From a virus, in IMG/VR virus record IMGVR_UViG_3300037313_000284, positions 76,865 to 140,864 of that record: a stretch of 64,000 bases of DNA; one strand, 5' to 3'. A program made the position numbers and the translations under genes. Position 1 is the stretch's first letter. Every line of letters starts with the position of its first letter. Shown here in pieces: positions 1 through 64,000 of this stretch. Under the pieces are notes generated by a model that did not search any database, had not been told where the DNA came from, and was given only the letters and a program-made list of their open reading frames with translations.

Positions 1-122
1 TCTTTGTAGAGTTTATTAAGCTTGCCGGGGTTCTTAGCGCGATCCTTGAACGCCGTGACCATTTTCTTCTGGACCTTTGCCATCTTGGATCGCAAAGTGG
101 TCTTGCTAGGAGCCTTAGCCAT
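1..122 (-). CDS. Lys-rich basic protein, N-terminal part (runs off the window edge)
   Basis: ATG at 122 after GAGGAAT; reads MAKAPSKTTLRSKMAKVQKKMVTAFKDRAKNPGKLNKLYK, open to position 1. Confidence 0.7.
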   Translation of the reverse strand, partial: MAKAPSKTTLRSKMAKVQKKMVTAFKDRAKNPGKLNKLYK

Positions 123-124
123 TA

Positions 125-868
125 TTAATTCCTCAAGCTCTGGCGGGCCTTCTCGCTTGCCGCGTCGAGGCTTTCTTGGCCGTATTGTCCAACGGAGTTT
201 AATAGGTTCGACATGCCGTCGTTCAAAGTACGCTTCAAACCTTCCAGCGAATTGCCGCTGTTGACTTTAGAACGAAGCGTGGAAATCTCGTTGATCAGGA
301 AGTTAATGAGCGCCAAGTACAACGGTGCAACCGCGTCGTTTACAACTCGATCCGCTAGAGCGTCAGTCGAAGACATGGCTCGCAGATCGTTCATTAACTC
401 GCGTGCAAGGTTTACCTGATTGGAGAACGCATACGCCGCGCGCTCTGCCTTGCTTGTATTAGCGGTGTTTTCGTAGCCAGGAAGCAGCCGGATAACCGCA
501 GCCAACGCTTCCCGCGTGACAATCTCTTGCGTCGCGGGCGAGTTATAAGGTTGCAGCTTATCGCTAATGCGTTTGGAGACCTTACGCATCTGTTTTTCGA
601 AGGCGGTATTAGCCTCTTCGAAACCGTCGTCATCATCGTCTTCATCGCCGCCTACCCGGCGGACACCAAGTTCAACCGCCTCTTCCCGCAAACGGTTGAT
701 CTTCTTTTTAGTAACCTTGGTAGGACCGACGCTAGCCGGATGATCTTCGTCCCAAGGGAGATCGTCATCCGCACTAACGTCGGCCACTTTAACCTTAGTC
801 TTCGTCTTGGTCGGCACGCTCTTCTTCGCTTTGAGCTTTGCCTTCAATTTGCCGAGCTTAACAGCCAT
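125..868 (-). CDS. hypothetical protein (basic N-terminus, acidic tract, helical C-terminus)
   Basis: 247-aa ORF, AAGGAC RBS, tight packing. Confidence 0.8.
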   Translation of the reverse strand: MAVKLGKLKAKLKAKKSVPTKTKTKVKVADVSADDDLPWDEDHPASVGPTKVTKKKINRLREEAVELGVRRVGGDEDDDDDGFEEANTAFEKQMRKVSKRISDKLQPYNSPATQEIVTREALAAVIRLLPGYENTANTSKAERAAYAFSNQVNLARELMNDLRAMSSTDALADRVVNDAVAPLYLALINFLINEISTLRSKVNSGNSLEGLKRTLNDGMSNLLNSVGQYGQESLDAASEKARQSLRN

Positions 869-883
869 AGCCCGTCCTTTGAG

Positions 884-1372
884 TTAACGTAGATAGCGGT
901 ATTGCAAGAACAACGCTGCAATCGATAGCAGCACCCCGGCGAGCGATCCGAGAATTAATGACCGACGGTCGCGACGCCACTCTTGATCGTACGTGCTAGG
1001 GCCGGAAATGTGTAAGACACCTCCGATGATAGCCATGTACGCGAGCAGGGTAACGACCGGCGAGTTAACAACCGAAGCAGAATCACCGGTGATATTGATA
1101 TACAGGTTGGCGAACCGCGAGCCTAACAAAGACGCCCACATGAGGAACATGCCGGTGACTAGTTGACTAACGCGGTCGAATTTGTGGTCTTTGGACGCAC
1201 GAATCATCAGCGGCGTGTACACAATAGTAACTGTGCCCACGATACCGATGCAAACGGCGTTCATGATAGGCAGTAGAGTCTTGTTAGGTACTACTAACGC
1301 GAGCAGGCCAAATAAGCAGGCCGCCGCCACGCTAAATAGCGCCAACTTAGGAAGATTTGGGAGAGGGCGCAT
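884..1372 (-). CDS. multi-pass membrane protein, possibly lysis-associated
   Basis: 4-5 hydrophobic segments; near holin-like gene. Confidence 0.7.
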   Translation of the reverse strand: MRPLPNLPKLALFSVAAACLFGLLALVVPNKTLLPIMNAVCIGIVGTVTIVYTPLMIRASKDHKFDRVSQLVTGMFLMWASLLGSRFANLYINITGDSASVVNSPVVTLLAYMAIIGGVLHISGPSTYDQEWRRDRRSLILGSLAGVLLSIAALFLQYRYLR

Positions 1373-1386
1373 CTACGTGTAAACCT

Positions 1387-1581
1387 CTATGGAATCGAGC
1401 CCTTAAGGGCCAATAGTTCTCGTATAGTGTCTTCGAGACGCTGTGATGCGCTAGCATTAGCAGCGTAACATTTATTAAAATCTTCTACGTACTGTTTGTT
1501 TGTGGGTTCAATGTGTTGCTGGATAGCGCTGGAAACATCAGAAGTCCTGCGCGATCTAGGCCGGAAATCTAGAAGTGACAT
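1387..1581 (-). CDS. small hypothetical protein
   Basis: Likely start MSLLDF directly after the holin-like stop. Confidence 0.55.
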   Translation of the reverse strand: MSLLDFRPRSRRTSDVSSAIQQHIEPTNKQYVEDFNKCYAANASASQRLEDTIRELLALKGSIP

Positions 1582-1582
1582 A

Positions 1583-1861
1583 TCAGCGCCTTGCCATGGT
1601 CGATAAGCTAATAAGTTGAGCAAGATTGTCCAGACCGCGCGTGTTAGCCGCTACGGTCGCGAGACTTTCTCTGCCTTCTATAATACGCTTCTCTTGAATT
1701 TCCATTAACGAAGTACGGAGTTCCTTGTTCTCCGTCTGCGTGGTCTTCCGGTCGCGTATTAATAACACAATGATACCGAGTTGGCCGAGGACGACGAGGC
1801 CAGCCCAACCTTGGGCTATAAGCCATTCAACAATTTTCAGTATTGCGTCTTCCAAGGCCAA
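1583..1861 (-). CDS. holin-like protein (single TM plus coiled coil)
   Basis: TTG start after GGTAGGAGAG; one TM helix then a charged coiled coil. Confidence 0.5.
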   Translation of the reverse strand: MALEDAILKIVEWLIAQGWAGLVVLGQLGIIVLLIRDRKTTQTENKELRTSLMEIQEKRIIEGRESLATVAANTRGLDNLAQLISLSTMARR

Positions 1862-1889
1862 CTCTCCTACCTTGTGTTACTAGCCGATG

Positions 1890-2699
1890 CTATTCCATTA
1901 CCAAGGCGTCGTACATCATTCCGAGGACGGTAAGGATTTTACTATCCGAAGCACCCTCATCCAGTTGCACTTGCCGCAGCGGCTTTCCGTACGTGTCGTA
2001 CTTACTATCCTTAGAAAGGAGGATTAAGTACGAACCCTCTTCACGGCGGATCAGGTAGACTTGCCTATCAGGAAACCCGTCAGGGGTACCCCGTTTGGCC
2101 CAAGCGGCGTCACCCGACTTAGGTTGACTAACAGGAACGAATCCCATTTCGGTCAACGAACGCATGACCTTCCCAGGCAATGCTGCTTCCGAACCAATAG
2201 TAGCCGATGTTTCAATCGACTTTTTATTAGCTGGCGATTTCTCCGCGATCTTCTCACCCAAGGCACGCCACATCGAGAGGAACTTCTCACGATCTTTGTG
2301 CCATGGGTTTACTAAATCACGCATATCACCCATGAACGACTTGTAGAAGGCGCTCATGCGTTTGTCCTTAGCCAATTCCTTGCGACGCTTTTGCGTTTTA
2401 ATGATATTGGCTATCTCGTCGTCACCATCGTCTTCTTCTTCGTCCTCATCACTGAGGCCGCCTAACAGGTCTTCTAGTAATTCGAAGATACCTGTTAGGG
2501 CCAAGACTCGGTCGTTACGGCTCATTTCCGGGTGATCGGCCGCATCCATTTCCTCGTCGTCGTCTTCCAACGAGTTATAATACGCAGACACGAATGCGAA
2601 GAGAGTCTTCTGCGCCACCGGATCGGTTAAGAACCGGTGTAACGCTTCGACTTCTACTTGCCCGTCTTGTTCATCGTCATCGTAAGCGCCACGTGCCAT
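1890..2699 (-). CDS. hypothetical acidic protein
   Basis: 269-aa ORF with CAGGTG RBS. Confidence 0.8.
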   Translation of the reverse strand: MARGAYDDDEQDGQVEVEALHRFLTDPVAQKTLFAFVSAYYNSLEDDDEEMDAADHPEMSRNDRVLALTGIFELLEDLLGGLSDEDEEEDDGDDEIANIIKTQKRRKELAKDKRMSAFYKSFMGDMRDLVNPWHKDREKFLSMWRALGEKIAEKSPANKKSIETSATIGSEAALPGKVMRSLTEMGFVPVSQPKSGDAAWAKRGTPDGFPDRQVYLIRREEGSYLILLSKDSKYDTYGKPLRQVQLDEGASDSKILTVLGMMYDALVME

Positions 2700-2733
2700 G
2701 TTTCACCTGTGTTAATAACTGCAACAGGTGCTA

Positions 2734-3501
2734 CTAAGCGATCAGGGCGCGTTTACGCATCATCTGTTCAAGTTGCGCGAAGAAAGCGGGTTGCGAAGCA
2801 TACAGCTTACGGAAGTAAGCAATCATGCCTTGCGCGTCACGCTTATCAAGCGCGGCGGTTTCCTTAGCTTCGTCGCTTTCGCCTTCGGCGACGAAGTGCG
2901 AGTGCGCCACGACGGCGGAGTGCGAACAAGGAACTAACTTGCCGGTCTTAACCGACAGGATATTAAGTTGACCGTTGTCGTCGTAGGACACGACGCCCGA
3001 GTCAGCCGTGGCCGTTTCCGGGTTAGTGAACAGAGCGAATTCGCCTTGATCCACCGTGCCGATACCAGCGTCAAAGAAGTTAGCAGCGATACGGCCAACC
3101 GATTGACGGGCCGCAGCCGCGAGCAACGCCGAGATATCCGTATCCGATTGCTTAACCAGACGACGAACGCCGGGTTGAGCCTCGACAACCTTCCACGTCG
3201 CGTCTTCATCATCCGCGAACACGTTGGCTTCAATAACTTCACGCATCTGCGAAGCATCTTCGTACGGACGGCTTTCAGTAACCGGACGCACGTGGAAAGC
3301 CACAGCGCGAGCTTGTTCGATTTGGGTCACGTTGCGAACCGTACCCGGCACGACTTCGATCTTACCTTCGAACTTGTCGCGAATCTTGTTCGCGTAGTCT
3401 TGCGCGGTTTCCACCTTGGACGTTTCCGCAACCACGGAGGCCACGTTTCCGCCAATCATTTCGAAGGTCTGAATGTTAGCAACAACAATCTTGTTAGACA
3501 T
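2734..3501 (-). CDS. putative virion structural protein
   Basis: 255 aa, AAGGA RBS, high-expression codon style, late cluster. Confidence 0.6.
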   Translation of the reverse strand: MSNKIVVANIQTFEMIGGNVASVVAETSKVETAQDYANKIRDKFEGKIEVVPGTVRNVTQIEQARAVAFHVRPVTESRPYEDASQMREVIEANVFADDEDATWKVVEAQPGVRRLVKQSDTDISALLAAAARQSVGRIAANFFDAGIGTVDQGEFALFTNPETATADSGVVSYDDNGQLNILSVKTGKLVPCSHSAVVAHSHFVAEGESDEAKETAALDKRDAQGMIAYFRKLYASQPAFFAQLEQMMRKRALIA

Positions 3502-3545
3502 TTGTATTAATCCTTAGAAGGTTCAGGTCCTATCGACCGCTAGCT

Positions 3546-4661
3546 CTATAAACTGACGCCGTTATCAAGTAAGCCGCCCAAGTTGCCGCGAGCTAGCATG
3601 AAGGCGGATGGCCGAATGTACGATCTACCATTATGAGCAAAGTTATTGTTCTGCCCACCGTAGCTAACCGTAACATGCAGATGGCCGATGGAAGAGCGAG
3701 AAAGCATCCCGCCTTTGATGCTGGTTAAGTTACTATCTAACCAGTTGCCTAGTTCATCCATTTTGGTTTGGATGAATTGTGTCCTATCCACATTAACTTG
3801 GATCGATCCACCTTGGAAATCGAAGGTGCTAAGACCTTCGGCCAAGTAGAGGCGATTAAGCATTTCGTGGAGTGCTGCAACTCTAAGCGCATGCGTTAGG
3901 GGTTGCGGCATGGTGTCGGGGCTAAAGCTAGTCTGTTGAGGCGGATGGATATTAACCCGATCCATGCCTCGGTATAAGCAATCGATTAACTCCGTCTCGT
4001 GGAAACTGAAATGCCCTAACCAACGCGTCATCTGCGATTGGTCGATGAACATTTTGAAGCTCGACAGCATGCTAGCCGTCTTCGTGGAGATAACAAACGC
4101 TTGGCGGTACTCGTGTTGCGGTACGCCACCGATTAGGTAACGCCAGTGCGCCACGTATTCGCCAACGCCAATAACTGGAACCTGCCATTCCACAGTAGCA
4201 CGAATGCTACCGGGGCTTTCAGGAGTTTGCGTCGAAACGCTATCCGTTACTGCGTTGGTAGACGCGATCTGCACGGTACCTGCTAGAGTTAGTACCTCGC
4301 ACTGAATGTCAGTAGCGCCTAACGGCAGGTAGATTTCATCCATTAACGAGACGTTGACCACGCCAAAACCCGCAGGGGCAGGACGTTGTACACCTTCGTC
4401 ATAGGACACGACTTGGAAGTCTTGTTCCGCCGTACCGTTAGAGTGCGTCCAAATCAGCTTGTAATAACCCGAAGTCGGGGTGCAAATCGGAGCAACTGCG
4501 GGAATGCTAAGAGTAGCACGCCACGTGTTGGCATCGATCTTCACCGCCGCTGTAATCGGGATACTAAGTCCGTTGAAGTCTTTAGCTACGACCGTGACCG
4601 CATCTTCCGCAGGATCAAAATCGCGCTCGACTACCGTGTTACTGCCGGGGTAGAGGATCAT
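3546..4661 (-). CDS. putative neck / head-tail adaptor protein
   Basis: Beta-rich N-half; C-half ELIDCLYRGMDRVN...FDFQGGSIQVNVDRTQ resembles large-phage neck proteins. Confidence 0.5.
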   Translation of the reverse strand: MILYPGSNTVVERDFDPAEDAVTVVAKDFNGLSIPITAAVKIDANTWRATLSIPAVAPICTPTSGYYKLIWTHSNGTAEQDFQVVSYDEGVQRPAPAGFGVVNVSLMDEIYLPLGATDIQCEVLTLAGTVQIASTNAVTDSVSTQTPESPGSIRATVEWQVPVIGVGEYVAHWRYLIGGVPQHEYRQAFVISTKTASMLSSFKMFIDQSQMTRWLGHFSFHETELIDCLYRGMDRVNIHPPQQTSFSPDTMPQPLTHALRVAALHEMLNRLYLAEGLSTFDFQGGSIQVNVDRTQFIQTKMDELGNWLDSNLTSIKGGMLSRSSIGHLHVTVSYGGQNNNFAHNGRSYIRPSAFMLARGNLGGLLDNGVSL

Positions 4662-5020
4662 ACGACGCCTCCATTAGTAATGAACCCATGCCATAAACCA
4701 CCGGCGCTTCCGTCAATAGAGGGCGTAACTGTTAACGTAGCAAAATCTAGTGCGCCGTGGACCGTCCAAGCGCACTCCACTTTGCAACCTTGCACGTGAC
4801 TGGTTTCTACCCCAGCCGCTCTTACTAATCCCATTTGACTATGCGGGCAATCCCAACGATCTTGGGTATAGCATTCGGGTTCCCGACATACTAAAAACTT
4901 GCGACCAGCTTCAAAGAAACAAGTCTGCCACCAATCAGGTTTAGTAGGGCTACGAAAAACAAAGCCAACTTTGCGTCCGTCTTCGATTAGCCACCTTGGG
5001 TCTAAATCGAGCAACCGCAT
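4658..5020 (-). CDS. DUF6527-like Cys/His protein
   Basis: Start MRLLDLDPRW; C-terminal W..TVTPSI...WHGFITNG motif. Confidence 0.6.
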   Translation of the reverse strand: MRLLDLDPRWLIEDGRKVGFVFRSPTKPDWWQTCFFEAGRKFLVCREPECYTQDRWDCPHSQMGLVRAAGVETSHVQGCKVECAWTVHGALDFATLTVTPSIDGSAGGLWHGFITNGGVV

Positions 5021-5021
5021 G

Positions 5022-6137
5022 TTACCACTTGCCTTCGAGAGCGAGGCTAACCTTAGAACCCAGCATGGCATTCGAAGGGAAGGTGACTTCGTAATAACCA
5101 GCCTTATTAAAGCGCACGCCACCGCCTAAGTCATCCGCCGAGTTGTTTTGGATGATTTGCAGAATGTAACGCGCCATGGTGGCTTTATTAATCACTTGCG
5201 GATTACACCGCAGCACGAGTTCGCCTTGCTCGCCAATCGACATTGAGTCAATCGCGCCTTGGAGAATCTGCGCTTGTGTTTGGAAGTCGAACTTCTCGCT
5301 ACCTTGCTTAGCCGGGCGACCAAGGAAAGTATTATAACGATTGGTCTTATCACCAAAGGTCTGAGCAACGTGCGGGGCCGTGCTATCGTTACGAACCGCA
5401 ACGCTCTTGCTAACGACGCTTGAGAAATAATCGATCAGCGCGGCGTCAGTCTGCTTAGTCCAGTGTCCGAGGTTACGACGCTTGCCGAGTTGAATGCTCG
5501 TACCAGCCGCATCGTGATAACTCGTATCCCAAACCGGGGGCAGGCGATCTTCCCACACGGACACTACAACTTCACCGCCGGTATCCAGCACCGTCTTAGC
5601 GCTAGACTTACATTCGACCGAGACGATGATGCTAAGCGTCATTTGCGCGAGACGATAGCTAATAACGTAGAGCGTTTGTTGTGCGCTCATTGCGAACTGC
5701 GTTTGGGTGGGTTCATCCTCTAGCAGTCCGTCGCGTTGCAGCGCCGTGGTGATCTTGAAGAAAGCGTTAGCCGGGTTATAAGTCGCCGAGCTAATCGGAT
5801 CACCCGGATTAACCGGAGCGCAGAGTTCTAACAGCCGGTTAGCCGTTTCAAGAATGCTGTCACGGATATTAAGCACCGACGCGCGACTGCGCGATGCGAT
5901 GTTCTCCGCCACCAAATGCGAATGCGCGACAACGGTATCGTGCAATTGATTAGTGGTTTGCAAGCAGGCGCTAAGTTTGTCGAAGATTACCTTCTCCGAC
6001 GTGACCGTAAGAGCGCGGCGATTCTTTCGCGCGCCTTGATTAATAACCGCATCAGCGCTAGCGATAGCGATTCGGGCGTCCGCTTCGGCAGCCCGAATAC
6101 TACGAGTGACCGAGTCGAAAGTCTGTTTCGAGGACAT
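5022..6137 (-). CDS. hypothetical protein, probably structural
   Basis: Long ORF, likely start MSSKQ; late motif upstream at 6201-6211. Confidence 0.75.
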   Translation of the reverse strand: MSSKQTFDSVTRSIRAAEADARIAIASADAVINQGARKNRRALTVTSEKVIFDKLSACLQTTNQLHDTVVAHSHLVAENIASRSRASVLNIRDSILETANRLLELCAPVNPGDPISSATYNPANAFFKITTALQRDGLLEDEPTQTQFAMSAQQTLYVISYRLAQMTLSIIVSVECKSSAKTVLDTGGEVVVSVWEDRLPPVWDTSYHDAAGTSIQLGKRRNLGHWTKQTDAALIDYFSSVVSKSVAVRNDSTAPHVAQTFGDKTNRYNTFLGRPAKQGSEKFDFQTQAQILQGAIDSMSIGEQGELVLRCNPQVINKATMARYILQIIQNNSADDLGGGVRFNKAGYYEVTFPSNAMLGSKVSLALEGKW

Positions 6138-6237
6138 TATTCTACAATCCCTATAGTGGCGCAAATAACGCCACCTAGTCCAACGGTGGCCGCGTATTCC
6201 CTAATAAATTACTGAAAATAGACATAGCTAATAAACG

Positions 6238-6267
6238 AAAATACCCTCACGTGTTAGGTGAGGGTAT
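6238..6267 (-). terminator. intrinsic terminator
   Basis: ATACCCTCAC/GTGAGGGTAT stem followed by U-tract on minus strand. Confidence 0.7.
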
Positions 6268-6274
6268 AGGATAT

Positions 6275-6500
6275 AAAACAAAAACGCCACCCTTCAGCGA
6301 GAAAGGGTGGCGTCTTCGGAGGGTCTAACCGGCAATTGCTTGGGAGAGAACGCGTACTGTGCGGGGGTTAGTACGCGGGGCGACTGTCCTAGCGATTGCC
6401 ACCCTCTATGGCAACAAGAGTTAGTATGGGCTAGTCCACTTAAGCAGTGAACACACTAGCAAGGCTGTAACTAGCGTTGCGTGTCATCTAACTCGCCATT
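6275..6500 (-). ncRNA. candidate structured non-coding RNA (~230 nt)
   Basis: Late motif at 6506-6517 upstream; nested stems AUGGC-GAGUUAG/CUAACUC-GCCAU, GCUAGU/ACUAGC, GAGGGU/ACCCUC, GGCAAUCGCU/AGCAAUUGCC, CGCGUACU/AGUACGCG; ends in terminator ACGCCACCCUU/AAGGGUGGCGU-UUUU; no convincing ORF. Confidence 0.65.
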
Positions 6501-6554
6501 ACCAACTAATAAATTAGTGGTTTAATGACACCTAACTCTTGGCCGTATTATTTA

Positions 6555-6662
6555 TCATACTCGACGTATAGTTCGTTTTCGTAGTCGGCGACGATCATTA
6601 GAATTTTTAGCTCGCCGTTCCGCGCGATTACGGGGACCGGGATCAATGATTGAATTCGCCAT
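6555..6662 (-). CDS. 35-aa Arg-rich protamine-like peptide (not in ORF track)
   Basis: MANSIIDPGPRNRAERRAKNSNDRRRLRKRTIRRV with GGAG RBS. Confidence 0.55.
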   Translation of the reverse strand: MANSIIDPGPRNRAERRAKNSNDRRRLRKRTIRRV

Positions 6663-6702
6663 GACTAGCACTCCGCTAGTGGAGGAAAGGGAGCAGACAT
6701 AG

Positions 6703-6762
6703 AAAAAGGGCCATCACGAAGTTACAAGACGCTAACGCAATCCTGAGTCCGTGATGGCCCTT
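6703..6762 (-). terminator. long-stem terminator downstream of histone-like gene
   Basis: AAGGGCCATCACG/CGTGATGGCCCTT stem followed by U-tract on minus strand. Confidence 0.6.
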
Positions 6763-6865
6763 CTGTAACACATAGAAATTAGTCAGGTCGTCAGTCTAAA
6801 CTTAAGCCTGAGCCTTAATGCGGTCCCCCTACGGTGAACCTACAGTCTTAGACCTGACTTATTAA

Positions 6866-7429
6866 CTACATCGACTTGCGCTTACCAGCCTTTTTGGCGG
6901 GCTTCGCAGCTTTCTTGGCAGCCTTAGGAGCGGCCTTTTTAGCAGCAGGCTTAGCAGCCTTCTTAACCGAAGCCTTCTTTGCAGCGGGCTTCGCGGCGGC
7001 CTTCTTAGCCGGACGGCCAGCCTTCTTAGCGGCGGGCTTAGCAACGGCCTTCTTAGCAGCCTTGGGGGCGGCCTTCGCAGGTTTAGTAGCCTTCTTAGCC
7101 GGAGCCTTAGCAGCGGCCTTCTTCGACTTAGCGACCGACTTCTTCACGTTGCCGCGAATCGTCTTCCACTTAGCAAACGTGGTCGTTTGCATGCCCTTAC
7201 CACCGGACGGACCGGGCTTCTTAGCCGGGCGACCTTGCTTGGTCTTACCGGTCTTATAACGGAGCAGCGCGGCCTTACGAATCTTGGCCTTGTGCTCGGC
7301 CGACATAGTGCGGCCCTTGGTCGACTTAGCAGCGGCGCGCTTACCAGCGGCAACAGCCTTCATGTCCTTCTTACGGGCTTTGCCCGTCTTCGGATCGATC
7401 TTCTCGTTCTTACCGAGTTTGCGAGCCAT
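6866..7429 (-). CDS. histone H1-like (Hc2/AlgP-like) DNA-condensing protein
   Basis: Lys/Ala/Pro repeats AAKKAAKPA; CAGGAG RBS. Confidence 0.8.
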   Translation of the reverse strand: MARKLGKNEKIDPKTGKARKKDMKAVAAGKRAAAKSTKGRTMSAEHKAKIRKAALLRYKTGKTKQGRPAKKPGPSGGKGMQTTTFAKWKTIRGNVKKSVAKSKKAAAKAPAKKATKPAKAAPKAAKKAVAKPAAKKAGRPAKKAAAKPAAKKASVKKAAKPAAKKAAPKAAKKAAKPAKKAGKRKSM

Positions 7430-7562
7430 AGCTCTTCTCCTGATAGGTGGTACTCAATTAGTATAAACCTTCGAAGCGTACTAAGTGCTACCACCTATGC
7501 GGAGGGTCAGTGATAACTTGCTTCGAATGACGCTAATAAATTAGTAATATCGCGTAAGTTAT

Positions 7563-8207
7563 TTAGGCAGCCCACGTACCTTCAAGAGTCACGTCGAAAG
7601 TTTCGGCATTAGCCGGAACATAAGCGCCATTAACTTCGGCGATAGCATAGAAGTTATACGTGTCCGACGGGCTAAACGTAATAGCGCTACCAACAGCCGG
7701 AACGCCAGTACCCACCGCGTAAGCAGTGCCGCCGAAGAAAGCCGTTTGCGCGATATCAATACGACCAACAAGACCGGTAACCGAAGCCACGCCTAAGATA
7801 CCAGCCGATTGTAATGCTGCGTTGTCCGCAACGCTTAGCACCGGCAGAGTATCAAACAGGTAGAGACGGAAAGCCGCGTTAGTAACGCTAGCCGCGCTCT
7901 TACGAATACGAGCGCGTTCAATACGCAGACCGCGACCGGGAGCCGGATTAACAAACGAAAAGAAACCGCCAGCCGCAGAGGCCAAGGCGTCGCCTGCCGC
8001 GTACGCATTGGTATCAGTCGGACGCGTAAGCACATTCGATTTAATAGCAAACGCACTATCCGTGAACTGCGTAACGGTAATCGAGCCGTTGGCGATAAAA
8101 CCCTTCACTTCGCCGGGCAGCACAGTGAACGTTGCAGCTTCCGAAGCGGCAAGGATAGCATTGCCGAGACGAATGTCGGAATTGGTCCTGTTGGTAACTA
8201 GATACAT
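7563..8207 (-). CDS. putative virion structural protein
   Basis: Ala/Gly/Thr-rich beta protein with TRPTDTNAYAAGD; late motif upstream. Confidence 0.6.
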   Translation of the reverse strand: MYLVTNRTNSDIRLGNAILAASEAATFTVLPGEVKGFIANGSITVTQFTDSAFAIKSNVLTRPTDTNAYAAGDALASAAGGFFSFVNPAPGRGLRIERARIRKSAASVTNAAFRLYLFDTLPVLSVADNAALQSAGILGVASVTGLVGRIDIAQTAFFGGTAYAVGTGVPAVGSAITFSPSDTYNFYAIAEVNGAYVPANAETFDVTLEGTWAA

Positions 8208-8334
8208 TGGAATGATCCTATCTATGGGCGTTAGTATTATTAAATTATCTATTTACGATTGCAGCGAGGGTATTCTTTTAGCGGTACCGGCGGCCGCTTA
8301 AAATCTTCACTAATAATTATTGCCGAATTATTTA

Positions 8335-8832
8335 TTATTTCTTTTTACGCTTAACTTGCTTGCCAGTTTTAACATCTACTTTGATCGCGCGGGCCATACC
8401 GACTTTCGGCCGGTAGAAATGATGCTTCCCTTCAGTTCGATCAAACACAAATCTTCCGCCTTGAATACTAGGCTTAGGCTTTTTAACACCAGCAGATTTG
8501 GCGGTACTGAACTTAGCTTTAGCGTTAGATTTCTTTTTAGCAGCGTGATAAGCTTTCAAGCCTTCGCTAATAGCTTTACGGTGTGCAGCAGTCTTGACAC
8601 TGCGTCCGTCTGGATTAGCTTTCGGTCCTCGTTTGAATCGCTTCTCGTCTACCTTTGGCGCGGGCTTTGTTCCACGTTTAAACTTAGTAACAGGTTTAGG
8701 GGTTTTGAGCGGCTTCTTTTTCTTAGCAATGCGTCCTGGGCCACCAACTCTTTCAATGTTGCCGTTAGAACGCTTAATGATTTTTTCTTTCTTCCCCGTC
8801 CTGGGGTTAACTTTCGTAGTGACCTTAGCCAT
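8335..8832 (-). CDS. Lys-rich basic DNA-binding protein
   Basis: Very basic; AAHRKAISEGLK helix echoes AEHKAKIRKA in 6866-7429. Confidence 0.75.
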   Translation of the reverse strand: MAKVTTKVNPRTGKKEKIIKRSNGNIERVGGPGRIAKKKKPLKTPKPVTKFKRGTKPAPKVDEKRFKRGPKANPDGRSVKTAAHRKAISEGLKAYHAAKKKSNAKAKFSTAKSAGVKKPKPSIQGGRFVFDRTEGKHHFYRPKVGMARAIKVDVKTGKQVKRKKK

Positions 8833-9310
8833 GATCTTCGTCCATCATTTGCGCAAGCGCGCTAGCTGATAATAAAACTTCGCCGCGCTTAGCGGTGTCT
8901 TCACCTAGACGAGAAGCTTGATTAACTTCGTCACCCCACATGTCCTTATCGAATAGGATCGTGCGACCGTACCCGATACCGATAGAGCAAGGGAAATCCG
9001 AAGCTAGTTGCTTAGCCGCCGACACCGCGTCTTTCACGTTAGGAAAGATCGCAAAGATATCGTCAGCTTCCATCTTTACTATCTCGCCGCCGTGCGTCTC
9101 TACGATAGGCTTACTGACAATTTGAAAGCGACGTATTTGCAGCATAGCCGCGAATACGCCTTCGGTTTCTGTAATGCGACTAAACCCGCTCATGTCCGCA
9201 ATGAACACGGCGACGTCTCTGCCGAATAACCGATCCATATCCTCAGATATGTAAGGTTCGGTTTCCGGTCGCGCTAATACTAAATCAAGCAGGCGCGTAA
9301 GAAACATCAC
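8825..9310 (-). CDS. stand-alone class III adenylate/guanylate cyclase
   Basis: FIADMSGFS, GGEIVKMEADD, SIGIGYG, DMWGDEVNQASRL, GEVLLS motifs. Confidence 0.85.
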   Translation of the reverse strand: MMFLTRLLDLVLARPETEPYISEDMDRLFGRDVAVFIADMSGFSRITETEGVFAAMLQIRRFQIVSKPIVETHGGEIVKMEADDIFAIFPNVKDAVSAAKQLASDFPCSIGIGYGRTILFDKDMWGDEVNQASRLGEDTAKRGEVLLSASALAQMMDEDHG

Positions 9311-10716
9311 CGCATTCCTTGAACAGGCTCAACGCCAGCACCAAACACTAACTGCTTGTTGCCTTTCACGTTGAACAAGGGATAGAGCATAGTTTCGGTT
9401 AGTGTAGGCTCCATAAGTTCGGTCATAACCGAGCAAGAGATAACTTGACCCCTAGCAGTTTCAACCGGTGTGACTGTGGTTACGCGCCACATCAATCTAT
9501 ACTTATTATCGCCTATTAACGAGTTGCGGTCAACTTTACCTACCTCAGGTGGTAAAGACACTTCAATACCATCACCTCGGATTGCAACGGAATGTCCAGC
9601 GGTTTGGTTGAAGTTAGTAACTTGTCCGCGCACCACGTTGTGAATGAGAGTCACGTCAACGTGCGTCAAATCAATCGGGTAGTCCTTAGTGTTGGTAGCC
9701 CGAATGACTAATGTTTGCAGGTTGACTTGGCTAACGCTCGCGAGTTGCGCAATAGGTGCGTACGTCGTGCCGTCTAGCGAGTACGTAATAACTACGTCAG
9801 ACGCGTGTCGGCCATCATAAGCCACGGCCCATGCAAACTGGAAATAGTTAGGGCAGTTTAGCCCGCCCCATTCCACGTAGTCGTCAGGGTCCAGATGATA
9901 AACCGGAGGCATAACGCTTTCATCCGCGCCTAGCATCGGAACCATAGTCGCGTTGACAGACGATAATACTAACCGGGTACCGCCTAATAGATCATAGCCG
10001 CCTAGCAAGCCCGTTCCGAAGCAGATTGGGCACGTCTGCGAACTGCCAATGACGTAAGCGTTGTCCGCAAGAATGCTATCGGGATTCCACGCGTCTTTTT
10101 CGTAGTCCGCTATTAACTCCTCACCGAATTCGTCGGAAGGGCTATCGGAATACTCGTGATCATATTCCCCTGCGTGGCGTCCATCGTGCATCGGACCTTC
10201 GTACGGACCAACCGAAAGAGAGTTAGTAGTGTAAGGGTCGGTGGTGCCACTAGTGGAAGTCTTCGGCGGAGGTACTTCATCGTCAAATACATCGGCTTCC
10301 GAAAAGTTATGATCAGCACGATAACTTTTGGTTTGCGCGAAGTGGTGGTCATCGGCGGACACGTCTCTAACACGAACGCGCAAGGTACTGCCTGCCGTGT
10401 CCAGATCGTCAGTGGTGTCTTCTGCTACGCCTAGCACATGCGAATTACTAGACGGCGTTTCCGCCACGTGATCGCTAGGCTCAGTTTCGCAACCGCAACG
10501 AACACCGAATTTCTTAGGGGAGAAAACGAACAACTGCGTAGCGTCAATCGAAATCGCTTCCGCAATACGACGCGATGCAGCAGACGTTAATAAATCGATA
10601 CGGTCCTGTGCGGCGTGCGCTATACCAGCATTAGGCGGCACAATTCCATGCACTCGACCGGGCGAACCGGCGTGTTGCCCTGGTACGGACCGAGTGCCGA
10701 ATCTGAAACGGGTCAT
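9307..10716 (-). CDS. putative neck / head-completion protein
   Basis: CGC ... CPICFGTGLLGGY motif seen in large-phage neck proteins. Confidence 0.5.
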   Translation of the reverse strand: MTRFRFGTRSVPGQHAGSPGRVHGIVPPNAGIAHAAQDRIDLLTSAASRRIAEAISIDATQLFVFSPKKFGVRCGCETEPSDHVAETPSSNSHVLGVAEDTTDDLDTAGSTLRVRVRDVSADDHHFAQTKSYRADHNFSEADVFDDEVPPPKTSTSGTTDPYTTNSLSVGPYEGPMHDGRHAGEYDHEYSDSPSDEFGEELIADYEKDAWNPDSILADNAYVIGSSQTCPICFGTGLLGGYDLLGGTRLVLSSVNATMVPMLGADESVMPPVYHLDPDDYVEWGGLNCPNYFQFAWAVAYDGRHASDVVITYSLDGTTYAPIAQLASVSQVNLQTLVIRATNTKDYPIDLTHVDVTLIHNVVRGQVTNFNQTAGHSVAIRGDGIEVSLPPEVGKVDRNSLIGDNKYRLMWRVTTVTPVETARGQVISCSVMTELMEPTLTETMLYPLFNVKGNKQLVFGAGVEPVQGMR

Positions 10717-10730
10717 GAGGCTGCTCGGGT

Positions 10731-10756
10731 TAATTTATTAGCTGAAGTTAAATTAG
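10731..10756. promoter_or_regulatory. pair of oppositely oriented late-promoter motifs between divergent genes
   Basis: TAATTTATTAG on plus (10731) and CTAATTTA on minus (10749-10756). Confidence 0.5.
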
Positions 10757-10788
10757 CTGCTATCCAGTTAGTGTAGTAGCTCCGCGTA

Positions 10789-11421
10789 ATGGAGATAGCA
10801 GTGTCTATCGGATATGAGTTGCCGTTATTCCCGCTTCAAGCGAAGGCTCACAACAAGGTTATTTACCGATTAGGTGAAGGTGAACCTAGCATTATATGGG
10901 CGGGTCGGCAGGCCGGTAAAACGGAAATCTGTCGGCGTGTTTCACATGCGTTTGAAGCCGCACACCAAGTCGGCATCAGTTATTCACCGGAACATTTCGA
11001 AGACTTTTTAATCGAAGACTATGACCACTTCCATCCGGCGGAAGTGACATTGGAATTCGGGGCAGAGCTAGAGCCGATTTGGGAAGCATTAACTCCGCAA
11101 ACGGTCGTGTTCATTGATAACCTATTTGAACTGCCATTCGCGGAAGAGTTGTTTTATCGAATAGCGCACGTCACGCCGCATATAGTCGCTATGACCAGCA
11201 TAGGCATTGAAGACTCCGGTTGGGACGTTAGTAAAACTATAGCCTACATGATTGGTCCGTACGCCACTTGGGAAATGAACCCGATGATGGATCAAGAGGC
11301 GCTTAGAGAATCGCGGTCGATGACACCCGGTGATCGTCGTAAGTTCAATGATGAATTATTAGCTTGCGTGAACACGAAGTACATGTGGAAGGATTGGGCA
11401 TGCAAAACTTCCAAAAGCTAA
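10789..11421 (+). CDS. terminase-type P-loop ATPase-like protein (short, no nuclease domain)
   Basis: Q motif, AGRQAGKTE Walker A, VVFIDN Walker-B-like; only 210 aa. Confidence 0.55.
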   Translation: MEIAVSIGYELPLFPLQAKAHNKVIYRLGEGEPSIIWAGRQAGKTEICRRVSHAFEAAHQVGISYSPEHFEDFLIEDYDHFHPAEVTLEFGAELEPIWEALTPQTVVFIDNLFELPFAEELFYRIAHVTPHIVAMTSIGIEDSGWDVSKTIAYMIGPYATWEMNPMMDQEALRESRSMTPGDRRKFNDELLACVNTKYMWKDWACKTSKS

Positions 11422-11708
11422 CTATCGAAGAATTAGTGGTGTTGCGTAAGGCTTGTCATGATCGGCCATTTGCCGGAGATATGTTAATCGGCGACACGTT
11501 CATGCCGCAAGAGTTTCACGGGACTGCTAGCGAATTCGATATCTTGAATAAACTAGCGGACTACTATCTGATTGATTACCACGACGAAGGTTGGTTCGGA
11601 ACTGACAAAGGTTACGAACTGTTAGATTATTATCGCCCATGTCTCGGCAATTACGGATTAGCCGGACCGACACCAGGGCAATTGAAAGCATTTATATATG
11701 GCACATGA
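11400..11708 (+). CDS. winged-helix-like hypothetical protein
   Basis: Start MQNFQKL; L.D..LI......TDKGYELL resembles a wing motif. Confidence 0.55.
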   Translation: MQNFQKLTIEELVVLRKACHDRPFAGDMLIGDTFMPQEFHGTASEFDILNKLADYYLIDYHDEGWFGTDKGYELLDYYRPCLGNYGLAGPTPGQLKAFIYGT

Positions 11709-12396
11709 AATTTGGCTGGGGGCTGATCCTGGAACTGCTCACTTCGCTGTTACTGTAATCCGATATTGTACGGAAACCCGGCGCAAGAAAGTGCTGTACG
11801 TCGGCATGATCGAAAACCCGATCAAGAACCTGACAGAAACCGCAGTTACTATGAAGCGTCGTAAAAAGAAAAACGGCGTAGCACAACCGCATATCGATAA
11901 GGATGAACCGCGTCTGTCTATTGCGGTGAAGCTGTTCACTGACGAGATTGATTGGCTACTAACTACGTATAAGGTCACGCACTTCGTAGGCGAGCGTTTC
12001 CAAGCGCGCGGGCGCATGATGGGTGATACCATCGAGGCCGTAAGCACGATGATGGGGATTATTATCGCCATGTGTCAACGGCGTCGTATTAAATTCCTGA
12101 CCACCATTGCAGGGGTCTGGAAAGGCGCCATCGCACGGCAACGCTGTGACTTGCCAAAGCTCTACGCAAATGGTATTATTATATATCAAAAAGCGTTGGC
12201 AGAAGCAGGCTTCAAAGCAACGCAAGGTGAGGCTAGTGATATCGTTCATATGATCGATAGTTCGTTAATAGCCTTGTGGCATGCAGATCGAGAACAAGTA
12301 TGGGCGAACAGTTCACTCTTACGCGTACTAACAGAGCGCTTGCTTCGTCAAGCAAGCGCAGGCGAGTCATCATCCGAGCGGCTGAACGAATCGTAG
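11698..12396 (+). CDS. ruvC: RuvC-like Holliday junction resolvase
   Basis: LGADPG, VGERFQ, WK and C-terminal HMIDS acidic motifs. Confidence 0.7.
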   Translation: MAHEIWLGADPGTAHFAVTVIRYCTETRRKKVLYVGMIENPIKNLTETAVTMKRRKKKNGVAQPHIDKDEPRLSIAVKLFTDEIDWLLTTYKVTHFVGERFQARGRMMGDTIEAVSTMMGIIIAMCQRRRIKFLTTIAGVWKGAIARQRCDLPKLYANGIIIYQKALAEAGFKATQGEASDIVHMIDSSLIALWHADREQVWANSSLLRVLTERLLRQASAGESSSERLNES

Positions 12397-12422
12397 CCGC
12401 CAGCAAGATCACTACGTGTGCA

Positions 12423-12755
12423 ATGGCCCCGGAACTAAGCTACAAGGGGTCAGCTTGTCCGGTTATTAATTGCTACATGCGCAACGAACAAAACGGAGCC
12501 TGCACCGCAGCCGAAGAGGCTAAAGCGAGTAGCAAGCTAATGCGTGAAGCAATGACGATTGTCGAAATCATCTATGCGACGCGTGAAGCCCCGGAGTGGG
12601 CCAAGTTTACTATGGTCACCACCCTCAATGAGAAGCACGAACGCTTTATTAAAGAGGCTGATCTAGACGCGGGTAAGCTGCAATACGTGCTAGATCAAAA
12701 TCCCCTTTACGCGACTACACTGCTTAGTGTGTTCAAATCGCAAGCGGAGGAATAA
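12423..12755 (+). CDS. hypothetical protein with CPxxxC motif
   Basis: ORF track; start uncertain. Confidence 0.55.
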   Translation: MAPELSYKGSACPVINCYMRNEQNGACTAAEEAKASSKLMREAMTIVEIIYATREAPEWAKFTMVTTLNEKHERFIKEADLDAGKLQYVLDQNPLYATTLLSVFKSQAEE

Positions 12756-12756
12756 C

Positions 12757-12969
12757 ATGTTGATATTGATTTTAATTATTATCGGACTTGCCTTGCTCGG
12801 GTTTAGCGAGCACTACCTGCGAAAGCACCTGGATTGGGTAAAGACGTGGGGCTTTCCGGAAGAACCTGCGCATGGCTATATTAACTATCCTATAGCTCTC
12901 GTGCTTACGTTAGTAGCCACCGTGCTAGAGGTTACTGCTTTCGCATTAATGATAGCCAGATTCGTATAG
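12757..12969 (+). CDS. small 2-TM membrane protein
   Basis: GGAGG RBS, two hydrophobic helices. Confidence 0.7.
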   Translation: MLILILIIIGLALLGFSEHYLRKHLDWVKTWGFPEEPAHGYINYPIALVLTLVATVLEVTAFALMIARFV

Positions 12970-12978
12970 AGAAAACGA

Positions 12979-13212
12979 ATGGACCCGATTATTGCAACTG
13001 CATTGTTAGGGTTAGCTGCCTGCATAAGCTTTATGTTTGCGTTAGGCAACGCGCTCTATTGGGAAGACGCAAGTCGATTGGCCTATTACAAAGAAAACAA
13101 TAGCATCAATGGCATTTGGACTGGCGTTTGGGTAATCGTGTTTCTTCTTTGTGTTTGCGGGTTAGTTGTTTACACGCCCAAGGCGTTCTTAGTGCTTAAA
13201 GCTTGTTTATAA
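12979..13212 (+). CDS. small 2-TM membrane protein
   Basis: Two hydrophobic helices. Confidence 0.65.
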   Translation: MDPIIATALLGLAACISFMFALGNALYWEDASRLAYYKENNSINGIWTGVWVIVFLLCVCGLVVYTPKAFLVLKACL

Positions 13213-13300
13213 GGTCTGCCGTCTCGATCAATTTATTGGCGAGGCTGAGAGATTATAAGCCTCGGCCAAACCAATTTGCATCGAGAAGTGGTAGACTACA

Positions 13301-13918
13301 ATGGAATCCAAGAGCTTTAACCTGTACGAACAACAAACTAAAGTCCGCGAAATCCTTAAGGATGATAGCAGCGACTCGTTCTTTATTCTAAACGTTTCGG
13401 ACCGCCCCGACCGTAACCAGAAGGCCACGCGTGAACTCGCTATGGTCTTGTTCGCGGTTACTGTTGACGGTGAATCGCGTATTATTCGCGTGCCGCCTAG
13501 CTGGGTTCCGATTGACGCGGGCATGCAAGCGCCTAAGAAGGTTATTGCGGCGAGCGGTGAATTCCAACGCGCGTTAACGGCTGGCGCTATCGTGGTGCTG
13601 GACGATGAGACTGGTCGCCGCATTATTAGCGCTGACACTGAGAGCCGCGATGAATATGCTAAGGTCATGGCTATCGCGCAAAACGTCAACGGTTCGGGCC
13701 AAGGTTATCAGTCTTATAACCAATCGGAATCGGAAGCGGCGGATGATCCGTGGGCCAACGTTTCGGCTAGCGTGAAGGTCAACGTGCAGGAAGTCGAAGC
13801 TAATAACATGTCAGAAGTTGAATTCCGTAGCTTCCTGCGTCGTGAGGCTCGCTCGATTTCCGCGCTGGATAAGAAGTATATCTCGGACAAGCTGCCTACT
13901 CTGAACATCACGGTCTAA
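13301..13918 (+). CDS. hypothetical phage protein
   Basis: 205 aa; CAATTTATTGG at 13229 upstream; terminator downstream. Confidence 0.8.
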   Translation: MESKSFNLYEQQTKVREILKDDSSDSFFILNVSDRPDRNQKATRELAMVLFAVTVDGESRIIRVPPSWVPIDAGMQAPKKVIAASGEFQRALTAGAIVVLDDETGRRIISADTESRDEYAKVMAIAQNVNGSGQGYQSYNQSESEAADDPWANVSASVKVNVQEVEANNMSEVEFRSFLRREARSISALDKKYISDKLPTLNITV

Positions 13919-13939
13919 CCTAAGACAGTCCAAGACTCA

Positions 13940-13974
13940 AAAAGCCCCGGTGCATGCACCGGGGCTTTTCTTTT
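13940..13974. terminator. bidirectional intrinsic terminator
   Basis: AAAAGCCCCGGTGCATGCACCGGGGCTTTT between convergent genes. Confidence 0.9.
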
Positions 13975-13982
13975 GCCTATTA

Positions 13983-16900
13983 CTAGACTGCGACTATTTC
14001 TACCTCGTTAATAGTGGGGTCACCACCACCAGCGCCAGTAGCCGACGAGCTAGTGCCTACTGCAATCCAAAGTTCCGTGGACAGCGCCGTGAAAGTAAAC
14101 GACGGATGATCATAAGGCTTCGGAGAGTCGGTAGACGGGATGCTAGTATTTAGATACTCACTAGTGATAGCGTTAGCCGATCTAGACGCACCTAATTGCA
14201 ACGAAGTTGTATTAGTGGTGTTTTGATCGGTAGCGCCCATCGCTAGCTTAATAGTAGCACGATACGTAACGCCGACAGTAAGCGGCTGTCTTGCGGCAAG
14301 GTTCATACGCAGAGTCGGGAAGCGTCCGGTATTAGTAACTACCGGCTGACCTTTGTCTCCGTAAATGACGCCTTGCGCCACCACAACGGTGTCTTCACCC
14401 ACGGTCTTAGTCTTAACAAGATCGGGGTTGTGCACCACGTTCATCGGCGTCCACGTGCCACCAGTGATTTGCTGGATGGATTCGTTTTGTGCCGAGGTTA
14501 ACACTTCATTGTAGTATAGTTTGAACGAGGCTTCGAAACCAGTCTTAATAATCTGCCCGGCGGGTTGTGCAGGACGCGCCGGAACTGTGATCGTATTACT
14601 AAGCACTTCGAAACCACCCACCGTGACTTTGGTCCTATGCGACGTGTTAAGGTCGGCAAATTCCAAGTCATAGCGAGCCGTTGCAGCCGCTCCACTAATA
14701 GCAACAGTGTCGCGTTGGTGTTCGAACGTAAACGTGCCTGAGATATTACCCGACCACAAACCATAGCCAGTATAAATTTGCGTGTTTTGGTTAAGGTCAA
14801 TAGCAGAACCAGCTTCGATAAAGTCCGGCCCATCCCAGCCGCCATAACGACGAACGAATTGTTTCGGAGCTTCTAGGTTGACAACCGCGCCAGAAGCCGC
14901 ATTCGTAGGTGTGACAGTTAATCTTTCTTGACCACCCAACTTTTTCGGAAAGTTGAATGACCACGTAGACCAACCAAACGCATTACGACGACGGAACTGC
15001 ACGTAATACTTACGCGTAGGCAAGTTCGAAACTGAACCGGAAGCCGGAGCGTTAGTAATAGTCGTCCACGTCATCTGATCGATGCTATAGCGAACCTGAT
15101 ATTCTAGAATCGGATAACCAGGAGTAGTGTGTCCAACGTTCGTTAAGTTCCAGGCGAAACCAGTCGCAGTAGCAGTTAATATGCCTAGCGTAGCAGCCTT
15201 ATCCGAACCAGCGTTAGTCTTGAACGGTGTAATACACTCCGGACGACCTTCCCAAACCGGGAGAGCCATTAGATTTAGTGTATTACGTAATAACGTGTAG
15301 AGCGCTTGATATTGCGCAGACAAGAACGTTGCCGTTCCAGTCTCATACATGTCCATGGTTAGGAATGTCATGTAACGGTCAACGAAAGCAACAGCCGCGC
15401 CTAGTTGACCAGCGGTCGCCCAAGTATTACCGCCAGCTAGAACCGACCAACCATCCCATCCGTTTGGACCGTTTCTAAAGCACCCGATATTAAGCATTTC
15501 GGGAACGCCTGCGCCACATGAAGTACCCAGATAGTCAGCGTCAATCTGACTATCGAAGTTACTAGCAATCGGCGGCGGTTGTGACGGAGTTTGAGTACCC
15601 CAATGAGGTATACCCACGTCTTCTGGATAGAACGTCCTGAAATAAACGTCGTGGTTACCAGGATAATTAGTAGCAATCCCGACGAATTCAACAGGAACGT
15701 AGAACGGTTGGTGCGTAGGGTTGCTCTTAATATTTAAGCATTTCGTCATCAACCCGGACACTTTTTCCCAATAGGCGTGTCCGAATAATTGTACGAATTG
15801 TTTATGCCCGTTCCACTGCCCAGCACCCGCAGCACCACGGAAGCTTCTATGGTCATAGATATCTAAGTTATTAGCGCCAAACGTCAGCGCTGTAATCCAA
15901 GCTGCTTGCGGCGCTGACTGTCCGGCCGCCAAGACTGCCGTAAGCCACTTAGACCAAGTGATACCGAAGTCCCGTGAATATCCGCTGTCACTAATCTTAT
16001 CGACCATGAATCTACGACGTTTTTCCGCGTCGTGAATCCACCAAGGTTGTAGGGCGGTAAAATATTCTGCGCCCGTTGCGGTAACAGTTGCTAAGTCTGG
16101 TGCACCAGACGGCAGAGTGAATCCATTACCCAAAGCTGCGCGGTTAGCCATACTAACAGTATAGCGAGTGGATTTACTGGTAGCGCTAGGCGAAGGTGCA
16201 ATCGCGCCGTTCGGCGGCACGGAGCTAACAATATGTAGCACGCCGTAACCATCGAATATCCGCCATTGCCCAACTTGTGGTGTAGTTAATCCACTTCGAC
16301 GAATAGATTTAACAACTGATTTCTCGTTACCAATAGCGATGGCAATCGGGGAACTCTTAGTCGCGGGGTCCACGTTTAGTGTGTGCGTGTACGTAGTCGA
16401 AGAAGCACTACCGATGCCGCCTCCGTCAGCCCACACCGCTAGCATGCCGTCGAAGCCTTGCGCTTCGCTGCCGTAAACCATCCACGGGTCAATCATCACG
16501 CCGTTGGCCCAATACGATTGGCCTGTCATTAGGGTGGCGCTACCACCCGGAGGGGTCATCGTAAAGTTACCGGAAGCCGTATTAACACCATCTGGTGTAA
16601 TCTGCGTGATATTAAACACGCGATCCGAGATCGCGAACGGCTGACCGTCGGCGTAGCGACCCACAAGCACCGGAACGCTAAAGTAGAAAGTCACATCACC
16701 ATGAGTGATCGACGATTGTAGCGAAGTGGGCGTCACCGAAGCAATAACCGTGACAGCAATTGCAAAATTGGGCGACGTTAGACCGGTAGCGACGCTAGTG
16801 GCACGCACGATAACATCGTAAACGTTATTACCGCCAACGTCGACGGGGTTTTCGAAATCCTTAGGCGAACCTTGCCACACAAGGTTACTACCGACGATTT

Positions 16901-17099
16901 GGAAGTTGGCCGCGTCGGCTCCGCCAACGATTGCCCAAGTAACGGACTCGTTAGCGGTTAGCGCGTGAGTTAGCGTAGTTTCGTCAACTACGACGACCGT
17001 ATTCGCCATCGTAACCACAGGGGCGGGTAACGGGTTATACGTTAATAACGCCGCTACGCTGGTGCTCATGAAGCACCCGACTTTAGATAGTTGAGGCAT
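13983..17099 (-). CDS. tail fibre / receptor-binding protein (cadherin-like, FN3 and CBM-like modules)
   Basis: GGADAANF...DFENPVDVGGNNVYDVIVRAT cadherin-like repeat; YYVQFRRRNAFGWSTWS FN3 end. Confidence 0.7.
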   Translation of the reverse strand: MPQLSKVGCFMSTSVAALLTYNPLPAPVVTMANTVVVVDETTLTHALTANESVTWAIVGGADAANFQIVGSNLVWQGSPKDFENPVDVGGNNVYDVIVRATSVATGLTSPNFAIAVTVIASVTPTSLQSSITHGDVTFYFSVPVLVGRYADGQPFAISDRVFNITQITPDGVNTASGNFTMTPPGGSATLMTGQSYWANGVMIDPWMVYGSEAQGFDGMLAVWADGGGIGSASSTTYTHTLNVDPATKSSPIAIAIGNEKSVVKSIRRSGLTTPQVGQWRIFDGYGVLHIVSSVPPNGAIAPSPSATSKSTRYTVSMANRAALGNGFTLPSGAPDLATVTATGAEYFTALQPWWIHDAEKRRRFMVDKISDSGYSRDFGITWSKWLTAVLAAGQSAPQAAWITALTFGANNLDIYDHRSFRGAAGAGQWNGHKQFVQLFGHAYWEKVSGLMTKCLNIKSNPTHQPFYVPVEFVGIATNYPGNHDVYFRTFYPEDVGIPHWGTQTPSQPPPIASNFDSQIDADYLGTSCGAGVPEMLNIGCFRNGPNGWDGWSVLAGGNTWATAGQLGAAVAFVDRYMTFLTMDMYETGTATFLSAQYQALYTLLRNTLNLMALPVWEGRPECITPFKTNAGSDKAATLGILTATATGFAWNLTNVGHTTPGYPILEYQVRYSIDQMTWTTITNAPASGSVSNLPTRKYYVQFRRRNAFGWSTWSFNFPKKLGGQERLTVTPTNAASGAVVNLEAPKQFVRRYGGWDGPDFIEAGSAIDLNQNTQIYTGYGLWSGNISGTFTFEHQRDTVAISGAAATARYDLEFADLNTSHRTKVTVGGFEVLSNTITVPARPAQPAGQIIKTGFEASFKLYYNEVLTSAQNESIQQITGGTWTPMNVVHNPDLVKTKTVGEDTVVVAQGVIYGDKGQPVVTNTGRFPTLRMNLAARQPLTVGVTYRATIKLAMGATDQNTTNTTSLQLGASRSANAITSEYLNTSIPSTDSPKPYDHPSFTFTALSTELWIAVGTSSSATGAGGGDPTINEVEIVAV

Positions 17100-17490
17100 T
17101 TAGACTTATCCCATCGTCTGGAGGGATGACACCAACGAGTAACCATTGTTGTCGAGGTATGTCAGGCAACGTTAGTGTCTGATTGGCGAATTCGTGCAGG
17201 CTATCACCACAATAGATGATCATGCCGTTAGTAATAAAGTAGTGGCACCTACCATGGATGCCGTCTTCATCGTTGGGTCCTCCCCAACTAATATTCATAG
17301 ACGGTTGAAAGGTAGGCGAGTCATGGTTCAGGTTATAAGACCACCTAGCTCCGGTATGCGTCGGCTGGTCTACGTAAAAGGGATGCAGGTGTTTGCATGC
17401 GGGGCACCAATGCGCGTAAACCGCGTTATCGCCCCATTCGTAATGGCGCATTATTTTAGCGCTAAGCCACTGCGCTTTGACTTGGCCCAT
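17083..17490 (-). CDS. DUF6527-like Cys/His protein
   Basis: HWCPACKHLH, WSYNLNHDSPTFQPS, RCHYFITNG, YCGDSLH. Confidence 0.7.
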   Translation of the reverse strand: MGQVKAQWLSAKIMRHYEWGDNAVYAHWCPACKHLHPFYVDQPTHTGARWSYNLNHDSPTFQPSMNISWGGPNDEDGIHGRCHYFITNGMIIYCGDSLHEFANQTLTLPDIPRQQWLLVGVIPPDDGISLNASTI

Positions 17491-17547
17491 AGAACGCGGC
17501 TCCTAATGTTCACTTTAATAAATTAGCGCTATACCGATTAAACAAAG

Positions 17548-17579
17548 AAAAAGCCCCCGGAGCCTAGGCTCCGGGGGCT
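17548..17579 (-). terminator. intrinsic terminator
   Basis: AGCCCCCGGAGCC/GGCTCCGGGGGCT stem plus U-tract on minus strand. Confidence 0.85.
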
Positions 17580-17583
17580 GGTG

Positions 17584-17769
17584 TTAGTCTTTAGGTTTAG
17601 TGACGTTGGGTTTTGCACGAACCAATTCTGACATTGGCGATTCTTCTAGTTGCCGCATGATGCGTTCGCGTTCAGCGTCGGACAACTCCGGCGCGGGTTC
17701 GAACCCAAATGAGAACGGTTCGTCGTCTCCCTCGTCGTCGACTAACATATTGAATACTCGATGATGCAA
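17584..17769 (-). CDS. small acidic hypothetical protein
   Basis: Lies between a late motif (17793) and a terminator. Confidence 0.5.
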   Translation of the reverse strand: MHHRVFNMLVDDEGDDEPFSFGFEPAPELSDAERERIMRQLEESPMSELVRAKPNVTKPKD

Positions 17770-17833
17770 CGGCTTCTCGCTGAGCCTGACTGTAAATTAA
17801 TCGAAGTGTCAGGGCTCCGGAGCCAACTCTTAA

Positions 17834-20800
17834 TTAGTTGGGTAGTGCAGTCTCGGCCCACTTCTTACGCAACACGTCCGCGTATTCGTGAGTGATGTAG
17901 AGAGGGAATTCAGGCGTAGGCAACTTACTAACATCGATATCGCCGCAGTTGTAAGACAGCGTGATATGCGGGTTAAAAGTTGGGTACTTCCACACGGCCC
18001 CTAAATCTTGCGAGAGGTCAAAACGTTCTTGCATGATTGGAGAGTCGTACTTAAGCACCAGTACCTTGTGGTCGCCGTCTTCCCAAACTTCCAGCTTGAA
18101 AGTATCAGGACTTACTAATAATCCACTACCCGTCAGCATATAATCGACCGGCTCCCAAGGTTCGCTTAGGGGCTTTTCGCTATAGACCAACGTAGAGTGC
18201 ATCTTAGTAAAATCGGTAATCGGATTTTGAATCAAGTTGACCGCAATCCAATGCTCGATTTGACGTTGCGTGCGCTTACTAAACTTCACACCAACGTAGA
18301 CGCCTTCTGCCGCGACTTCGAATTGGCTAAAATCAAACGAAGCCTCTTCGTCGTCCTCGTGTCCACTCTCAGGCAAGATGCCCGCTAGTGAAGCTAGCTT
18401 CTCGACATTGTGATAGAGTTTAATACGGGTCGTTTTCTTTCCTTGTAGAAACTGCCAGAACGCTTTTTGGCCTGGAAGACCCGCGCCCCAATCTTTAGTA
18501 ACGTACGCAGCGAGCTTACCCGGAAATGGGGTAGCTTCTTTGCCGCTAGCCACAAGATAAGGACGAATGCGATTAGCAATATTTGCCAAATCACGCGCAG
18601 CGCCTTTACGCTGTTTCGCCTTAATCTTTTTAGTGATTTCAGCAAGTTCGTGTGCGAAGACATAGTTCAGGAACGCCGCTATGGGTTTCGCCTCGCGCTT
18701 ACGCACCAGACCTATGTTATTAGTAGTAGCTGTTTCGACCGGAACGATCATCAGCTTCTTAGTCTTCTCATTCACACCGAGCTTAAGGTTGAACGTCGTC
18801 TTACCATCCGCTTCTCTAACCTTCGGCGCTTTGACCGAACGTTCGGGAGCTTCTGGTTTATCCGGCGCTTTTGCCTTAGGCGGCTCTTCGTCCTTTTTAG
18901 TAGGCTTAGAGCTACGTGCTGCGTCTTCTTCCTCTAGGATTCTAAAGAACGCGTCGAATGCTTCCTTGCGGGTAGCAAACTGTTCGTCCTCACCAACCCC
19001 ATCGCGGTTGAAGATAATAAACCACTTGCCGGTTTTGATCACCTTATCGATGATGCCGCCGTTTTCCGGGTCTTTATTAGTAGCCGCGCCGCCGGGCGTT
19101 GCTTCGGTCCAACCGGGAGGTAGATCAGATTTAGGTTGCTGCGTCTGAACAGTATTAACAGGCGCATTCTCTAGCGCCGTCGCGTTTTCTTTCAACCAAT
19201 CCAGGCCCGCTTGCGTTAGCTTAACAAATTCACGCGGTCCCTGAAATCCTTGCATAAGCAGTCCACGAGCTATTAACTTGTCGAGAGTGTTACGAAGGAA
19301 ATCTGCTGCAACTTGCGGAGCCTTGCCTCGAATATCCTGTACATAAACGACCCATTCCGGATCATCCTTGAACATAAGAAGCACGGTACGCTCGTCGCCA
19401 GTTAACGCTTCGCCTGCGAACTTCGGCAAGAACGGGAAATTCATCGAGCGATCGTTCTGTCGAACCATGCTTTGCAAGTTAGTAAATTGATTACGCCTGC
19501 GCAGCAAGAATCGACGCTTCCACATTTCGAATGAACCGCTTTCGCTGTCCGATCCGAATTGGTTAGCCGGAACTTCCTCGCCTGGTTTGAAGTTAGTCCA
19601 CAGTTTATCCCAATAGCCTTGTAGACCAATTGGCACTTTGTTAACCAGCGAACTCTCAGAATTAACTTCGGCGACAGAAGGCGCGTGGAACGTACCCAAA
19701 TACCACATATAACCGCCGAAAGCTTTTTGATACACTTCCGGCAATTCGTCTAACGGTAGGTCGCGATAGCTATCCATAAATTTCTGGACTTCGGCACCTG
19801 ATAGTAAAGCGTCTTCGAGAACTTGTTGCTTCTCTACCGCTGTCATTTCGGAGTATGACTTCCGCTCATAAGAACGGTCTTCGTCATTAACGTCCGTCGA
19901 CAATTCGGCACGCATGGTGTCGTCTAGATTAGGTACGACCGGAGTTTGCAGCGACTTGTCTAATACCGAACCTTCTTTACTAATAACAGTAGCCGCGATA
20001 CGCGCCAAGATATCCATAGCTGCGTCTTTATACGCGTTAGGAAGCTGGGCTTCGTACTGACCAAACACGTACAACGCGACCGTGAAGTTACGGTAGTTGT
20101 CGTCGTGCGGCATATTAGTAGATGTCAGGAACGGATTGTTGCCACCGAACAGGGTCGTCAGCCAATAGGTACTAGCTAACTCGTTGGCGAAATCGTCGAA
20201 ATCCATCTGCCCTTCCGGCTTGCCACCGGTCAGGTCAGAGAACGGAAGGTTATTAGTATAATAGCTGATTGCCGCTACCGATTTAAGTGCGGCATTTGCC
20301 ACTTCGCGTTGCGAGCGCGTGCCGTCCTTACTAATCATCGTCAACGCTATATAGGCAGAGTCAACGAGTACCCGACGTAACGGACCACCACCCTCTTTCA
20401 CGTTCGCAGCGGCTTGTTCAAGCGTTGCGAAGTAGCGAGAGTCTTCTTTATCCATAGTGCCGGAATTACCAACGCCGTAAGTAGTAATTCTATCCGTAAA
20501 TTTAACAGCCCACGCCTGTCGTTCAGCGCCTTGCCGCATGCTACTCTGTGTAGTCGTTTGTGTTGGCTGGTTAATAGCTTTGATAGGCGGGGCATGGATT
20601 AAATCGCGACCAACGTAAACGCCGTCGGCTTTTACCGTGGCTTTACCCTGTGCACGCTTCATCGCCCGCTTAATCATCCCAAAAACAGTCGGGTTGTTCC
20701 ACACGTCGTACATGTGTGGAACCCATTCTTTGGATTTAGGCGAAGCACGCTTCAAACCTTGAACTTTGATTCCCGGTTTGTCAGTAACCCATTTCTTATC

Positions 20801-21583
20801 GTCTAAGAAACGTTGTGACTGCGTAATCTTATAGGTATCAAACAACGCAGCTAGTTCTTTATCAGACGTACGGTAAATATCAACGCCGGTGTCCCAATCG
20901 ATTTTGTTGAAACCGTTGATATTAGAATCAATGAATTCGCCGTAGAACCTACTACCCGGATGCGCTAACGTAGTAACCGTACGTTGACCTTTAGTCCGGA
21001 ACGCTGAATTCTTGTCAGCGATAGTCGTAGCGACCTTGAATTGGAAGTCATTAACGATATCGTCGAACACACCGGGGAGCATATAGGCGAATCGCATGAA
21101 ATCAGGACCGTCTTCTTTAAATCGGAAGACCGCCAACGTCATGTTACTACGCAGCTTACCTTCAGCGTGCTTAAGCATCGTTCCCGAGTAATCGGTGCTC
21201 GGAACTTCAATGCCGAAATCTCTAGCGCCGTCGGCCACTTCTTCTAACTTCGCCCAAAATTCTGCGTGGTGCGAATCGTGTTCACCGCCTCTGAAATCTT
21301 TGACGACTAGGAACATGTACGCGTGCACCATTTCGTGCAGCAGAATTCCGTCCAGTCCTTCTTTCTTATAGTCGTAACGGTTGTCTAACTCGATGATGCA
21401 TAGGTCTTTATTAACCACACCGTCCACCGGATAGGGATGGCGGAACACACCTAATGCACCACGCGACGTCACGTTAGCTAGATTTCCGACGCCGAGACGT
21501 AGGTCTTCTGGCAGTTCATTATTAAAGAACAATCGGTTGAACCGTAGGTATTGTTCCCTAAGCGGATAGTCTTCGGTCTTCAT
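17834..21583 (-). CDS. polyvalent protein: N-terminal SprT-like metalloprotease plus C-terminal Acb1/gp57B-like 2H phosphodiesterase
   Basis: LLHEMVH...HH..F at N-terminus; GVYVGVKFS...HSTLVYS...LEVW...LGA....FNPHITLSY...EY...W at C-terminus. Confidence 0.85.
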   Translation of the reverse strand: MKTEDYPLREQYLRFNRLFFNNELPEDLRLGVGNLANVTSRGALGVFRHPYPVDGVVNKDLCIIELDNRYDYKKEGLDGILLHEMVHAYMFLVVKDFRGGEHDSHHAEFWAKLEEVADGARDFGIEVPSTDYSGTMLKHAEGKLRSNMTLAVFRFKEDGPDFMRFAYMLPGVFDDIVNDFQFKVATTIADKNSAFRTKGQRTVTTLAHPGSRFYGEFIDSNINGFNKIDWDTGVDIYRTSDKELAALFDTYKITQSQRFLDDKKWVTDKPGIKVQGLKRASPKSKEWVPHMYDVWNNPTVFGMIKRAMKRAQGKATVKADGVYVGRDLIHAPPIKAINQPTQTTTQSSMRQGAERQAWAVKFTDRITTYGVGNSGTMDKEDSRYFATLEQAAANVKEGGGPLRRVLVDSAYIALTMISKDGTRSQREVANAALKSVAAISYYTNNLPFSDLTGGKPEGQMDFDDFANELASTYWLTTLFGGNNPFLTSTNMPHDDNYRNFTVALYVFGQYEAQLPNAYKDAAMDILARIAATVISKEGSVLDKSLQTPVVPNLDDTMRAELSTDVNDEDRSYERKSYSEMTAVEKQQVLEDALLSGAEVQKFMDSYRDLPLDELPEVYQKAFGGYMWYLGTFHAPSVAEVNSESSLVNKVPIGLQGYWDKLWTNFKPGEEVPANQFGSDSESGSFEMWKRRFLLRRRNQFTNLQSMVRQNDRSMNFPFLPKFAGEALTGDERTVLLMFKDDPEWVVYVQDIRGKAPQVAADFLRNTLDKLIARGLLMQGFQGPREFVKLTQAGLDWLKENATALENAPVNTVQTQQPKSDLPPGWTEATPGGAATNKDPENGGIIDKVIKTGKWFIIFNRDGVGEDEQFATRKEAFDAFFRILEEEDAARSSKPTKKDEEPPKAKAPDKPEAPERSVKAPKVREADGKTTFNLKLGVNEKTKKLMIVPVETATTNNIGLVRKREAKPIAAFLNYVFAHELAEITKKIKAKQRKGAARDLANIANRIRPYLVASGKEATPFPGKLAAYVTKDWGAGLPGQKAFWQFLQGKKTTRIKLYHNVEKLASLAGILPESGHEDDEEASFDFSQFEVAAEGVYVGVKFSKRTQRQIEHWIAVNLIQNPITDFTKMHSTLVYSEKPLSEPWEPVDYMLTGSGLLVSPDTFKLEVWEDGDHKVLVLKYDSPIMQERFDLSQDLGAVWKYPTFNPHITLSYNCGDIDVSKLPTPEFPLYITHEYADVLRKKWAETALPN

Positions 21584-21607
21584 AACTTTAACTCAATGCG
21601 CTAAGGG

Positions 21608-21946
21608 TTATTGCTCACTCCAGTCCTTACATGTAACCTTACCGCCGCCGTCAGACAGGCAGTAAATAGCGCCACGATAAATACCGTTGGTCGGAAAGAA
21701 GAACGGCGGGCTGGCGGGCTTCAGCCGGAAATAACCGGGAGCCCCGATAGCTACGCTGTTGTCGTAACCCCACCAAAGATCATTGGTCTCGCTGTTGTTT
21801 TGGATTACTAATCCAGCCCGGTCAGCGTTGGCGGGAATGAGCAACATCGGAACGATGCCGACCATCTTGCTATGGTCGTTTACGTCATCGGCATCAATGG
21901 TGACTGTCGGACGAAAGTAGTTGCTAGACATTTTTAATAATCCCAA
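21608..21946 (-). CDS. small beta-rich virion protein
   Basis: PANADRAGLVIQNNS motif; late cluster. Confidence 0.6.
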   Translation of the reverse strand: MGLLKMSSNYFRPTVTIDADDVNDHSKMVGIVPMLLIPANADRAGLVIQNNSETNDLWWGYDNSVAIGAPGYFRLKPASPPFFFPTNGIYRGAIYCLSDGGGKVTCKDWSEQ

Positions 21947-22361
21947 CAGAACGCTTGAGCGATTCCAACTCAGCCTTAGTCGTGGCGAGTTCGGAAGCTA
22001 ACGAATTAATAAGTAAGAACAGAGTAGACGTAGGATCGATGGCGAGCATTCCGTCTGTCCAGTCGCGAACAAGTGTGCTTAACAACGGACGTTCGTTTAA
22101 CGTCTGCGCAATAACACCGAAGCGTTGCTCTTCTGAGTCCATACCGGACTCAGGTGTATAACGATAGGCAACGATTAACTTCTCGATCTCTTCAGCTTTA
22201 AGGCCATCAATGATTGGTTCAATCTCTCGCTTCAGGCGTGCGTCAGAGGCTATTAGGGCAGGAGAATCGATACCATCCACCTTGTCCGCATCCATTCCGG
22301 TTCCGGCACCTTGATAATTTTTGTGCCATACCTCGCCGCCGTTTACCTTTAGCCTTGCCAT
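21924..22361 (-). CDS. tail-fibre-associated intramolecular chaperone (peptidase S74-like)
   Basis: WH..Y.GAGTGMDADKVDG fibre motif, then SDARLK, YRY, FGVIAQ and a terminal coiled coil. Confidence 0.75.
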   Translation of the reverse strand: MARLKVNGGEVWHKNYQGAGTGMDADKVDGIDSPALIASDARLKREIEPIIDGLKAEEIEKLIVAYRYTPESGMDSEEQRFGVIAQTLNERPLLSTLVRDWTDGMLAIDPTSTLFLLINSLASELATTKAELESLKRSVGIIKNV

Positions 22362-22407
22362 CGTCCGGTCCTTTATAACTCAGCATTAAATTAGCGCTTA
22401 GAGCACG

Positions 22408-22445
22408 AAAAAGCCCCGCTACCAGCTAAGGCAACGAGGCTTTTT
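22408..22445 (-). terminator. intrinsic terminator
   Basis: AAAAAGCC...GGCTTTTT imperfect hairpin. Confidence 0.6.
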
Positions 22446-22446
22446 A

Positions 22447-22959
22447 TTATTTAAGTTGAGCAACTGCTAGAGCAAATGCTCGCCGATTTTTCAATACTAA
22501 ACTGATGTTAGGACGGAAAACCAGAGCGTTGGTAGGTAGAAGGTCGTCATATTTTTCGTAACGATTTCGCGTAGGCGGATTAGGGTCGTACAGTTTATAG
22601 CCGTCGTAATAAACAGCGTGTGAACCTCCCACTTTGTTAAGGGACGGCACTGAAAAGATAGCAGGCCTACCCCAAAACTTATGACGGAAGAATTCAGGCG
22701 CAATCGCCCAATCTTTGTGTTGCTCTCGGAAGTCGCTGGCGTCCTCTTTATAATTTGGCGACTTGAAAAGACCCAATTCAGTCAGAATTTTGTCCTCGGA
22801 GCGGATGCCTTCACCGCTATCTGGATCGTAGGCTTCAGATTTAATAGCTGCTTCATAGACTTCTTCGTAGGGAAGAGTTAGCGCCATGGCAATGCACGCA
22901 ATCATGCAATCCGTAGCTAAGCGTTGTTCAATCAGTATCGTCATCGACGTTCTCGTCAT
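22447..22959 (-). CDS. papain-fold C39-like cysteine peptidase
   Basis: QRLATDCMIACIAM, HAVYYDG, LYDP (Q, C, H, D). Confidence 0.7.
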   Translation of the reverse strand: MTRTSMTILIEQRLATDCMIACIAMALTLPYEEVYEAAIKSEAYDPDSGEGIRSEDKILTELGLFKSPNYKEDASDFREQHKDWAIAPEFFRHKFWGRPAIFSVPSLNKVGGSHAVYYDGYKLYDPNPPTRNRYEKYDDLLPTNALVFRPNISLVLKNRRAFALAVAQLK

Positions 22960-23305
22960 CTAGATTAGTATCACACCAGTCAGGCGCAGGAACCCACTCT
23001 TCATCAGCATACGCACGGAAGCCATATTTCTCATTAATAGCGGCAAAGGCTATCGCCCGGTCACGTAATTGGACGGCAGACAGCGCCTCCAACATCGCCT
23101 TACCTTGGGGTGTTAACTTAGGTTGCCTCAGGCACCACGTCAGGCAATGCTTTTCCAGATTCAAGTCTTCGACCACAATGTGACAAGCACCGAAATCTTC
23201 ACCAGCTTCCGCAGCGGCTGTTACTAGCTTAGCAAGCTCCCGGTGCTTGTCTTCAATAACAGGTTCAATACGCGTGTAGTAAGACCCGTAAGACCACACC
23301 GTCAT
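22928..23305 (-). CDS. hypothetical protein
   Basis: Overlapping start/stop packing. Confidence 0.65.
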   Translation of the reverse strand: MTVWSYGSYYTRIEPVIEDKHRELAKLVTAAAEAGEDFGACHIVVEDLNLEKHCLTWCLRQPKLTPQGKAMLEALSAVQLRDRAIAFAAINEKYGFRAYADEEWVPAPDWCDTNLDDENVDDDTD

Positions 23306-24168
23306 TCTTCATCTTTCTCTACTAACCACGGAGCTTCGTATTCTTTGTCGATGACCACGCGGTATCCCATGCCCAACGGTCGGCGCTTGCCTTGGTATCC
23401 GTTGCAACGTGACTGCCGTTGGATTTGAAAATCAACAGGCAGACCGGTCGCGTGGCGCATCCAATAACTAATCGAAGTGCACAGCAGCGACCAGAACGGC
23501 GAAATGCCAGTCCTACCGAATAACTTATCGTACTTCTCATCCGACATGATCATGCGGACGTCAACATCGCGATAAGCTTTGGTGTAAGTTGCCGAACCTA
23601 CTAGGTAGCATGTCTCGTGGAACGCGCCAGTTAATACACCAGCCGCGTGATCTAGCTTTTCGGTATCGGGAAAGCCGATGTAGCAGTCGCGCTCGAAGTC
23701 TTTGAGGTCTTTATATTCTTGATGCGCCAAAGCATAAAATTCGTCGGCGGCCACATCGCTAGCAAAATCAACAGCGTTAGAAAGGCGACAAACGCAAAAT
23801 CGATTAGTGAGAGACGTACAACCTGCCATGCAAACCCCACCGCTACTAGGACAGTGAGTGGGTCGATTGGTCCCTGACGACGGCCCGAGCAACGATATGA
23901 AGTTAATAAGTTCTTTTGGCGGGGTTTCCGCAGTCGCTTTCGCACTGTGTTTTCCGTTTTTATACACTTCGCATGTGCTTTTAGGATCGAAGTGATACGT
24001 GCAACTTTTCGGACAGTCATCGCCAGTAAGAACGCATTTAGTAAAAGTCTCAGACAAGTGCCCGTGGTTTCTTGCGTTTTGTATGTTGCAGATAGGTTCT
24101 TCGTAATCGTTGAAGTCACACTTAGCCGTACAAGGGTTATCACTGAAAATGCAAGTCTTTCTATCCAT
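23302..24168 (-). CDS. Cys-rich repeats fused to Pol-beta-type nucleotidyltransferase
   Basis: Three C...C...C modules; YLVGS...RDVDVR and a third Asp in PVDFQ. Confidence 0.65.
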   Translation of the reverse strand: MDRKTCIFSDNPCTAKCDFNDYEEPICNIQNARNHGHLSETFTKCVLTGDDCPKSCTYHFDPKSTCEVYKNGKHSAKATAETPPKELINFISLLGPSSGTNRPTHCPSSGGVCMAGCTSLTNRFCVCRLSNAVDFASDVAADEFYALAHQEYKDLKDFERDCYIGFPDTEKLDHAAGVLTGAFHETCYLVGSATYTKAYRDVDVRMIMSDEKYDKLFGRTGISPFWSLLCTSISYWMRHATGLPVDFQIQRQSRCNGYQGKRRPLGMGYRVVIDKEYEAPWLVEKDEE

Positions 24169-25168
24169 GACGCCTCATCCCCTTGAACATCGTAATCAAC
24201 TGGTTAATAATATGATTGTCGTTCAGAGCATGGGTCGTCCATTTCCTACTTAACATATCCCGAAGTTCCAACACCTCGGCTTTCTTCATCTTACCGGGGT
24301 CCATCCCGTCAGCGAAGTTAACAACCTTGTGCGGTACTTTGAAGCGCTTCAAATCTGGAACGATCTTCTCGACCGCAGAACGTCCGGCTTCATCACCGTC
24401 CATAGCGATGATGATCTTGACGCCAAGCTCAATTAATATGTCTAGCTTAGCGCGGTTCCACCCGTTGGTTCCCCAAATGCACACTGCGGGGACGCCGTGT
24501 TGAAGCAGATTTAATGCGTCGCGTGCACCTTCCACAATCACGATGTAACCTAGCAATTCCGCTAGAGGAAAAGCCTCGTCAATCGGGTAAAGTGTGTAGT
24601 TGGAGAACTTCGGGTTATTAGATAGCAGGTACTTTACCTTGCTGGACTCGTCGTTCTTGTCGATCACGCATTGCACGTTGCCGACTTCGACTTCATCCAC
24701 CATGACAGGCAGATACAGGCGCGGTTCGTCACGGCTATCTACTAACGTTGCCCCCATCTTGCGGAGGAACTTTTCGCTAATAGTAACGCCGTCGCGCTTC
24801 CACGGTCCCGTCCATGGCATGTGACTGATGCCAATAACTTCCGCCGATCCGTAGAAGTCTTCAGGCGAAGGCATCTTGATCCACAGATCATTGTCGTCGG
24901 CCTCTTCACCGTTAGCATCACGGATCGGAGCCATGTGCATAATCGCGGCGAGTTCGTTCCAGCTAATGCGTTTCTGATCGTCGTGACACGCGTAACAGAA
25001 CGATTCATAGGGTTTGAAGCGTGGATTACTAATATTGATCTTACGGGAGGGCGTACGTTCCTGCCCTCCTGAGTGGATCGGGCACTGCACCAGCACGTGG
25101 TCAGGTTTAGTAATGTACTGCCGTCCAGTCTTAGCGATTTGCTCGACAATGAACGCGCTGTGATCCAC
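24161..25168 (-). CDS. dnaG: DNA primase (Zn finger plus TOPRIM)
   Basis: CPIH...CYAC; IVEGARDAL; AMDGDEAG; DPG. Confidence 0.85.
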   Translation of the reverse strand: MDHSAFIVEQIAKTGRQYITKPDHVLVQCPIHSGGQERTPSRKINISNPRFKPYESFCYACHDDQKRISWNELAAIMHMAPIRDANGEEADDNDLWIKMPSPEDFYGSAEVIGISHMPWTGPWKRDGVTISEKFLRKMGATLVDSRDEPRLYLPVMVDEVEVGNVQCVIDKNDESSKVKYLLSNNPKFSNYTLYPIDEAFPLAELLGYIVIVEGARDALNLLQHGVPAVCIWGTNGWNRAKLDILIELGVKIIIAMDGDEAGRSAVEKIVPDLKRFKVPHKVVNFADGMDPGKMKKAEVLELRDMLSRKWTTHALNDNHIINQLITMFKGMRRHG

Positions 25169-25193
25169 TATGGTTGCTCCGAAGTAAGGTGCA

Positions 25194-26207
25194 CTAGTAG
25201 TCCTCTTCAGAATTACGAGGCACCGCTACTAATATCTTATGGGCGCGGTCTCGACGAGGTTCCGGTAGTTGCTCTACCAACCAAACTAGCGGATTTGGCA
25301 GAGTGTCTTCGAGAGTGCGGAATTTCTTCTTCGATTTTTTATTATCGTTGGCTACGGCATCCGTACCGATCCGCTTATGCGACACCACCCGCTTGTCATC
25401 AGGTACATCGTCACCCGGCTCAAGAATCGTTCGATAATAAACGCGGCGCTTGTCGGTCTTCGCTGCTTTTCGGTAGTCTGCTAACGATAGCTCTCGCATC
25501 CAGAAAGGCGGCACATAGGGGAGTTGCGTATGCGACACACGCAACTTATTACCCTCGACATTGGCTTTTAATAACATAAAGCCTTTAGGGTCATGGTTCC
25601 AATGGTGAACCAAAGCCACACCGGGATAGATCGCGCGTTTTCCTACTAATTGCCACGTATGCAAATGCCCGCCGACGTAGAAATGTCTTGCGTCCGGGTG
25701 GAAGCCATCAGCAAGCCATCCGTTGTCCATCTTGGAGCCGTGTGCTTCCGTGTGATGGAACACAAGCATCGGCGTTTTGGATTTAATAGCGCCAAGGTCT
25801 TCGTGTACGTCCGGCGGTTGCCAAGGATAGAACTTACACATGACGCCATTGAGCTTTAGCATGGTAGGTTTATTAATAACCTTGATCATACCGCGCATTT
25901 TCTCGTAAGGCTCAAGAGCGTTGCTCTCGGAGTCCTCGTAATCGTGGTTGCCTCGTAACACGATTACCTTAAGGCCGCTCTCGTGAGCCTTGAAAACGAA
26001 ATCGACAAACTCGGCGTGATCCTTGGGCTTAGGGGTGTTATTATCGAACACGTCGCCGAGGATGACAATCACGTCCACCTTTGCTTTCAGCGCTGCGTCC
26101 AACGCAGCTTGGAGCATATCGGAAACGCACTTGCGCCAATAACCCGGTTTCAGGAAGCTCGGTTGCCTCCCAAAGTGAGGGTCACCGATAGTCAGCACTT
26201 TAAGCAT
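25194..26207 (-). CDS. sbcD: SbcD/Mre11/gp47-like nuclease
   Basis: GDPH, LGDVFD, GNHD, GHLH metallophosphoesterase motifs. Confidence 0.85.
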   Translation of the reverse strand: MLKVLTIGDPHFGRQPSFLKPGYWRKCVSDMLQAALDAALKAKVDVIVILGDVFDNNTPKPKDHAEFVDFVFKAHESGLKVIVLRGNHDYEDSESNALEPYEKMRGMIKVINKPTMLKLNGVMCKFYPWQPPDVHEDLGAIKSKTPMLVFHHTEAHGSKMDNGWLADGFHPDARHFYVGGHLHTWQLVGKRAIYPGVALVHHWNHDPKGFMLLKANVEGNKLRVSHTQLPYVPPFWMRELSLADYRKAAKTDKRRVYYRTILEPGDDVPDDKRVVSHKRIGTDAVANDNKKSKKKFRTLEDTLPNPLVWLVEQLPEPRRDRAHKILVAVPRNSEEDY

Positions 26208-26209
26208 TA

Positions 26210-26329
26210 CTAGCCTTTATACGCGATGATCGCCCACGGAAGCACAAAAAGAGATATTAAGAAAATCCAATCGCCATTCGATTGCGCGACGATACGGGTT
26301 TCACCTAGCCAATGTAATACGTCAGCCAT
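26210..26329 (-). CDS. 39-aa membrane peptide (not in ORF track)
   Basis: MADVLHWLGETRIVAQSNGDWIFLISLFVLPWAIIAYKG fills the gap between flanking genes. Confidence 0.5.
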   Translation of the reverse strand: MADVLHWLGETRIVAQSNGDWIFLISLFVLPWAIIAYKG

Positions 26330-26331
26330 TT

Positions 26332-26625
26332 TTATTGTACTCGGTTAGGAATTTCGACGAATTGGCCGTTTTGGGTGACCATTGCTGCGCGCAAAGCTTC
26401 GACTAGAGACAGTGGCAAGTCGTCATAAGTCAAACCGTCTAGCAAGATAGTAGCGGACGCAGACTCACCGCGTACGTGTTTGACATGCGTGTTGGGAGAA
26501 ATGCAATGCACTTGGGCTCCAGTAGTACCGATACTAACCGCGTCCGCGTGTTTCCACGAAACGATAAAAATCTTCGTACGATCATCCATGTTTATTAATC
26601 CATCATCCAAAAGAATAGAATCCAC
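26332..26625 (-). CDS. hypothetical protein with RGxS..ILLD segment
   Basis: VRGESASATILLDG resembles an ATPase Walker-B region. Confidence 0.55.
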   Translation of the reverse strand: MDSILLDDGLINMDDRTKIFIVSWKHADAVSIGTTGAQVHCISPNTHVKHVRGESASATILLDGLTYDDLPLSLVEALRAAMVTQNGQFVEIPNRVQ

Positions 26626-26673
26626 GTCAGGCCTTCCACTAGTGCGCCGAAGAATTCAGCTACGACGTGACTG

Positions 26674-27069
26674 TCATGCGGCCTGTGCCAACTGTCTCTT
26701 TTTCGCTTCCGCATGTTTCAGTTTCGCCCTGATTTCGATCTCAGCCAACTTCTCATTTACTAATTGCAAATGGAGCATTTCACAAGGATGTGGCATGCGA
26801 TTGTGCTTACGGTTATTGCACCTATGGTGTGCTACTAATCCGTTCTTGCGAACCCTACGACAACCCTGCTCTCGGTCATCCGGGTTCTTTGGCACAACGT
26901 GATCGAGAGAGGCTCGGTCACCAGGATGCGCGACATTCTTACTGCGTGGATGCGGCATGCCTTTCGAGCACAGATAACAAACACCTCGTTGAAGTGCATA
27001 GATGACTTCTATCCGAGGGAGGTTCTTTTGCTTACGCGATTTCCGCCGTGCTTTCTTTGGATTGCGCAT
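26674..27069 (-). CDS. HNH endonuclease
   Basis: CYLC, SLDHVVP, HHRCNNRK. Confidence 0.8.
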   Translation of the reverse strand: MRNPKKARRKSRKQKNLPRIEVIYALQRGVCYLCSKGMPHPRSKNVAHPGDRASLDHVVPKNPDDREQGCRRVRKNGLVAHHRCNNRKHNRMPHPCEMLHLQLVNEKLAEIEIRAKLKHAEAKKRQLAQAA

Positions 27070-27571
27070 TGTTACTAGCCATTCGACGTGCGGCCTCTTG
27101 CTTGATGTAATGCTCGGCGTAAGGCCAAGAGTAAACCGGCGTCAGCAAGATTTCCGTGAATTCTTCACTACTAAGCGACTGCAACTGTTGCTCAACGGTC
27201 CGGATATTAAGCTCGTCAACGATTTGCTGGAGCGGAGCGGTAATCCAACCTGATCCTTGGCACGTGTTGCACCAATAATCGTCACTATCTCTACCGTAGC
27301 TTATTTCGGGACGATGAAAGAAAGTCGGCTTGCGTTTGAACACATCGATACGCCGCTCTCGACAGTGATGACAATCAACGTACCGCTCAGCATAGACGAT
27401 AGTCCCGGCTTTGGCGTTTCCAGGTTTATTTAGCAACCCGACTAGATGCCCATCATACACATTTCGACTAATAACCATACGGGTAGTCTGGTTCAAAACG
27501 ATGAAATGTCTAGGCTTGTCGAAGTGAAGATCGCGATCTTCGTTATCAGTCACAAATGTTTGCTCATCCAT
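27032..27571 (-). CDS. Zn-finger hypothetical protein
   Basis: CHHC and CNTCQGSG. Confidence 0.65.
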   Translation of the reverse strand: MDEQTFVTDNEDRDLHFDKPRHFIVLNQTTRMVISRNVYDGHLVGLLNKPGNAKAGTIVYAERYVDCHHCRERRIDVFKRKPTFFHRPEISYGRDSDDYWCNTCQGSGWITAPLQQIVDELNIRTVEQQLQSLSSEEFTEILLTPVYSWPYAEHYIKQEAARRMASNNAQSKESTAEIA

Positions 27572-28290
27572 TTATTAACCCTTCGTTCCGCTCGCTTGAA
27601 GTACAGCTGGTCAAGTTCGATACCAATAAATTGCCTGCCAAGTCGAAGGCACGCGATTGCGGCTGCGCCGTAGCCCATGAACGGATCGAGGACTACCCAA
27701 CCCGGTTCTGTACTATTTTCGATGTAGTGGCGGAACAGCGACACTGGCTTTTCCGTGGGGTGGGTCTTTGCTTTGTTGCGTGGATTGTTCGCCTTGAAGC
27801 CTTGCGCACTGCCTGGGTTATTAATCGTGCGCGCCGGTGGCTTGTAGAAAAACAACGTGTACTCGCAGTCTTTCATGTACCAGCGATTGGCGTTCTTAGT
27901 ATTCTTGTCCCAGCGCAGTAAATTGTGGAATTTGAAACCAACCTGTTTGGCTATCGTCAGGTATTCCAACAGCAACAGATTATTAACCATGATGTAGGCT
28001 TCGCGACCAGGTTTCAGCACGCGGTATAGTTCAGCCATCCAGTCTTCGGTCTTGATTGCATTGTGCTTGAAAATCTTACCGTCGTTCTCTTTGAGAACCG
28101 AAACCTTCCAACCGGCCTTGTGCTTAGTGTTCTTGCCTCCGCTAATAACTTTATAGGGAGGATCGGTACAAACTAGATCGATGCTGTTGTCGGCCAGCGT
28201 GGCTAGTGTCGCCATGCAATCGCCGTGGATCAGCCTAATAGGTTCTTTCGATAACGTCGGCTTCGCTGTGAGCTTCACGGAGTTCTTCAA
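27550..28290 (-). CDS. beta-class DNA N6-adenine/N4-cytosine methyltransferase
   Basis: GDC, DPPY, HPTEKP, LDPFMGYG. Confidence 0.9.
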   Translation of the reverse strand: MKNSVKLTAKPTLSKEPIRLIHGDCMATLATLADNSIDLVCTDPPYKVISGGKNTKHKAGWKVSVLKENDGKIFKHNAIKTEDWMAELYRVLKPGREAYIMVNNLLLLEYLTIAKQVGFKFHNLLRWDKNTKNANRWYMKDCEYTLFFYKPPARTINNPGSAQGFKANNPRNKAKTHPTEKPVSLFRHYIENSTEPGWVVLDPFMGYGAAAIACLRLGRQFIGIELDQLYFKRAERRVNKWMSKHL

Positions 28291-28501
28291 GACGGTTCCA
28301 TTCGCGAGTTAGCTTAACCATTTTCTTTTGCAGACTGCGGTAACGTTTAGATACCTTAGGATCGGTCGCCAATCCTGCTACGATTAATAACTGCTTGCTC
28401 GCATCCCGCATGTAGTTGCCTGCGGTACGAAAGGTCGCTAGGAAACGATCAGCCTCGTGAATTGAAGCTTCGCTATGCCCCATGTTGCAGATGATGCACA
28501 C
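28235..28501 (-). CDS. hypothetical protein
   Basis: ORF track; MCIIC start. Confidence 0.55.
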   Translation of the reverse strand: MCIICNMGHSEASIHEADRFLATFRTAGNYMRDASKQLLIVAGLATDPKVSKRYRSLQKKMVKLTREWNRLEELREAHSEADVIERTY

Positions 28502-28736
28502 GTTTATTATCCCTTATTTCTTTGCGTCTAGCGTTGTACTTGGATCGCTTATCAGGATCATCGTACATAGCGCGTTTACGTTGTCGATCATATTTATTAA
28601 TAAGCGGATTACCTTGACGCGCCAGCTTGAGGCAGGTTTTGCAATTACCTTTACGCTTAGTAGCGCGCCTAGGGTCCGCGAAGAATTCAGTTTCAGGTTT
28701 TGTCTCACCGCACGTACCACAACACAATGTGCGCAT
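28473..28736 (-). CDS. Zn-finger protein like the N-terminus of endonuclease VII/HNH proteins
   Basis: CGTCGETKP..EF...CKTC. Confidence 0.6.
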   Translation of the reverse strand: MRTLCCGTCGETKPETEFFADPRRATKRKGNCKTCLKLARQGNPLINKYDRQRKRAMYDDPDKRSKYNARRKEIRDNKRVHHLQHGA

Positions 28737-28762
28737 TTAATAATTCCGGAATTTAGACAAAG

Positions 28763-28800
28763 AAAAACCCCCGGAGAGCCGTGAAGCTCCACCGGGGGTT
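28763..28800 (-). terminator. intrinsic terminator
   Basis: AACCCCCGG/CCGGGGGTT stem plus U-tract. Confidence 0.8.
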
Positions 28801-28861
28801 CGTTGGCAGCGTTGAACGGGGTTTTACTAACGCCCGTTACCCGTTCACGTCTTAGGCCGTC

Positions 28862-29572
28862 TTACTTCTTGCCCTTTTTGGCAGGAGCCTTAGCCGCCTT
28901 AGTAACCTTGGCGGGCTTGGCGCTCTTGGCTTCAGCCGTCTTCTTACCAGCCTTAACCGGGGCGGCCTTAGCGGCGGCCTTGGTAGGCTTCGGCGCAGGC
29001 TTCGCAGCCTTCACCGGAGCGGCGGTCTTCTTAGCGGCCTTAGCGGGCGCAGGAGCGGGCTTTGCCGCCTTAGTGGGAGCCTTGGTAGCCTTAGCAGGCT
29101 TCGGGGCTTCCTTGGCCTTCTTTTCAGTCTTAGCCGGAACCTTAGCCGGGGCAGCGGCCTTAGTAACCTTGGCAGCCTTAGGAGCCGTAGCCGCCGCTTG
29201 TTCACCAACTTGCAGCAGATTGGCGCGCTTGGCCTTCACGGTAGCCGAGAACTTGCCCTTACCACGTTCGGTAATAACCAGAGACTTGTTGCCTTGCAGC
29301 TTCGTAAGCAGGGCCGCGTAGTCAACGCCAAATTCCTTGGCAACCTTAGCAGTAACCAGACCACCCGTTTCCGCGACGACCTTAGCAGCTGCGTTCAGCT
29401 TCGGCGGCAGGGATTCCACCGGCGTAGTATTTTCACGTTGCAGCGCGTGCGACTTGCCGAACGTCAGCGCCACGGAGCCCGGCGGGACCTTGGCGGGAGC
29501 TTCCTTGCCGATGACGACCGCTTGATGCGAGCCGAGCGCGGCGAGGGTTTGTTTCAGAGCCTTGTTGGACAT
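28862..29572 (-). CDS. histone H1-like protein (globular N-domain plus Lys/Ala/Pro tail)
   Basis: KAAKPAPK repeats; CAGGA RBS. Confidence 0.8.
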   Translation of the reverse strand: MSNKALKQTLAALGSHQAVVIGKEAPAKVPPGSVALTFGKSHALQRENTTPVESLPPKLNAAAKVVAETGGLVTAKVAKEFGVDYAALLTKLQGNKSLVITERGKGKFSATVKAKRANLLQVGEQAAATAPKAAKVTKAAAPAKVPAKTEKKAKEAPKPAKATKAPTKAAKPAPAPAKAAKKTAAPVKAAKPAPKPTKAAAKAAPVKAGKKTAEAKSAKPAKVTKAAKAPAKKGKK

Positions 29573-29684
29573 TATGAGTTCCTGTTTGAGTTAGTTGACC
29601 GTGTGGAATTAACCTCTACTCCGAGCCCCCTGTCACGGTCAACAGGTAAACTAATAAAATCGGAAAAGGTTGCTGGGCGTTGTG

Positions 29685-30200
29685 TCAGTAGCCTTCGAGC
29701 CTTGGACTGCCTCGGCGGCCCTTGCTCTTGTAGGCCAAATTAGTTCTGGCGGAAGGCGGGATGATTGGCGGGGCTTTCCGCGCCGATCCCGGCTGAGTTG
29801 CTATGCGGGCGTGCTTAGCACAGTAGCGGGAGATCGTAATATTTTTGCTATTGCTACGATAGGGAATTTCTTGACCGCAGCACAGATTACTAGCGGCATT
29901 GAAAACCCGCCACGTGCCAACCGGAAAGCGACATTGATTAGGCTTGGCCTCGCTGTATAGGACTGCGCTCATCGTCGGCGGATGGCGCGCAACTTCTATA
30001 ATCTCTGCGCTTGGTGGTTCTAATGTTCCGCCGTTGACCAGAATGAAACTGCGTAAATCCATTCGCGTCTCACGATGCATAGTGTCGACATGTATTGCTG
30101 CCGCCTTCATCAAATCAACGATATTAAAATGGCCTTGCTCCATCCGTTCAGTAATAGCGGCTTTAGCAAAGGCAACTGCCAATGGTGTGTTCGTAATCAT
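29685..30200 (-). CDS. gcrA: GcrA-like protein (C-terminal Zn motif)
   Basis: QCRFPVG...LCCG...RYCAKHARIA matches the GcrA C-terminal CRWP.G..FCG..YC..H motif. Confidence 0.7.
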   Translation of the reverse strand: MITNTPLAVAFAKAAITERMEQGHFNIVDLMKAAAIHVDTMHRETRMDLRSFILVNGGTLEPPSAEIIEVARHPPTMSAVLYSEAKPNQCRFPVGTWRVFNAASNLCCGQEIPYRSNSKNITISRYCAKHARIATQPGSARKAPPIIPPSARTNLAYKSKGRRGSPRLEGY

Positions 30201-30286
30201 AAAGGCACGCCAGCTTTCTCGGGGTGCAGGAAATTCGTGCTCCCAAATTACGCTGGCGTGCCACAGTGTTTTAGGTCGGTGCGGCC

Positions 30287-30829
30287 TCAGTGAAAACCCA
30301 ATTCGCGGCAGAGCGCGCCGACATATTCGTAGGCCTTTTCAATTGGACCTTCCGTCTCGACGTTACGGCGCACGTACTCAATAGCTTGCGCTCGACGTTT
30401 ACTAAATGACAAATGCTTTACCGAGTCGAGACGTTTGGTCAGGATCGCAGTCACGTGCTCACGGTGAGAAATGAATTGCACGCTGGGGTCAGGTGGACGA
30501 TTCTCCACCAATGCGGGTTTATTGTTTTTACCGTTAATAAGCGGCAGATCGATTTCAGGATGCGCTACAGTTAGATCGTGATCCTCGATATACCCATGAC
30601 CATAGCGCATGGACTCGCTGTAGCCTTCCACGCGGTCAACGTGAAGGCCGACAACGAAAGCTGCGCTAACAGGTTCCACCGCCCACGAACCGCCGCGTCC
30701 GCTCTCACGAACCTGTTGCCGTTGTGCCTCGCGTACACCTGCAAGCATTCCCTTATGTGACAGCTTCTCTCCGAAGATAATAGGAACTTTTTCGCCGTCC
30801 ACTTCGACGATGATGTATTTCATTCGCAT
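30287..30829 (-). CDS. hypothetical protein
   Basis: AGGAG RBS before MRMKYII. Confidence 0.7.
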   Translation of the reverse strand: MRMKYIIVEVDGEKVPIIFGEKLSHKGMLAGVREAQRQQVRESGRGGSWAVEPVSAAFVVGLHVDRVEGYSESMRYGHGYIEDHDLTVAHPEIDLPLINGKNNKPALVENRPPDPSVQFISHREHVTAILTKRLDSVKHLSFSKRRAQAIEYVRRNVETEGPIEKAYEYVGALCRELGFH

Positions 30830-30896
30830 ATTATTCTCCTGTCCAGAATGAAAGAAAAGGCCGGGGTTGATCCCGGCCTTTATGTGTTGCGTAACC

Positions 30897-31268
30897 CTAG
30901 GCGTTGGATTCAGGCTTCGGTACTCGCTTTCGATAGTGCGTGACTCTAGCGCCGGGAACATCGCGTCTATTAATAACACCTCCCCACACTTCGTGGGCAG
31001 GATACCAACTGCCGTCGCCACCGGGCATGTATTCTGTACGAAATTGAACTTCTTCCTTACCGTCCACTTCGGGTGGCATATCGTAACCACTAACTTCAGT
31101 CCAAGCCGCGACCAAATCGATTTCCTTGGGCGCGTCAGCCATAACTTCTATCTTACGCCGCAGATATTCCGGAGCGTAAGCGATAGCGGCTTCCAAAGCG
31201 CCTCGTGCTTCACCCTCACTGTCGGTGTGAGTTGCGGCAACGGTGACTTGGAATGTATAGAACTTCAT
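30897..31268 (-). CDS. hypothetical early protein
   Basis: GGGAGAG RBS before MKFYTF. Confidence 0.7.
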   Translation of the reverse strand: MKFYTFQVTVAATHTDSEGEARGALEAAIAYAPEYLRRKIEVMADAPKEIDLVAAWTEVSGYDMPPEVDGKEEVQFRTEYMPGGDGSWYPAHEVWGGVINRRDVPGARVTHYRKRVPKPESNA

Positions 31269-31320
31269 TATTAACTCTCCCTTGTTTGCAGGCTTTCCTG
31301 TCCGAGTTGGCCTTAGGCGC

Positions 31321-31349
31321 ATCATAGCACAGCTATAAGCGAATCGCAA
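31321..31349 (-). promoter_or_regulatory. sigma70-type early promoter
   Basis: TTGCGA-N17-TATGAT with GC before the -10. Confidence 0.65.
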
Positions 31350-31352
31350 AAC

Positions 31353-31382
31353 AAAACCCCCGGTGGAATTCCACCGGGGGTT
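31353..31382 (-). terminator. intrinsic terminator
   Basis: AACCCCCGGTGG/CCACCGGGGGTT. Confidence 0.85.
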
Positions 31383-31410
31383 ATTTACGTGACTACGCTA
31401 GTCGGTCGTC

Positions 31411-32154
31411 TTACGCGTAAGCGCGCCTGCGGCGCATCAGCGCGCCCGCCGAGCCGAAGCCCATAATCATCAGCGCCCACGACGCGGGTTCAGGAACCAC
31501 AGACGCCGGGGGCGGCGGCACTTCGTTCGAGGGCGTGTAAAGCGTCAGCGTCGAAGTGTAGTCGAACGGCGTCTTATAATCGGTATCGACTTGCAGTCCG
31601 TCGAATAGCAGCGTCCCGTTAATCGCAGTAGCAATCACACCGTACTCGCCTGCCGTAGGCGCGCGGTATGAAATTTGCGTCCAAGGCGTCGCCGCGCTGT
31701 AACCCGTTGGGGCGTTGTAGCGCGTCGTAACGCCGCCGTCCGTGATCCACAGCGAGTTATCCTGCATGAGGAATTCAAACACCGGCTTCTGTTCGTTGAC
31801 CTTGTAGAAGCGCACCGACAGTTCCAAGAGGCTGCCGACTTCCGGGTTAACACCCGCCGCGTAGGCGGTAAGTACGTCACCCTCGTTCAGGGTCGCGAAC
31901 GGGAAGTAGAGAATCTTCGATTCGTACGAGGGCGTTCCGCTAATAACCGCCATCTTCGTACCTTCGTATGCCGTGACCGTCGTATCCCCCGACGTGAAAC
32001 TGGCGGCGACGGTTGCAGGATTGATCTGCTCGTAAGGATTCATCCAGTTAGTAAAACTACCGTCTTCGAAACCTCCGTTGACGAGAACAGCCGAATTTGC
32101 GACGCCAGCGAAAGTGATAGAGGCGAGGGCGGCTAGGATAAGCGTACGTTGCAT
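31411..32154 (-). CDS. PEPxxWA-CTERM surface protein
   Basis: Signal peptide, NGGFE, C-terminal VPEPASWALMIMGFGSAGALMRRRR. Confidence 0.9.
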   Translation of the reverse strand: MQRTLILAALASITFAGVANSAVLVNGGFEDGSFTNWMNPYEQINPATVAASFTSGDTTVTAYEGTKMAVISGTPSYESKILYFPFATLNEGDVLTAYAAGVNPEVGSLLELSVRFYKVNEQKPVFEFLMQDNSLWITDGGVTTRYNAPTGYSAATPWTQISYRAPTAGEYGVIATAINGTLLFDGLQVDTDYKTPFDYTSTLTLYTPSNEVPPPPASVVPEPASWALMIMGFGSAGALMRRRRAYA

Positions 32155-32205
32155 TGGAAAGGCTCCCGATGGGGTTGTGTGGTCGCCCGCAGAGGGCGCG
32201 CCCCT

Positions 32206-32235
32206 ACTATAGCACGACTATATCGTAGGTTGCAA
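32206..32235 (-). promoter_or_regulatory. sigma70-type early promoter
   Basis: TTGCAA-N18-TATAGT. Confidence 0.6.
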
Positions 32236-32239
32236 GCGT

Positions 32240-32280
32240 AAAAACGCCCCGGTTTCCTAAAAAGGAAACCGGGGCGTTTT
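32240..32280 (-). terminator. intrinsic terminator closing the Ubl operon
   Basis: AAAACGCCCCGGTTTCCT/AGGAAACCGGGGCGTTTT. Confidence 0.9.
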
Positions 32281-32309
32281 GCGTTAGCTCTTAGCTTTAT
32301 AGGCTACTG

Positions 32310-32759
32310 CTAGCCGCCGCGCCCTTGCGCAACGGTCGTAATCGTCATGTCAGCCGTCAGCTTGCGCGATTCCCCAACCACGCTGTTGTTAGCGTCCCGA
32401 AGCATGAGACTTCCGGTAATGCCCGCTGCCTTCATGGCCTGCTTAACCGTCGAACCGGAAGCCACTTCCGCAGTACCCGACTTCACACCAGCGAACTTGA
32501 CCGTGATGTTATTAGAAGCAACCGGAGCCGGATCGATAGTCGGAGTCGGCTGATCCGTGGTCGTGGCAGGGTCAGGTTGCGCCGTTTCGGTAGCAGCCTC
32601 GCTACTAACAGGTTCCGCTTCCGGCGCAGCAGTCGTTTCAGCGCTATCGTTGGTGGAAGCTTCCGACTGAGCTTCGTTAGTCGGCAGACCCGCGTCAGCG
32701 CTTGCGTCACCCGACACAGTGTTCTCGGTAGCTTCGGAATTAGTAGAATCGTTGTTCAT
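32310..32759 (-). CDS. ubiquitin-like (beta-grasp) protein with acidic disordered N-terminus and C-terminal GG
   Basis: ~80-aa acidic S/T/A/E/P arm, then ITVKF...EVASGSTVKQAM...L..DMTITTVAQGRGG-stop. Confidence 0.75.
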   Translation of the reverse strand: MNNDSTNSEATENTVSGDASADAGLPTNEAQSEASTNDSAETTAAPEAEPVSSEAATETAQPDPATTTDQPTPTIDPAPVASNNITVKFAGVKSGTAEVASGSTVKQAMKAAGITGSLMLRDANNSVVGESRKLTADMTITTVAQGRGG

Positions 32760-32816
32760 AGTCTGTCCTTTTCTAATAACCCACAGAGACGAACAGCCCG
32801 CCCCCGCTTACCAACG

Positions 32817-33503
32817 CTACCCGAACTTGCGGGAAAGCATCTTCCATTGCGGCTGAACTTGGGTAATAACCTCATTAGCCGTCAGATTGTTGTTCAAGGC
32901 TTGCATGCACAACCACAGCGTCATTTGACTGCCGATCTGTGCCGTCGCTCCAATTGAGAGGACGTTACCGCAGGTTCCCCGTTCCTCAGAAACCTCCGAG
33001 TCATCATACAGCGTTTCACGGTAGGAAGCAACTTGCTCCAAATCGCGAGGCGAAAACGCGTAGCTCATCGTTTGATAAGCATCGATACGGGTATCGAACG
33101 CCCATTGCACTTTCGGATTAATGAACAACCCGGCGTTAGTAATGAGCTTACGCACCGCCATGGTATCCACGCACATAAACACCACGTCGTATTTCAACTT
33201 CTCTCGTTCGTAACGCGACACAATCGAGTTAATGGTTGTGCCTGTAGCGTCGTGGATGCGGTAGGTAAGCGCTACTACCTTGGACGAACCAATGTCCTCC
33301 GGTCCGTAAACGTATTGGTTAGGCAGATTGTGCGCTTCCACCACGTCATCATCCATGACGGTGATATTAGTAAGTCCAAGTTTGGCAAGGCCGAGCGCAA
33401 TGCTCGACCCCACCGCACCTGCGCCAATGACAAGGAAGCTTAGATGCTCGAAGGTCTCCGGGTTGAAGACCGATTGGTGTCTAATAATTTCCATGTGGAT
33501 CAA
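32817..33503 (-). CDS. ThiF/E1-like ubiquitin-activating enzyme
   Basis: IGAGAVGS, DDDVVEAHNLPNQ, K, CVD, DTR; candidate catalytic Cys in ERGTCG. Confidence 0.9.
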   Translation of the reverse strand: MIHMEIIRHQSVFNPETFEHLSFLVIGAGAVGSSIALGLAKLGLTNITVMDDDVVEAHNLPNQYVYGPEDIGSSKVVALTYRIHDATGTTINSIVSRYEREKLKYDVVFMCVDTMAVRKLITNAGLFINPKVQWAFDTRIDAYQTMSYAFSPRDLEQVASYRETLYDDSEVSEERGTCGNVLSIGATAQIGSQMTLWLCMQALNNNLTANEVITQVQPQWKMLSRKFG

Positions 33504-34975
33504 TCCTCGTCCTCATCGTCGTCACTGTCATCGTCGCCATCGACAAGCGGGTCGTTAGTATGTGCGTTCATCGCCGTTAGGATTGTCTCTTCGACTTCGT
33601 GAAGAGAATTATTCCCGTCACTCCACTCGCCAGCAATAGCCTGCCATGATGAAACATACGTAGTAGAAGGTGCGGTTTTTCTATCAGGCAGGAGACCAAA
33701 TTTATGATCATATGATTCATCCACCATGCGGTAGTATTCCATTACCGCAAGGATCAACGAATAGTAGTCAAACGTTCGCAAGGCAGAACCAAACACCCTA
33801 CTGAAGGTGCCAACGCAATTGTTGTGCGGGTTTCGATAACCGGGAGTTGGGCTTGCGATGTTTCTGGCACGTACCGCACCGCTGATGTTAACTTGGATTT
33901 CGAACTTACCGCAGTAACGTTCTTCTCCTGTTCGCTGTCTGGTAGCCAACATCGTTTTGGTAATAACCGTGAACCCGAACTTCGTGGGTGTGAACGATTC
34001 CAATTCAGGGATCGTGCGAAGCTGATCAATGTTCGATTGGATGGCAGAGTTAGTATTGTCTTTCGCAGACTTCTCCAGCAATTGCAATCGGCCGATCTTA
34101 AGTTCCTCTTCGATCAAGGCCTTGTTGAGTTTTTCTAGGCGTGTTTCAGCCTTGGTTCTCTCGGCAACGATGTTTTTAGTAATAGCGCCGCGCCACCGTT
34201 CCACCAAAACTTCGTCTGTCACTGGCGTAAGAGGCTGAGCATTCAGCCAATCGACGTGTCCCATAAAGGTCGTAAAGACGAAGTTTCCGACCGTGACGTA
34301 ACCGTGTCGAGAAATAGTAAACTCGTTAGTTTGTATTTTGGGAATCTTGAACGGCTTCGTAGGTGTCGAGTCCGCCGGTGTCAGTTCCGTGAACGCCCCG
34401 TTTAACTTGGGGGCCTTCTCGACGTTGAAATGAATCCCCTCAATCAACACACCGTGCACGTAGACAATCGTCCTGGCGGTTCCTCGGCCAATAACCTCAT
34501 TTGAATTAGCAGAGAACCATGCTTTGGCGCTACCCTCGTCGGCAAGAGCGTCAATGGTGATCAGGTTATTCTGCATGCATCCGAAGATTTTTCGCTGGAC
34601 CTTACCACTATCGCTAGACGCCGGTCTTGTATAATGACGATCCTGCGAACAAGCTTGTTGCAGCGTATGATAATCGTACTCACGCCGATCTGTCATTAGC
34701 GACAATTTCCTGACAGACTTATATCTCTCGTTTCGCTTACTAATTGCTTCATTAGCTGCCGCAACGAACGGGTCATCCGACACGCGAACGCTAGCATGTC
34801 GCCTATCCAAAACGGTCGTAGCGAATTGGAGATTACCTTCCAACTCACTAATAATTCGGTCCAGGCTTCCGGCGGTACCACCTTTCACGGGCTTACCCTC
34901 GACTCCCCGGATTTTCATCATCAGGAGGAAGTTATCACGGTTGGACGGAAGCACGTCGCTAAGACGGATTTTCAT
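33500..34975 (-). CDS. coiled-coil protein with C-terminal prokaryotic E2-like domain
   Basis: GKFEIQVN...VRARN...RNPHNNCVG followed by two helices resembles the HPH..C.G E2 signature; acidic tail. Confidence 0.6.
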   Translation of the reverse strand: MKIRLSDVLPSNRDNFLLMMKIRGVEGKPVKGGTAGSLDRIISELEGNLQFATTVLDRRHASVRVSDDPFVAAANEAISKRNERYKSVRKLSLMTDRREYDYHTLQQACSQDRHYTRPASSDSGKVQRKIFGCMQNNLITIDALADEGSAKAWFSANSNEVIGRGTARTIVYVHGVLIEGIHFNVEKAPKLNGAFTELTPADSTPTKPFKIPKIQTNEFTISRHGYVTVGNFVFTTFMGHVDWLNAQPLTPVTDEVLVERWRGAITKNIVAERTKAETRLEKLNKALIEEELKIGRLQLLEKSAKDNTNSAIQSNIDQLRTIPELESFTPTKFGFTVITKTMLATRQRTGEERYCGKFEIQVNISGAVRARNIASPTPGYRNPHNNCVGTFSRVFGSALRTFDYYSLILAVMEYYRMVDESYDHKFGLLPDRKTAPSTTYVSSWQAIAGEWSDGNNSLHEVEETILTAMNAHTNDPLVDGDDDSDDDEDED

Positions 34976-35005
34976 CTTATTAACTCTCCATTGTATTGTG
35001 GCTGA

Positions 35006-35034
35006 AGCATAGCACGATGTATGAATCGCTGCAA
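35006..35034 (-). promoter_or_regulatory. sigma70-type promoter of the E2-E1-Ubl operon
   Basis: TTGCAG-N17-TATGCT with GC before the -10. Confidence 0.65.
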
Positions 35035-35041
35035 ATCAGCC

Positions 35042-35079
35042 AAAAAGAAACCCGCCACATCGAAACGTAGCGGGTTCTT
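35042..35079 (-). terminator. intrinsic terminator
   Basis: AACCCGC/GCGGGTT stem plus U-tract. Confidence 0.75.
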
Positions 35080-35081
35080 GG

Positions 35082-35372
35082 TCAGCGGGTGAAGCGCTCG
35101 AAACGCTTAGCGAGGAACAGCAGGACGTCTGAGTACGTGTACCACTCTTTGGCGGCCCGACTAGGCAAACCTTTCTGCGTCATGTTGAATTCCTCACGTA
35201 GCATAATTATTAAATGCCCGCGAGCGTTTTTCGTTAAGTTCGCCATCGGGCAATCGTATGGAATTGGGCTGTCCTCGTCCAACTCCATAAGAAAGCTCAC
35301 TACACCACGTAGGCGAGGTTCGATTCGCTTAATAACGGCAAGACGTACTGCTACGCGGGTTGCCCAGCGCAT
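35082..35372 (-). CDS. degenerate acyl-carrier-protein-like protein
   Basis: IEPRL..VV...LIIMLREEFN..LP...A....T..DVL.FL aligns to the ACP pattern; DSL serine absent. Confidence 0.45.
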   Translation of the reverse strand: MRWATRVAVRLAVIKRIEPRLRGVVSFLMELDEDSPIPYDCPMANLTKNARGHLIIMLREEFNMTQKGLPSRAAKEWYTYSDVLLFLAKRFERFTR

Positions 35373-35752
35373 GGTGCCACTTTCTTAGTTAGTAGCAAAT
35401 CGCTTTCACCGAACGGAGCATAGAACACTTCGTATTCCGTGCAATCGCCGTAGCCTTTGCGCACATGAATAATCATCACGTCACACAACCAACTCCACTT
35501 GCCGGTGAATAACCGCACAGGATGCCAAGCGAAATACGGCTCTGCATACATGAAGCGATACGGCGGCTGCATGAATTCCGCATTCGTGTAACGGCGCATA
35601 GCGTAATACGTTTGAACCGCTTCGCTGTGGGTTAGGTCGTTTACTAACACTACATCGCCTGCTGTAGTGAAGACACGACTTTTGAGCACGTAATCGATTT
35701 CGCCGTCGTCCATACGTATGACGCAATGATCTCTATTAACAGGCTTTGACAT
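35351..35752 (-). CDS. hypothetical protein
   Basis: Operon packing. Confidence 0.65.
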   Translation of the reverse strand: MSKPVNRDHCVIRMDDGEIDYVLKSRVFTTAGDVVLVNDLTHSEAVQTYYAMRRYTNAEFMQPPYRFMYAEPYFAWHPVRLFTGKWSWLCDVMIIHVRKGYGDCTEYEVFYAPFGESDLLLTKKVAPCAGQPA

Positions 35753-35753
35753 G

Positions 35754-36119
35754 CTACTTCCTCTTCCTGCGTTCGATCAGGTCGTCGATTCGCCTACCTT
35801 GTTGAGCAAGGTTGCTACTGAACCAACCTTCCGCTTCAATGAAAATATTAAACAAACCAGCGAAGTGATCATGGTACATTTTGACCGTAGCCAATTCGCG
35901 GTCAGACACCGCTAGACCACGCTGATAAGTGTTCCACGCTTCCTTAATAACCTCGTAGTTAGGCGTGATCGATTTCACGTGATCCGCAGCGCTCAGGCGT
36001 TCGACAGCCTGCGAAACAAGCGAATCCATCTTTGCACACCATTCAGGCGTACCTACCGGCATTTCAGCCGTTCCGTCTTTAACGGCGCGTAGTTCGTTGA
36101 TAAGAGTCGTATTCGACAT
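35754..36119 (-). CDS. hypothetical protein
   Basis: GGGGA RBS. Confidence 0.7.
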   Translation of the reverse strand: MSNTTLINELRAVKDGTAEMPVGTPEWCAKMDSLVSQAVERLSAADHVKSITPNYEVIKEAWNTYQRGLAVSDRELATVKMYHDHFAGLFNIFIEAEGWFSSNLAQQGRRIDDLIERRKRK

Positions 36120-36262
36120 GTTACTAATCCCCTAGCGAAGCAGCGGAACAGGGCGCGCCGCTTGTGAGTTGAAAAAGGCCGTGGTGCGTTTCAAGGGAGT
36201 GTCGTTTCCCAAGTATCGCAACCACGCGAGGTAGAGTTCGGGATTTTTGGCTTTTATTAACA

Positions 36263-37012
36263 TCAGCGTTTGATCGCCTTGAAGTACAAAGCGTCTTCGG
36301 GACGCGCGAGGCCTTCTGCGCGCAGACGCCCCTCGTGCTGCTTCACCCAAATCTTGCCGGGGCGCTTGGGAACCGACTCTTGCTTATTAAAGCTAGTATT
36401 AACATTTTCCGCTACCCACACGTCGGTTCGACCGGGAGTGATCCACCCGAGGCTTTTACCATTGAGCCCCGGTTCGCGTGCGGTAGCCGTTGTCTGGCAC
36501 ATCGAACCGCTGCACTCAAAGCCGCGATGATGCACAAGCTGATACTCGCTACTAACCGGACGCAACAGGATCGCCAGTAGGCTATTCCAATCGCGGTAAC
36601 GCATACCGTCCGGGTTATCCGGATTTGGCTTCGTGTGGTAGAGCGGGCGAGTTAGCATAACCTCGACCGTCGTTCCGACGGGAGGTGCCATGCAATCGTT
36701 CTCGAAAAAGCACAGTTGCTTGTCGATGAACGCTACCACCTTGCCGGGCTTTTTGTTACTAGCTACCGCCGTAACGAACAACGGTTCGTATTCGTACGGG
36801 ATGCCCGCTGCCGCCAGCGCAGCGCGGTCGCAATCGACGCACGACAAGTCCATGCCCTTGCCTTCGTACCTCAGGTGCGCATCGCACACGCTGTATGTCC
36901 TGCCAGGAATGCGCTTCCCGATCTGCAAGCAGATACTAGGATTGGTTTCGGTCTCACAGCCTCGGCACTTCACACCAAATTCGCCGTGGAAGGTGCAGTA
37001 GTTATTAGGCAT
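36263..37012 (-). CDS. Cys-rich hypothetical protein
   Basis: AGGAG RBS; several CxxC/CxxH pairs. Confidence 0.75.
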   Translation of the reverse strand: MPNNYCTFHGEFGVKCRGCETETNPSICLQIGKRIPGRTYSVCDAHLRYEGKGMDLSCVDCDRAALAAAGIPYEYEPLFVTAVASNKKPGKVVAFIDKQLCFFENDCMAPPVGTTVEVMLTRPLYHTKPNPDNPDGMRYRDWNSLLAILLRPVSSEYQLVHHRGFECSGSMCQTTATAREPGLNGKSLGWITPGRTDVWVAENVNTSFNKQESVPKRPGKIWVKQHEGRLRAEGLARPEDALYFKAIKR

Positions 37013-37061
37013 TGCTAGTCTCCTACGTCTTACGTCGATACGGGCGAGATTGCCCTACTAA

Positions 37062-37508
37062 TTAAACGTGATACACAACGCCCAACGGTTTCAATTGCTC
37101 GAAACGCGTGTAGCGGAACTTATACCACTGTGACGGGTCGTACACCTTCCCATCACGTACTAACACGCAATGAAGCGTGTCCGCCTCGAACCAACTACGG
37201 CTAGGAACCAAGTGAATGCCGTTGCGGTTGCGCACGCGGTTACGAACACGAATGCGAGCGTCGATATCGTCGGGATTATACTTCTCCGGCCAATGCCAAC
37301 GCACTTGCTGATCGAGTGCCTTCATAGTCGCTACTATCTGTGGGAAACGAAGCCCGCAGATAATATCGTCCGGCTCTTCGAACGGCACGAAATCCTCAAC
37401 GTGTTCGTAGTCGAGTCCCGTAGCCATCGCTATGCAACAAATCGCGCAATCGGCTGCACGACGTTGATAGACCATTTTAATATCAGGTTGTAGCCACGTC
37501 CACATCAT
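37062..37508 (-). CDS. papain-fold C39-like cysteine peptidase (paralog of 22447-22959)
   Basis: QRRAADCAICCIAM, HCVLVRDG, VYDP. Confidence 0.7.
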   Translation of the reverse strand: MMWTWLQPDIKMVYQRRAADCAICCIAMATGLDYEHVEDFVPFEEPDDIICGLRFPQIVATMKALDQQVRWHWPEKYNPDDIDARIRVRNRVRNRNGIHLVPSRSWFEADTLHCVLVRDGKVYDPSQWYKFRYTRFEQLKPLGVVYHV

Positions 37509-37530
37509 TAAATCCCGGCGTTTGTTCGAT

Positions 37531-37677
37531 TCAAATTTCTTGCCAGTTTGTCTTGCACTTAGGGCAAGAAATTTCGTCGCGCCAATGGGTCTCACTCGCT
37601 GTGTGATACTTGCGATGAGCAATAATGCAAATCGCCCCGCTAATTAGCTTGCTAACAGCAAGAATAACTTTTCGCAT
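37531..37677 (-). CDS. 48-aa Zn-binding peptide (not in ORF track)
   Basis: MRKVIL...C...H...CPKC; first gene after promoter, AGGAG RBS. Confidence 0.5.
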   Translation of the reverse strand: MRKVILAVSKLISGAICIIAHRKYHTASETHWRDEISCPKCKTNWQEI

Positions 37678-37770
37678 GTCCCGAATCTCCTATGGTATGT
37701 GGTCAGAGGGGATTGCGCCCTCTACGAACTCGATGCGATCATCGTCTCCGTCGTGCAGCGCCATGCTTAG

Positions 37771-37799
37771 ATTTTAGACGCATAGCGGCGCTATGTCAA
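37771..37799 (-). promoter_or_regulatory. sigma70-type early promoter
   Basis: TTGACA-N17-TAAAAT. Confidence 0.8.
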
Positions 37800-37818
37800 A
37801 TCGCCTAGGCCACAACGC

Positions 37819-37851
37819 AAAACGCCCGCCTTCGTACGAAGGCGGGCGTTT
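37819..37851 (-). terminator. intrinsic terminator
   Basis: AAACGCCCGCCTTCG/CGAAGGCGGGCGTTT. Confidence 0.85.
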
Positions 37852-37852
37852 G

Positions 37853-38578
37853 TTATGCGATTCGTGTGCGACGTTTACGTAAGGCCGCTCCAACGAAACC
37901 CATTCCTACGATTAGTAAGGCCCAAGTCTGAGGTTCAGGCACAGGCGTAGTAGGCGGGCCAGTAGGTGGTTCCGTCGGCGGGTTTCCTCCTGGTGGTTCC
38001 GGGTTATTAGGAGGATTCACCGGAGGATTTGGCGGGTTAGGTCTGATAACCGGCGGCTCCGGCATGACAGGTGGATTAGGATTAATTACCGGAGGTTCCG
38101 GATTAGTAGGCGGACCGACCGGTGGCGAAACCGGTGGCTTACCACCAACACCCACGCCGCCATCGCTACCACCTATTCCACCGCCAACCGGGAAATTATT
38201 ATCATCGGGAAGGAACGTCAATCCTTGCTTAACGGGAACCGGAGGCGGCACGGCTGGGATATCACCCAGCACCGGAGGAAGACCGTCAAAGATAATAGCG
38301 GTCATGTAAACCGGGGCCGGGTTTAAATGGCATGCGAAGCGCCATTGAGCGGTTTCTATTTCCCTAATCGGGTCGATGCGAATACGCACCGCACGATAGC
38401 CGTAACGAGACTTAGCGGGCGCTCTAGCCGCCGCAGGTTTAGCGCGAGCGGGACGAGCCTTACGCGGCGGTTCCTTGACCCAGCATTCGGTTTCCCGAAT
38501 CGGTTGCGCTTGAGCGCTGCCAGCGGCCAGCAATCCCGTTACTAATCCCATAAAGACAATGTTGCGCAACTGGCGCAT
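37853..38578 (-). CDS. Pro-rich PEPxxWA-CTERM surface protein
   Basis: Signal peptide, PPV/PNP repeats, VPEPQTWALLIVGMGFVGAALRKRR. Confidence 0.9.
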   Translation of the reverse strand: MRQLRNIVFMGLVTGLLAAGSAQAQPIRETECWVKEPPRKARPARAKPAAARAPAKSRYGYRAVRIRIDPIREIETAQWRFACHLNPAPVYMTAIIFDGLPPVLGDIPAVPPPVPVKQGLTFLPDDNNFPVGGGIGGSDGGVGVGGKPPVSPPVGPPTNPEPPVINPNPPVMPEPPVIRPNPPNPPVNPPNNPEPPGGNPPTEPPTGPPTTPVPEPQTWALLIVGMGFVGAALRKRRTRIA

Positions 38579-38630
38579 GGCTAGCCCCTTCTGTGTTTGG
38601 CGGCGCTTAAAAATTAGCCGTCAGATTTTA

Positions 38631-38903
38631 CTAGTCGTCTTCATCCTCGTCTTCGTCTTCATCGGTTTCCTCGTACTGTTCAATCAAGCTTTCGATTTCG
38701 GCTTGTTGTGCCAGCAACGTGGATTTAATAGACGGTTTGAACACGTCGAAGAGTTCCATGAACGCGACGTAACTCTTTTTAGTAAGTTGCAAGTCGCGCA
38801 TTTCAACTTCCTCACCGCGCCTCACCTTCTTCAGGGTCGCGCGAATGCGGTTGTACATTTCTTCCCGCTTTTCGGCAGGCGTGAGCGTTCTTTGTTTTGG
38901 CAT
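38631..38903 (-). CDS. hypothetical protein with acidic tail
   Basis: AGGGG RBS. Confidence 0.7.
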   Translation of the reverse strand: MPKQRTLTPAEKREEMYNRIRATLKKVRRGEEVEMRDLQLTKKSYVAFMELFDVFKPSIKSTLLAQQAEIESLIEQYEETDEDEDEDEDD

Positions 38904-39064
38904 TTAATAACCCCTGTCCCTTGATCTTGAGGTTCATATTGTAGCACGCCTTGGCCCTCAACGCAAAAGAGCCCCTTGCGGGGCTCTAGCAATGCCATTG
39001 TGTATTTCCTGTCCAAGGTGCCACTAGAAGAGGCGTTACTAATCACCGCCTCTTCCGCTGGAAT

Positions 39065-39529
39065 CTAGGCGAAGGTCTTTTGCGCGTTCAGCAAGGCCAT
39101 CTGAAGGTTATGGCCCTTCTCGCATTCCTTGTAGCCGAATTCAACAGCTACAGCTAGGTTACTATTCGGGCCAGTATCTTGTGCGTTCTTTTGCCACCTG
39201 TCGCGGTCCTTGCAGACCATGGCGTAAGCCCATGCCGTGGGCCGCGTCCACGTGGTTTCCGTTTCCCGATCAAACCAACGGTACTTGTCGTCTTCACGGT
39301 CAATAACCTGCACGTCAACGCCCGTAACATCAAACGCCATGATCGGGGAAGGCATTGGGCTACGTTCGGTCGGCAGTGCGACAACTTGAACACGGCTCCA
39401 TTCACCGTGTTGGATCGCCATTGCGACGCGATGATCAAATACCTCGCGTGCTTGATAGATCGTTTCGACTTCTACGCTCTTAAGGCAAGCGTCCGCGCCG
39501 CCGCGTTCTGCAATTACTAGAAAGGTCAT
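39065..39529 (-). CDS. hypothetical early protein
   Basis: AGGAG RBS. Confidence 0.7.
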   Translation of the reverse strand: MTFLVIAERGGADACLKSVEVETIYQAREVFDHRVAMAIQHGEWSRVQVVALPTERSPMPSPIMAFDVTGVDVQVIDREDDKYRWFDRETETTWTRPTAWAYAMVCKDRDRWQKNAQDTGPNSNLAVAVEFGYKECEKGHNLQMALLNAQKTFA

Positions 39530-39544
39530 TTAGTAATCTCCTAA

Positions 39545-39590
39545 AGAGTCCGATGTGAGAGGCGTTGAGGTAGCCACCTCTCAGGCCGGA
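39545..39590 (-). repeat. conserved 46-nt leader hairpin, copy 1
   Basis: Homologous to 40300-40345 with compensatory stem changes. Confidence 0.75.
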
Positions 39591-39610
39591 GCCTTACGCG
39601 AGACTTTCCG

Positions 39611-39775
39611 CTAGCAAAAACGCACCACACGCAAGGAAGACCTAACAGAGTGTTGTTCTCGCGTGCGGTTCATGACTGCTATGGCAAGTTCTATTTCGTT
39701 TTCGTTGTACTCCATTATCGGATGCCAACTGTTAGTAAGTCGATTATAGGATTCGATTCGGATTGGTTTGTCCAT
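39611..39775 (-). CDS. small hypothetical protein
   Basis: Start MDKPIR overlaps the upstream stop. Confidence 0.55.
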   Translation of the reverse strand: MDKPIRIESYNRLTNSWHPIMEYNENEIELAIAVMNRTREQHSVRSSLRVVRFC

Positions 39776-40005
39776 TAGTGAAACGTGTCCTCTAATTCCT
39801 TGCGGGCTTCGCGGTAGGCGCAGACGCCGCTGTTGTAGCCGCACCACGGCCCCATATTCGTTTCGTGCGTGCCTTCCGGCGCGTTTGCGTGAAGCTCACC
39901 GGCTTCCTCGTCGCGCCAGCCCGCGAGGAACCAACGGCGATTTTCGTCGTGTTCCGGTCCCCAATCGTTCGCAGCGGCGATCATGCTTTGATAGTTGAGT
40001 TGCAT
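39775..40005 (-). CDS. small hypothetical early protein
   Basis: Operon packing. Confidence 0.65.
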   Translation of the reverse strand: MQLNYQSMIAAANDWGPEHDENRRWFLAGWRDEEAGELHANAPEGTHETNMGPWCGYNSGVCAYREARKELEDTFH

Positions 40006-40009
40006 GTTA

Positions 40010-40285
40010 TTAATCTTCCAAATGGGAAGGGTCTAAGCCCACGTGGGCAATAAGCTCGGAGATAGTTGGCGGCTTGTGATCACCGTCAACGTAGTCTTCA
40101 TACTTGGAGCCGTAGACGCTGGCTTTCTCTTGCATCATTTCGCAAGTGATAGCGCGAAGATCAGGCGGCATCTTCATAATCTGTTCGGCGCAGAGTTTGC
40201 TAAACGCCTCCCAAAATTCGTTGCCGACTTCGTGCAATCGCACGGCTTCGTCTTCAGTCATTGTGTAGCGTTGTGCCACGGACAT
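40010..40285 (-). CDS. small hypothetical early protein
   Basis: GAAGG RBS; N-terminus (YTMTEDEAVRLH) resembles 40348-40611 (YAMSEEQARRIH). Confidence 0.7.
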   Translation of the reverse strand: MSVAQRYTMTEDEAVRLHEVGNEFWEAFSKLCAEQIMKMPPDLRAITCEMMQEKASVYGSKYEDYVDGDHKPPTISELIAHVGLDPSHLED

Positions 40286-40299
40286 TTTACTAACCTTCT

Positions 40300-40345
40300 A
40301 GAGTCCAATGGAAAGAGCGTTGGGGTAGCCGCTCTTTCGGTTGGG
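40300..40345 (-). repeat. conserved 46-nt leader hairpin, copy 2
   Basis: GAAAGAGCG-GCTACCCCAA-CGCTCTTTC on minus strand. Confidence 0.75.
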
Positions 40346-40347
40346 TC

Positions 40348-40611
40348 CTAGCTGCGGCTGTCGGCGACCGTCTCGGTCGTCACCAGCGGCTTACCGCAGT
40401 ATTTAGCAATATCGTACTTGGCGTCGATATTAAACGCCGCGAAGATCGCCTGTTGCGCCCGTAGTTCCTTGACGCACTCTTGGGCCTTTTCCAGATTGCC
40501 CTGCTCGACATACATCGCCGTATGGTTCTTGAGGGCGAACATTTCGCTTTCGGCCAGCTTGTGGATGCGGCGAGCCTGTTCTTCGCTCATGGCGTAGTTG
40601 AAGGTGGTCAT
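40348..40611 (-). CDS. small hypothetical early protein
   Basis: First gene after a TTGACA promoter. Confidence 0.75.
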   Translation of the reverse strand: MTTFNYAMSEEQARRIHKLAESEMFALKNHTAMYVEQGNLEKAQECVKELRAQQAIFAAFNIDAKYDIAKYCGKPLVTTETVADSRS

Positions 40612-40650
40612 CGTCTCGGTTCCCTCGGGGCCAATTCCCCTCTGTCCTTA

Positions 40651-40679
40651 GTCTTAAGGCCTAACGAATCGCCTGTCAA
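40651..40679 (-). promoter_or_regulatory. sigma70-type early promoter
   Basis: TTGACA-N17-TAAGAC. Confidence 0.65.
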
Positions 40680-40689
40680 GCTCCCTAAC

Positions 40690-40724
40690 AAAAGAAAATC
40701 CGCCCACGGTTAGGAGGGCGGATT
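40690..40724 (-). terminator. intrinsic terminator
   Basis: AATCCGCCC/GGGCGGATT plus U-tract. Confidence 0.75.
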
Positions 40725-40731
40725 GTTAGGC

Positions 40732-41418
40732 CTAATCGTAAAGAGAGATAGACTTCTCTTTCCTAGCTAGATTGAGCGCAGCCCTACGTTTACGTTCGTT
40801 AGCTTTAAGGCTTTTAGCTTCGCCTTCCGCAATTCGCGCGCGTTCCAGAAGTTTGTTCGCGTTTACTAACCTATCGGCGGCTACGGATTGCCACTGCGTC
40901 ATCAGATCGTGTAGCGCGGCCATTACGTAAACGTCGTCTAGCCAAAGCAGGCGCTTCCAATCAACGTCGTACATCGGCACGACCACACCAATATGCACGT
41001 TGAGTTTTCCGGCAGTCTGCGGAATGCGCTTTAGCCATATTAACCGCATGACTTCTCTACGCGCACCGTAGTTCACATAAATGAGACTACCGGGCTCTGC
41101 GACTGCACCGGTATTCCAAACGTTGCCGCTAATAACATAGCCACCGTAGGGGATATCACCCATATGGTTCACGCACATGACAACGCCAAGGTTGTCGGCA
41201 GCGCAATCGGCAACGGCCAACGCGTCAGCGCGTATCATGCCACGAGCTAGTACGTGGTCAGTTTCCTTGACGAAATCTTCTTTAATAATTCTTACTTCGC
41301 TCGGATGCGTGAGCATTATGCGGCGGTCGATCACCACAGCCCAATTGCATTCTTGGGGTTTCGGTAAAAATTCCCGTGCGAGTGAGATTGTGAACTTCTT
41401 ATTAGGTGGGTTCTTCAT
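40732..41418 (-). CDS. hypothetical protein
   Basis: 228-aa ORF, coupled start/stop. Confidence 0.7.
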   Translation of the reverse strand: MKNPPNKKFTISLAREFLPKPQECNWAVVIDRRIMLTHPSEVRIIKEDFVKETDHVLARGMIRADALAVADCAADNLGVVMCVNHMGDIPYGGYVISGNVWNTGAVAEPGSLIYVNYGARREVMRLIWLKRIPQTAGKLNVHIGVVVPMYDVDWKRLLWLDDVYVMAALHDLMTQWQSVAADRLVNANKLLERARIAEGEAKSLKANERKRRAALNLARKEKSISLYD

Positions 41419-41960
41419 GAACTATATGTCCCTTTGCCGCGTTTGAATGTGCCATCCGGCCAGATAATAACCCAACGTATGCCACGTTGTTTCGCGTAAC
41501 GCCACGTCGCCCAGGTTCCTGAACGAATGCGTTCATACGTCGTGTTGGGCATTACTAGTAACTCACTTACCGCGCCCACGATATCACGGTTACGTTCGAT
41601 ATAGGGCTTTGGTAGTTCCGTCTTGTCGCCCTTCATGAAGGCTCGCAACCTATCGTCTATCGGAGGGTGCACGTGAGTTTTATAACCCAGGATCGTAGCT
41701 AGGTTGTGCGCAATCTCATCACCTTCCAGGCAATCACCGTGGTGGAACCACGCCTCTTGATGCAGAGAGAAACATTCAGCAAGACGTTTTGACGTGCTCA
41801 ACTTGTCGATAAGGGTTATTAATTGCGCGTACGTAGGCGGTTCACGAGACGCGGTGATTCCGACATGATGTTGATATTTCGTCATCATCCTAGTCTGACA
41901 TGAAGGTGGGAGCTTCGCGTTCAAATCCGTAATGCTGCCAATAGGCTTCACTCTCAGCAT
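41415..41960 (-). CDS. SLOG-superfamily (YspA/DprA-like) nucleotide-processing protein
   Basis: VGITASR, HHGDCLEGD, HPP, ERNRDIV, RSGTWAT.RYA; true start likely near 41888. Confidence 0.75.
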   Translation of the reverse strand: MLRVKPIGSITDLNAKLPPSCQTRMMTKYQHHVGITASREPPTYAQLITLIDKLSTSKRLAECFSLHQEAWFHHGDCLEGDEIAHNLATILGYKTHVHPPIDDRLRAFMKGDKTELPKPYIERNRDIVGAVSELLVMPNTTYERIRSGTWATWRYAKQRGIRWVIIWPDGTFKRGKGTYSS

Positions 41961-42163
41961 CGGGGATCAATGGGTCTCTAGTAGCCTCGTACGGGAGTTT
42001 GCTAGGTTGACCACGTGACCACTGATCGTTGTCACGATGTACCCAAAGATAATTGGCGTGCTCCGTCTTGAGGAATTCATGCAGAGGCATCCGACAAAAT
42101 GCGAACTTGGCTTGCGTGGGCTTATCAAAATGATCTTCCAACACCATATCTACCCTTATGTCA

Positions 42164-43117
42164 TTATAATAACTCGAACTTAGTACCTTTGACGCCAAAA
42201 CCGATGAAACCCCAATGGCGACGCGGCTTGCCTTTCGGATCACTATCATTAACCACCTTGCGAACGTATTTCGCAGTTCGGTTACTATGTGTGACCGTGT
42301 AGCTCTGGCCTTCAACGTTGGGGCGCGTTTGGCGCATGTGCAAACCAGCCACCTTAGCCGCCACGTATGACAATGTGTTAGGCACACTAGCAGCGAAGGG
42401 TGATTCCGCACCACCGGGAGCGTCATAAACCCAATCGATCATTCCGCCGCCGCGCAACTTCGGTAATCGAACAGGTACAACCGCAGTTAATACGGTGTGC
42501 CTTGGGACGAACGGTAGTAGGTTGCCTTCCTCGCGACACCACCGAAACAAAGCCCGGTGGCTGCAATAAACGTGGACGTGGAAGGTATTAATACGCTGCC
42601 GTTGCTTGTCCTCGCGTTTGGGCGGCAACTCGTCGTGATCGAAGGACCACAACAAATCGAAGTTATTAGCTGTGGCAAACTTCTTCAACTCCTGTAGGTG
42701 CTCAGCTAGCGCGTTCACCTGTTGCGCTGCGGTAAGTTCCACAGCCCCTTTGCCGATGCGGCAAACAAGCGTCGCTTGGTACCTTGTGCGATATACTAAC
42801 CAGCACGTGAACAAGTAGTTGTATACGTTGACACCCCAAGGCATACGAGACAGCGCGCTGCGCAGTGTTTTGAAATCCTGCATAGTTGCCGTATCAATCC
42901 ACTCTAGTAACAGACGCGTATCGTTGCGGTATTTCCGCAGTTGGTTCGGAGCTAACGGCGAGTTGTAATAATTCGCCACGCTCTCTAGCAAGGTGCGCAG
43001 ACCGTACGCTTTATGCCAAACCTCTTTGTCGTCGCGGTCGTTAGAGCGGAACACATGACGAAGGTGGGCGTCAGGGTCTTTCGGTATACGGTATTTCGAT
43101 AGACTAACGCCAGCCAT
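42164..43117 (-). CDS. HUH-endonuclease / Rep-like protein
   Basis: FHVHVY, LSYVAAK, RRHWG. Confidence 0.5.
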   Translation of the reverse strand: MAGVSLSKYRIPKDPDAHLRHVFRSNDRDDKEVWHKAYGLRTLLESVANYYNSPLAPNQLRKYRNDTRLLLEWIDTATMQDFKTLRSALSRMPWGVNVYNYLFTCWLVYRTRYQATLVCRIGKGAVELTAAQQVNALAEHLQELKKFATANNFDLLWSFDHDELPPKREDKQRQRINTFHVHVYCSHRALFRWCREEGNLLPFVPRHTVLTAVVPVRLPKLRGGGMIDWVYDAPGGAESPFAASVPNTLSYVAAKVAGLHMRQTRPNVEGQSYTVTHSNRTAKYVRKVVNDSDPKGKPRRHWGFIGFGVKGTKFELL

Positions 43118-43123
43118 ACAACA

Positions 43124-43516
43124 TCACCATCCGTTAATAATTGTCACCACACCCTTGAACGCAGGAATGTCTTTGTATTCTTCGGGCACGATGTTTTCCG
43201 AGAAGGTCACTATCACCGCTTCAGGGGCGGAGAGAGGTTCAATCTCTTTGAAATCCCAAATTACGTGCTCTTGGCGCTCTTCCGGATAATAATTAATCCG
43301 CGCAGGCAACTCGCTGGGAATGTCCGTGAGTTTGTAGGCGAACAACCAATGCTCTTCACGTGGTTTACGATTTGGATTATCGTCCCCATCCACATGGACA
43401 TAGGTTCCCGCTACGTAGGCATATCTATCGTTGACCTTATTAATTATCCCAACGCAGCCACCTACGTCGACAACGCGTCCTACCAGGGGCTTGAAATGAT
43501 GCATAGTCTCTGACAC
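43124..43516 (-). CDS. hypothetical protein
   Basis: GAGGAG RBS. Confidence 0.7.
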   Translation of the reverse strand: MSETMHHFKPLVGRVVDVGGCVGIINKVNDRYAYVAGTYVHVDGDDNPNRKPREEHWLFAYKLTDIPSELPARINYYPEERQEHVIWDFKEIEPLSAPEAVIVTFSENIVPEEYKDIPAFKGVVTIINGW

Positions 43517-43518
43517 TA

Positions 43519-44451
43519 TTAACTCCTCGGTGTGACGACGTTGCCATAAGTAGTGCGGAACCGAGTTACCGTAGTAACTCTGCGTACTACGATTGCACCC
43601 CCACCTAAGCGCATGACACTACGATTATAGTCTGCAATTTGTTGCGCCCTAACTTCGGTCTTGTGATGCGACCGCAGCCGCCACTTCACGATCTGGAGCA
43701 CATCGCGTTCGAAAACGCCCCATTTATGGTAGCCCCTCATTTACTAACCTTCCCTTTGTTTGCTTTGGCTACAACGTACAGTGCTTTCATTTCCTTGCGG
43801 ATAGTACGTAGCTGTAGCAATTCCGCTTTGAGTGCAATCCTGCGGCGGCGAATCTCTTCATTAATAGCGCCAACGTCGTAACGTCTGCCGCTTCGGCCTG
43901 CGACTCTCGCCTGTAGACCTAACGTTTGCGTGTCCCATTCGCGCATCATGGGAACAGGAGGCACTGCCATTATCGCAACCACCATTTCAAATGCGGCACG
44001 GACTCGAACGGAATTACGAAATACCGATTGGTATTAGTATCGTGAAAAGCCCGCGTAGTGCCGTTGCGATCTTGATAAGGGAATACCCCGGCGACTTCGG
44101 TGTCCATACTAACTGGATCACGACCCTCCCCGTACAGCAGTTCTATAGCGCGATTGAACTCCGCCTCTGTCACTTGAACCGGAATGACCATTAGTAATCT
44201 CCCTGTTAGCCTCTTCCTTTTGAGACCACAACGTAACAACCGCCGTGCTTCGCTAGATACACACTGATCGATTGTAGCGGGTCCAAATCATTCGGCACCT
44301 GTGGGTCTTTATTGGGTATCCACAAATATAGATCACCGTGACCACTATCGATCATATCGCCCAAAGCTGCGTGCAGGGTCTTAACGTTTACTAAGTCTTC
44401 CCCCGCAATTGTCTCAAGATCGAACGTTATGATCGGCATAGGCTCCGACAT
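43519..44451 (-). other. four small hypothetical genes (43519-43740, 43737-43970, 43970-44191, 44206-44451)
   Basis: Tightly packed same-strand ORFs with RBSs. Confidence 0.6.
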
Positions 44452-44454
44452 TCA

Positions 44455-44907
44455 TTAACTCCTAGCGAACAGAGGTGTTGGTGAGAAATCGGTCAGGTCA
44501 TAGACCGATAGGCCGCGCACGTCGTAGCCCATATCGCGCTCGCTATAGGAGATACCAATGTCTCCCATGTTCGACGCCAAGGTCATCCGACACGCCTTGC
44601 CATTATACCTCGCATACGTCTTCACGTCCACTTTGGCCTCTCGGAGGATCATCCCCTCGGTAGCAGGCAAAGTGAGGATTACTAACGTAGCGCGAACGAA
44701 GGCTGGCAGACTATAATCGTGCATAGCGTGTTCAATGCTATGTTTGTATTCGTTGTACGGCGCGTTCGCGAAACTTTCGGTTACTAACTTAGTTGTGTCT
44801 TCATCTTGTTTAAGTCGTTCGCGCGCTTGTACTGGTGTCATGGCTGCGGCACCAGCCGCACTGGCGAGCAAAAGACGCTTTAGGCGATTGCGTTCGCGAT
44901 CATCCAT
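44455..44907 (-). CDS. hypothetical protein
   Basis: Start MDDRER after AAGGA. Confidence 0.65.
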   Translation of the reverse strand: MDDRERNRLKRLLLASAAGAAAMTPVQARERLKQDEDTTKLVTESFANAPYNEYKHSIEHAMHDYSLPAFVRATLVILTLPATEGMILREAKVDVKTYARYNGKACRMTLASNMGDIGISYSERDMGYDVRGLSVYDLTDFSPTPLFARS

Positions 44908-44908
44908 A

Positions 44909-45427
44909 TTAGTAATCCTTCCACTTGTCCCACTCAATGCGGGCGGCTTCTTCGGTGTCGAAGCGTTTTGTCCAACGATGCTCATCCTGTGGGTCGTAGT
45001 TGGTGACTACAAATTGCGGCGGACGCTCAGAGGTTTGCGAAATTACTAATGTGTCACCATTCTTGAGTTTGAGTTCCTCGATTTCGCGATATGCCATGTT
45101 AATAGTCCTCCGGTCGGTCGAAGAGCCCGTTACGAACGTCCTCCCAATATAGCTTGCAGTGAAGGCAGTAGCGTTCGTCTGGCTCAGTCATCGTGTCACA
45201 AGTTTCACACGTCCATGTACGTACTTCTGCGGCTTCGATTTCAGCTTCTCGCACAGAGATTTTCATACGATTTTCTTCTTAATAATTGCGCTGTCGAACT
45301 GTCGATAACCGAGAACGAAATTCACGATGAGTTCGTTCGGTTCGACACTGTGGCTGGGGTAGTTCACAGCCACATGTTCACGTAAAATTTGCGCAACCTG
45401 TTCGCGAGTTAGATGTATGGGTTCCAT
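44909..45427 (-). other. three small genes (44909-45097; 45099-45266 Zn ribbon; 45263-45427)
   Basis: The latter two are below the ORF-track cutoff and were translated by hand; CETC...CLHC; coupled starts and stops. Confidence 0.55.
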
Positions 45428-45431
45428 GTTA

Positions 45432-47529
45432 TTAATCATCCTCTTTGATAGTGCGGAACGATAGGGATACCGGCTTCATCACCTTGAAGCGAACGTAACC
45501 GCTTTCGTCTTCGCAGATTGCAGGATACGCTGGATGAAATAGTAACAGGGCGGTTTTATCTTGTGATCCTTTGGCGGTGAAGGTTGTCTTCGTGACGATC
45601 ACCATACCGCATGTGCCGTCCTGCGCTTCTACCATTGTTCCAGGCATTAGTTTCAGCACGTCCGCTAGGCTGATTTCATCCCGGTAATCCAGCGAAAAAT
45701 AATACTTCATCATATTACTAACCCCCTTCTAAATATGGGAACGAATGAAATCTCGGTAGGTTTTCAGTTCAGTGTGAAATGCCACTGCGTTTTCCTTGTA
45801 GTAGAAAAATCGGGCAACAACACCGTCGTTAGTAATATTTTTCGGGAAATCGCGGCCTTCAGTTTGGAACCCGACGTTACCGCTGCGGTCATACCACCCG
45901 TCGACGTTTGCGTCGTACGTGAGTTTATAGACCGGATGCAGTCCTATCAAATTGTACTGCACCAACCACACGACAGGTTCCGGGTCTACAGTTCTGTTTA
46001 GCTTTTTAACCATGTTGGTCTCCACTTATTAAATGTATGTAGAGCACACGTCGCCACAGGTCTTCGCGCATGCGCGGCCAACCGGTGAACGAATGACATT
46101 CCTGCATCATGCGTGGCGCAATGCGAGTGACCCACCACGCACGTTTCCCGTCATCAACCGGAACACTCTTCACACGGTCGATGAATTCCTTAAGCGTGCT
46201 GTTGCAGAATGGTCTTAGTAATTTCAAGTCTTTTGTCGTGGACACCTTCTCGATCCAAGGTCGAAACAAGGCGTCGAGTTCGGCGTCAGTCACGTTACTA
46301 ATCCTTCTTAGCGCGATTGAATCTGCGCACCCTAGTAATCAAAGCCAGGACGTCATTAAGCACCCAGGCGTTTGGCGTAAAACCCGGAGAGGACTGCACG
46401 ACACTGTAAGAGGCCGTGGTACGGGCAGGCGACTGCTTCTTACTAATCACGATGTATGATTCATCTGCGAACGTAATCATCCATTGCGGTTCGTCGCCGG
46501 GCAATTGCTCAACGTTATTGATAACATAACCACACGCATTGAGCACGTGCTTGACGTACGGGTCAATGGCTATTGTCTCCATGGGCCTATTCTCCAATGT
46601 CCGGTAAATGGTCAACATCCGAGACCAAAATTTTTGCAATCATGCGGCGTAATGTAACTTAACGCTAGTAGTTGCAGGTACACTGCGACGGCTTTATTCA
46701 TTTCAGTAAAGTTAGCGGTGTATGCGCCTCCGGTGTCGCACACGCCGATGCTCCAACGCCTGACCACGCCGAACGACCGTGATATCTCCCGAAGGTAGAC
46801 AAGCTTAATATCCGTCTTACTATCCGTCGAAACAAACCCGCGACAAGGCTTATAGCAGGATAGCGAAAGGCCAGGGATTTCGTCTACCCACGGAAGCTTG
46901 AGCATCAAGTCCATGTTATTAATCCTTATTGTCGAAAAGGCCGGTGCGTTGAAACTTACGCTGGAACTCGATTTCAGCTTCAATTGCTTTGACGGTGTTT
47001 ACCAACCCCTCGGCTGCCACTTCCGCACGGAACGCTTCGGCGGTGGCGAACCAATGATCGTACCACGGTTGGTAGTTGGGCTTAACGAGGGTATCGAAAT
47101 CGAATGACTTCGAAGCGCGCTCGGTGATCATTGTTAGTAAGAGTGCCATGTTGTCTATTCTCCGAAAGGGATGAGCGGTAAGGCGTCGCCAAAGGCGTAC
47201 CAGCGGAAATAGTCCGGGTGTTTACTAATAACCTTCTGCCGCAACTTGTCCGCGTCTAGCTTCATAGCGGACGGATCAAGCAAATGGTCATAGCGCATCA
47301 GCGCGGCTTCGATCTGTGCAGGCGTGCCCTTCCAAGCGACGTAACCAAAGGTTTCAGCCACCTCGCGATAAACCGGAAACGCGACCCGACAAATCTTAAC
47401 AATTCGATCAGGCTGCTTAGGAAGTGGAGCCCGAATGTCGAACCAATAAACTTCCGTTGGGGTGCTGACCTTGCTCGCTTCCGCAATAGCGTCTTCGAAC
47501 ATGTTATTAATCCTTGTGTAGCTGTGCAT
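45432..47529 (-). other. run of seven small hypothetical early genes
   Basis: 45432-45713, 45729-46025, 46006-46293, 46298-46639, 46612-46914, 46919-47149, 47155-47529. Confidence 0.6.
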
Positions 47530-47869
47530 AACGCTTCACAGTCGCAGTCGAAATATCGAAATGCGAAGCGGTTTGCCGAATGGTGGCGTTGTTATTTCGA
47601 CGCCATTGCACCACACTTTGCGGATCAACCGCCACAGGACGTCCGGTAGGCTTAGACGCGTAGGGACCACGTGGCCCACGCACCTTGGGAGGCACCGTAG
47701 ACGTTAGTAAAAACGGCAACAGTGCGGCGATCAAATCGTAAAGCAATCGATGCGGCTTATCGCTCCATTCCGCAGCTAGCGGCCCTTCACCGGACGGTGC
47801 TAGCCAATAAGCCTCAAGAGGATGTTCTAGCTTGCGCGGTGTAATAACGTTCCGCAGGTTTTCATTCAT
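47507..47869 (-). CDS. protein with C-terminal helix-turn-helix
   Basis: GRP...ATIRQTASHFDISTATVKRY. Confidence 0.7.
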   Translation of the reverse strand: MNENLRNVITPRKLEHPLEAYWLAPSGEGPLAAEWSDKPHRLLYDLIAALLPFLLTSTVPPKVRGPRGPYASKPTGRPVAVDPQSVVQWRRNNNATIRQTASHFDISTATVKRYAQLHKD

Positions 47870-47879
47870 ACTATTATCC

Positions 47880-48113
47880 CTAATAGCAATGAGGACAGAG
47901 GCCGTCAGTCAACCAAGGCGTCGAAGTCCACGTGCGGCAATCACGACAGGGTTGCTTAGGATATTTGCGAACGCGGCAACGTCGATAAGCGGTGTATGCC
48001 TCGATACGTCCTATGATGACCATGCGATAAAGCGATTTGCCTCGCATCTTGCGCCGATGGCGATTATTAGCTGTACGAAGCCGCATGTTTGTTAAACCTC
48101 TATCGGTTCCCAA
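47880..48113 (-). CDS. Arg-rich Zn-finger peptide
   Basis: MRLRTANNRHRRK; CRDC...CPHC. Confidence 0.5.
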   Translation of the reverse strand: MGTDRGLTNMRLRTANNRHRRKMRGKSLYRMVIIGRIEAYTAYRRCRVRKYPKQPCRDCRTWTSTPWLTDGLCPHCY

Positions 48114-48478
48114 TCGGGAATGGGCGGAAGGATGATGCCTTCGGAGAGTTCAATTGTCTGACGCAGGTTAATGATTGCTTCTTCGTTACGGAAGCGCTCC
48201 CACTCCACAGCGTCTTCTAAGTAGCAGCGGACCACATCGACATAAATGTTCCACGCCATAAGCGTGTTGAACGAATAGACGACAGCGATCACCTTGGCAT
48301 TAACGGTCCATGCAATCCCGGTAAGATTAGCGGGCAACAAAGCTTGCAACTCCGCGATCTGTATAGGATTCATTTTAGGCCAGCCATTATGCCCGAGAAT
48401 CGCAACGCAATAGCCGTGGTTGCGCACGTTGTCAGTAACGACTTTGGCGCAGCGCTTCTTTCTAAGCCAAAAGAACAT
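48092..48478 (-). CDS. hypothetical protein (tandem paralog B2)
   Basis: Shares LQ..LP..LTGIAW, SFN.L.AWN.YV and GIILPP with the next gene. Confidence 0.8.
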   Translation of the reverse strand: MFFWLRKKRCAKVVTDNVRNHGYCVAILGHNGWPKMNPIQIAELQALLPANLTGIAWTVNAKVIAVVYSFNTLMAWNIYVDVVRCYLEDAVEWERFRNEEAIINLRQTIELSEGIILPPIPDWEPIEV

Positions 48479-48507
48479 GTTATTATAACTCCAACTAGGC
48501 TAAGGGA

Positions 48508-48888
48508 TTACGTAGGCTTCCATTCAGGCATCGGCGGTAGGATAATACCTTTCTCCTTCTCCAAGGCTGCACGCATGCCTAACACTTGCTCACTTTTGCA
48601 CCAGTTATCCCATTCTTCAGCGTTGCCTATGGAGCACATTATTACCTCTACGTAGGTGTTCCACGCGAGCAAGGCGTTAAACGAGAACACCATGGCGGAG
48701 ATTCTATTAACGGTAGCGTCTAACCACGCGATACCTGTCAAATCATCAGGCAGAGCGCCTTGCAGCTTCTCCAGGTTTTTGCCATTGAGCTTAGGGTAAC
48801 CACCTTGCCCAGGGATCATGATGCAGAAGCCTCGGGCTTCGACGTGCATGAGGATGCTTTTGGCAACCTTTTGCCTATTAAACAGCAT
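48508..48888 (-). CDS. hypothetical protein (tandem paralog B1)
   Basis: As above; AGGAG RBS. Confidence 0.8.
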   Translation of the reverse strand: MLFNRQKVAKSILMHVEARGFCIMIPGQGGYPKLNGKNLEKLQGALPDDLTGIAWLDATVNRISAMVFSFNALLAWNTYVEVIMCSIGNAEEWDNWCKSEQVLGMRAALEKEKGIILPPMPEWKPT

Positions 48889-48906
48889 TCTAGTAACTCC
48901 TACCTT

Positions 48907-49128
48907 CTACAGCCGCGCTCGACGTCGTGGCGCTTGCTTGGAGCCCATACGTTGGTTGATGTAGCTATCCACGTCACTAATCCCGCGCGCTTCCAGCGCC
49001 TCGTCGATTAACTCGGCAACGAGTGTGCTACGAGAACCTTTGTATTCGTGAAAAGCGACCACGCGTAGCAGTTCCGCCTTCTCCGACGGGACGTACGTCG
49101 TAAGTAGCGTTCGATTTGATTCAGGCAT
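48907..49128 (-). CDS. ribbon-helix-helix-like DNA-binding protein
   Basis: LTTYVP...SRSTLVAELIDEAL. Confidence 0.6.
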   Translation of the reverse strand: MPESNRTLLTTYVPSEKAELLRVVAFHEYKGSRSTLVAELIDEALEARGISDVDSYINQRMGSKQAPRRRARL

Positions 49129-49131
49129 TAT

Positions 49132-49612
49132 TTAATCTCCGCTGTGCAGTTGCAGATTGAGGAAGCGCCGCACTACTAACTGCATGAGTGCTATTGGCTC
49201 GACACCTTGTCTGAGGGCATCGGTCATACATCGATCCCAGCGTGCACCATGACGTTGCTCATAGGCGTCCTCGTAGGCGAGCAACTCTAACGTCGTTAGT
49301 ATCTTACGACACTCTCGGACGTTCCCTTGAATTGAGCGTTGCATGTTATTAATCAACGTGCTGTTGACGAAAGGCCTCACGGCCCATGCGTGGTTCGAAC
49401 CGACGACGGTAACCCTTGCGGCTCCTAAATGGGTAAGGCCGCCATTTGCCGTGAGGCGTAAAACCTTGTGTCAGGTATACACGGCAAGGTTCGCGCATAT
49501 CCTCGGGTGTAAAGACACATATAACCTGCGTCTTGACGTGACGATTGCGGCGTCGATTATTAGTAGTACGTTTGCGCATGATGTTAACCCCTAAGAGTAG
49601 AAGCGGAAACAA
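49132..49612 (-). other. two small genes (49132-49344; Arg-rich 49349-49579)
   Basis: ORF track and RBS positions. Confidence 0.5.
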
Positions 49613-49975
49613 TAGTGGAAGTTGTGCAGAATGGGAGTGGAAGCGGAAACACTTCGCGTGTTAAATGGGATAGGAAATTATAAGGTGGTTCTAGCACACC
49701 CCCAAAATTCTGCAAATGACCCCCCAAAATTATACAAAATTGGAGTGTTAGTGTTAACTGTTAGATTTGGGGCAGATTCACCGAATTGTAACATGGACAC
49801 CGTGTAGAGGCAAATGGAGGCCTGATAGAGGCGTGTGGAGAGGAAGTAGGGCGGAGAGGGGCTGTTTTACCGTGTAGCGTGCTGTGGGTGTATGAAATTG
49901 GCGTGTGGGGCGCTGTTTTGAGTGAGGGGCTGTTTAGGGTGGTAAAACTAAGGCAGTTGGAAGTGTGTTACTAGG
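49600..49975. other. non-coding, strand-skewed region with short direct repeats (origin or terminus candidate)
   Basis: G-rich plus strand; GAAGCGGAAACA x2, ACCCCCAAAATT-like x2, GAGGGGCTGTTT x2, GGCGTGTGG x2. Confidence 0.45.
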
Positions 49976-50026
49976 GTGTACCGAGTTGCTCACCATGGCT
50001 CCGAATGGTTAGAGCGACCATAAAAC

Positions 50027-50059
50027 AAAAATGCCTCCCTAACGTGTTATTAGGGAGGC
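50027..50059 (-). terminator. intrinsic terminator
   Basis: GCCTCCCTAA/TTAGGGAGGC plus U-tract. Confidence 0.75.
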
Positions 50060-50119
50060 CGTGGTAGAGTAGAACGGAAACAGCTTGACCATAGGCCTCG
50101 CTGGGGGAAAAGTTATAAT

Positions 50120-50503
50120 TCAAACTAGGTCGCAAGCCACCGAACACGTGTCGATAGGCATAGCCCGTCGCCAATCCGGAATGACGTTGTGGCAAACACG
50201 GCAACTACTAGGCGTCCCCGGAGCGAAGGTGTTATAAACGTAATCGTCTTCGCAAGGCGCAAAACGAACCGGGGACGCTGCTACCGGAGCAGGAATGATA
50301 GGTGCGTTAGGTGCTTCGCATTCAACGTTAGTCATTACGCTGATAGCGCCATCCGCTGCACGATTGATTTGATTGCAATAGGGGCAAATCCCGTCCTGTT
50401 CGGTATCCGGCGCTACACGCCATTTACTAGGATCGGTAATCTTAGCGCAATGCTTACATTGCAGCATGAGTCTGAGTTCTGCGGTCACTGTCCATGGCTC
50501 CAA
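50120..50503 (-). CDS. double Zn-finger protein
   Basis: CKHC...CPYC; CRVC...CSVAC. Confidence 0.65.
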   Translation of the reverse strand: MEPWTVTAELRLMLQCKHCAKITDPSKWRVAPDTEQDGICPYCNQINRAADGAISVMTNVECEAPNAPIIPAPVAASPVRFAPCEDDYVYNTFAPGTPSSCRVCHNVIPDWRRAMPIDTCSVACDLV

Positions 50504-50604
50504 AACAGATGCGTCGAATGGCCTCCCCGATGCGTTTGCGTAACGAATAATTACATCGGGGAGAGGGTGAAATGGTGAGACGGTACTTATGACGTGCTGG
50601 CCGA

Positions 50605-50967
50605 TTAACTTCTCAACCGCAGGAAATCAAACCACGGTTTAGAGAACGCGTACTTCACGTGCGCACGATCCAGAATAACATCTGCATCTAGCCCGTACTG
50701 TTCAATCAGCTTCATGAACTTGCCGATCACATCGCCCATTTCAGCTTCAAGCTTTGCACGGTTCGTTACGCCGTTAATAGGATCGGCGGGATCGCGCTCA
50801 TCGATACCTTGGATTAATGACCGCGCTATCACATTGCCTACACGCGACAGAATTTCGATTGTCTCGAAAATTTCTTCTAGGTTCTTGCCGAGGACGCCCG
50901 TGTCTTCTGGTGTAGCCATCGGCTCCCACATCGAAGCAACTTGCTTCTTAGCAGCTTCCGTATCCAT
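50605..50967 (-). CDS. MazG-like nucleotide pyrophosphohydrolase
   Basis: LEEIFE ... LEAEMGDV acidic motifs; own promoter. Confidence 0.7.
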   Translation of the reverse strand: MDTEAAKKQVASMWEPMATPEDTGVLGKNLEEIFETIEILSRVGNVIARSLIQGIDERDPADPINGVTNRAKLEAEMGDVIGKFMKLIEQYGLDADVILDRAHVKYAFSKPWFDFLRLRS

Positions 50968-50998
50968 TTAGTAAGTTTCCCTTTTTAGATGCCGCGTA

Positions 50999-51027
50999 AT
51001 ATTACCATGTCGGCCGCATCTGGTCAA
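50999..51027 (-). promoter_or_regulatory. sigma70-type promoter (leftward)
   Basis: TTGACC-N17-TAATAT. Confidence 0.7.
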
Positions 51028-51158
51028 ACGACGCCCAAATTCGAACGGTTTAAGTTTGTTTGAATTTGCGTAGTCAGACTACGCATTCTAGCTGATTGTC
51101 AAACCACAGGCCGCGCGGCCCGCCAGATGGCTTCCAGGCGCTGATTTCCCTAGGGAAT

Positions 51159-51187
51159 TTGACTTCTAGCCTACATACGCCTACATT
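51159..51187 (+). promoter_or_regulatory. sigma70-type promoter (rightward)
   Basis: TTGACT-N17-TACATT. Confidence 0.7.
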
Positions 51188-51269
51188 TCATACGTCGCGA
51201 ACATTAGGGCGTTCGCCCACGCGGCATTCGCCCTAAACTATAACATCACATGTGAGGCTAATAACTGCT

Positions 51270-52298
51270 ATGGCTACCACCGAACAGAAGCGTTCTCTCA
51301 AGGACCTTTCGCCGCGCGAACTGCGCAACGAGTACCGCAAGATGAAGAGCGAACGCAACGAATTGCGCGAACGTAATAACGTGCTTATCGAAGACAACGA
51401 GGAACTTCAAGCCACTGCCGCTGCGCTTCGTGAACAGGTTACTGAACAGCAGGAGGAAATCGAGCGGCTTAACGCTGCGAACGAGGAACTGCAAACGAAG
51501 TACGAGCAAGCCGTCGATAATAACACGTCGCTGCGTGCGCTTATCGATACGGCGGGCGCTGGTCGGTCTTCGAAGGCTCTCGACGACACGCGTATCGTTG
51601 GACGGCTGGACGAAATCATCGGTCTGCTCAGCACGGCGATGGGTATTAACGCGCCGTCGGAAGTTTCCGATGATAACTCGCCCCTTCCTATCCTGCCGCT
51701 GAAGACGCGTAATGATACGCTCGATCAGCCGCAAGACGAAATGGACGACGACGGAACCGAGGACGAGGACGACGCGGGTTCGCCTGCCGACGCCTTTGAC
51801 GAGGACGAAGACGACGAAGAGGATGACGAAGTTATCATTGTACTCGCTGAAGGGTCCGATACGCCTGCGGTGAAGACTCCGGAACTTCCGGTTCCGGCGG
51901 AAGCTGGCTCGATTACTACCGATCCTACGTCCGGCGTCTCGCACGGCGCACCGCCTGCTAATAACCAAGCGGCAGCTATTCAAGGTGCGTCCGTCAACCT
52001 CGACGTTCCGCCCGCTGTCCCGCCTGCCGCTAAGCCTATGCTCGGTACTACCCAAGTGACGCAAGAGCAACTGACGGCGCTGGTGGTTCCGCAAATCAAA
52101 GACTTCATCGATATGATGGGGAATGATTTCGAGACCAACATGCGGGTTCCGATCCGCAACGGCGACATTACTAAAGAGCACGCGCTCCGCAGTCTTGTGG
52201 CTACCGTCTTCGGGCAAGAGGAAGGTACCTCGATGGCCGAAGCTATCCTGAACGCCGACACTACGCGCGAGGCGGTTTACGAGACGATGGGCGTCTAA
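51270..52298 (+). CDS. coiled-coil acidic protein
   Basis: Start MATTEQ after GAGG; long heptad region, D/E tract, Pro linker. Confidence 0.8.
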   Translation: MATTEQKRSLKDLSPRELRNEYRKMKSERNELRERNNVLIEDNEELQATAAALREQVTEQQEEIERLNAANEELQTKYEQAVDNNTSLRALIDTAGAGRSSKALDDTRIVGRLDEIIGLLSTAMGINAPSEVSDDNSPLPILPLKTRNDTLDQPQDEMDDDGTEDEDDAGSPADAFDEDEDDEEDDEVIIVLAEGSDTPAVKTPELPVPAEAGSITTDPTSGVSHGAPPANNQAAAIQGASVNLDVPPAVPPAAKPMLGTTQVTQEQLTALVVPQIKDFIDMMGNDFETNMRVPIRNGDITKEHALRSLVATVFGQEEGTSMAEAILNADTTREAVYETMGV

Positions 52299-52328
52299 CC
52301 CGGAGTCCTACCCGCTCACGCAATTTAT

Positions 52329-52362
52329 TGGCCCGGATGGAGAAATCTGTCCGGGCCATATT
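52329..52362 (+). terminator. intrinsic terminator-like hairpin
   Basis: TGGCCCGGA/TCCGGGCCA. Confidence 0.6.
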
Positions 52363-52384
52363 GCGTTATTAAGCGGGGTTACAA

Positions 52385-53305
52385 GTGGACGAGCAATTCA
52401 ACATCGGCTTCCGGCCTTCTACGCCTGACCAATTGATTGGCTATTCGAAAGAGGAAATGGCCGCCATTCAAGAGCGCGTTAGTAAGGCGCGTTCGGTTCT
52501 ATTCAGCGGACCTACCGGAACCGGCAAGACCACGCTTGCTCTGGCCTTAGCCTCGACGTTCACCGTGCCTGAGAACATCAAGCAGGTTAATTGCGGTGAT
52601 GAAAACGGCATTGCCGAAATGCGCAAGCTGATTGAAGTCGCTAGTAAGCGTACACTCAACGGCAAGCCTCGCGTGTTCATCATTGACGAAGTGCACAAGG
52701 CTACGCCTGCGGCACAAGATGCGCTATTAATTCCAATGGAAGCCGCCAAGAGTTCGTCGAAGTTCCTCTTTGCTACGAATGAGCCTGAACGGTTGAAGCC
52801 GGTTTTCCTACGCCGTTGTCTCAAGATTAATACGCCGGAATGGACTGAAAAGCGGTTGCTGCGCGTCGCTAAGCGAGTGCACAAGGCAACTGGACTTCCC
52901 ATTCCCAAAGACCTATCGATCTTCGAGAACCCCAGCGATCTACTAACTTTTATGGAGTTACCCAACAAGGTAGCTGCGGAATCGAGGAAGAACACCACCC
53001 AAGCTGCGCGCGTGGTTCTCGCTGCGATGCTGGGTACGCCTACTAATCACAAGCTGTTCGACTTCAAGTACGCTAGCATCATGGAAATCTCCCTAGCTTG
53101 TCGTGCGCTTATGGGCGTTACGATTAGTTGGGAGAAACCTGATGTTGAATTAGTAAAGATGCTGCGGAAGCAAGACCCTCGACTGGTTGCTAAGATCGGT
53201 AACGCATGCGCGACGGCGCTGCGGGACGATACACGTCCGGTCATGGTGCTACTCGACATTCTGATGGGTTCCGTTGCAAACGCGATCCACTTCGAAGGCA
53301 AATAG
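52385..53305 (+). CDS. dnaX: clamp-loader AAA+ subunit (DnaX/RFC-like)
   Basis: RP....LIG, GPTGTGKTT, IIDEVH, AQDALL, ATN, RRC. Confidence 0.8.
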   Translation: MDEQFNIGFRPSTPDQLIGYSKEEMAAIQERVSKARSVLFSGPTGTGKTTLALALASTFTVPENIKQVNCGDENGIAEMRKLIEVASKRTLNGKPRVFIIDEVHKATPAAQDALLIPMEAAKSSSKFLFATNEPERLKPVFLRRCLKINTPEWTEKRLLRVAKRVHKATGLPIPKDLSIFENPSDLLTFMELPNKVAAESRKNTTQAARVVLAAMLGTPTNHKLFDFKYASIMEISLACRALMGVTISWEKPDVELVKMLRKQDPRLVAKIGNACATALRDDTRPVMVLLDILMGSVANAIHFEGK

Positions 53306-53308
53306 TAA

Positions 53309-55270
53309 ATGAAGATCACGCGTGTCGAAACCTCTGACTACATTGGTATGAACGCGACGCTTCCCTTGGTGGACGGCGTGACCACGCTTACGGGTGCTAA
53401 TGCTGGTGGAAAGACGAAGCTAGTTAATACCGTCCCTGGCATCATGTTTAATGAAGTGACGTTGAACCCCGGAGCTACGATTGGTTTCGGATGGGAGACC
53501 GACAACGGTCCCGGTTCTATGTTACTAACTAAGCAGGGTAGCAAAACTCTGTGGCGCGGAACTGTCGACGGCAAGGGCGCGGAACACAACACGATACGCG
53601 CGGCGCAAGCTTGGATGCGCGAACACTTTCCAGTCACGCAATCCGTGTTCACCACTGCTAACTATTTGGCGGCCTTCCGTTCTGGCGTGATGCTGGGAGG
53701 TAAGCCTGCTGAACGTATGGCATTGCTATCTGACATTGTTGGATTGCAGGTGTTCGACGAACTACGCAAGGGAGTTAGTAAACTAGCTCAAAGCGCGAAC
53801 GTGACGCTAGCCCTGCGTGAACGCATCATGGCCGATCTGTCAGAGTTGGAAGCGGGGGACACGAACCGGACGGTATTCAATCTCGACGGGGTTACTAAGC
53901 ATCTGACGAACCGCAAAGCCAACCTTCGTGCCGAAGCTACGAAGTTGTCAGAGGCGTTAGAAGACAGGCCTTACGGTAACGTTCCCACAAAGACGCTAGA
54001 GCAGGCCTTAGAGCTTGCCCCAACGCGTAACAAGGCTTGGGATGCTTGGGACGAATTCAAGGCCGCTGGTGGGGCTCCTAAATTGTCTTACAGCGAGGCG
54101 GATTATCATGCAGCGCTGTGCGCGCAGGACATTGAAGGCATGGGCCTAACGCCGATATTAACTGGTAAAGTTAAGCAACTTGCGAAACTGGAACTACAAC
54201 GCAAGCGTCTAGCGGCACACCAAGCTGAAATGAATGCCATTCGCGAACAGCTAGATCACCTTAAAGGCCACAAGGGTAACACTTGCCCCACGTGTTCTAG
54301 TGTTATTAACGGAAAGCGTCTGGTAAGAGGCTTGATAAAAGCCCTGTCTGCACTTGAAGAGAATACCCCGTCACTGCGCAAAAAAGTTACGCTAGCGGAA
54401 GCCACTGACAAATATCGTAGCAAGTTAGAACGGTGGCGGACTACACCGTCTTCAGTTATTGAACGTCTTAACGACTATATCGATGTGATCGCGGCGTATG
54501 AGACTGCGCGAGAAGTGCAAGCGCGCTGGGGTGGGAAGTACCCAACTAGACCGGAAAAGCAGCGGATCGACACCGACGAAATCAAGCACGAACTGCGCTT
54601 GCGTAAACGTGGCTGTGGACTATTAACCGAAGACGAGCGACGATTCGATCTTCTGTCTGCGAAGTACAAGGGCGCATCCGGGGTACTGAGCGCTGTAAGC
54701 GATGTGATGGAAGAGCAATCCGAAATCTTCGCTAATAAGCGCCGTTTCAGTAGGCTTCAAGCTGAACTGGCGGAATTGCCTGACGGCGACGATGCCGAAC
54801 TGCTTGTGGAATTATTAAAGGCCTTAGACAACCGCAACGCCCGTAACAAGTACCTGGAATTGGTCGCGGAACATTGGATAGCGATGCTCAACGAGCTTGC
54901 CCCTTCGTTCTTTGACTACAAGATGGAATTCGCGTGGAAACCTAACGGGCAGTTAATAGCTAATCGGAAGGGTAGTGCAACGGATACCGTACTGCTGTCG
55001 GGTCGTGAGGGGCGTACGTTTCTACTGCTAAACGCTGTCGCTATACAGCGCTGCTTGCCACCAGCCAAAAGATTGCGTACACTGTTCCTTGACGAGATCG
55101 AAGCCGGGTCCGATCCTAGCAATCGTGCTTTGCTCGCGGAAATCATTCCTACGTTATTAGACCATTACGACAATATCGTCGTGGTCACTCCGCTTGCGAA
55201 ATCGGAGTTTTACGTGGAAGGTCCTCGCTATCGAGTTACTAAAGACCAAACCCTGGTGCGAGAGGAATAG
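53309..55270 (+). CDS. sbcC: SbcC/Rad50/gp46-like SMC ATPase
   Basis: GANAGGKT, CPTC zinc hook, LSGRE, LFLDE. Confidence 0.85.
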   Translation: MKITRVETSDYIGMNATLPLVDGVTTLTGANAGGKTKLVNTVPGIMFNEVTLNPGATIGFGWETDNGPGSMLLTKQGSKTLWRGTVDGKGAEHNTIRAAQAWMREHFPVTQSVFTTANYLAAFRSGVMLGGKPAERMALLSDIVGLQVFDELRKGVSKLAQSANVTLALRERIMADLSELEAGDTNRTVFNLDGVTKHLTNRKANLRAEATKLSEALEDRPYGNVPTKTLEQALELAPTRNKAWDAWDEFKAAGGAPKLSYSEADYHAALCAQDIEGMGLTPILTGKVKQLAKLELQRKRLAAHQAEMNAIREQLDHLKGHKGNTCPTCSSVINGKRLVRGLIKALSALEENTPSLRKKVTLAEATDKYRSKLERWRTTPSSVIERLNDYIDVIAAYETAREVQARWGGKYPTRPEKQRIDTDEIKHELRLRKRGCGLLTEDERRFDLLSAKYKGASGVLSAVSDVMEEQSEIFANKRRFSRLQAELAELPDGDDAELLVELLKALDNRNARNKYLELVAEHWIAMLNELAPSFFDYKMEFAWKPNGQLIANRKGSATDTVLLSGREGRTFLLLNAVAIQRCLPPAKRLRTLFLDEIEAGSDPSNRALLAEIIPTLLDHYDNIVVVTPLAKSEFYVEGPRYRVTKDQTLVREE

Positions 55271-55273
55271 ACT

Positions 55274-55885
55274 ATGCTGGCTGTGACAGACGTAGACGCG
55301 TTCGCGTTAATGAACGGCATGTTTCAGCGGTACCCCTCGGGTAAGCAGCCGAAGCTCTATTTCGGACTTAGCAGTTATTTCGCTACGTCACCGCAAAGAG
55401 AACACGCGATTGTCCTAGACGCTTCGCTGAAATTCCAAGCGGTTGATCCAGTGCCGTCCAACCCGATTGAAAACGGTGTTATTAATTGGGATATGATCGA
55501 CGCGTACTTGGATCGCCCCGCGAGGAAGCTACCGCTATACACACTCAAGCGTGTTGACGTGATCGAGGAAATGCTACGCAAGGCCGCCGACAACGATAAA
55601 CACGCGTTGTCGGCCATGCTTAGTAACTTCACACCGGCGGTACGTCCGCAGGTGCGTGAACGCGTCATTGAGTTCCTGAAAGACCCGAAGGGCGGCAAAT
55701 TCGAGTTGCCGGAGGCGCTTAGGCCTAAGCGTGGTCGCGCAGTAGATTACTACAAGACGGCGACTGAAACCGACTTCAGCGCGCTGAAGCGGGATATCCT
55801 ATATGATACGCCGTCTACTTACGAAGGACGCTATTGGCGAGCTATTATCCATGGTAAGCCTAAAGCTAAGGGAGGTAAGGGATGA
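55274..55885 (+). CDS. hypothetical protein
   Basis: GAGGA RBS. Confidence 0.7.
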   Translation: MLAVTDVDAFALMNGMFQRYPSGKQPKLYFGLSSYFATSPQREHAIVLDASLKFQAVDPVPSNPIENGVINWDMIDAYLDRPARKLPLYTLKRVDVIEEMLRKAADNDKHALSAMLSNFTPAVRPQVRERVIEFLKDPKGGKFELPEALRPKRGRAVDYYKTATETDFSALKRDILYDTPSTYEGRYWRAIIHGKPKAKGGKG

Positions 55886-55975
55886 ATAACCGTCTGACCT
55901 AATTTGTAGCTCGCAACACCCTCCAAGGCTGTTTTTATTCTCACTCCTGAGTCTCGAAAGAGGACATTTAATAAC

Positions 55976-56368
55976 ATGGCTAAGAACACTGTCGACTCCA
56001 TCGTGCGTCTGGAAGACGTCACTCCGGTTCGTAAGGAAGGCACGCTGGTTAGCGTGACCGAGAAGCTTATTACCTTCAAGAATCGCAAGCCGGGCGGTAG
56101 CCGCACGCAAACGCGTTCCTACCCGCGTGGTAAGGTCATGGCGTACGGTGAAGACTTCATCGTCGTCAAGGAATACGCGCCGGTTAGTAGCAAGCTCTTC
56201 CGTCAAATCTCGGGCGGCGTTTCTGAAGACAAGTTCGGCTTCTACAGCGTCGACGGCATTTTCATTAACCCGGAATTTGGTTCGGTGATGGCCGAGGAAT
56301 CGGGCAACACTGCACCCGCTAAGAAGGCCAAGGCGGACGACGGTAAGAAGAAGTCCAAGAAGGGTTAA
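55976..56368 (+). CDS. hypothetical protein with basic tail
   Basis: GAGGA RBS; terminator downstream. Confidence 0.8.
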   Translation: MAKNTVDSIVRLEDVTPVRKEGTLVSVTEKLITFKNRKPGGSRTQTRSYPRGKVMAYGEDFIVVKEYAPVSSKLFRQISGGVSEDKFGFYSVDGIFINPEFGSVMAEESGNTAPAKKAKADDGKKKSKKG

Positions 56369-56394
56369 TAGCCCTCTTCAGCCTGAACGTAATC

Positions 56395-56429
56395 AAGGGC
56401 GGTGGCGAAAGCTGCCGCCCTTATATTTT
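56395..56429 (+). terminator. intrinsic terminator
   Basis: AAGGGCGGTGGC-GAAA-GCTGCCGCCCTT. Confidence 0.8.
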
Positions 56430-56443
56430 GAACGGAGAACTGC

Positions 56444-56812
56444 ATGAGCACTCTTGCTGATGTTGTGATGACACAAGCAGCCCGCACTGCCCACGAAGTT
56501 AACAGGGTGCTGTGCGCGATCAACGGCGACAACTCGCAAATGCCTTGGGATGAAGCTCCCGCAAACATTCAAGCGAGTGCACTTGACGGTGTTCGCGCCA
56601 TTATGGAAGGGCGTATTACTAAACCTTCCGACGCGTGGGAAAACTGGAAGGCTTTTAAGATCAATGACGGTTGGACGCATGGCGCGGTGAAAGACCTTGA
56701 CGCCAAGACGCATCCGAATCTGGTTGATAACTACGAAGACCTTCCCGAAACTGAACGTCACAAGGACCTTTTGTATCTCGCCACGGTCATGAGTTTCATG
56801 CCAACGCGGTGA
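56444..56812 (+). CDS. stand-alone RyR-domain protein
   Basis: ENW...K..DGWTHG..KD..AKTHPNLV..YEDLPE.ERHKD. Confidence 0.85.
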   Translation: MSTLADVVMTQAARTAHEVNRVLCAINGDNSQMPWDEAPANIQASALDGVRAIMEGRITKPSDAWENWKAFKINDGWTHGAVKDLDAKTHPNLVDNYEDLPETERHKDLLYLATVMSFMPTR

Positions 56813-56813
56813 T

Positions 56814-56842
56814 TTGACACCCGAGTACCGTTCCTGTAGAAT
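56814..56842 (+). promoter_or_regulatory. sigma70-type promoter
   Basis: TTGACA-N17-TAGAAT. Confidence 0.8.
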
Positions 56843-56869
56843 AATATAGGAACGGGAAAGGGGCGTGTC

Positions 56870-57124
56870 ATGCCTTTAACTACTATTCGAGAACGGGTGG
56901 TTTCAACCATCGATCGTGTCGTGAAACTGGATAATAACAGAACGATACGTGACGAGGATGACTTGTATGTCGACTTGGACTTCGACAGTCTCGAAGCTAC
57001 CGAGTTCGTCATCGAACTGGAAACGGAATTCGATATTAGTATCTCCGACGTAGAGTCGGAAGCTATGCGAACTGTTAAAGACGCGTGCAACTTGGTCGAT
57101 AAGCTACTGTCGGTAGCTGCTTAA
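56870..57124 (+). CDS. acpP: acyl carrier protein
   Basis: DLDFDSLEATEFVIELETEFDISISD. Confidence 0.85.
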   Translation: MPLTTIRERVVSTIDRVVKLDNNRTIRDEDDLYVDLDFDSLEATEFVIELETEFDISISDVESEAMRTVKDACNLVDKLLSVAA

Positions 57125-57142
57125 CATCGAGGATAGTTTCTC

Positions 57143-57421
57143 ATGGCTGCTGAGATTGAACCTTTTCTGCGCAAGCTTATTAACGAAATTCGTATGCACA
57201 CTCCGGGGTTCTGCCCTGATCGTCTGTCTCCGGACACGGAAGTAGACGAAGAATTGGACCTTACTGAGTTGTGCGATAGCTTGGATCGAATCGAAATAGC
57301 TATTCACGTTGAAGAGGAATTCGACGTGTCGATTCACGAAGATGAGGCCGACAATCTCCGCACTTACGGTGAACTTGTGCGGTTTGTGGAGCGCACTGTT
57401 AGCGCGTCACAAGCCACGTAA
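57143..57421 (+). CDS. acpP: acyl carrier protein (second copy)
   Basis: CDSLDRIEIAIHVEEEFDVSI..DEA..LRT. Confidence 0.85.
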   Translation: MAAEIEPFLRKLINEIRMHTPGFCPDRLSPDTEVDEELDLTELCDSLDRIEIAIHVEEEFDVSIHEDEADNLRTYGELVRFVERTVSASQAT

Positions 57422-57434
57422 GTTAGGAGGACGG

Positions 57435-57932
57435 ATGCACTTGTTATTAACGGCAACGTATTTGATGCTATGCGTGTTGAGCGCTGTGCGTCTATACCAC
57501 GCTCGGAATCTAGCTCGTCGCAGCTTATATGCTGTACTAATTGCGGGTTGGGCAGGGAAAGCGTTGCTACCGGTGTATCCGTTTACTGACGAAAAGATAT
57601 TGCAAACGTTCTTAATGTTTGACGCAATGCTTTTCGTTGCGGCTTTGGGTCTATTGTCTATTACGCCGAGGTGGTGGCTACGTTGGCTGATGCTTTCGGT
57701 GCAACTGGAGTTCGTGGTAACGATCTTCATTTTGTTGCACTATTTCGGTAAAGGTACGCCACACGTTGTTCTTGTCTGGTTGGTGTTATTAAACCTTGTG
57801 TGCGCTGTATTCGTGGCTGCGCCAGGGTGGACTAAACGCATTCCAGGACTTAGACAAAAACCCTTACGTCGTAGTGATAGGCACATGCACAAGGTAACGC
57901 GTAACCATGATAGTTCGGACACTTCCTTGTAA
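57435..57932 (+). CDS. multi-pass membrane protein
   Basis: AGGAGG RBS before MHLLL; about 5 TM segments. Confidence 0.75.
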   Translation: MHLLLTATYLMLCVLSAVRLYHARNLARRSLYAVLIAGWAGKALLPVYPFTDEKILQTFLMFDAMLFVAALGLLSITPRWWLRWLMLSVQLEFVVTIFILLHYFGKGTPHVVLVWLVLLNLVCAVFVAAPGWTKRIPGLRQKPLRRSDRHMHKVTRNHDSSDTSL

Positions 57933-58167
57933 GTACGCTGTGGCGTCAAGTGAAGCCTACGTGATGGATGATCGTACTAATAACTTGCGGAAGGTAGAAA
58001 ACCCACCACGCGATTTGTGTGCGTGGGCGCTATTCGATCCTCACGCTCCTGCAAAGTTATTAGATGTGCCACCACACGTTTCGCGCAACGCCATAGCTGG
58101 GCATTTAATGGCCGCAGACGACTGCCTCATGTGTCCCTGCTACGAACCCGGAGACCCGGTAGAATGA
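57907..58167 (+). CDS. Cys-containing hypothetical protein
   Basis: CKY...C...CLMCPCY. Confidence 0.55.
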   Translation: MIVRTLPCKYAVASSEAYVMDDRTNNLRKVENPPRDLCAWALFDPHAPAKLLDVPPHVSRNAIAGHLMAADDCLMCPCYEPGDPVE

Positions 58168-58282
58168 CAAAACGTATTAATTCCTGGAAGATATTTTGGG
58201 AAGGTTTGGGCAGTCTTGCTGCCTGCATTGTATACGGACCGGGATTTCTCATTCGGAAAATGAGAAACCGAGGTTAAATCGT

Positions 58283-58357
58283 GGGCCGGTAGCTCAGTGG
58301 TAGAGCATTCGACTTTTAATCGAATGGTCGTGGGTTCGAGTCCCACCCGGCCTACCA
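58283..58357 (+). tRNA. tRNA-Lys(UUU)
   Basis: GGGCCGG acceptor, TTCGA-CTTTTAA-TCGAA anticodon arm, GTTCGAG, encoded CCA. Confidence 0.95.
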
Positions 58358-58379
58358 TCTTTTAGTATAGGGGTTACTA

Positions 58380-59456
58380 ATGAAGGGGCGTATCGTTGCG
58401 CTGGGTATTCTTGGCGCAGTCATGTTGGGCGTTGCCGCTACACATGCGGAACCCACATTTCCGGAAATGAACGGCCGGTTAGTAATGGACGAGGCCGATC
58501 TGATTCCTGCGGGTCGCGAAGCCGCGTTAGCTAACGAATTGCATCGATACAGCGTGACGCATGGTCCGCAAATTGCGGTGGTTACTATTCCATCGCTCGA
58601 AGGTGCTGACCCGGTGGACTATGGTAACCGGTTGTTCCGCCATTTGAAGTTGGGCGACAAAAAGCGCAACGATGGCGTGCTGCTAATGATCGCCCCAGCG
58701 GAACGAAAGATTCGCATCGAAGTTGGCTATGGCTTGGAACCGCAGCTGACCGATCTTGTTAGTAACCAAATAAATCGTACGGTCATCGGCCCGAAGCTTA
58801 AAGCTGGAGATTTCCCCGGCGGTATCGAAGCGGGCGTGGCCGCTATCGAGCAAGCTGTTATGCCGGAACCTGTCGTGTCGGCTGCTTCGGTTACTACTGC
58901 GGAAACCAATAAAGGTTTGGGCGTCGTCCTGTTAACCGTGTTACTAATAATTAGTGCTATCGTCGGGACTGTAATATACGAGCATCGTCGCGCCCGGCGT
59001 GCAAGGTCGCGTGAGGTACGCGAGACAGAAGCAAGGTTGCGACGTGAGGCGCTTAACCGCAAGCGCGAAGCCGAGTGGCGCGATTTCGCACGACGCGAAG
59101 CTATTAGTCAGGAGAACATACGGCGCGATGCACAAGGGGCGTTTCGACGCCGCCCCAAAACGCAACCTCGTCCGCCTGCCCGCGCCGCAACCATGAGTGC
59201 AGCCGCCGCAGCTTCAGTTAGTACGCAAGCTAGTCAACGGCGAGACAACGAAATTCGTGAACGCGAACAGAATAGGTTAGCAGAAGAACGTCGTGCACGT
59301 GATCGTCGTGACGAAGAAGACCGTAGAAGGCGCGAAGACTCGTATGCCTCTAGCAGCACTTCGTCGTGGTCTTCTAACAGCGACTCTTCTAGTAGTAGCA
59401 GTGACTACGGCGGCGGTGGTTCTAGTGGCGGCGGCGGTGACACTAGCAGTTATTAG
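58380..59456 (+). CDS. TPM-domain (YgcG/Psb32-like) membrane protein
   Basis: Signal peptide, QIAVVTIPSL, NDGVLL, RIEVGYGLEP, TM helix, GGGGSSGGGG tail. Confidence 0.9.
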   Translation: MKGRIVALGILGAVMLGVAATHAEPTFPEMNGRLVMDEADLIPAGREAALANELHRYSVTHGPQIAVVTIPSLEGADPVDYGNRLFRHLKLGDKKRNDGVLLMIAPAERKIRIEVGYGLEPQLTDLVSNQINRTVIGPKLKAGDFPGGIEAGVAAIEQAVMPEPVVSAASVTTAETNKGLGVVLLTVLLIISAIVGTVIYEHRRARRARSREVRETEARLRREALNRKREAEWRDFARREAISQENIRRDAQGAFRRRPKTQPRPPARAATMSAAAAASVSTQASQRRDNEIREREQNRLAEERRARDRRDEEDRRRREDSYASSSTSSWSSNSDSSSSSSDYGGGGSSGGGGDTSSY

Positions 59457-59506
59457 GACAGAAATAACGTTGTAATCTGACAGTCATCACGGCTGAAGTG
59501 TCCGAT

Positions 59507-59535
59507 TTGACCCTTGGGCCGTGGTGTGGTAATAT
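59507..59535 (+). promoter_or_regulatory. sigma70-type promoter
   Basis: TTGACC-N17-TAATAT. Confidence 0.7.
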
Positions 59536-59680
59536 CTAGTGGTGGGGCATACCCAACATTTAGGAGGGACTGACGCGTCTTCACTTAATAAACTTCTTCG
59601 GTGCTAGTGACCGGAAACTAGCAGAAATCGTTAAGACACAACGCACAATTATCTCAGAGATAAGAGGACTTAAGAAGCTG

Positions 59681-60004
59681 ATGACCGACTCCTTCGAAAA
59701 CCTAACGCGTGAAGTCAACGAAAACGAAACCGTCATGCAATCGGCTGTTCTTCTGCTTAATAACCTTAGTGCAGAATTGAAAGCTGTGAAGGACGACCCG
59801 GTGGCTATCCAAGCGCTGGCCGATAAGTTGGATAGTAACAGCAACGCATTGGCGGCTGCAATTGCGGCTAACACTATTGCTGAAGACGAAGAAGAGCCGG
59901 AACCTGAACCGGAAGTAGACGAAGAACCTGACGACGAACCAGAGCCGGAACTTCCTCTTGAAGGAGAAACTGGCAGCACTTCGGATGCCGAAACGTCTAC
60001 GTAG
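59681..60004 (+). CDS. coiled-coil protein with acidic EP-repeat tail (possible non-AUG upstream start at 59573)
   Basis: Frame is open upstream to AGGAGG at 59562. Confidence 0.75.
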   Translation: MTDSFENLTREVNENETVMQSAVLLLNNLSAELKAVKDDPVAIQALADKLDSNSNALAAAIAANTIAEDEEEPEPEPEVDEEPDDEPEPELPLEGETGSTSDAETST

Positions 60005-60025
60005 GCGTTTTAATAAATGAAGGCG

Positions 60026-60056
60026 AGGGCGGCAGGGAAACTTGTCGCCCTTTATT
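60026..60056 (+). terminator. intrinsic terminator
   Basis: AGGGCGGCAGG-GAAA-CTTGTCGCCCT plus TTATT. Confidence 0.7.
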
Positions 60057-60072
60057 AATGTGGAAAGCAAAT

Positions 60073-60345
60073 ATGACGCGCAAATACACGCTGACCGAAC
60101 TGGATACGATGCGGCAGGCTATCGCGGGTCTACGTTGGCGAGAGGACCCTACTAAGCAGTTCAATGGTTACAGCAGTAACGACCTGACGTCGTTTAACGC
60201 ACGAGTTGAAGACGAACTTCGGACTCATATGGCGAACGGCACGGAGCCTCAAGAATTAGTAGAAGCCGACAGAGCGATTGCTAAAGAGAGGCATAGGTAT
60301 TTGGTGGAAGCTGGTATAATCGTGTACGTTGATAGAATTTATTAA
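60073..60345 (+). CDS. hypothetical protein
   Basis: Start MTRKY. Confidence 0.65.
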   Translation: MTRKYTLTELDTMRQAIAGLRWREDPTKQFNGYSSNDLTSFNARVEDELRTHMANGTEPQELVEADRAIAKERHRYLVEAGIIVYVDRIY

Positions 60346-60354
60346 TATCACCGT

Positions 60355-60439
60355 GCCCCGGTGGTGGAATTGGTAGACGCGACGGACTTAAAATCCGTTG
60401 CCTTCGGGCGTGCCGGTTCGAGTCCGGCTCGGGGCACCA
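60355..60439 (+). tRNA. tRNA-Leu(UAA)
   Basis: ACGGA-CTTAAAA-TCCGT anticodon arm, long variable arm, encoded CCA. Confidence 0.95.
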
Positions 60440-60601
60440 TAATATTAATAGAGGTTGGAATGAAGGCGCTGTTAGTAGAAAACCAAAAGCTGTTCGGGCT
60501 GATGCGGCTCTGCGGCGGTTGTCGTCACACTAATAACGGTGTATATCCATGCCAGCAACACCTTGAAGCGGCGGAATATCTTAATGCTAGGTGGAAGTGT
60601 T

Positions 60602-60862
60602 ATGACGGAACCTAAACGCGGCCCGCCGATCCATTGTTACGAATCTATATTTGATGCTCCGTTTATGCGGAGAGTAGAAGTCGATAGTTCTGAAGCTAAC
60701 GAACCGCTACTGCGTGGCGAGCATCGATTTCTAGTGTGGACTTGTCCGAGTTGCGGTTGGCGACAAAACGCTGATAAACCTCGCATCTGCGGACGTAACG
60801 GTGAGCCGTGCAACGGCGACCGTTCGTGGGATTTAGATACTAGAAAGAAAGAGGGCAAATGA
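60602..60862 (+). CDS. Zn-ribbon protein
   Basis: CPSC...C...C. Confidence 0.55.
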   Translation: MTEPKRGPPIHCYESIFDAPFMRRVEVDSSEANEPLLRGEHRFLVWTCPSCGWRQNADKPRICGRNGEPCNGDRSWDLDTRKKEGK

Positions 60863-62481
60863 CCACCACGATTGCAGTGCAAGATACTAACGCACGATAC
60901 CATGTTGATGAATACAACGAATTGTGCGTGCATATGCAACGTCGATTCGACCGGCTGACTGCTGATAAGACGCCTGTGTTTCAGACTGACGCTACTGACG
61001 TGTTGTGGACGGCCTACGTCAACAGCTTTCCGGAAAGCGATCAACAGTATCATAACTGTTCGCATTGCCGACATTTCATGAAGCGTTTCGGCGGTCTCGT
61101 AGTTATTAACGAAGACGGTTCGCTGAAGTCGGTCATGTGGCCTTCTCGCGATGACACCGCAGACATGAAATATTACGGCGCTGCGGTTGAAAACGTGCGT
61201 AAATTGGTTATTAAGGCTAAAGTCAAAGGTCCGTTCCTCAATTCGCAGCACTCGCTGGGTACGCGCGAAACTACAGAGTGGACTCACTTCGCCATCGTTC
61301 CTACGCATTTGTTCCGCGATGCGAAATTGACGGCGGGCCAGAAGATGGCTGAAAAGCGCCAAGACTTCATTAACATGAAGCGGGCGTTAGAGGATTTCCC
61401 GTTAGACGCGCTCGTGCAAATGATGCGCATTATTAACACGGAAGCTCTCTATAATAACGACGCAGTGGTGGGTCCGGGCAAATGGTTGCACGACCTACAA
61501 GTGCGCCTGTCGGGAGTTAAGCACAGCCGGGCTAGGGACAACCTGCTTTGGCGTGCTATCGGCAGTGCTCCGGATGCATTCTGTCATGTTCGTGGCAGTA
61601 TGGTCGGCACACTGCTTGAAGACATTAAAGCTGGTCTTAGCTTTGACGACATTAGTAACAAATTCAAAGCTAAGATGCATCCGTTGAGGTACCAGCGGCC
61701 GCAGGCTCCGCCTTCGGAAGGCAACGTTGTCCAAGCTGAAAAGCTAGTTGCGAAACTTGGCATCACTAACTCACTAGCTCGACGTTGGGCTAATATTGCA
61801 GATATCCAAGAGAAGCTTTGGGAACCTACGGTAGTTAAGCCTGCCGCAAGTGATGGTGTTTTCGGGCATCTTAAGCCAAAGGCTCGTACGTTACAGCCTG
61901 AGATTAATACACCAGTCAAAACTATGACCTGGGACAAGTTCCAACGTACCGTGTTGCCTGAGGCTGAAAAGATCGAGTATTGCCCGTCTGCGCAATCCAG
62001 ATCGTTTGCTGGGCTACTAACTGCGTTGGACGAAAACGATCCGCCGATCATCCTATGGGATCATCCGGAAAAACGTAACCCGGTGTCTTGGTATTTCCAC
62101 CAACAAGCCCGGCCTATCGAATGGAACCTTCCCGTCAACGCGTGGGTCAACGTGTTAGTTATTACACCGGCCCCATATTCTTGGCATGGTGGTTCCTATC
62201 CGCAGTTTGGGCAGCGTGTGTTCTTCGTCCTCGAAAACATGCAGGACATGCGTAGCGAAGCCGGTACTGCGTTGTTCCCGCAGATACTAAAGAGCGAACT
62301 GCGCGAAGTGCGTGCTACTATTGAAGCTCATTCGAAAGTGTCGCGAACGCACAAAACCGAAGCGCCACAAGCGTGTGCGGTTGTGTTTAGTTCGGGTAAC
62401 GACGACGGCGAACCTATGTCGCTGAAAGTTACTACGAAGGGCAACGTCCAACAGAAGTATCTGCTGGATCGATGGGATTGA
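60859..62481 (+). CDS. phage protein of unknown function with HNCxxC motif
   Basis: QYHNCSHCRHFMKRFGGLV; 540 aa. Confidence 0.8.
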   Translation: MTTTIAVQDTNARYHVDEYNELCVHMQRRFDRLTADKTPVFQTDATDVLWTAYVNSFPESDQQYHNCSHCRHFMKRFGGLVVINEDGSLKSVMWPSRDDTADMKYYGAAVENVRKLVIKAKVKGPFLNSQHSLGTRETTEWTHFAIVPTHLFRDAKLTAGQKMAEKRQDFINMKRALEDFPLDALVQMMRIINTEALYNNDAVVGPGKWLHDLQVRLSGVKHSRARDNLLWRAIGSAPDAFCHVRGSMVGTLLEDIKAGLSFDDISNKFKAKMHPLRYQRPQAPPSEGNVVQAEKLVAKLGITNSLARRWANIADIQEKLWEPTVVKPAASDGVFGHLKPKARTLQPEINTPVKTMTWDKFQRTVLPEAEKIEYCPSAQSRSFAGLLTALDENDPPIILWDHPEKRNPVSWYFHQQARPIEWNLPVNAWVNVLVITPAPYSWHGGSYPQFGQRVFFVLENMQDMRSEAGTALFPQILKSELREVRATIEAHSKVSRTHKTEAPQACAVVFSSGNDDGEPMSLKVTTKGNVQQKYLLDRWD

Positions 62482-62489
62482 TGTTAACA

Positions 62490-62513
62490 AAACGGGGGCT
62501 TCGGCCCCCGTTT
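62490..62513 (+). terminator. intrinsic terminator
   Basis: AAACGGGGGC-TTCG-GCCCCCGTTT. Confidence 0.85.
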
Positions 62514-62532
62514 ACATGTGAGGGCCTGGGGC

Positions 62533-62832
62533 ATGACGATGACCAAGATTTCTGTGTTTCCTACGCGTGAGCAATTAGTAAACATAGGTCAAGCCAATTT
62601 CACATGGGGTTGGGGCATGGCTTTTCTGGTGGAAACCGAGCTAGGTAACTTCCAGTGGCTTTCTCCTGACTACGGTGGAGATAACTCGCTGCGGCCCTTT
62701 CTTGGGGACTACAAGGATTGGATTAAATTTCAAGGTATCGAATTCGGAAGGTCTAAAGGCCATCACGATCTAGTTCGATATTGCCCTAACTTCAACTACC
62801 AACCTGATGCGGCAATCGACCCGGAGCGTTAA
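62533..62832 (+). CDS. hypothetical protein
   Basis: ORF track. Confidence 0.6.
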   Translation: MTMTKISVFPTREQLVNIGQANFTWGWGMAFLVETELGNFQWLSPDYGGDNSLRPFLGDYKDWIKFQGIEFGRSKGHHDLVRYCPNFNYQPDAAIDPER

Positions 62833-62834
62833 TA

Positions 62835-63029
62835 ATGTTCGAACCTAAAGTCGGGCAATTCATGATCCACGACGAAGGCACCGGCGACGACACGCTTTAC
62901 AATTCCAAGGAAGAAGCTATTAACGCAGCCAACGCCGAGTGGGACGAATACGTGTTGCCGGGAGAAATCGGGCCTGCGGTAGCGATCATGGAAATCGTAG
63001 AAGTCGTGCGACTGAATAAGAAAGATTAG
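62835..63029 (+). CDS. small acidic hypothetical protein
   Basis: GGAG RBS. Confidence 0.65.
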   Translation: MFEPKVGQFMIHDEGTGDDTLYNSKEEAINAANAEWDEYVLPGEIGPAVAIMEIVEVVRLNKKD

Positions 63030-63032
63030 TAA

Positions 63033-63272
63033 ATGACAACGCTAATTGATAGCGATCGAACAATTATTAAGATTAAGAATATGCTGAGACAGGAAATGAC
63101 TGCTAACAACATGTCAGTTCCAAAGTTAGCCAAACGCATGAATAAGCACACGCAATTAATCTATCGCGCCCTGGATCACAAACACAACACGGACGTAGAA
63201 TTCCTAATCATGTGCTTTCTCGCTTTAGGTAAAACACTACATTTAGACTTGGTACCTATCAAAGAATCCTGA
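63033..63272 (+). CDS. XRE-like HTH protein
   Basis: MSVPKLAKRM...IYRAL...ALG. Confidence 0.7.
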   Translation: MTTLIDSDRTIIKIKNMLRQEMTANNMSVPKLAKRMNKHTQLIYRALDHKHNTDVEFLIMCFLALGKTLHLDLVPIKES

Positions 63273-63283
63273 TTATTAACCGT

Positions 63284-63367
63284 GCGGGCGTGGCGAAATG
63301 GCAACCGCAGTAGATTTAGGTTCTACCGCCGAAAGGCTTGGAGGTTCGAGTCCTCTCGCCCGCACCA
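63284..63367 (+). tRNA. tRNA-Leu(UAG)
   Basis: GTAGA-TTTAGGT-TCTAC anticodon arm, variable arm, encoded CCA. Confidence 0.95.
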
Positions 63368-63387
63368 TTAATAATCAAGGGTGCAAT

Positions 63388-63600
63388 ATGCGCTTCAGGA
63401 AATTCGATAGCTTCAAATGGCGCATGGCTACCAAGGCCGAGATTGAATCCTTCAATCGGGTACCTATTTCGGTGGTCTCAGTTAGTAATCAAAGTGGCGT
63501 AGAAGTGCAGATTGATTTGCGACGAATTCATCTAGAGGACGAAGAGCGCGTCATTCTCGACCGAATTGCATCCACGGTACTCCAACGTAATAAGGGTTAG
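63388..63600 (+). CDS. small hypothetical protein
   Basis: Start MRFRK after AAGGG. Confidence 0.6.
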   Translation: MRFRKFDSFKWRMATKAEIESFNRVPISVVSVSNQSGVEVQIDLRRIHLEDEERVILDRIASTVLQRNKG

Positions 63601-63604
63601 TAGC

Positions 63605-64000
63605 ATGACCGGCGATTTTGATCTAGCGGGCTACGAATACCGCGAAGTTCTCTTGGCGGATTTGCGTTCTGGTGAACACATGCGCGAATTAGTACATGCT
63701 GCGCGCCAAGAGGCTTCCAACATTCGCATTCGGTTGGTACTACCGGAAGGCATGGATCGCTATCGCGTGCCGGATCGAAAGATGCTTGAGTACGCAGATT
63801 CAGTCGTGACACGTGAAGCCGACCGAGACTACGTTATTAAAGACCGCGATACAGATCGTCTAAACATCGTCATGGAGCTTGATCTGGGCCGCTATAGGAA
63901 AACGTCCAACCGTTGGTCTTATTATCATCGGGCGCGCAAGTACGCACGTAAGGCTTCTCGTTACGGGAAACGTCAAGCGCGGGTTGAATTGAATAGCTAC
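63605..64000 (+). CDS. hypothetical protein, truncated by window end
   Basis: MTGDFDLAGYEYREV... open for 132 codons to the edge. Confidence 0.7.
   Translation, partial: MTGDFDLAGYEYREVLLADLRSGEHMRELVHAARQEASNIRIRLVLPEGMDRYRVPDRKMLEYADSVVTREADRDYVIKDRDTDRLNIVMELDLGRYRKTSNRWSYYHRARKYARKASRYGKRQARVELNSY

Follow-up and report, generated by a model that had tools for sequence, protein, structure and literature searches.

To our knowledge, the only role established for ubiquitin-like conjugation in prokaryotes is bacterial defence against phages (CBASS Cap2, Bil and Bub), and a phage-borne cascade would show that viruses, too, make use of this chemistry in the conflict. Bil operons (BilABCD, types I and II) were described as bacterial ISG15-like anti-phage conjugation operons (PMC11601596, PMC10557695). 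Bub (6E/DUF6527) operons were described as a diverged bacterial E1/E2/Ubl set in which the Ubls carry variable N-terminal additions, Ser/Tyr oxyesters are formed with no catalytic Cys, and a DUF6527 serine protease is present (PMC11601596). The operon analysed here lies in a window of 64,000 nucleotides (the whole stretch of DNA that was analysed, to which all coordinates below refer) of an IMG/VR virus contig of 140,864 bp with an estimated completeness of 68%, and probably encodes a phage ubiquitin-like protein-conjugation system of three parts.

The phage operon resembles Bil in that Ubl, E2 and E1 are encoded by separate genes and the thioester-type Cys residues are conserved; neither system contains an E3, so that in both the E2 is thought to choose the target directly. 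In contrast to Bil, which is a bacterial defence and always comes with a JAB peptidase (BilC), the phage operon sits in lytic-type jumbo phages and has no JAB; its E1 is a single 225-aa domain, its E2-like protein bears a 320-residue N-terminal domain plus helix, its Ubl has a single beta-grasp domain preceded by an acidic disordered tail, and its genes 1 and 3 have no PADLOC match. In type II CBASS, Cap2 is an E2-E1 fusion and Cap3 is a JAB peptidase, whereas the phage E2-like protein and E1 are unfused and have no JAB beside them; no CD-NTase gene was noticed around the operon, only the E1 part of the PADLOC CBASS models matches in the phage operon, and the CBASS substrate is the C-terminus of an enzyme, whereas the phage one is modelled as a true beta-grasp Ubl. 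Unlike in Bub, the Cys residues of the phage E1 and E2-like protein are both conserved, and DUF6527 had no Pfam match among the scanned neighbours of the operon.

A homodimer-type single-domain E1 with its Cys just past the adenylation core, a divergent E2 without the canonical HPN-Cys spacing and a Ubl that is mature or nearly so are features shared with the Uba5-Ufc1 (UFM1) and Atg7-Atg10/Atg3 cascades, and Atg10 is among the fold matches. The sequence kinship of the phage set with these cascades is at the superfamily level only and the phage E2 differs by a large N-domain of its own; the comparison concerns function by analogy and makes no claim of membership. ThiF/ThiS and MoeB/MoaD share with the phage set the size and core motifs of the E1 and a small Ubl ending in Gly-Gly. 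They differ from it in that the phage E2-like partner is always present, the phage Ubl has an acidic tail, the phage E1 falls under the equivalog cut-offs, and ThiG, MoaE and rhodanese are absent.

Operon layout and flanking signals

The sequence-only reading had described a co-oriented three-gene unit with terminators on both sides and a predicted promoter, and every element was present, on the minus strand (33500-34975, 32817-33503 and 32310-32759 for genes 1, 2 and 3, respectively). Two strong terminator hairpins flank the operon, and a predicted sigma-70-like promoter lies ahead of it. The intrinsic terminator of the upstream gene (35048..35077, minus strand; 13-bp stem followed by a T-run, -21.7 kcal/mol, z -5.4) is predicted from its sequence to insulate the operon on the 5' side. 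The promoter, TTGCAG-N17-TATGCT with a TG-extended -10 (35006..35034, minus strand), was assigned by consensus match, and its motif is common to 31321-31349 and, as a third near-copy, to 32206-32235; the pattern TTGCR-N11-15-TGCTATNNT occurred 2 times in the window against 0.07 expected. The operon ends at a strong intrinsic terminator (32241..32280, minus strand) with an 18-bp stem (-34.2 kcal/mol, z -6.8) followed by UUUUU. None of 200 shuffles folded as well as either hairpin.

The operon is surrounded by small accessory genes with no recognisable structural module there, and the source record carries tRNAs, an RNA ligase, SbcCD and a primase, the tRNA genes including tRNA-Lys(UUU) and tRNA-Leu(UAA). 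A C39-like peptidase lead was also noted, with two C39-like proteins at 37062-37622 and 22447-22959; Pfam C39 was matched only at E 0.04, the PDB gave no match and PhiXhv-12 contained no copy, and Q, C, H and D were invariant in 4 sequences.

The three gene products

Gene 2 (32817..33503, minus strand; 228 aa from a TTG) encodes a minimal E1 of the ThiF type, 225-228 aa long and containing one ThiF domain. It matched Pfam ThiF (PF00899) over residues 18-199 with E 8.5e-23 and 81.2 bits (cut-off 28.1), and with 80.4 bits when PF00899 was searched against the whole record. The ATG at 33494, 5 nt past the stop of gene 1, is the start used by the gene 2 homologues and is likely, as judged from the sequence, to be the start of gene 2, giving 225 aa. 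When eight E1s were aligned, GAGAVGS, D51-D53, N59/Q63, K75, C111-x-D113 and C178-G179 were invariant. The adenylation site is thus intact and Cys178 (codon 32970-32972), within ERGTCG at residues 174-179, is invariant in all eight, as expected of the ThiF/E1 enzyme with a free Cys that had been claimed. Cys178 is, by its position, the putative equivalent of the crossover-loop Cys of ThiF/Uba5, the HMMER alignments of gene 2 ending at about residue 126, short of ThiF Cys184 and MoeB Cys187. The PDB matches of gene 2 were ThiF, MoeB and Uba1, and it also matched the E1 halves of Cap2-type PADLOC models. Among the NCBIfam models, the scores were 67.8 bits for TIGR02356 (equivalog cut-off 275.25), 36-49 for the MoeB models (cut-offs 266-449) and 50.5 bits for the PRTRC ThiF-family TIGR03736 (under its cut-off of 144.75). 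Gene 2 does not class as ThiF or MoeB proper, being below the equivalog cut-offs, with neither ThiG nor MoaE found in three phage records.

Gene 1 (33500..34975, minus strand; 491 aa) starts at an ATG with GGAGAG ahead as the ribosome-binding site. Its product was divided into an N-terminal folded domain (1-250), one single 67-residue helix (254-320 in the AF2 model, mean pLDDT 82.8), an E2-like domain (about 322-448; 33632..34012, minus strand) and an acidic tail (477-491). The motif RNPHNNCVG (residues 381-389; 33809..33835, minus strand) contains His384 and the candidate catalytic Cys387 (codon 33815-33817), and is placed by the model between the strand 368-372 and the helix 391-400. In the alignment of 54 family members, with identity down to 16%, C387 and G356 were invariant and H384, N372 and G389 were kept in at least 90%; the family consensus [H/N]-P-H-x(2-8)-C-x-G was likened to the HPN-Cys of E2s. 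Modelling gives the C-terminal domain a predicted UBC/RWD (E2) fold, in the E2-like order of helix, beta-meander, His384/Cys387 loop and helices, and its structural matches, with the coiled-coil ones set aside, were only of the UBC, RWD and Atg10 types; the nearest named family in the Atlas was Prok-E2_D. The sequence-only reading had expected an E2 fold around the Cys of NNCVG; the Cys is conserved, and the fold is a candidate one from the model.

Profile searches with gene 1 gave no Pfam family at E up to 0.1 and no PHROG, PADLOC or NCBIfam family, and none of the 54 family members matched a Pfam family, UQ_con and Prok-E2_A-E included, at E up to 0.01. The whole model gave nothing at E <=0.001 by Foldseek against PDB, with Atg10 weakly present, and the N-domain (residues 1-252) reached a TM of at most 0.32 in the Atlas. 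Profile searches of the PDB based on the alignments of gene 1 and of the Ubl gave chance matches only, and the BFVD search gave uncharacterised phage proteins only. Gene 1 would be a new, candidate E2 family without an existing profile, and a candidate E2 carrying its own receptor domain would be new for the field.

Gene 3 (32310..32759, minus strand; 149 aa, ending in QGRGG-TAG) had no match in Pfam, PHROGs, PADLOC or NCBIfam. Residues 1-80 (32520..32759, minus strand) form a disordered acidic extension with a pLDDT of about 50 and no secondary structure; residues 1-81 contain 16 Asp/Glu, no Lys/Arg and 59 Ser/Thr/Ala/Pro/Asn/Gln/Gly. The same composition was found in 12 of the 12 orthologues examined (K/R 0-3), so that what had been noted as an acidic low-complexity tag is a conserved hallmark of the Ubl. 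Residues 81-149 (32310..32519, minus strand) form the ubiquitin-like beta-grasp domain, with RGG directly before the stop codon. Residues 81-145 were modelled with a pLDDT above 90 in beta-beta-alpha-beta-beta order, and the top Foldseek PDB matches were archaeal ubiquitin, SUMO, NEDD8 and ubiquitin (prob 1.00, TM by target about 0.6, E about 1e-3). The beta-grasp Ubl proposed earlier thus folds like ubiquitin and SUMO in the model, and its R147-G148-G149 is invariant in 7 close sequences, with Gly as the final residue in 12 of 12 orthologues. The C-terminus (...V-x-x-x-G-G) is ThiS/MoaD-like. As a tag, the combination of a beta-grasp handle with a disordered tail that is acidic and free of lysine would be new.

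Linkage of the three genes in related phages

The E2-like, E1 and Ubl genes occur together in every informative relative, including complete phage genomes of about 205-227 kb, and were linked across distant phages in the gene-neighbourhood survey. ThiF adjoins the E2-like gene in every locus with sufficient contig reach (the window, L002-L005, the P0004 contig, L007, L008-L011, L013-L016 and PhiXhv-12); the contig of L007 stops after the first 107 residues of ThiF, and L006, a short contig that stops just past the E2-like gene, is uninformative on linkage. The one-to-one gene order is fixed in most loci. In two phages a tandem pair of E2-like paralogues is accompanied by one E1 and one Ubl; the E2 half of these paralogues is conserved and the N half is diverged, which fits E2s with different targets.

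With the reach restricted to close relatives, a search with 5 close gene 1 sequences returned one IMG/VR locus, and the same search returned nothing from 185,579 prokaryote genomes. Genes 1 and 3 gave nothing by tblastn against 50,697 phage records.

Predicted mechanism, alternatives and cultured carriers

The conjugation reading is based on the E1 motifs, the Gly-Gly Ubl, the E2-like fold with an invariant Cys and the strict linkage of the three genes. In the predicted pathway the E1, probably a homodimer as are ThiF, MoeB, Uba5 and Atg7, would adenylate Gly149 of the Ubl, which would then move onto Cys178 of the E1 as a thioester and be handed to Cys387 of the E2-like protein. The latter would move the Ubl to an amino group of the target, with no separate E3. 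The target would be chosen by the variable N-terminal domain borne on the long helix, and the product would be a target to which a disordered, polyanionic tail of roughly 80 residues without lysine has been added; this tail may act as a steric/electrostatic block or as a nucleic-acid mimic. As counterpoints, no E2 profile (UQ_con, Prok-E2) matches gene 1 by sequence, and the E1 is at least as like the ThiF/MoeB activases as the conjugating E1s. The overall E1/E2/Ubl reading made from the sequence stood as to the identities of its parts and withstood every potentially contrary result that was examined, conjugation itself being a prediction.

The ranking of ThiF and MoeB among the best E1 sequence matches and the ThiS/MoaD-like end of the Ubl bear on a role as a sulfur carrier, modelled on ThiS/ThiF, MoaD/MoeB, TtuB/TtuC or Urm1/Uba4, in which the E1-adenylated Ubl would be turned into a thiocarboxylate by way of a host persulfide and the Cys protein would thiolate a tRNA, a DNA base or a small molecule. 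U34 of tRNAs such as tRNA-Lys(UUU) and tRNA-Leu(UAA), both encoded by the phage, is commonly 2-thiolated. Against such a role, rhodanese, ThiG and MoaE were not found in this record and two complete related genomes (in keeping with the absence of thiamine and Moco genes from the window noted earlier), and PP-loop (PF01171) had no match in this record or G001, with one sub-threshold match in PhiXhv-12 (16.4 bits, about 20 kb off). The E1 is also far under the ThiF/MoeB equivalog cut-offs (e.g. 67.8 against 275 bits), the modelled fold of its partner is E2-like and not that of a sulfurtransferase, and the duplicated E2-like genes suit several targets better than one chemistry. We know of no precedent for a sulfur carrier with an acidic tail of 80-130 residues, which was also counted against this role, and the sulfur carrier is considered quite improbable. 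Still more improbable is that gene 1 is a non-catalytic UEV/RWD-type scaffold; the E1-Ubl pair would then need no E2 to work, like archaeal SAMP/UbaA. In non-catalytic UEV and RWD domains the catalytic Cys is typically lost, whereas here 54 highly diverged sequences all keep the Cys, which lies, in the model, behind a conserved His at the position of the E2 catalytic Cys.

The recurrence of Atg10 in the structural matches recalls Atg12-Atg5, which is formed via Atg10, and the Ubl might likewise be attached a single time to a single phage protein, giving a stable covalent complex; the partner could be the E2-like protein itself, or else a virion or assembly protein. The one-to-one gene order in most loci and the lack of an E3 and a JAB are in agreement with this; the operon had been read as lacking a JAB peptidase, and Prok-JAB indeed had no match in this record (G000) or in the two complete related genomes, G001 (100% complete) and PhiXhv-12. 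The Ubl tail contains no Lys, so that chains could not form there. However, the genes around the operon are small accessory ones and form no recognisable structural module, no tie to any virion gene was found, and the two diverged E2-like paralogues in two phages suggest more than one target; a single conjugate is therefore rated as unlikely, if somewhat less so than the sulfur carrier. Within the preferred reading of conjugation to targets, it is tentatively suggested, as a possibility short of an even chance, that the operon is a jumbo-phage weapon, the N-domain of the E2 directing the polyanionic tail onto specific host proteins and disabling them. The N-domain would then be a built-in, rapidly diverging receptor, with defence or DNA-binding proteins as example targets, and the operon would be the mirror image of bacterial Bil, which tags phage tails.

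This set of genes is also carried by the cultured Xanthomonas phages PhiXhv-12, -15 and -16, as well as by Ep026 and Ep032, with no annotation beyond hypothetical or "thiamine biosynthesis". The trio is not discussed in the publications on these phages, as far as accessible, and no publication describing the phage E1-E2-Ubl operon was found. With the trio in cultured Xanthomonas phages the question is open to bench work at once, and the K-GG remnant generated by trypsin, which cleaves behind Arg147, makes the finding of targets straightforward. In PhiXhv-12, a 70-aa ORF lying downstream of ThiF was considered as the Ubl and rejected for its lack of a Gly end; the Ubl gene of this phage is located upstream of the E2-like gene.

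Organization of the operon and its replicon

The unit at 32240-35079 (minus strand) had been read from sequence alone as three co-oriented genes insulated by terminators and led by a TTGCAG-N17-TATGCT promoter, and all of these elements were recovered by sequence reading and by folding against shuffled sequences. Gene 1 (33500..34975, minus strand) encodes 491 aa from an ATG with the ribosome-binding site GGAGAG upstream, gene 2 (32817..33503, minus strand) encodes 228 aa counted from a TTG, and gene 3 (32310..32759, minus strand) encodes 149 aa with the C-terminus Gln-Gly-Arg-Gly-Gly followed by TAG. Homologues of gene 2 start at the residue encoded by an ATG at 33494, five bases past the gene 1 stop codon, and genes 1 and 2 are therefore probably translationally coupled. 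Hairpins with T-runs were located at 35048-35077 (-21.7 kcal/mol, z -5.4) and 32241-32280 (18-bp stem, -34.2 kcal/mol, z -6.8), and no shuffle equalled either fold. The promoter-like sequence at 35006-35034 (minus strand) carries a TG-extended -10, which is repeated ahead of the next two transcription units (32206-32235 and 31321-31349) against a chance expectation of 0.07 pattern matches. The element TTGC(A/G)-N-(C/T)GTGCTAT(G/A)NT opens all three of these successive minus-strand units, with a strong hairpin terminator between each and the next.

The 64-kb window forms the right-hand end of a 140,864-bp IMG/VR virus record with a completeness estimate of 68%, which corresponds to a genome of about 200 kb. 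Several operon-bearing contigs were 205-227 kb in length, one of them with terminal repeats and rated 100% complete, and among 185,579 prokaryote genomes a limited scan detected no close relative. Genes for three tRNAs, SbcCD-like nucleases and a primase, together with an RNA ligase module, are present on the replicon; its source is a jumbo phage rather than a bacterial island. Two genes (31411-32154 and 37853-38578, both minus strand), one of them directly downstream of the gene 3 terminator, have products with a PEP-CTERM sorting motif at the C-terminus (Pfam E 3.5e-7 and 6.5e-7, respectively), and in a relative (P0004) a PEP-CTERM-like gene immediately precedes the E2-like gene, which suggests a host with exosortase. 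A 171-aa protein (29685-30200, minus strand) gave a weak, sub-threshold Pfam match (E 6e-4) to the C-terminal region of the cell-cycle regulator GcrA, a hint of an alphaproteobacterial host.

Conserved features of the E1, E2-like and ubiquitin-like proteins

Gene 2 encodes an E1. It matched Pfam ThiF at 8.5e-23, far over the cut-off, resembled many Cap2-type PADLOC models over their E1 halves, and matched ThiF, MoeB, Uba1, Uba3, Uba4, Uba5, MccB, Cap2 and BubCD in the PDB. GAGAVGS, the DDD ribose-binding triplet, Asn59/Gln63, Lys75 and Cys111-x-Asp113 were kept in eight E1s of related loci, as was Cys178-Gly179 of the ERGTCG motif, in which a free cysteine had been proposed. Cys178 lies about 65 residues past the catalytic Asp, directly ahead of a Gly-rich helix; this place, beyond the end of the alignment, is the one expected for the crossover-loop Cys of ThiF-like and Uba5-like enzymes, of which Cys178 is the putative counterpart. 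Gene 2 scored under every NCBIfam equivalog cut-off, including those of ThiF, MoeB, UbaA and PRTRC ThiF, which places it in a branch of the superfamily outside the assigned equivalogs.

Gene 1 had no family match in Pfam, PHROGs, PADLOC or NCBIfam, and only four close relatives were found among 5.8 billion proteins. When 1.84 billion representatives were searched with a profile, 52 proteins were returned, with the C-terminal 200 residues in common and variable N-termini. Cys387 and Gly356 were invariant in the 54-sequence alignment, and His384, Asn372 and Gly389 were kept in at least 90%. The family consensus, R-Y-x-G-x-F-E-I ... R-N-x-A-x-P ... H-P-H-x(2-8)-C-x-G, is laid out like the E2 core of the UBC family, Y-x-G-G-x-F ... 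H-P-N ... C. The AlphaFold model (mean pLDDT 82.8) contained a folded N-domain (residues 1-250), a single helix of 67 residues (254-320), a beta-meander (325-372) and a loop with His384 and Cys387 between the meander and the helices 391-400, 404-416 and 420-426. The order of elements in the modelled C-terminal part is that of an E2, as would be expected of a UBC/E2 fold around the Cys of NNCVG. The C-terminus (residues 477-491; 33503-33550, minus strand) is a run of Asp/Glu, DGDDDSDDDEDED, present in 4/4 close homologues and reminiscent of the acidic tail of Cdc34-type E2s.

Gene 3 was predicted to encode a ubiquitin-like protein (Ubl) with an unusual tail. The model, built from seven orthologues, gave pLDDT >90 for residues 81-145 (strand-strand-helix-strand-strand) and about 50 for residues 1-80, and the best PDB structural matches belonged to the ubiquitin family only (Caldiarchaeum ubiquitin, SUMO1/2/3, NEDD8, ubiquitin and Atg8; probability 1.00, TM about 0.6 by target, E only about 1e-3). 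Arg-Gly-Gly followed by the stop codon was invariant across the close group. The N-terminal 81 residues contain 16 Asp/Glu, zero Lys/Arg and 59 small or polar residues, and this composition recurred in 12/12 readable orthologues (65-134 residues, 10-27 acidic, 0-3 basic). A beta-grasp domain ending in GG behind acidic residues, as first read, was thus upheld. The 12 tails could not be aligned with one another; selection acts on their composition, not on their sequence. A lysine-free flexible tail would itself escape modification.

Linkage of the genes in other phages

The proposed survey of gene neighbourhoods found the E2-like gene, ThiF and Ubl linked in close and distant loci. The order E2-like, ThiF and a 150-183-aa protein ending ARGG was kept in the four close relatives, and E2-like, ThiF and Ubl in the more distant L010. 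ThiF adjoins the E2-like gene in L013, L014, L015 and L016, where the tailed Ubl (C-termini SGG, HG, MG or SG) is placed before, between or after the enzymes. In two more distant jumbo-phage relatives, L008 (3679-7281) and L009 (3397-6925), two E2-like paralogues stand in tandem, accompanied by ThiF, Ubl and a small HTH protein; the paralogues share 35% identity overall, with much stronger conservation in the E2 half than in the N half. A single E1 and a single Ubl shared by two E2s that differ in the N-domain is what a substrate-selecting E2 predicts. The HTH protein (Xre-type, 97-99 aa), which separates the E2-like genes from the E1, may be a dedicated regulator. Two genes downstream of the operon (30287-30829 and 30897-31349, both minus strand) were syntenic in L002-L005 and L010 (tblastn E 1e-8 to 1e-43) and not in more distant loci, which probably reflects shared ancestry rather than membership of the system.

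Among collected phages, the operon DNA matched only by a 76-bp ThiF piece, in PhiXhv-12, PhiXhv-16, Ep026 and Ep032. An 892-aa protein encoded upstream of ThiF in the cultured Xanthomonas phage PhiXhv-12 matched the gene 1 family profile (probability 99.1%, E 7e-19) over the N-domain motif IEGIHFNV, the helix and the I-H-P-H ... C-L-G-S-F core, and immediately upstream of it lies the gene for a protein of 140 aa that has a tail rich in Thr, Glu and Ala and the C-terminus ASGG. The same 892-aa gene was present in all five records (those four and PhiXhv-15), and the genes are annotated as "hypothetical protein" and "thiamine biosynthesis protein". Neither ubiquitin nor ThiF is mentioned in the PhiXhv phage description paper or a 2026 jumbo-phage review, and the other papers found on such cascades dealt with bacterial Bil, Bub and CBASS only. 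The 892-aa orthologue (5236-7914 of its locus, minus strand) bears, at each end, Cys-rich clusters of metal-binding appearance (CxxC, CxC and CC repeats) that are absent from the gene 1 protein of the window; these clusters could form a zinc module, possibly an E3-like part.

Comparison with known systems and alternative functions

Judged by sequence and models, the phage system would work like an E3-less E1-E2-Ubl cascade, with Bil nearest in logic and the non-canonical pairs Uba5-Ufc1 and Atg7-Atg10 nearest in enzyme architecture. It belongs neither to Bil, whose E1 has several domains and is accompanied by a JAB peptidase, nor to CBASS Cap2, where an E2-E1 fusion works alongside a CD-NTase and a JAB peptidase, nor to Bub, which forms oxyesters, is devoid of catalytic Cys residues and includes a DUF6527 protease. 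Membership in PRTRC, ThiF/ThiS and MoeB/MoaD was rejected, the E1 being under the NCBIfam cut-offs for ThiF, MoeB and PRTRC ThiF. The phage family is characterized in the models by a large E2 with a putative receptor part, a layout with no JAB and a tailed, apparently already-mature Ubl.

Conserved residues and folds argue for a cascade that would proceed as far as E2~Ubl. The similarity of the E1 to ThiF and MoeB, and the tRNA genes carried by the phage, would also suit a sulfur-carrier pathway for the E1/Ubl pair, which is nevertheless quite improbable: rhodanese, ThiG and MoaE were found neither in the record, of which the window had been said to lack thiamine and Moco genes, nor in a complete 205,908-bp relative or PhiXhv-12, PP-loop proteins were likewise not found save for one sub-threshold PhiXhv-12 match, the constant partner is E2-like in fold and not sulfurtransferase-like, and an acidic tail makes little sense there. 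The Ubl might instead end up in one dedicated conjugate comparable to Atg12-Atg5, which we consider unlikely, and that gene 1 encodes a non-catalytic RWD/UEV scaffold is hardly credible because its Cys is invariant, conservation on which the E2 assignment had been staked.

For deconjugation from an E1-E2-Ubl cascade, no JAB peptidase was matched in the record, the complete relative G001 or PhiXhv-12, in line with its reported lack in the operon. Two paralogous small proteins (37062-37622 and 22447-22959, both minus strand) have invariant Gln, Cys, His and Asp-Pro, which by sequence would fit the catalytic pattern of papain/C39-like peptidases. They matched Pfam C39 at E 0.04 only, with no PDB sequence match and no copy in PhiXhv-12; in L010/L011 and L008 a distance of 1.5-3 kb separates homologues from the operon, and two copies are present in G001. 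Both products are candidate Gly-Gly-specific peptidases or deconjugases.
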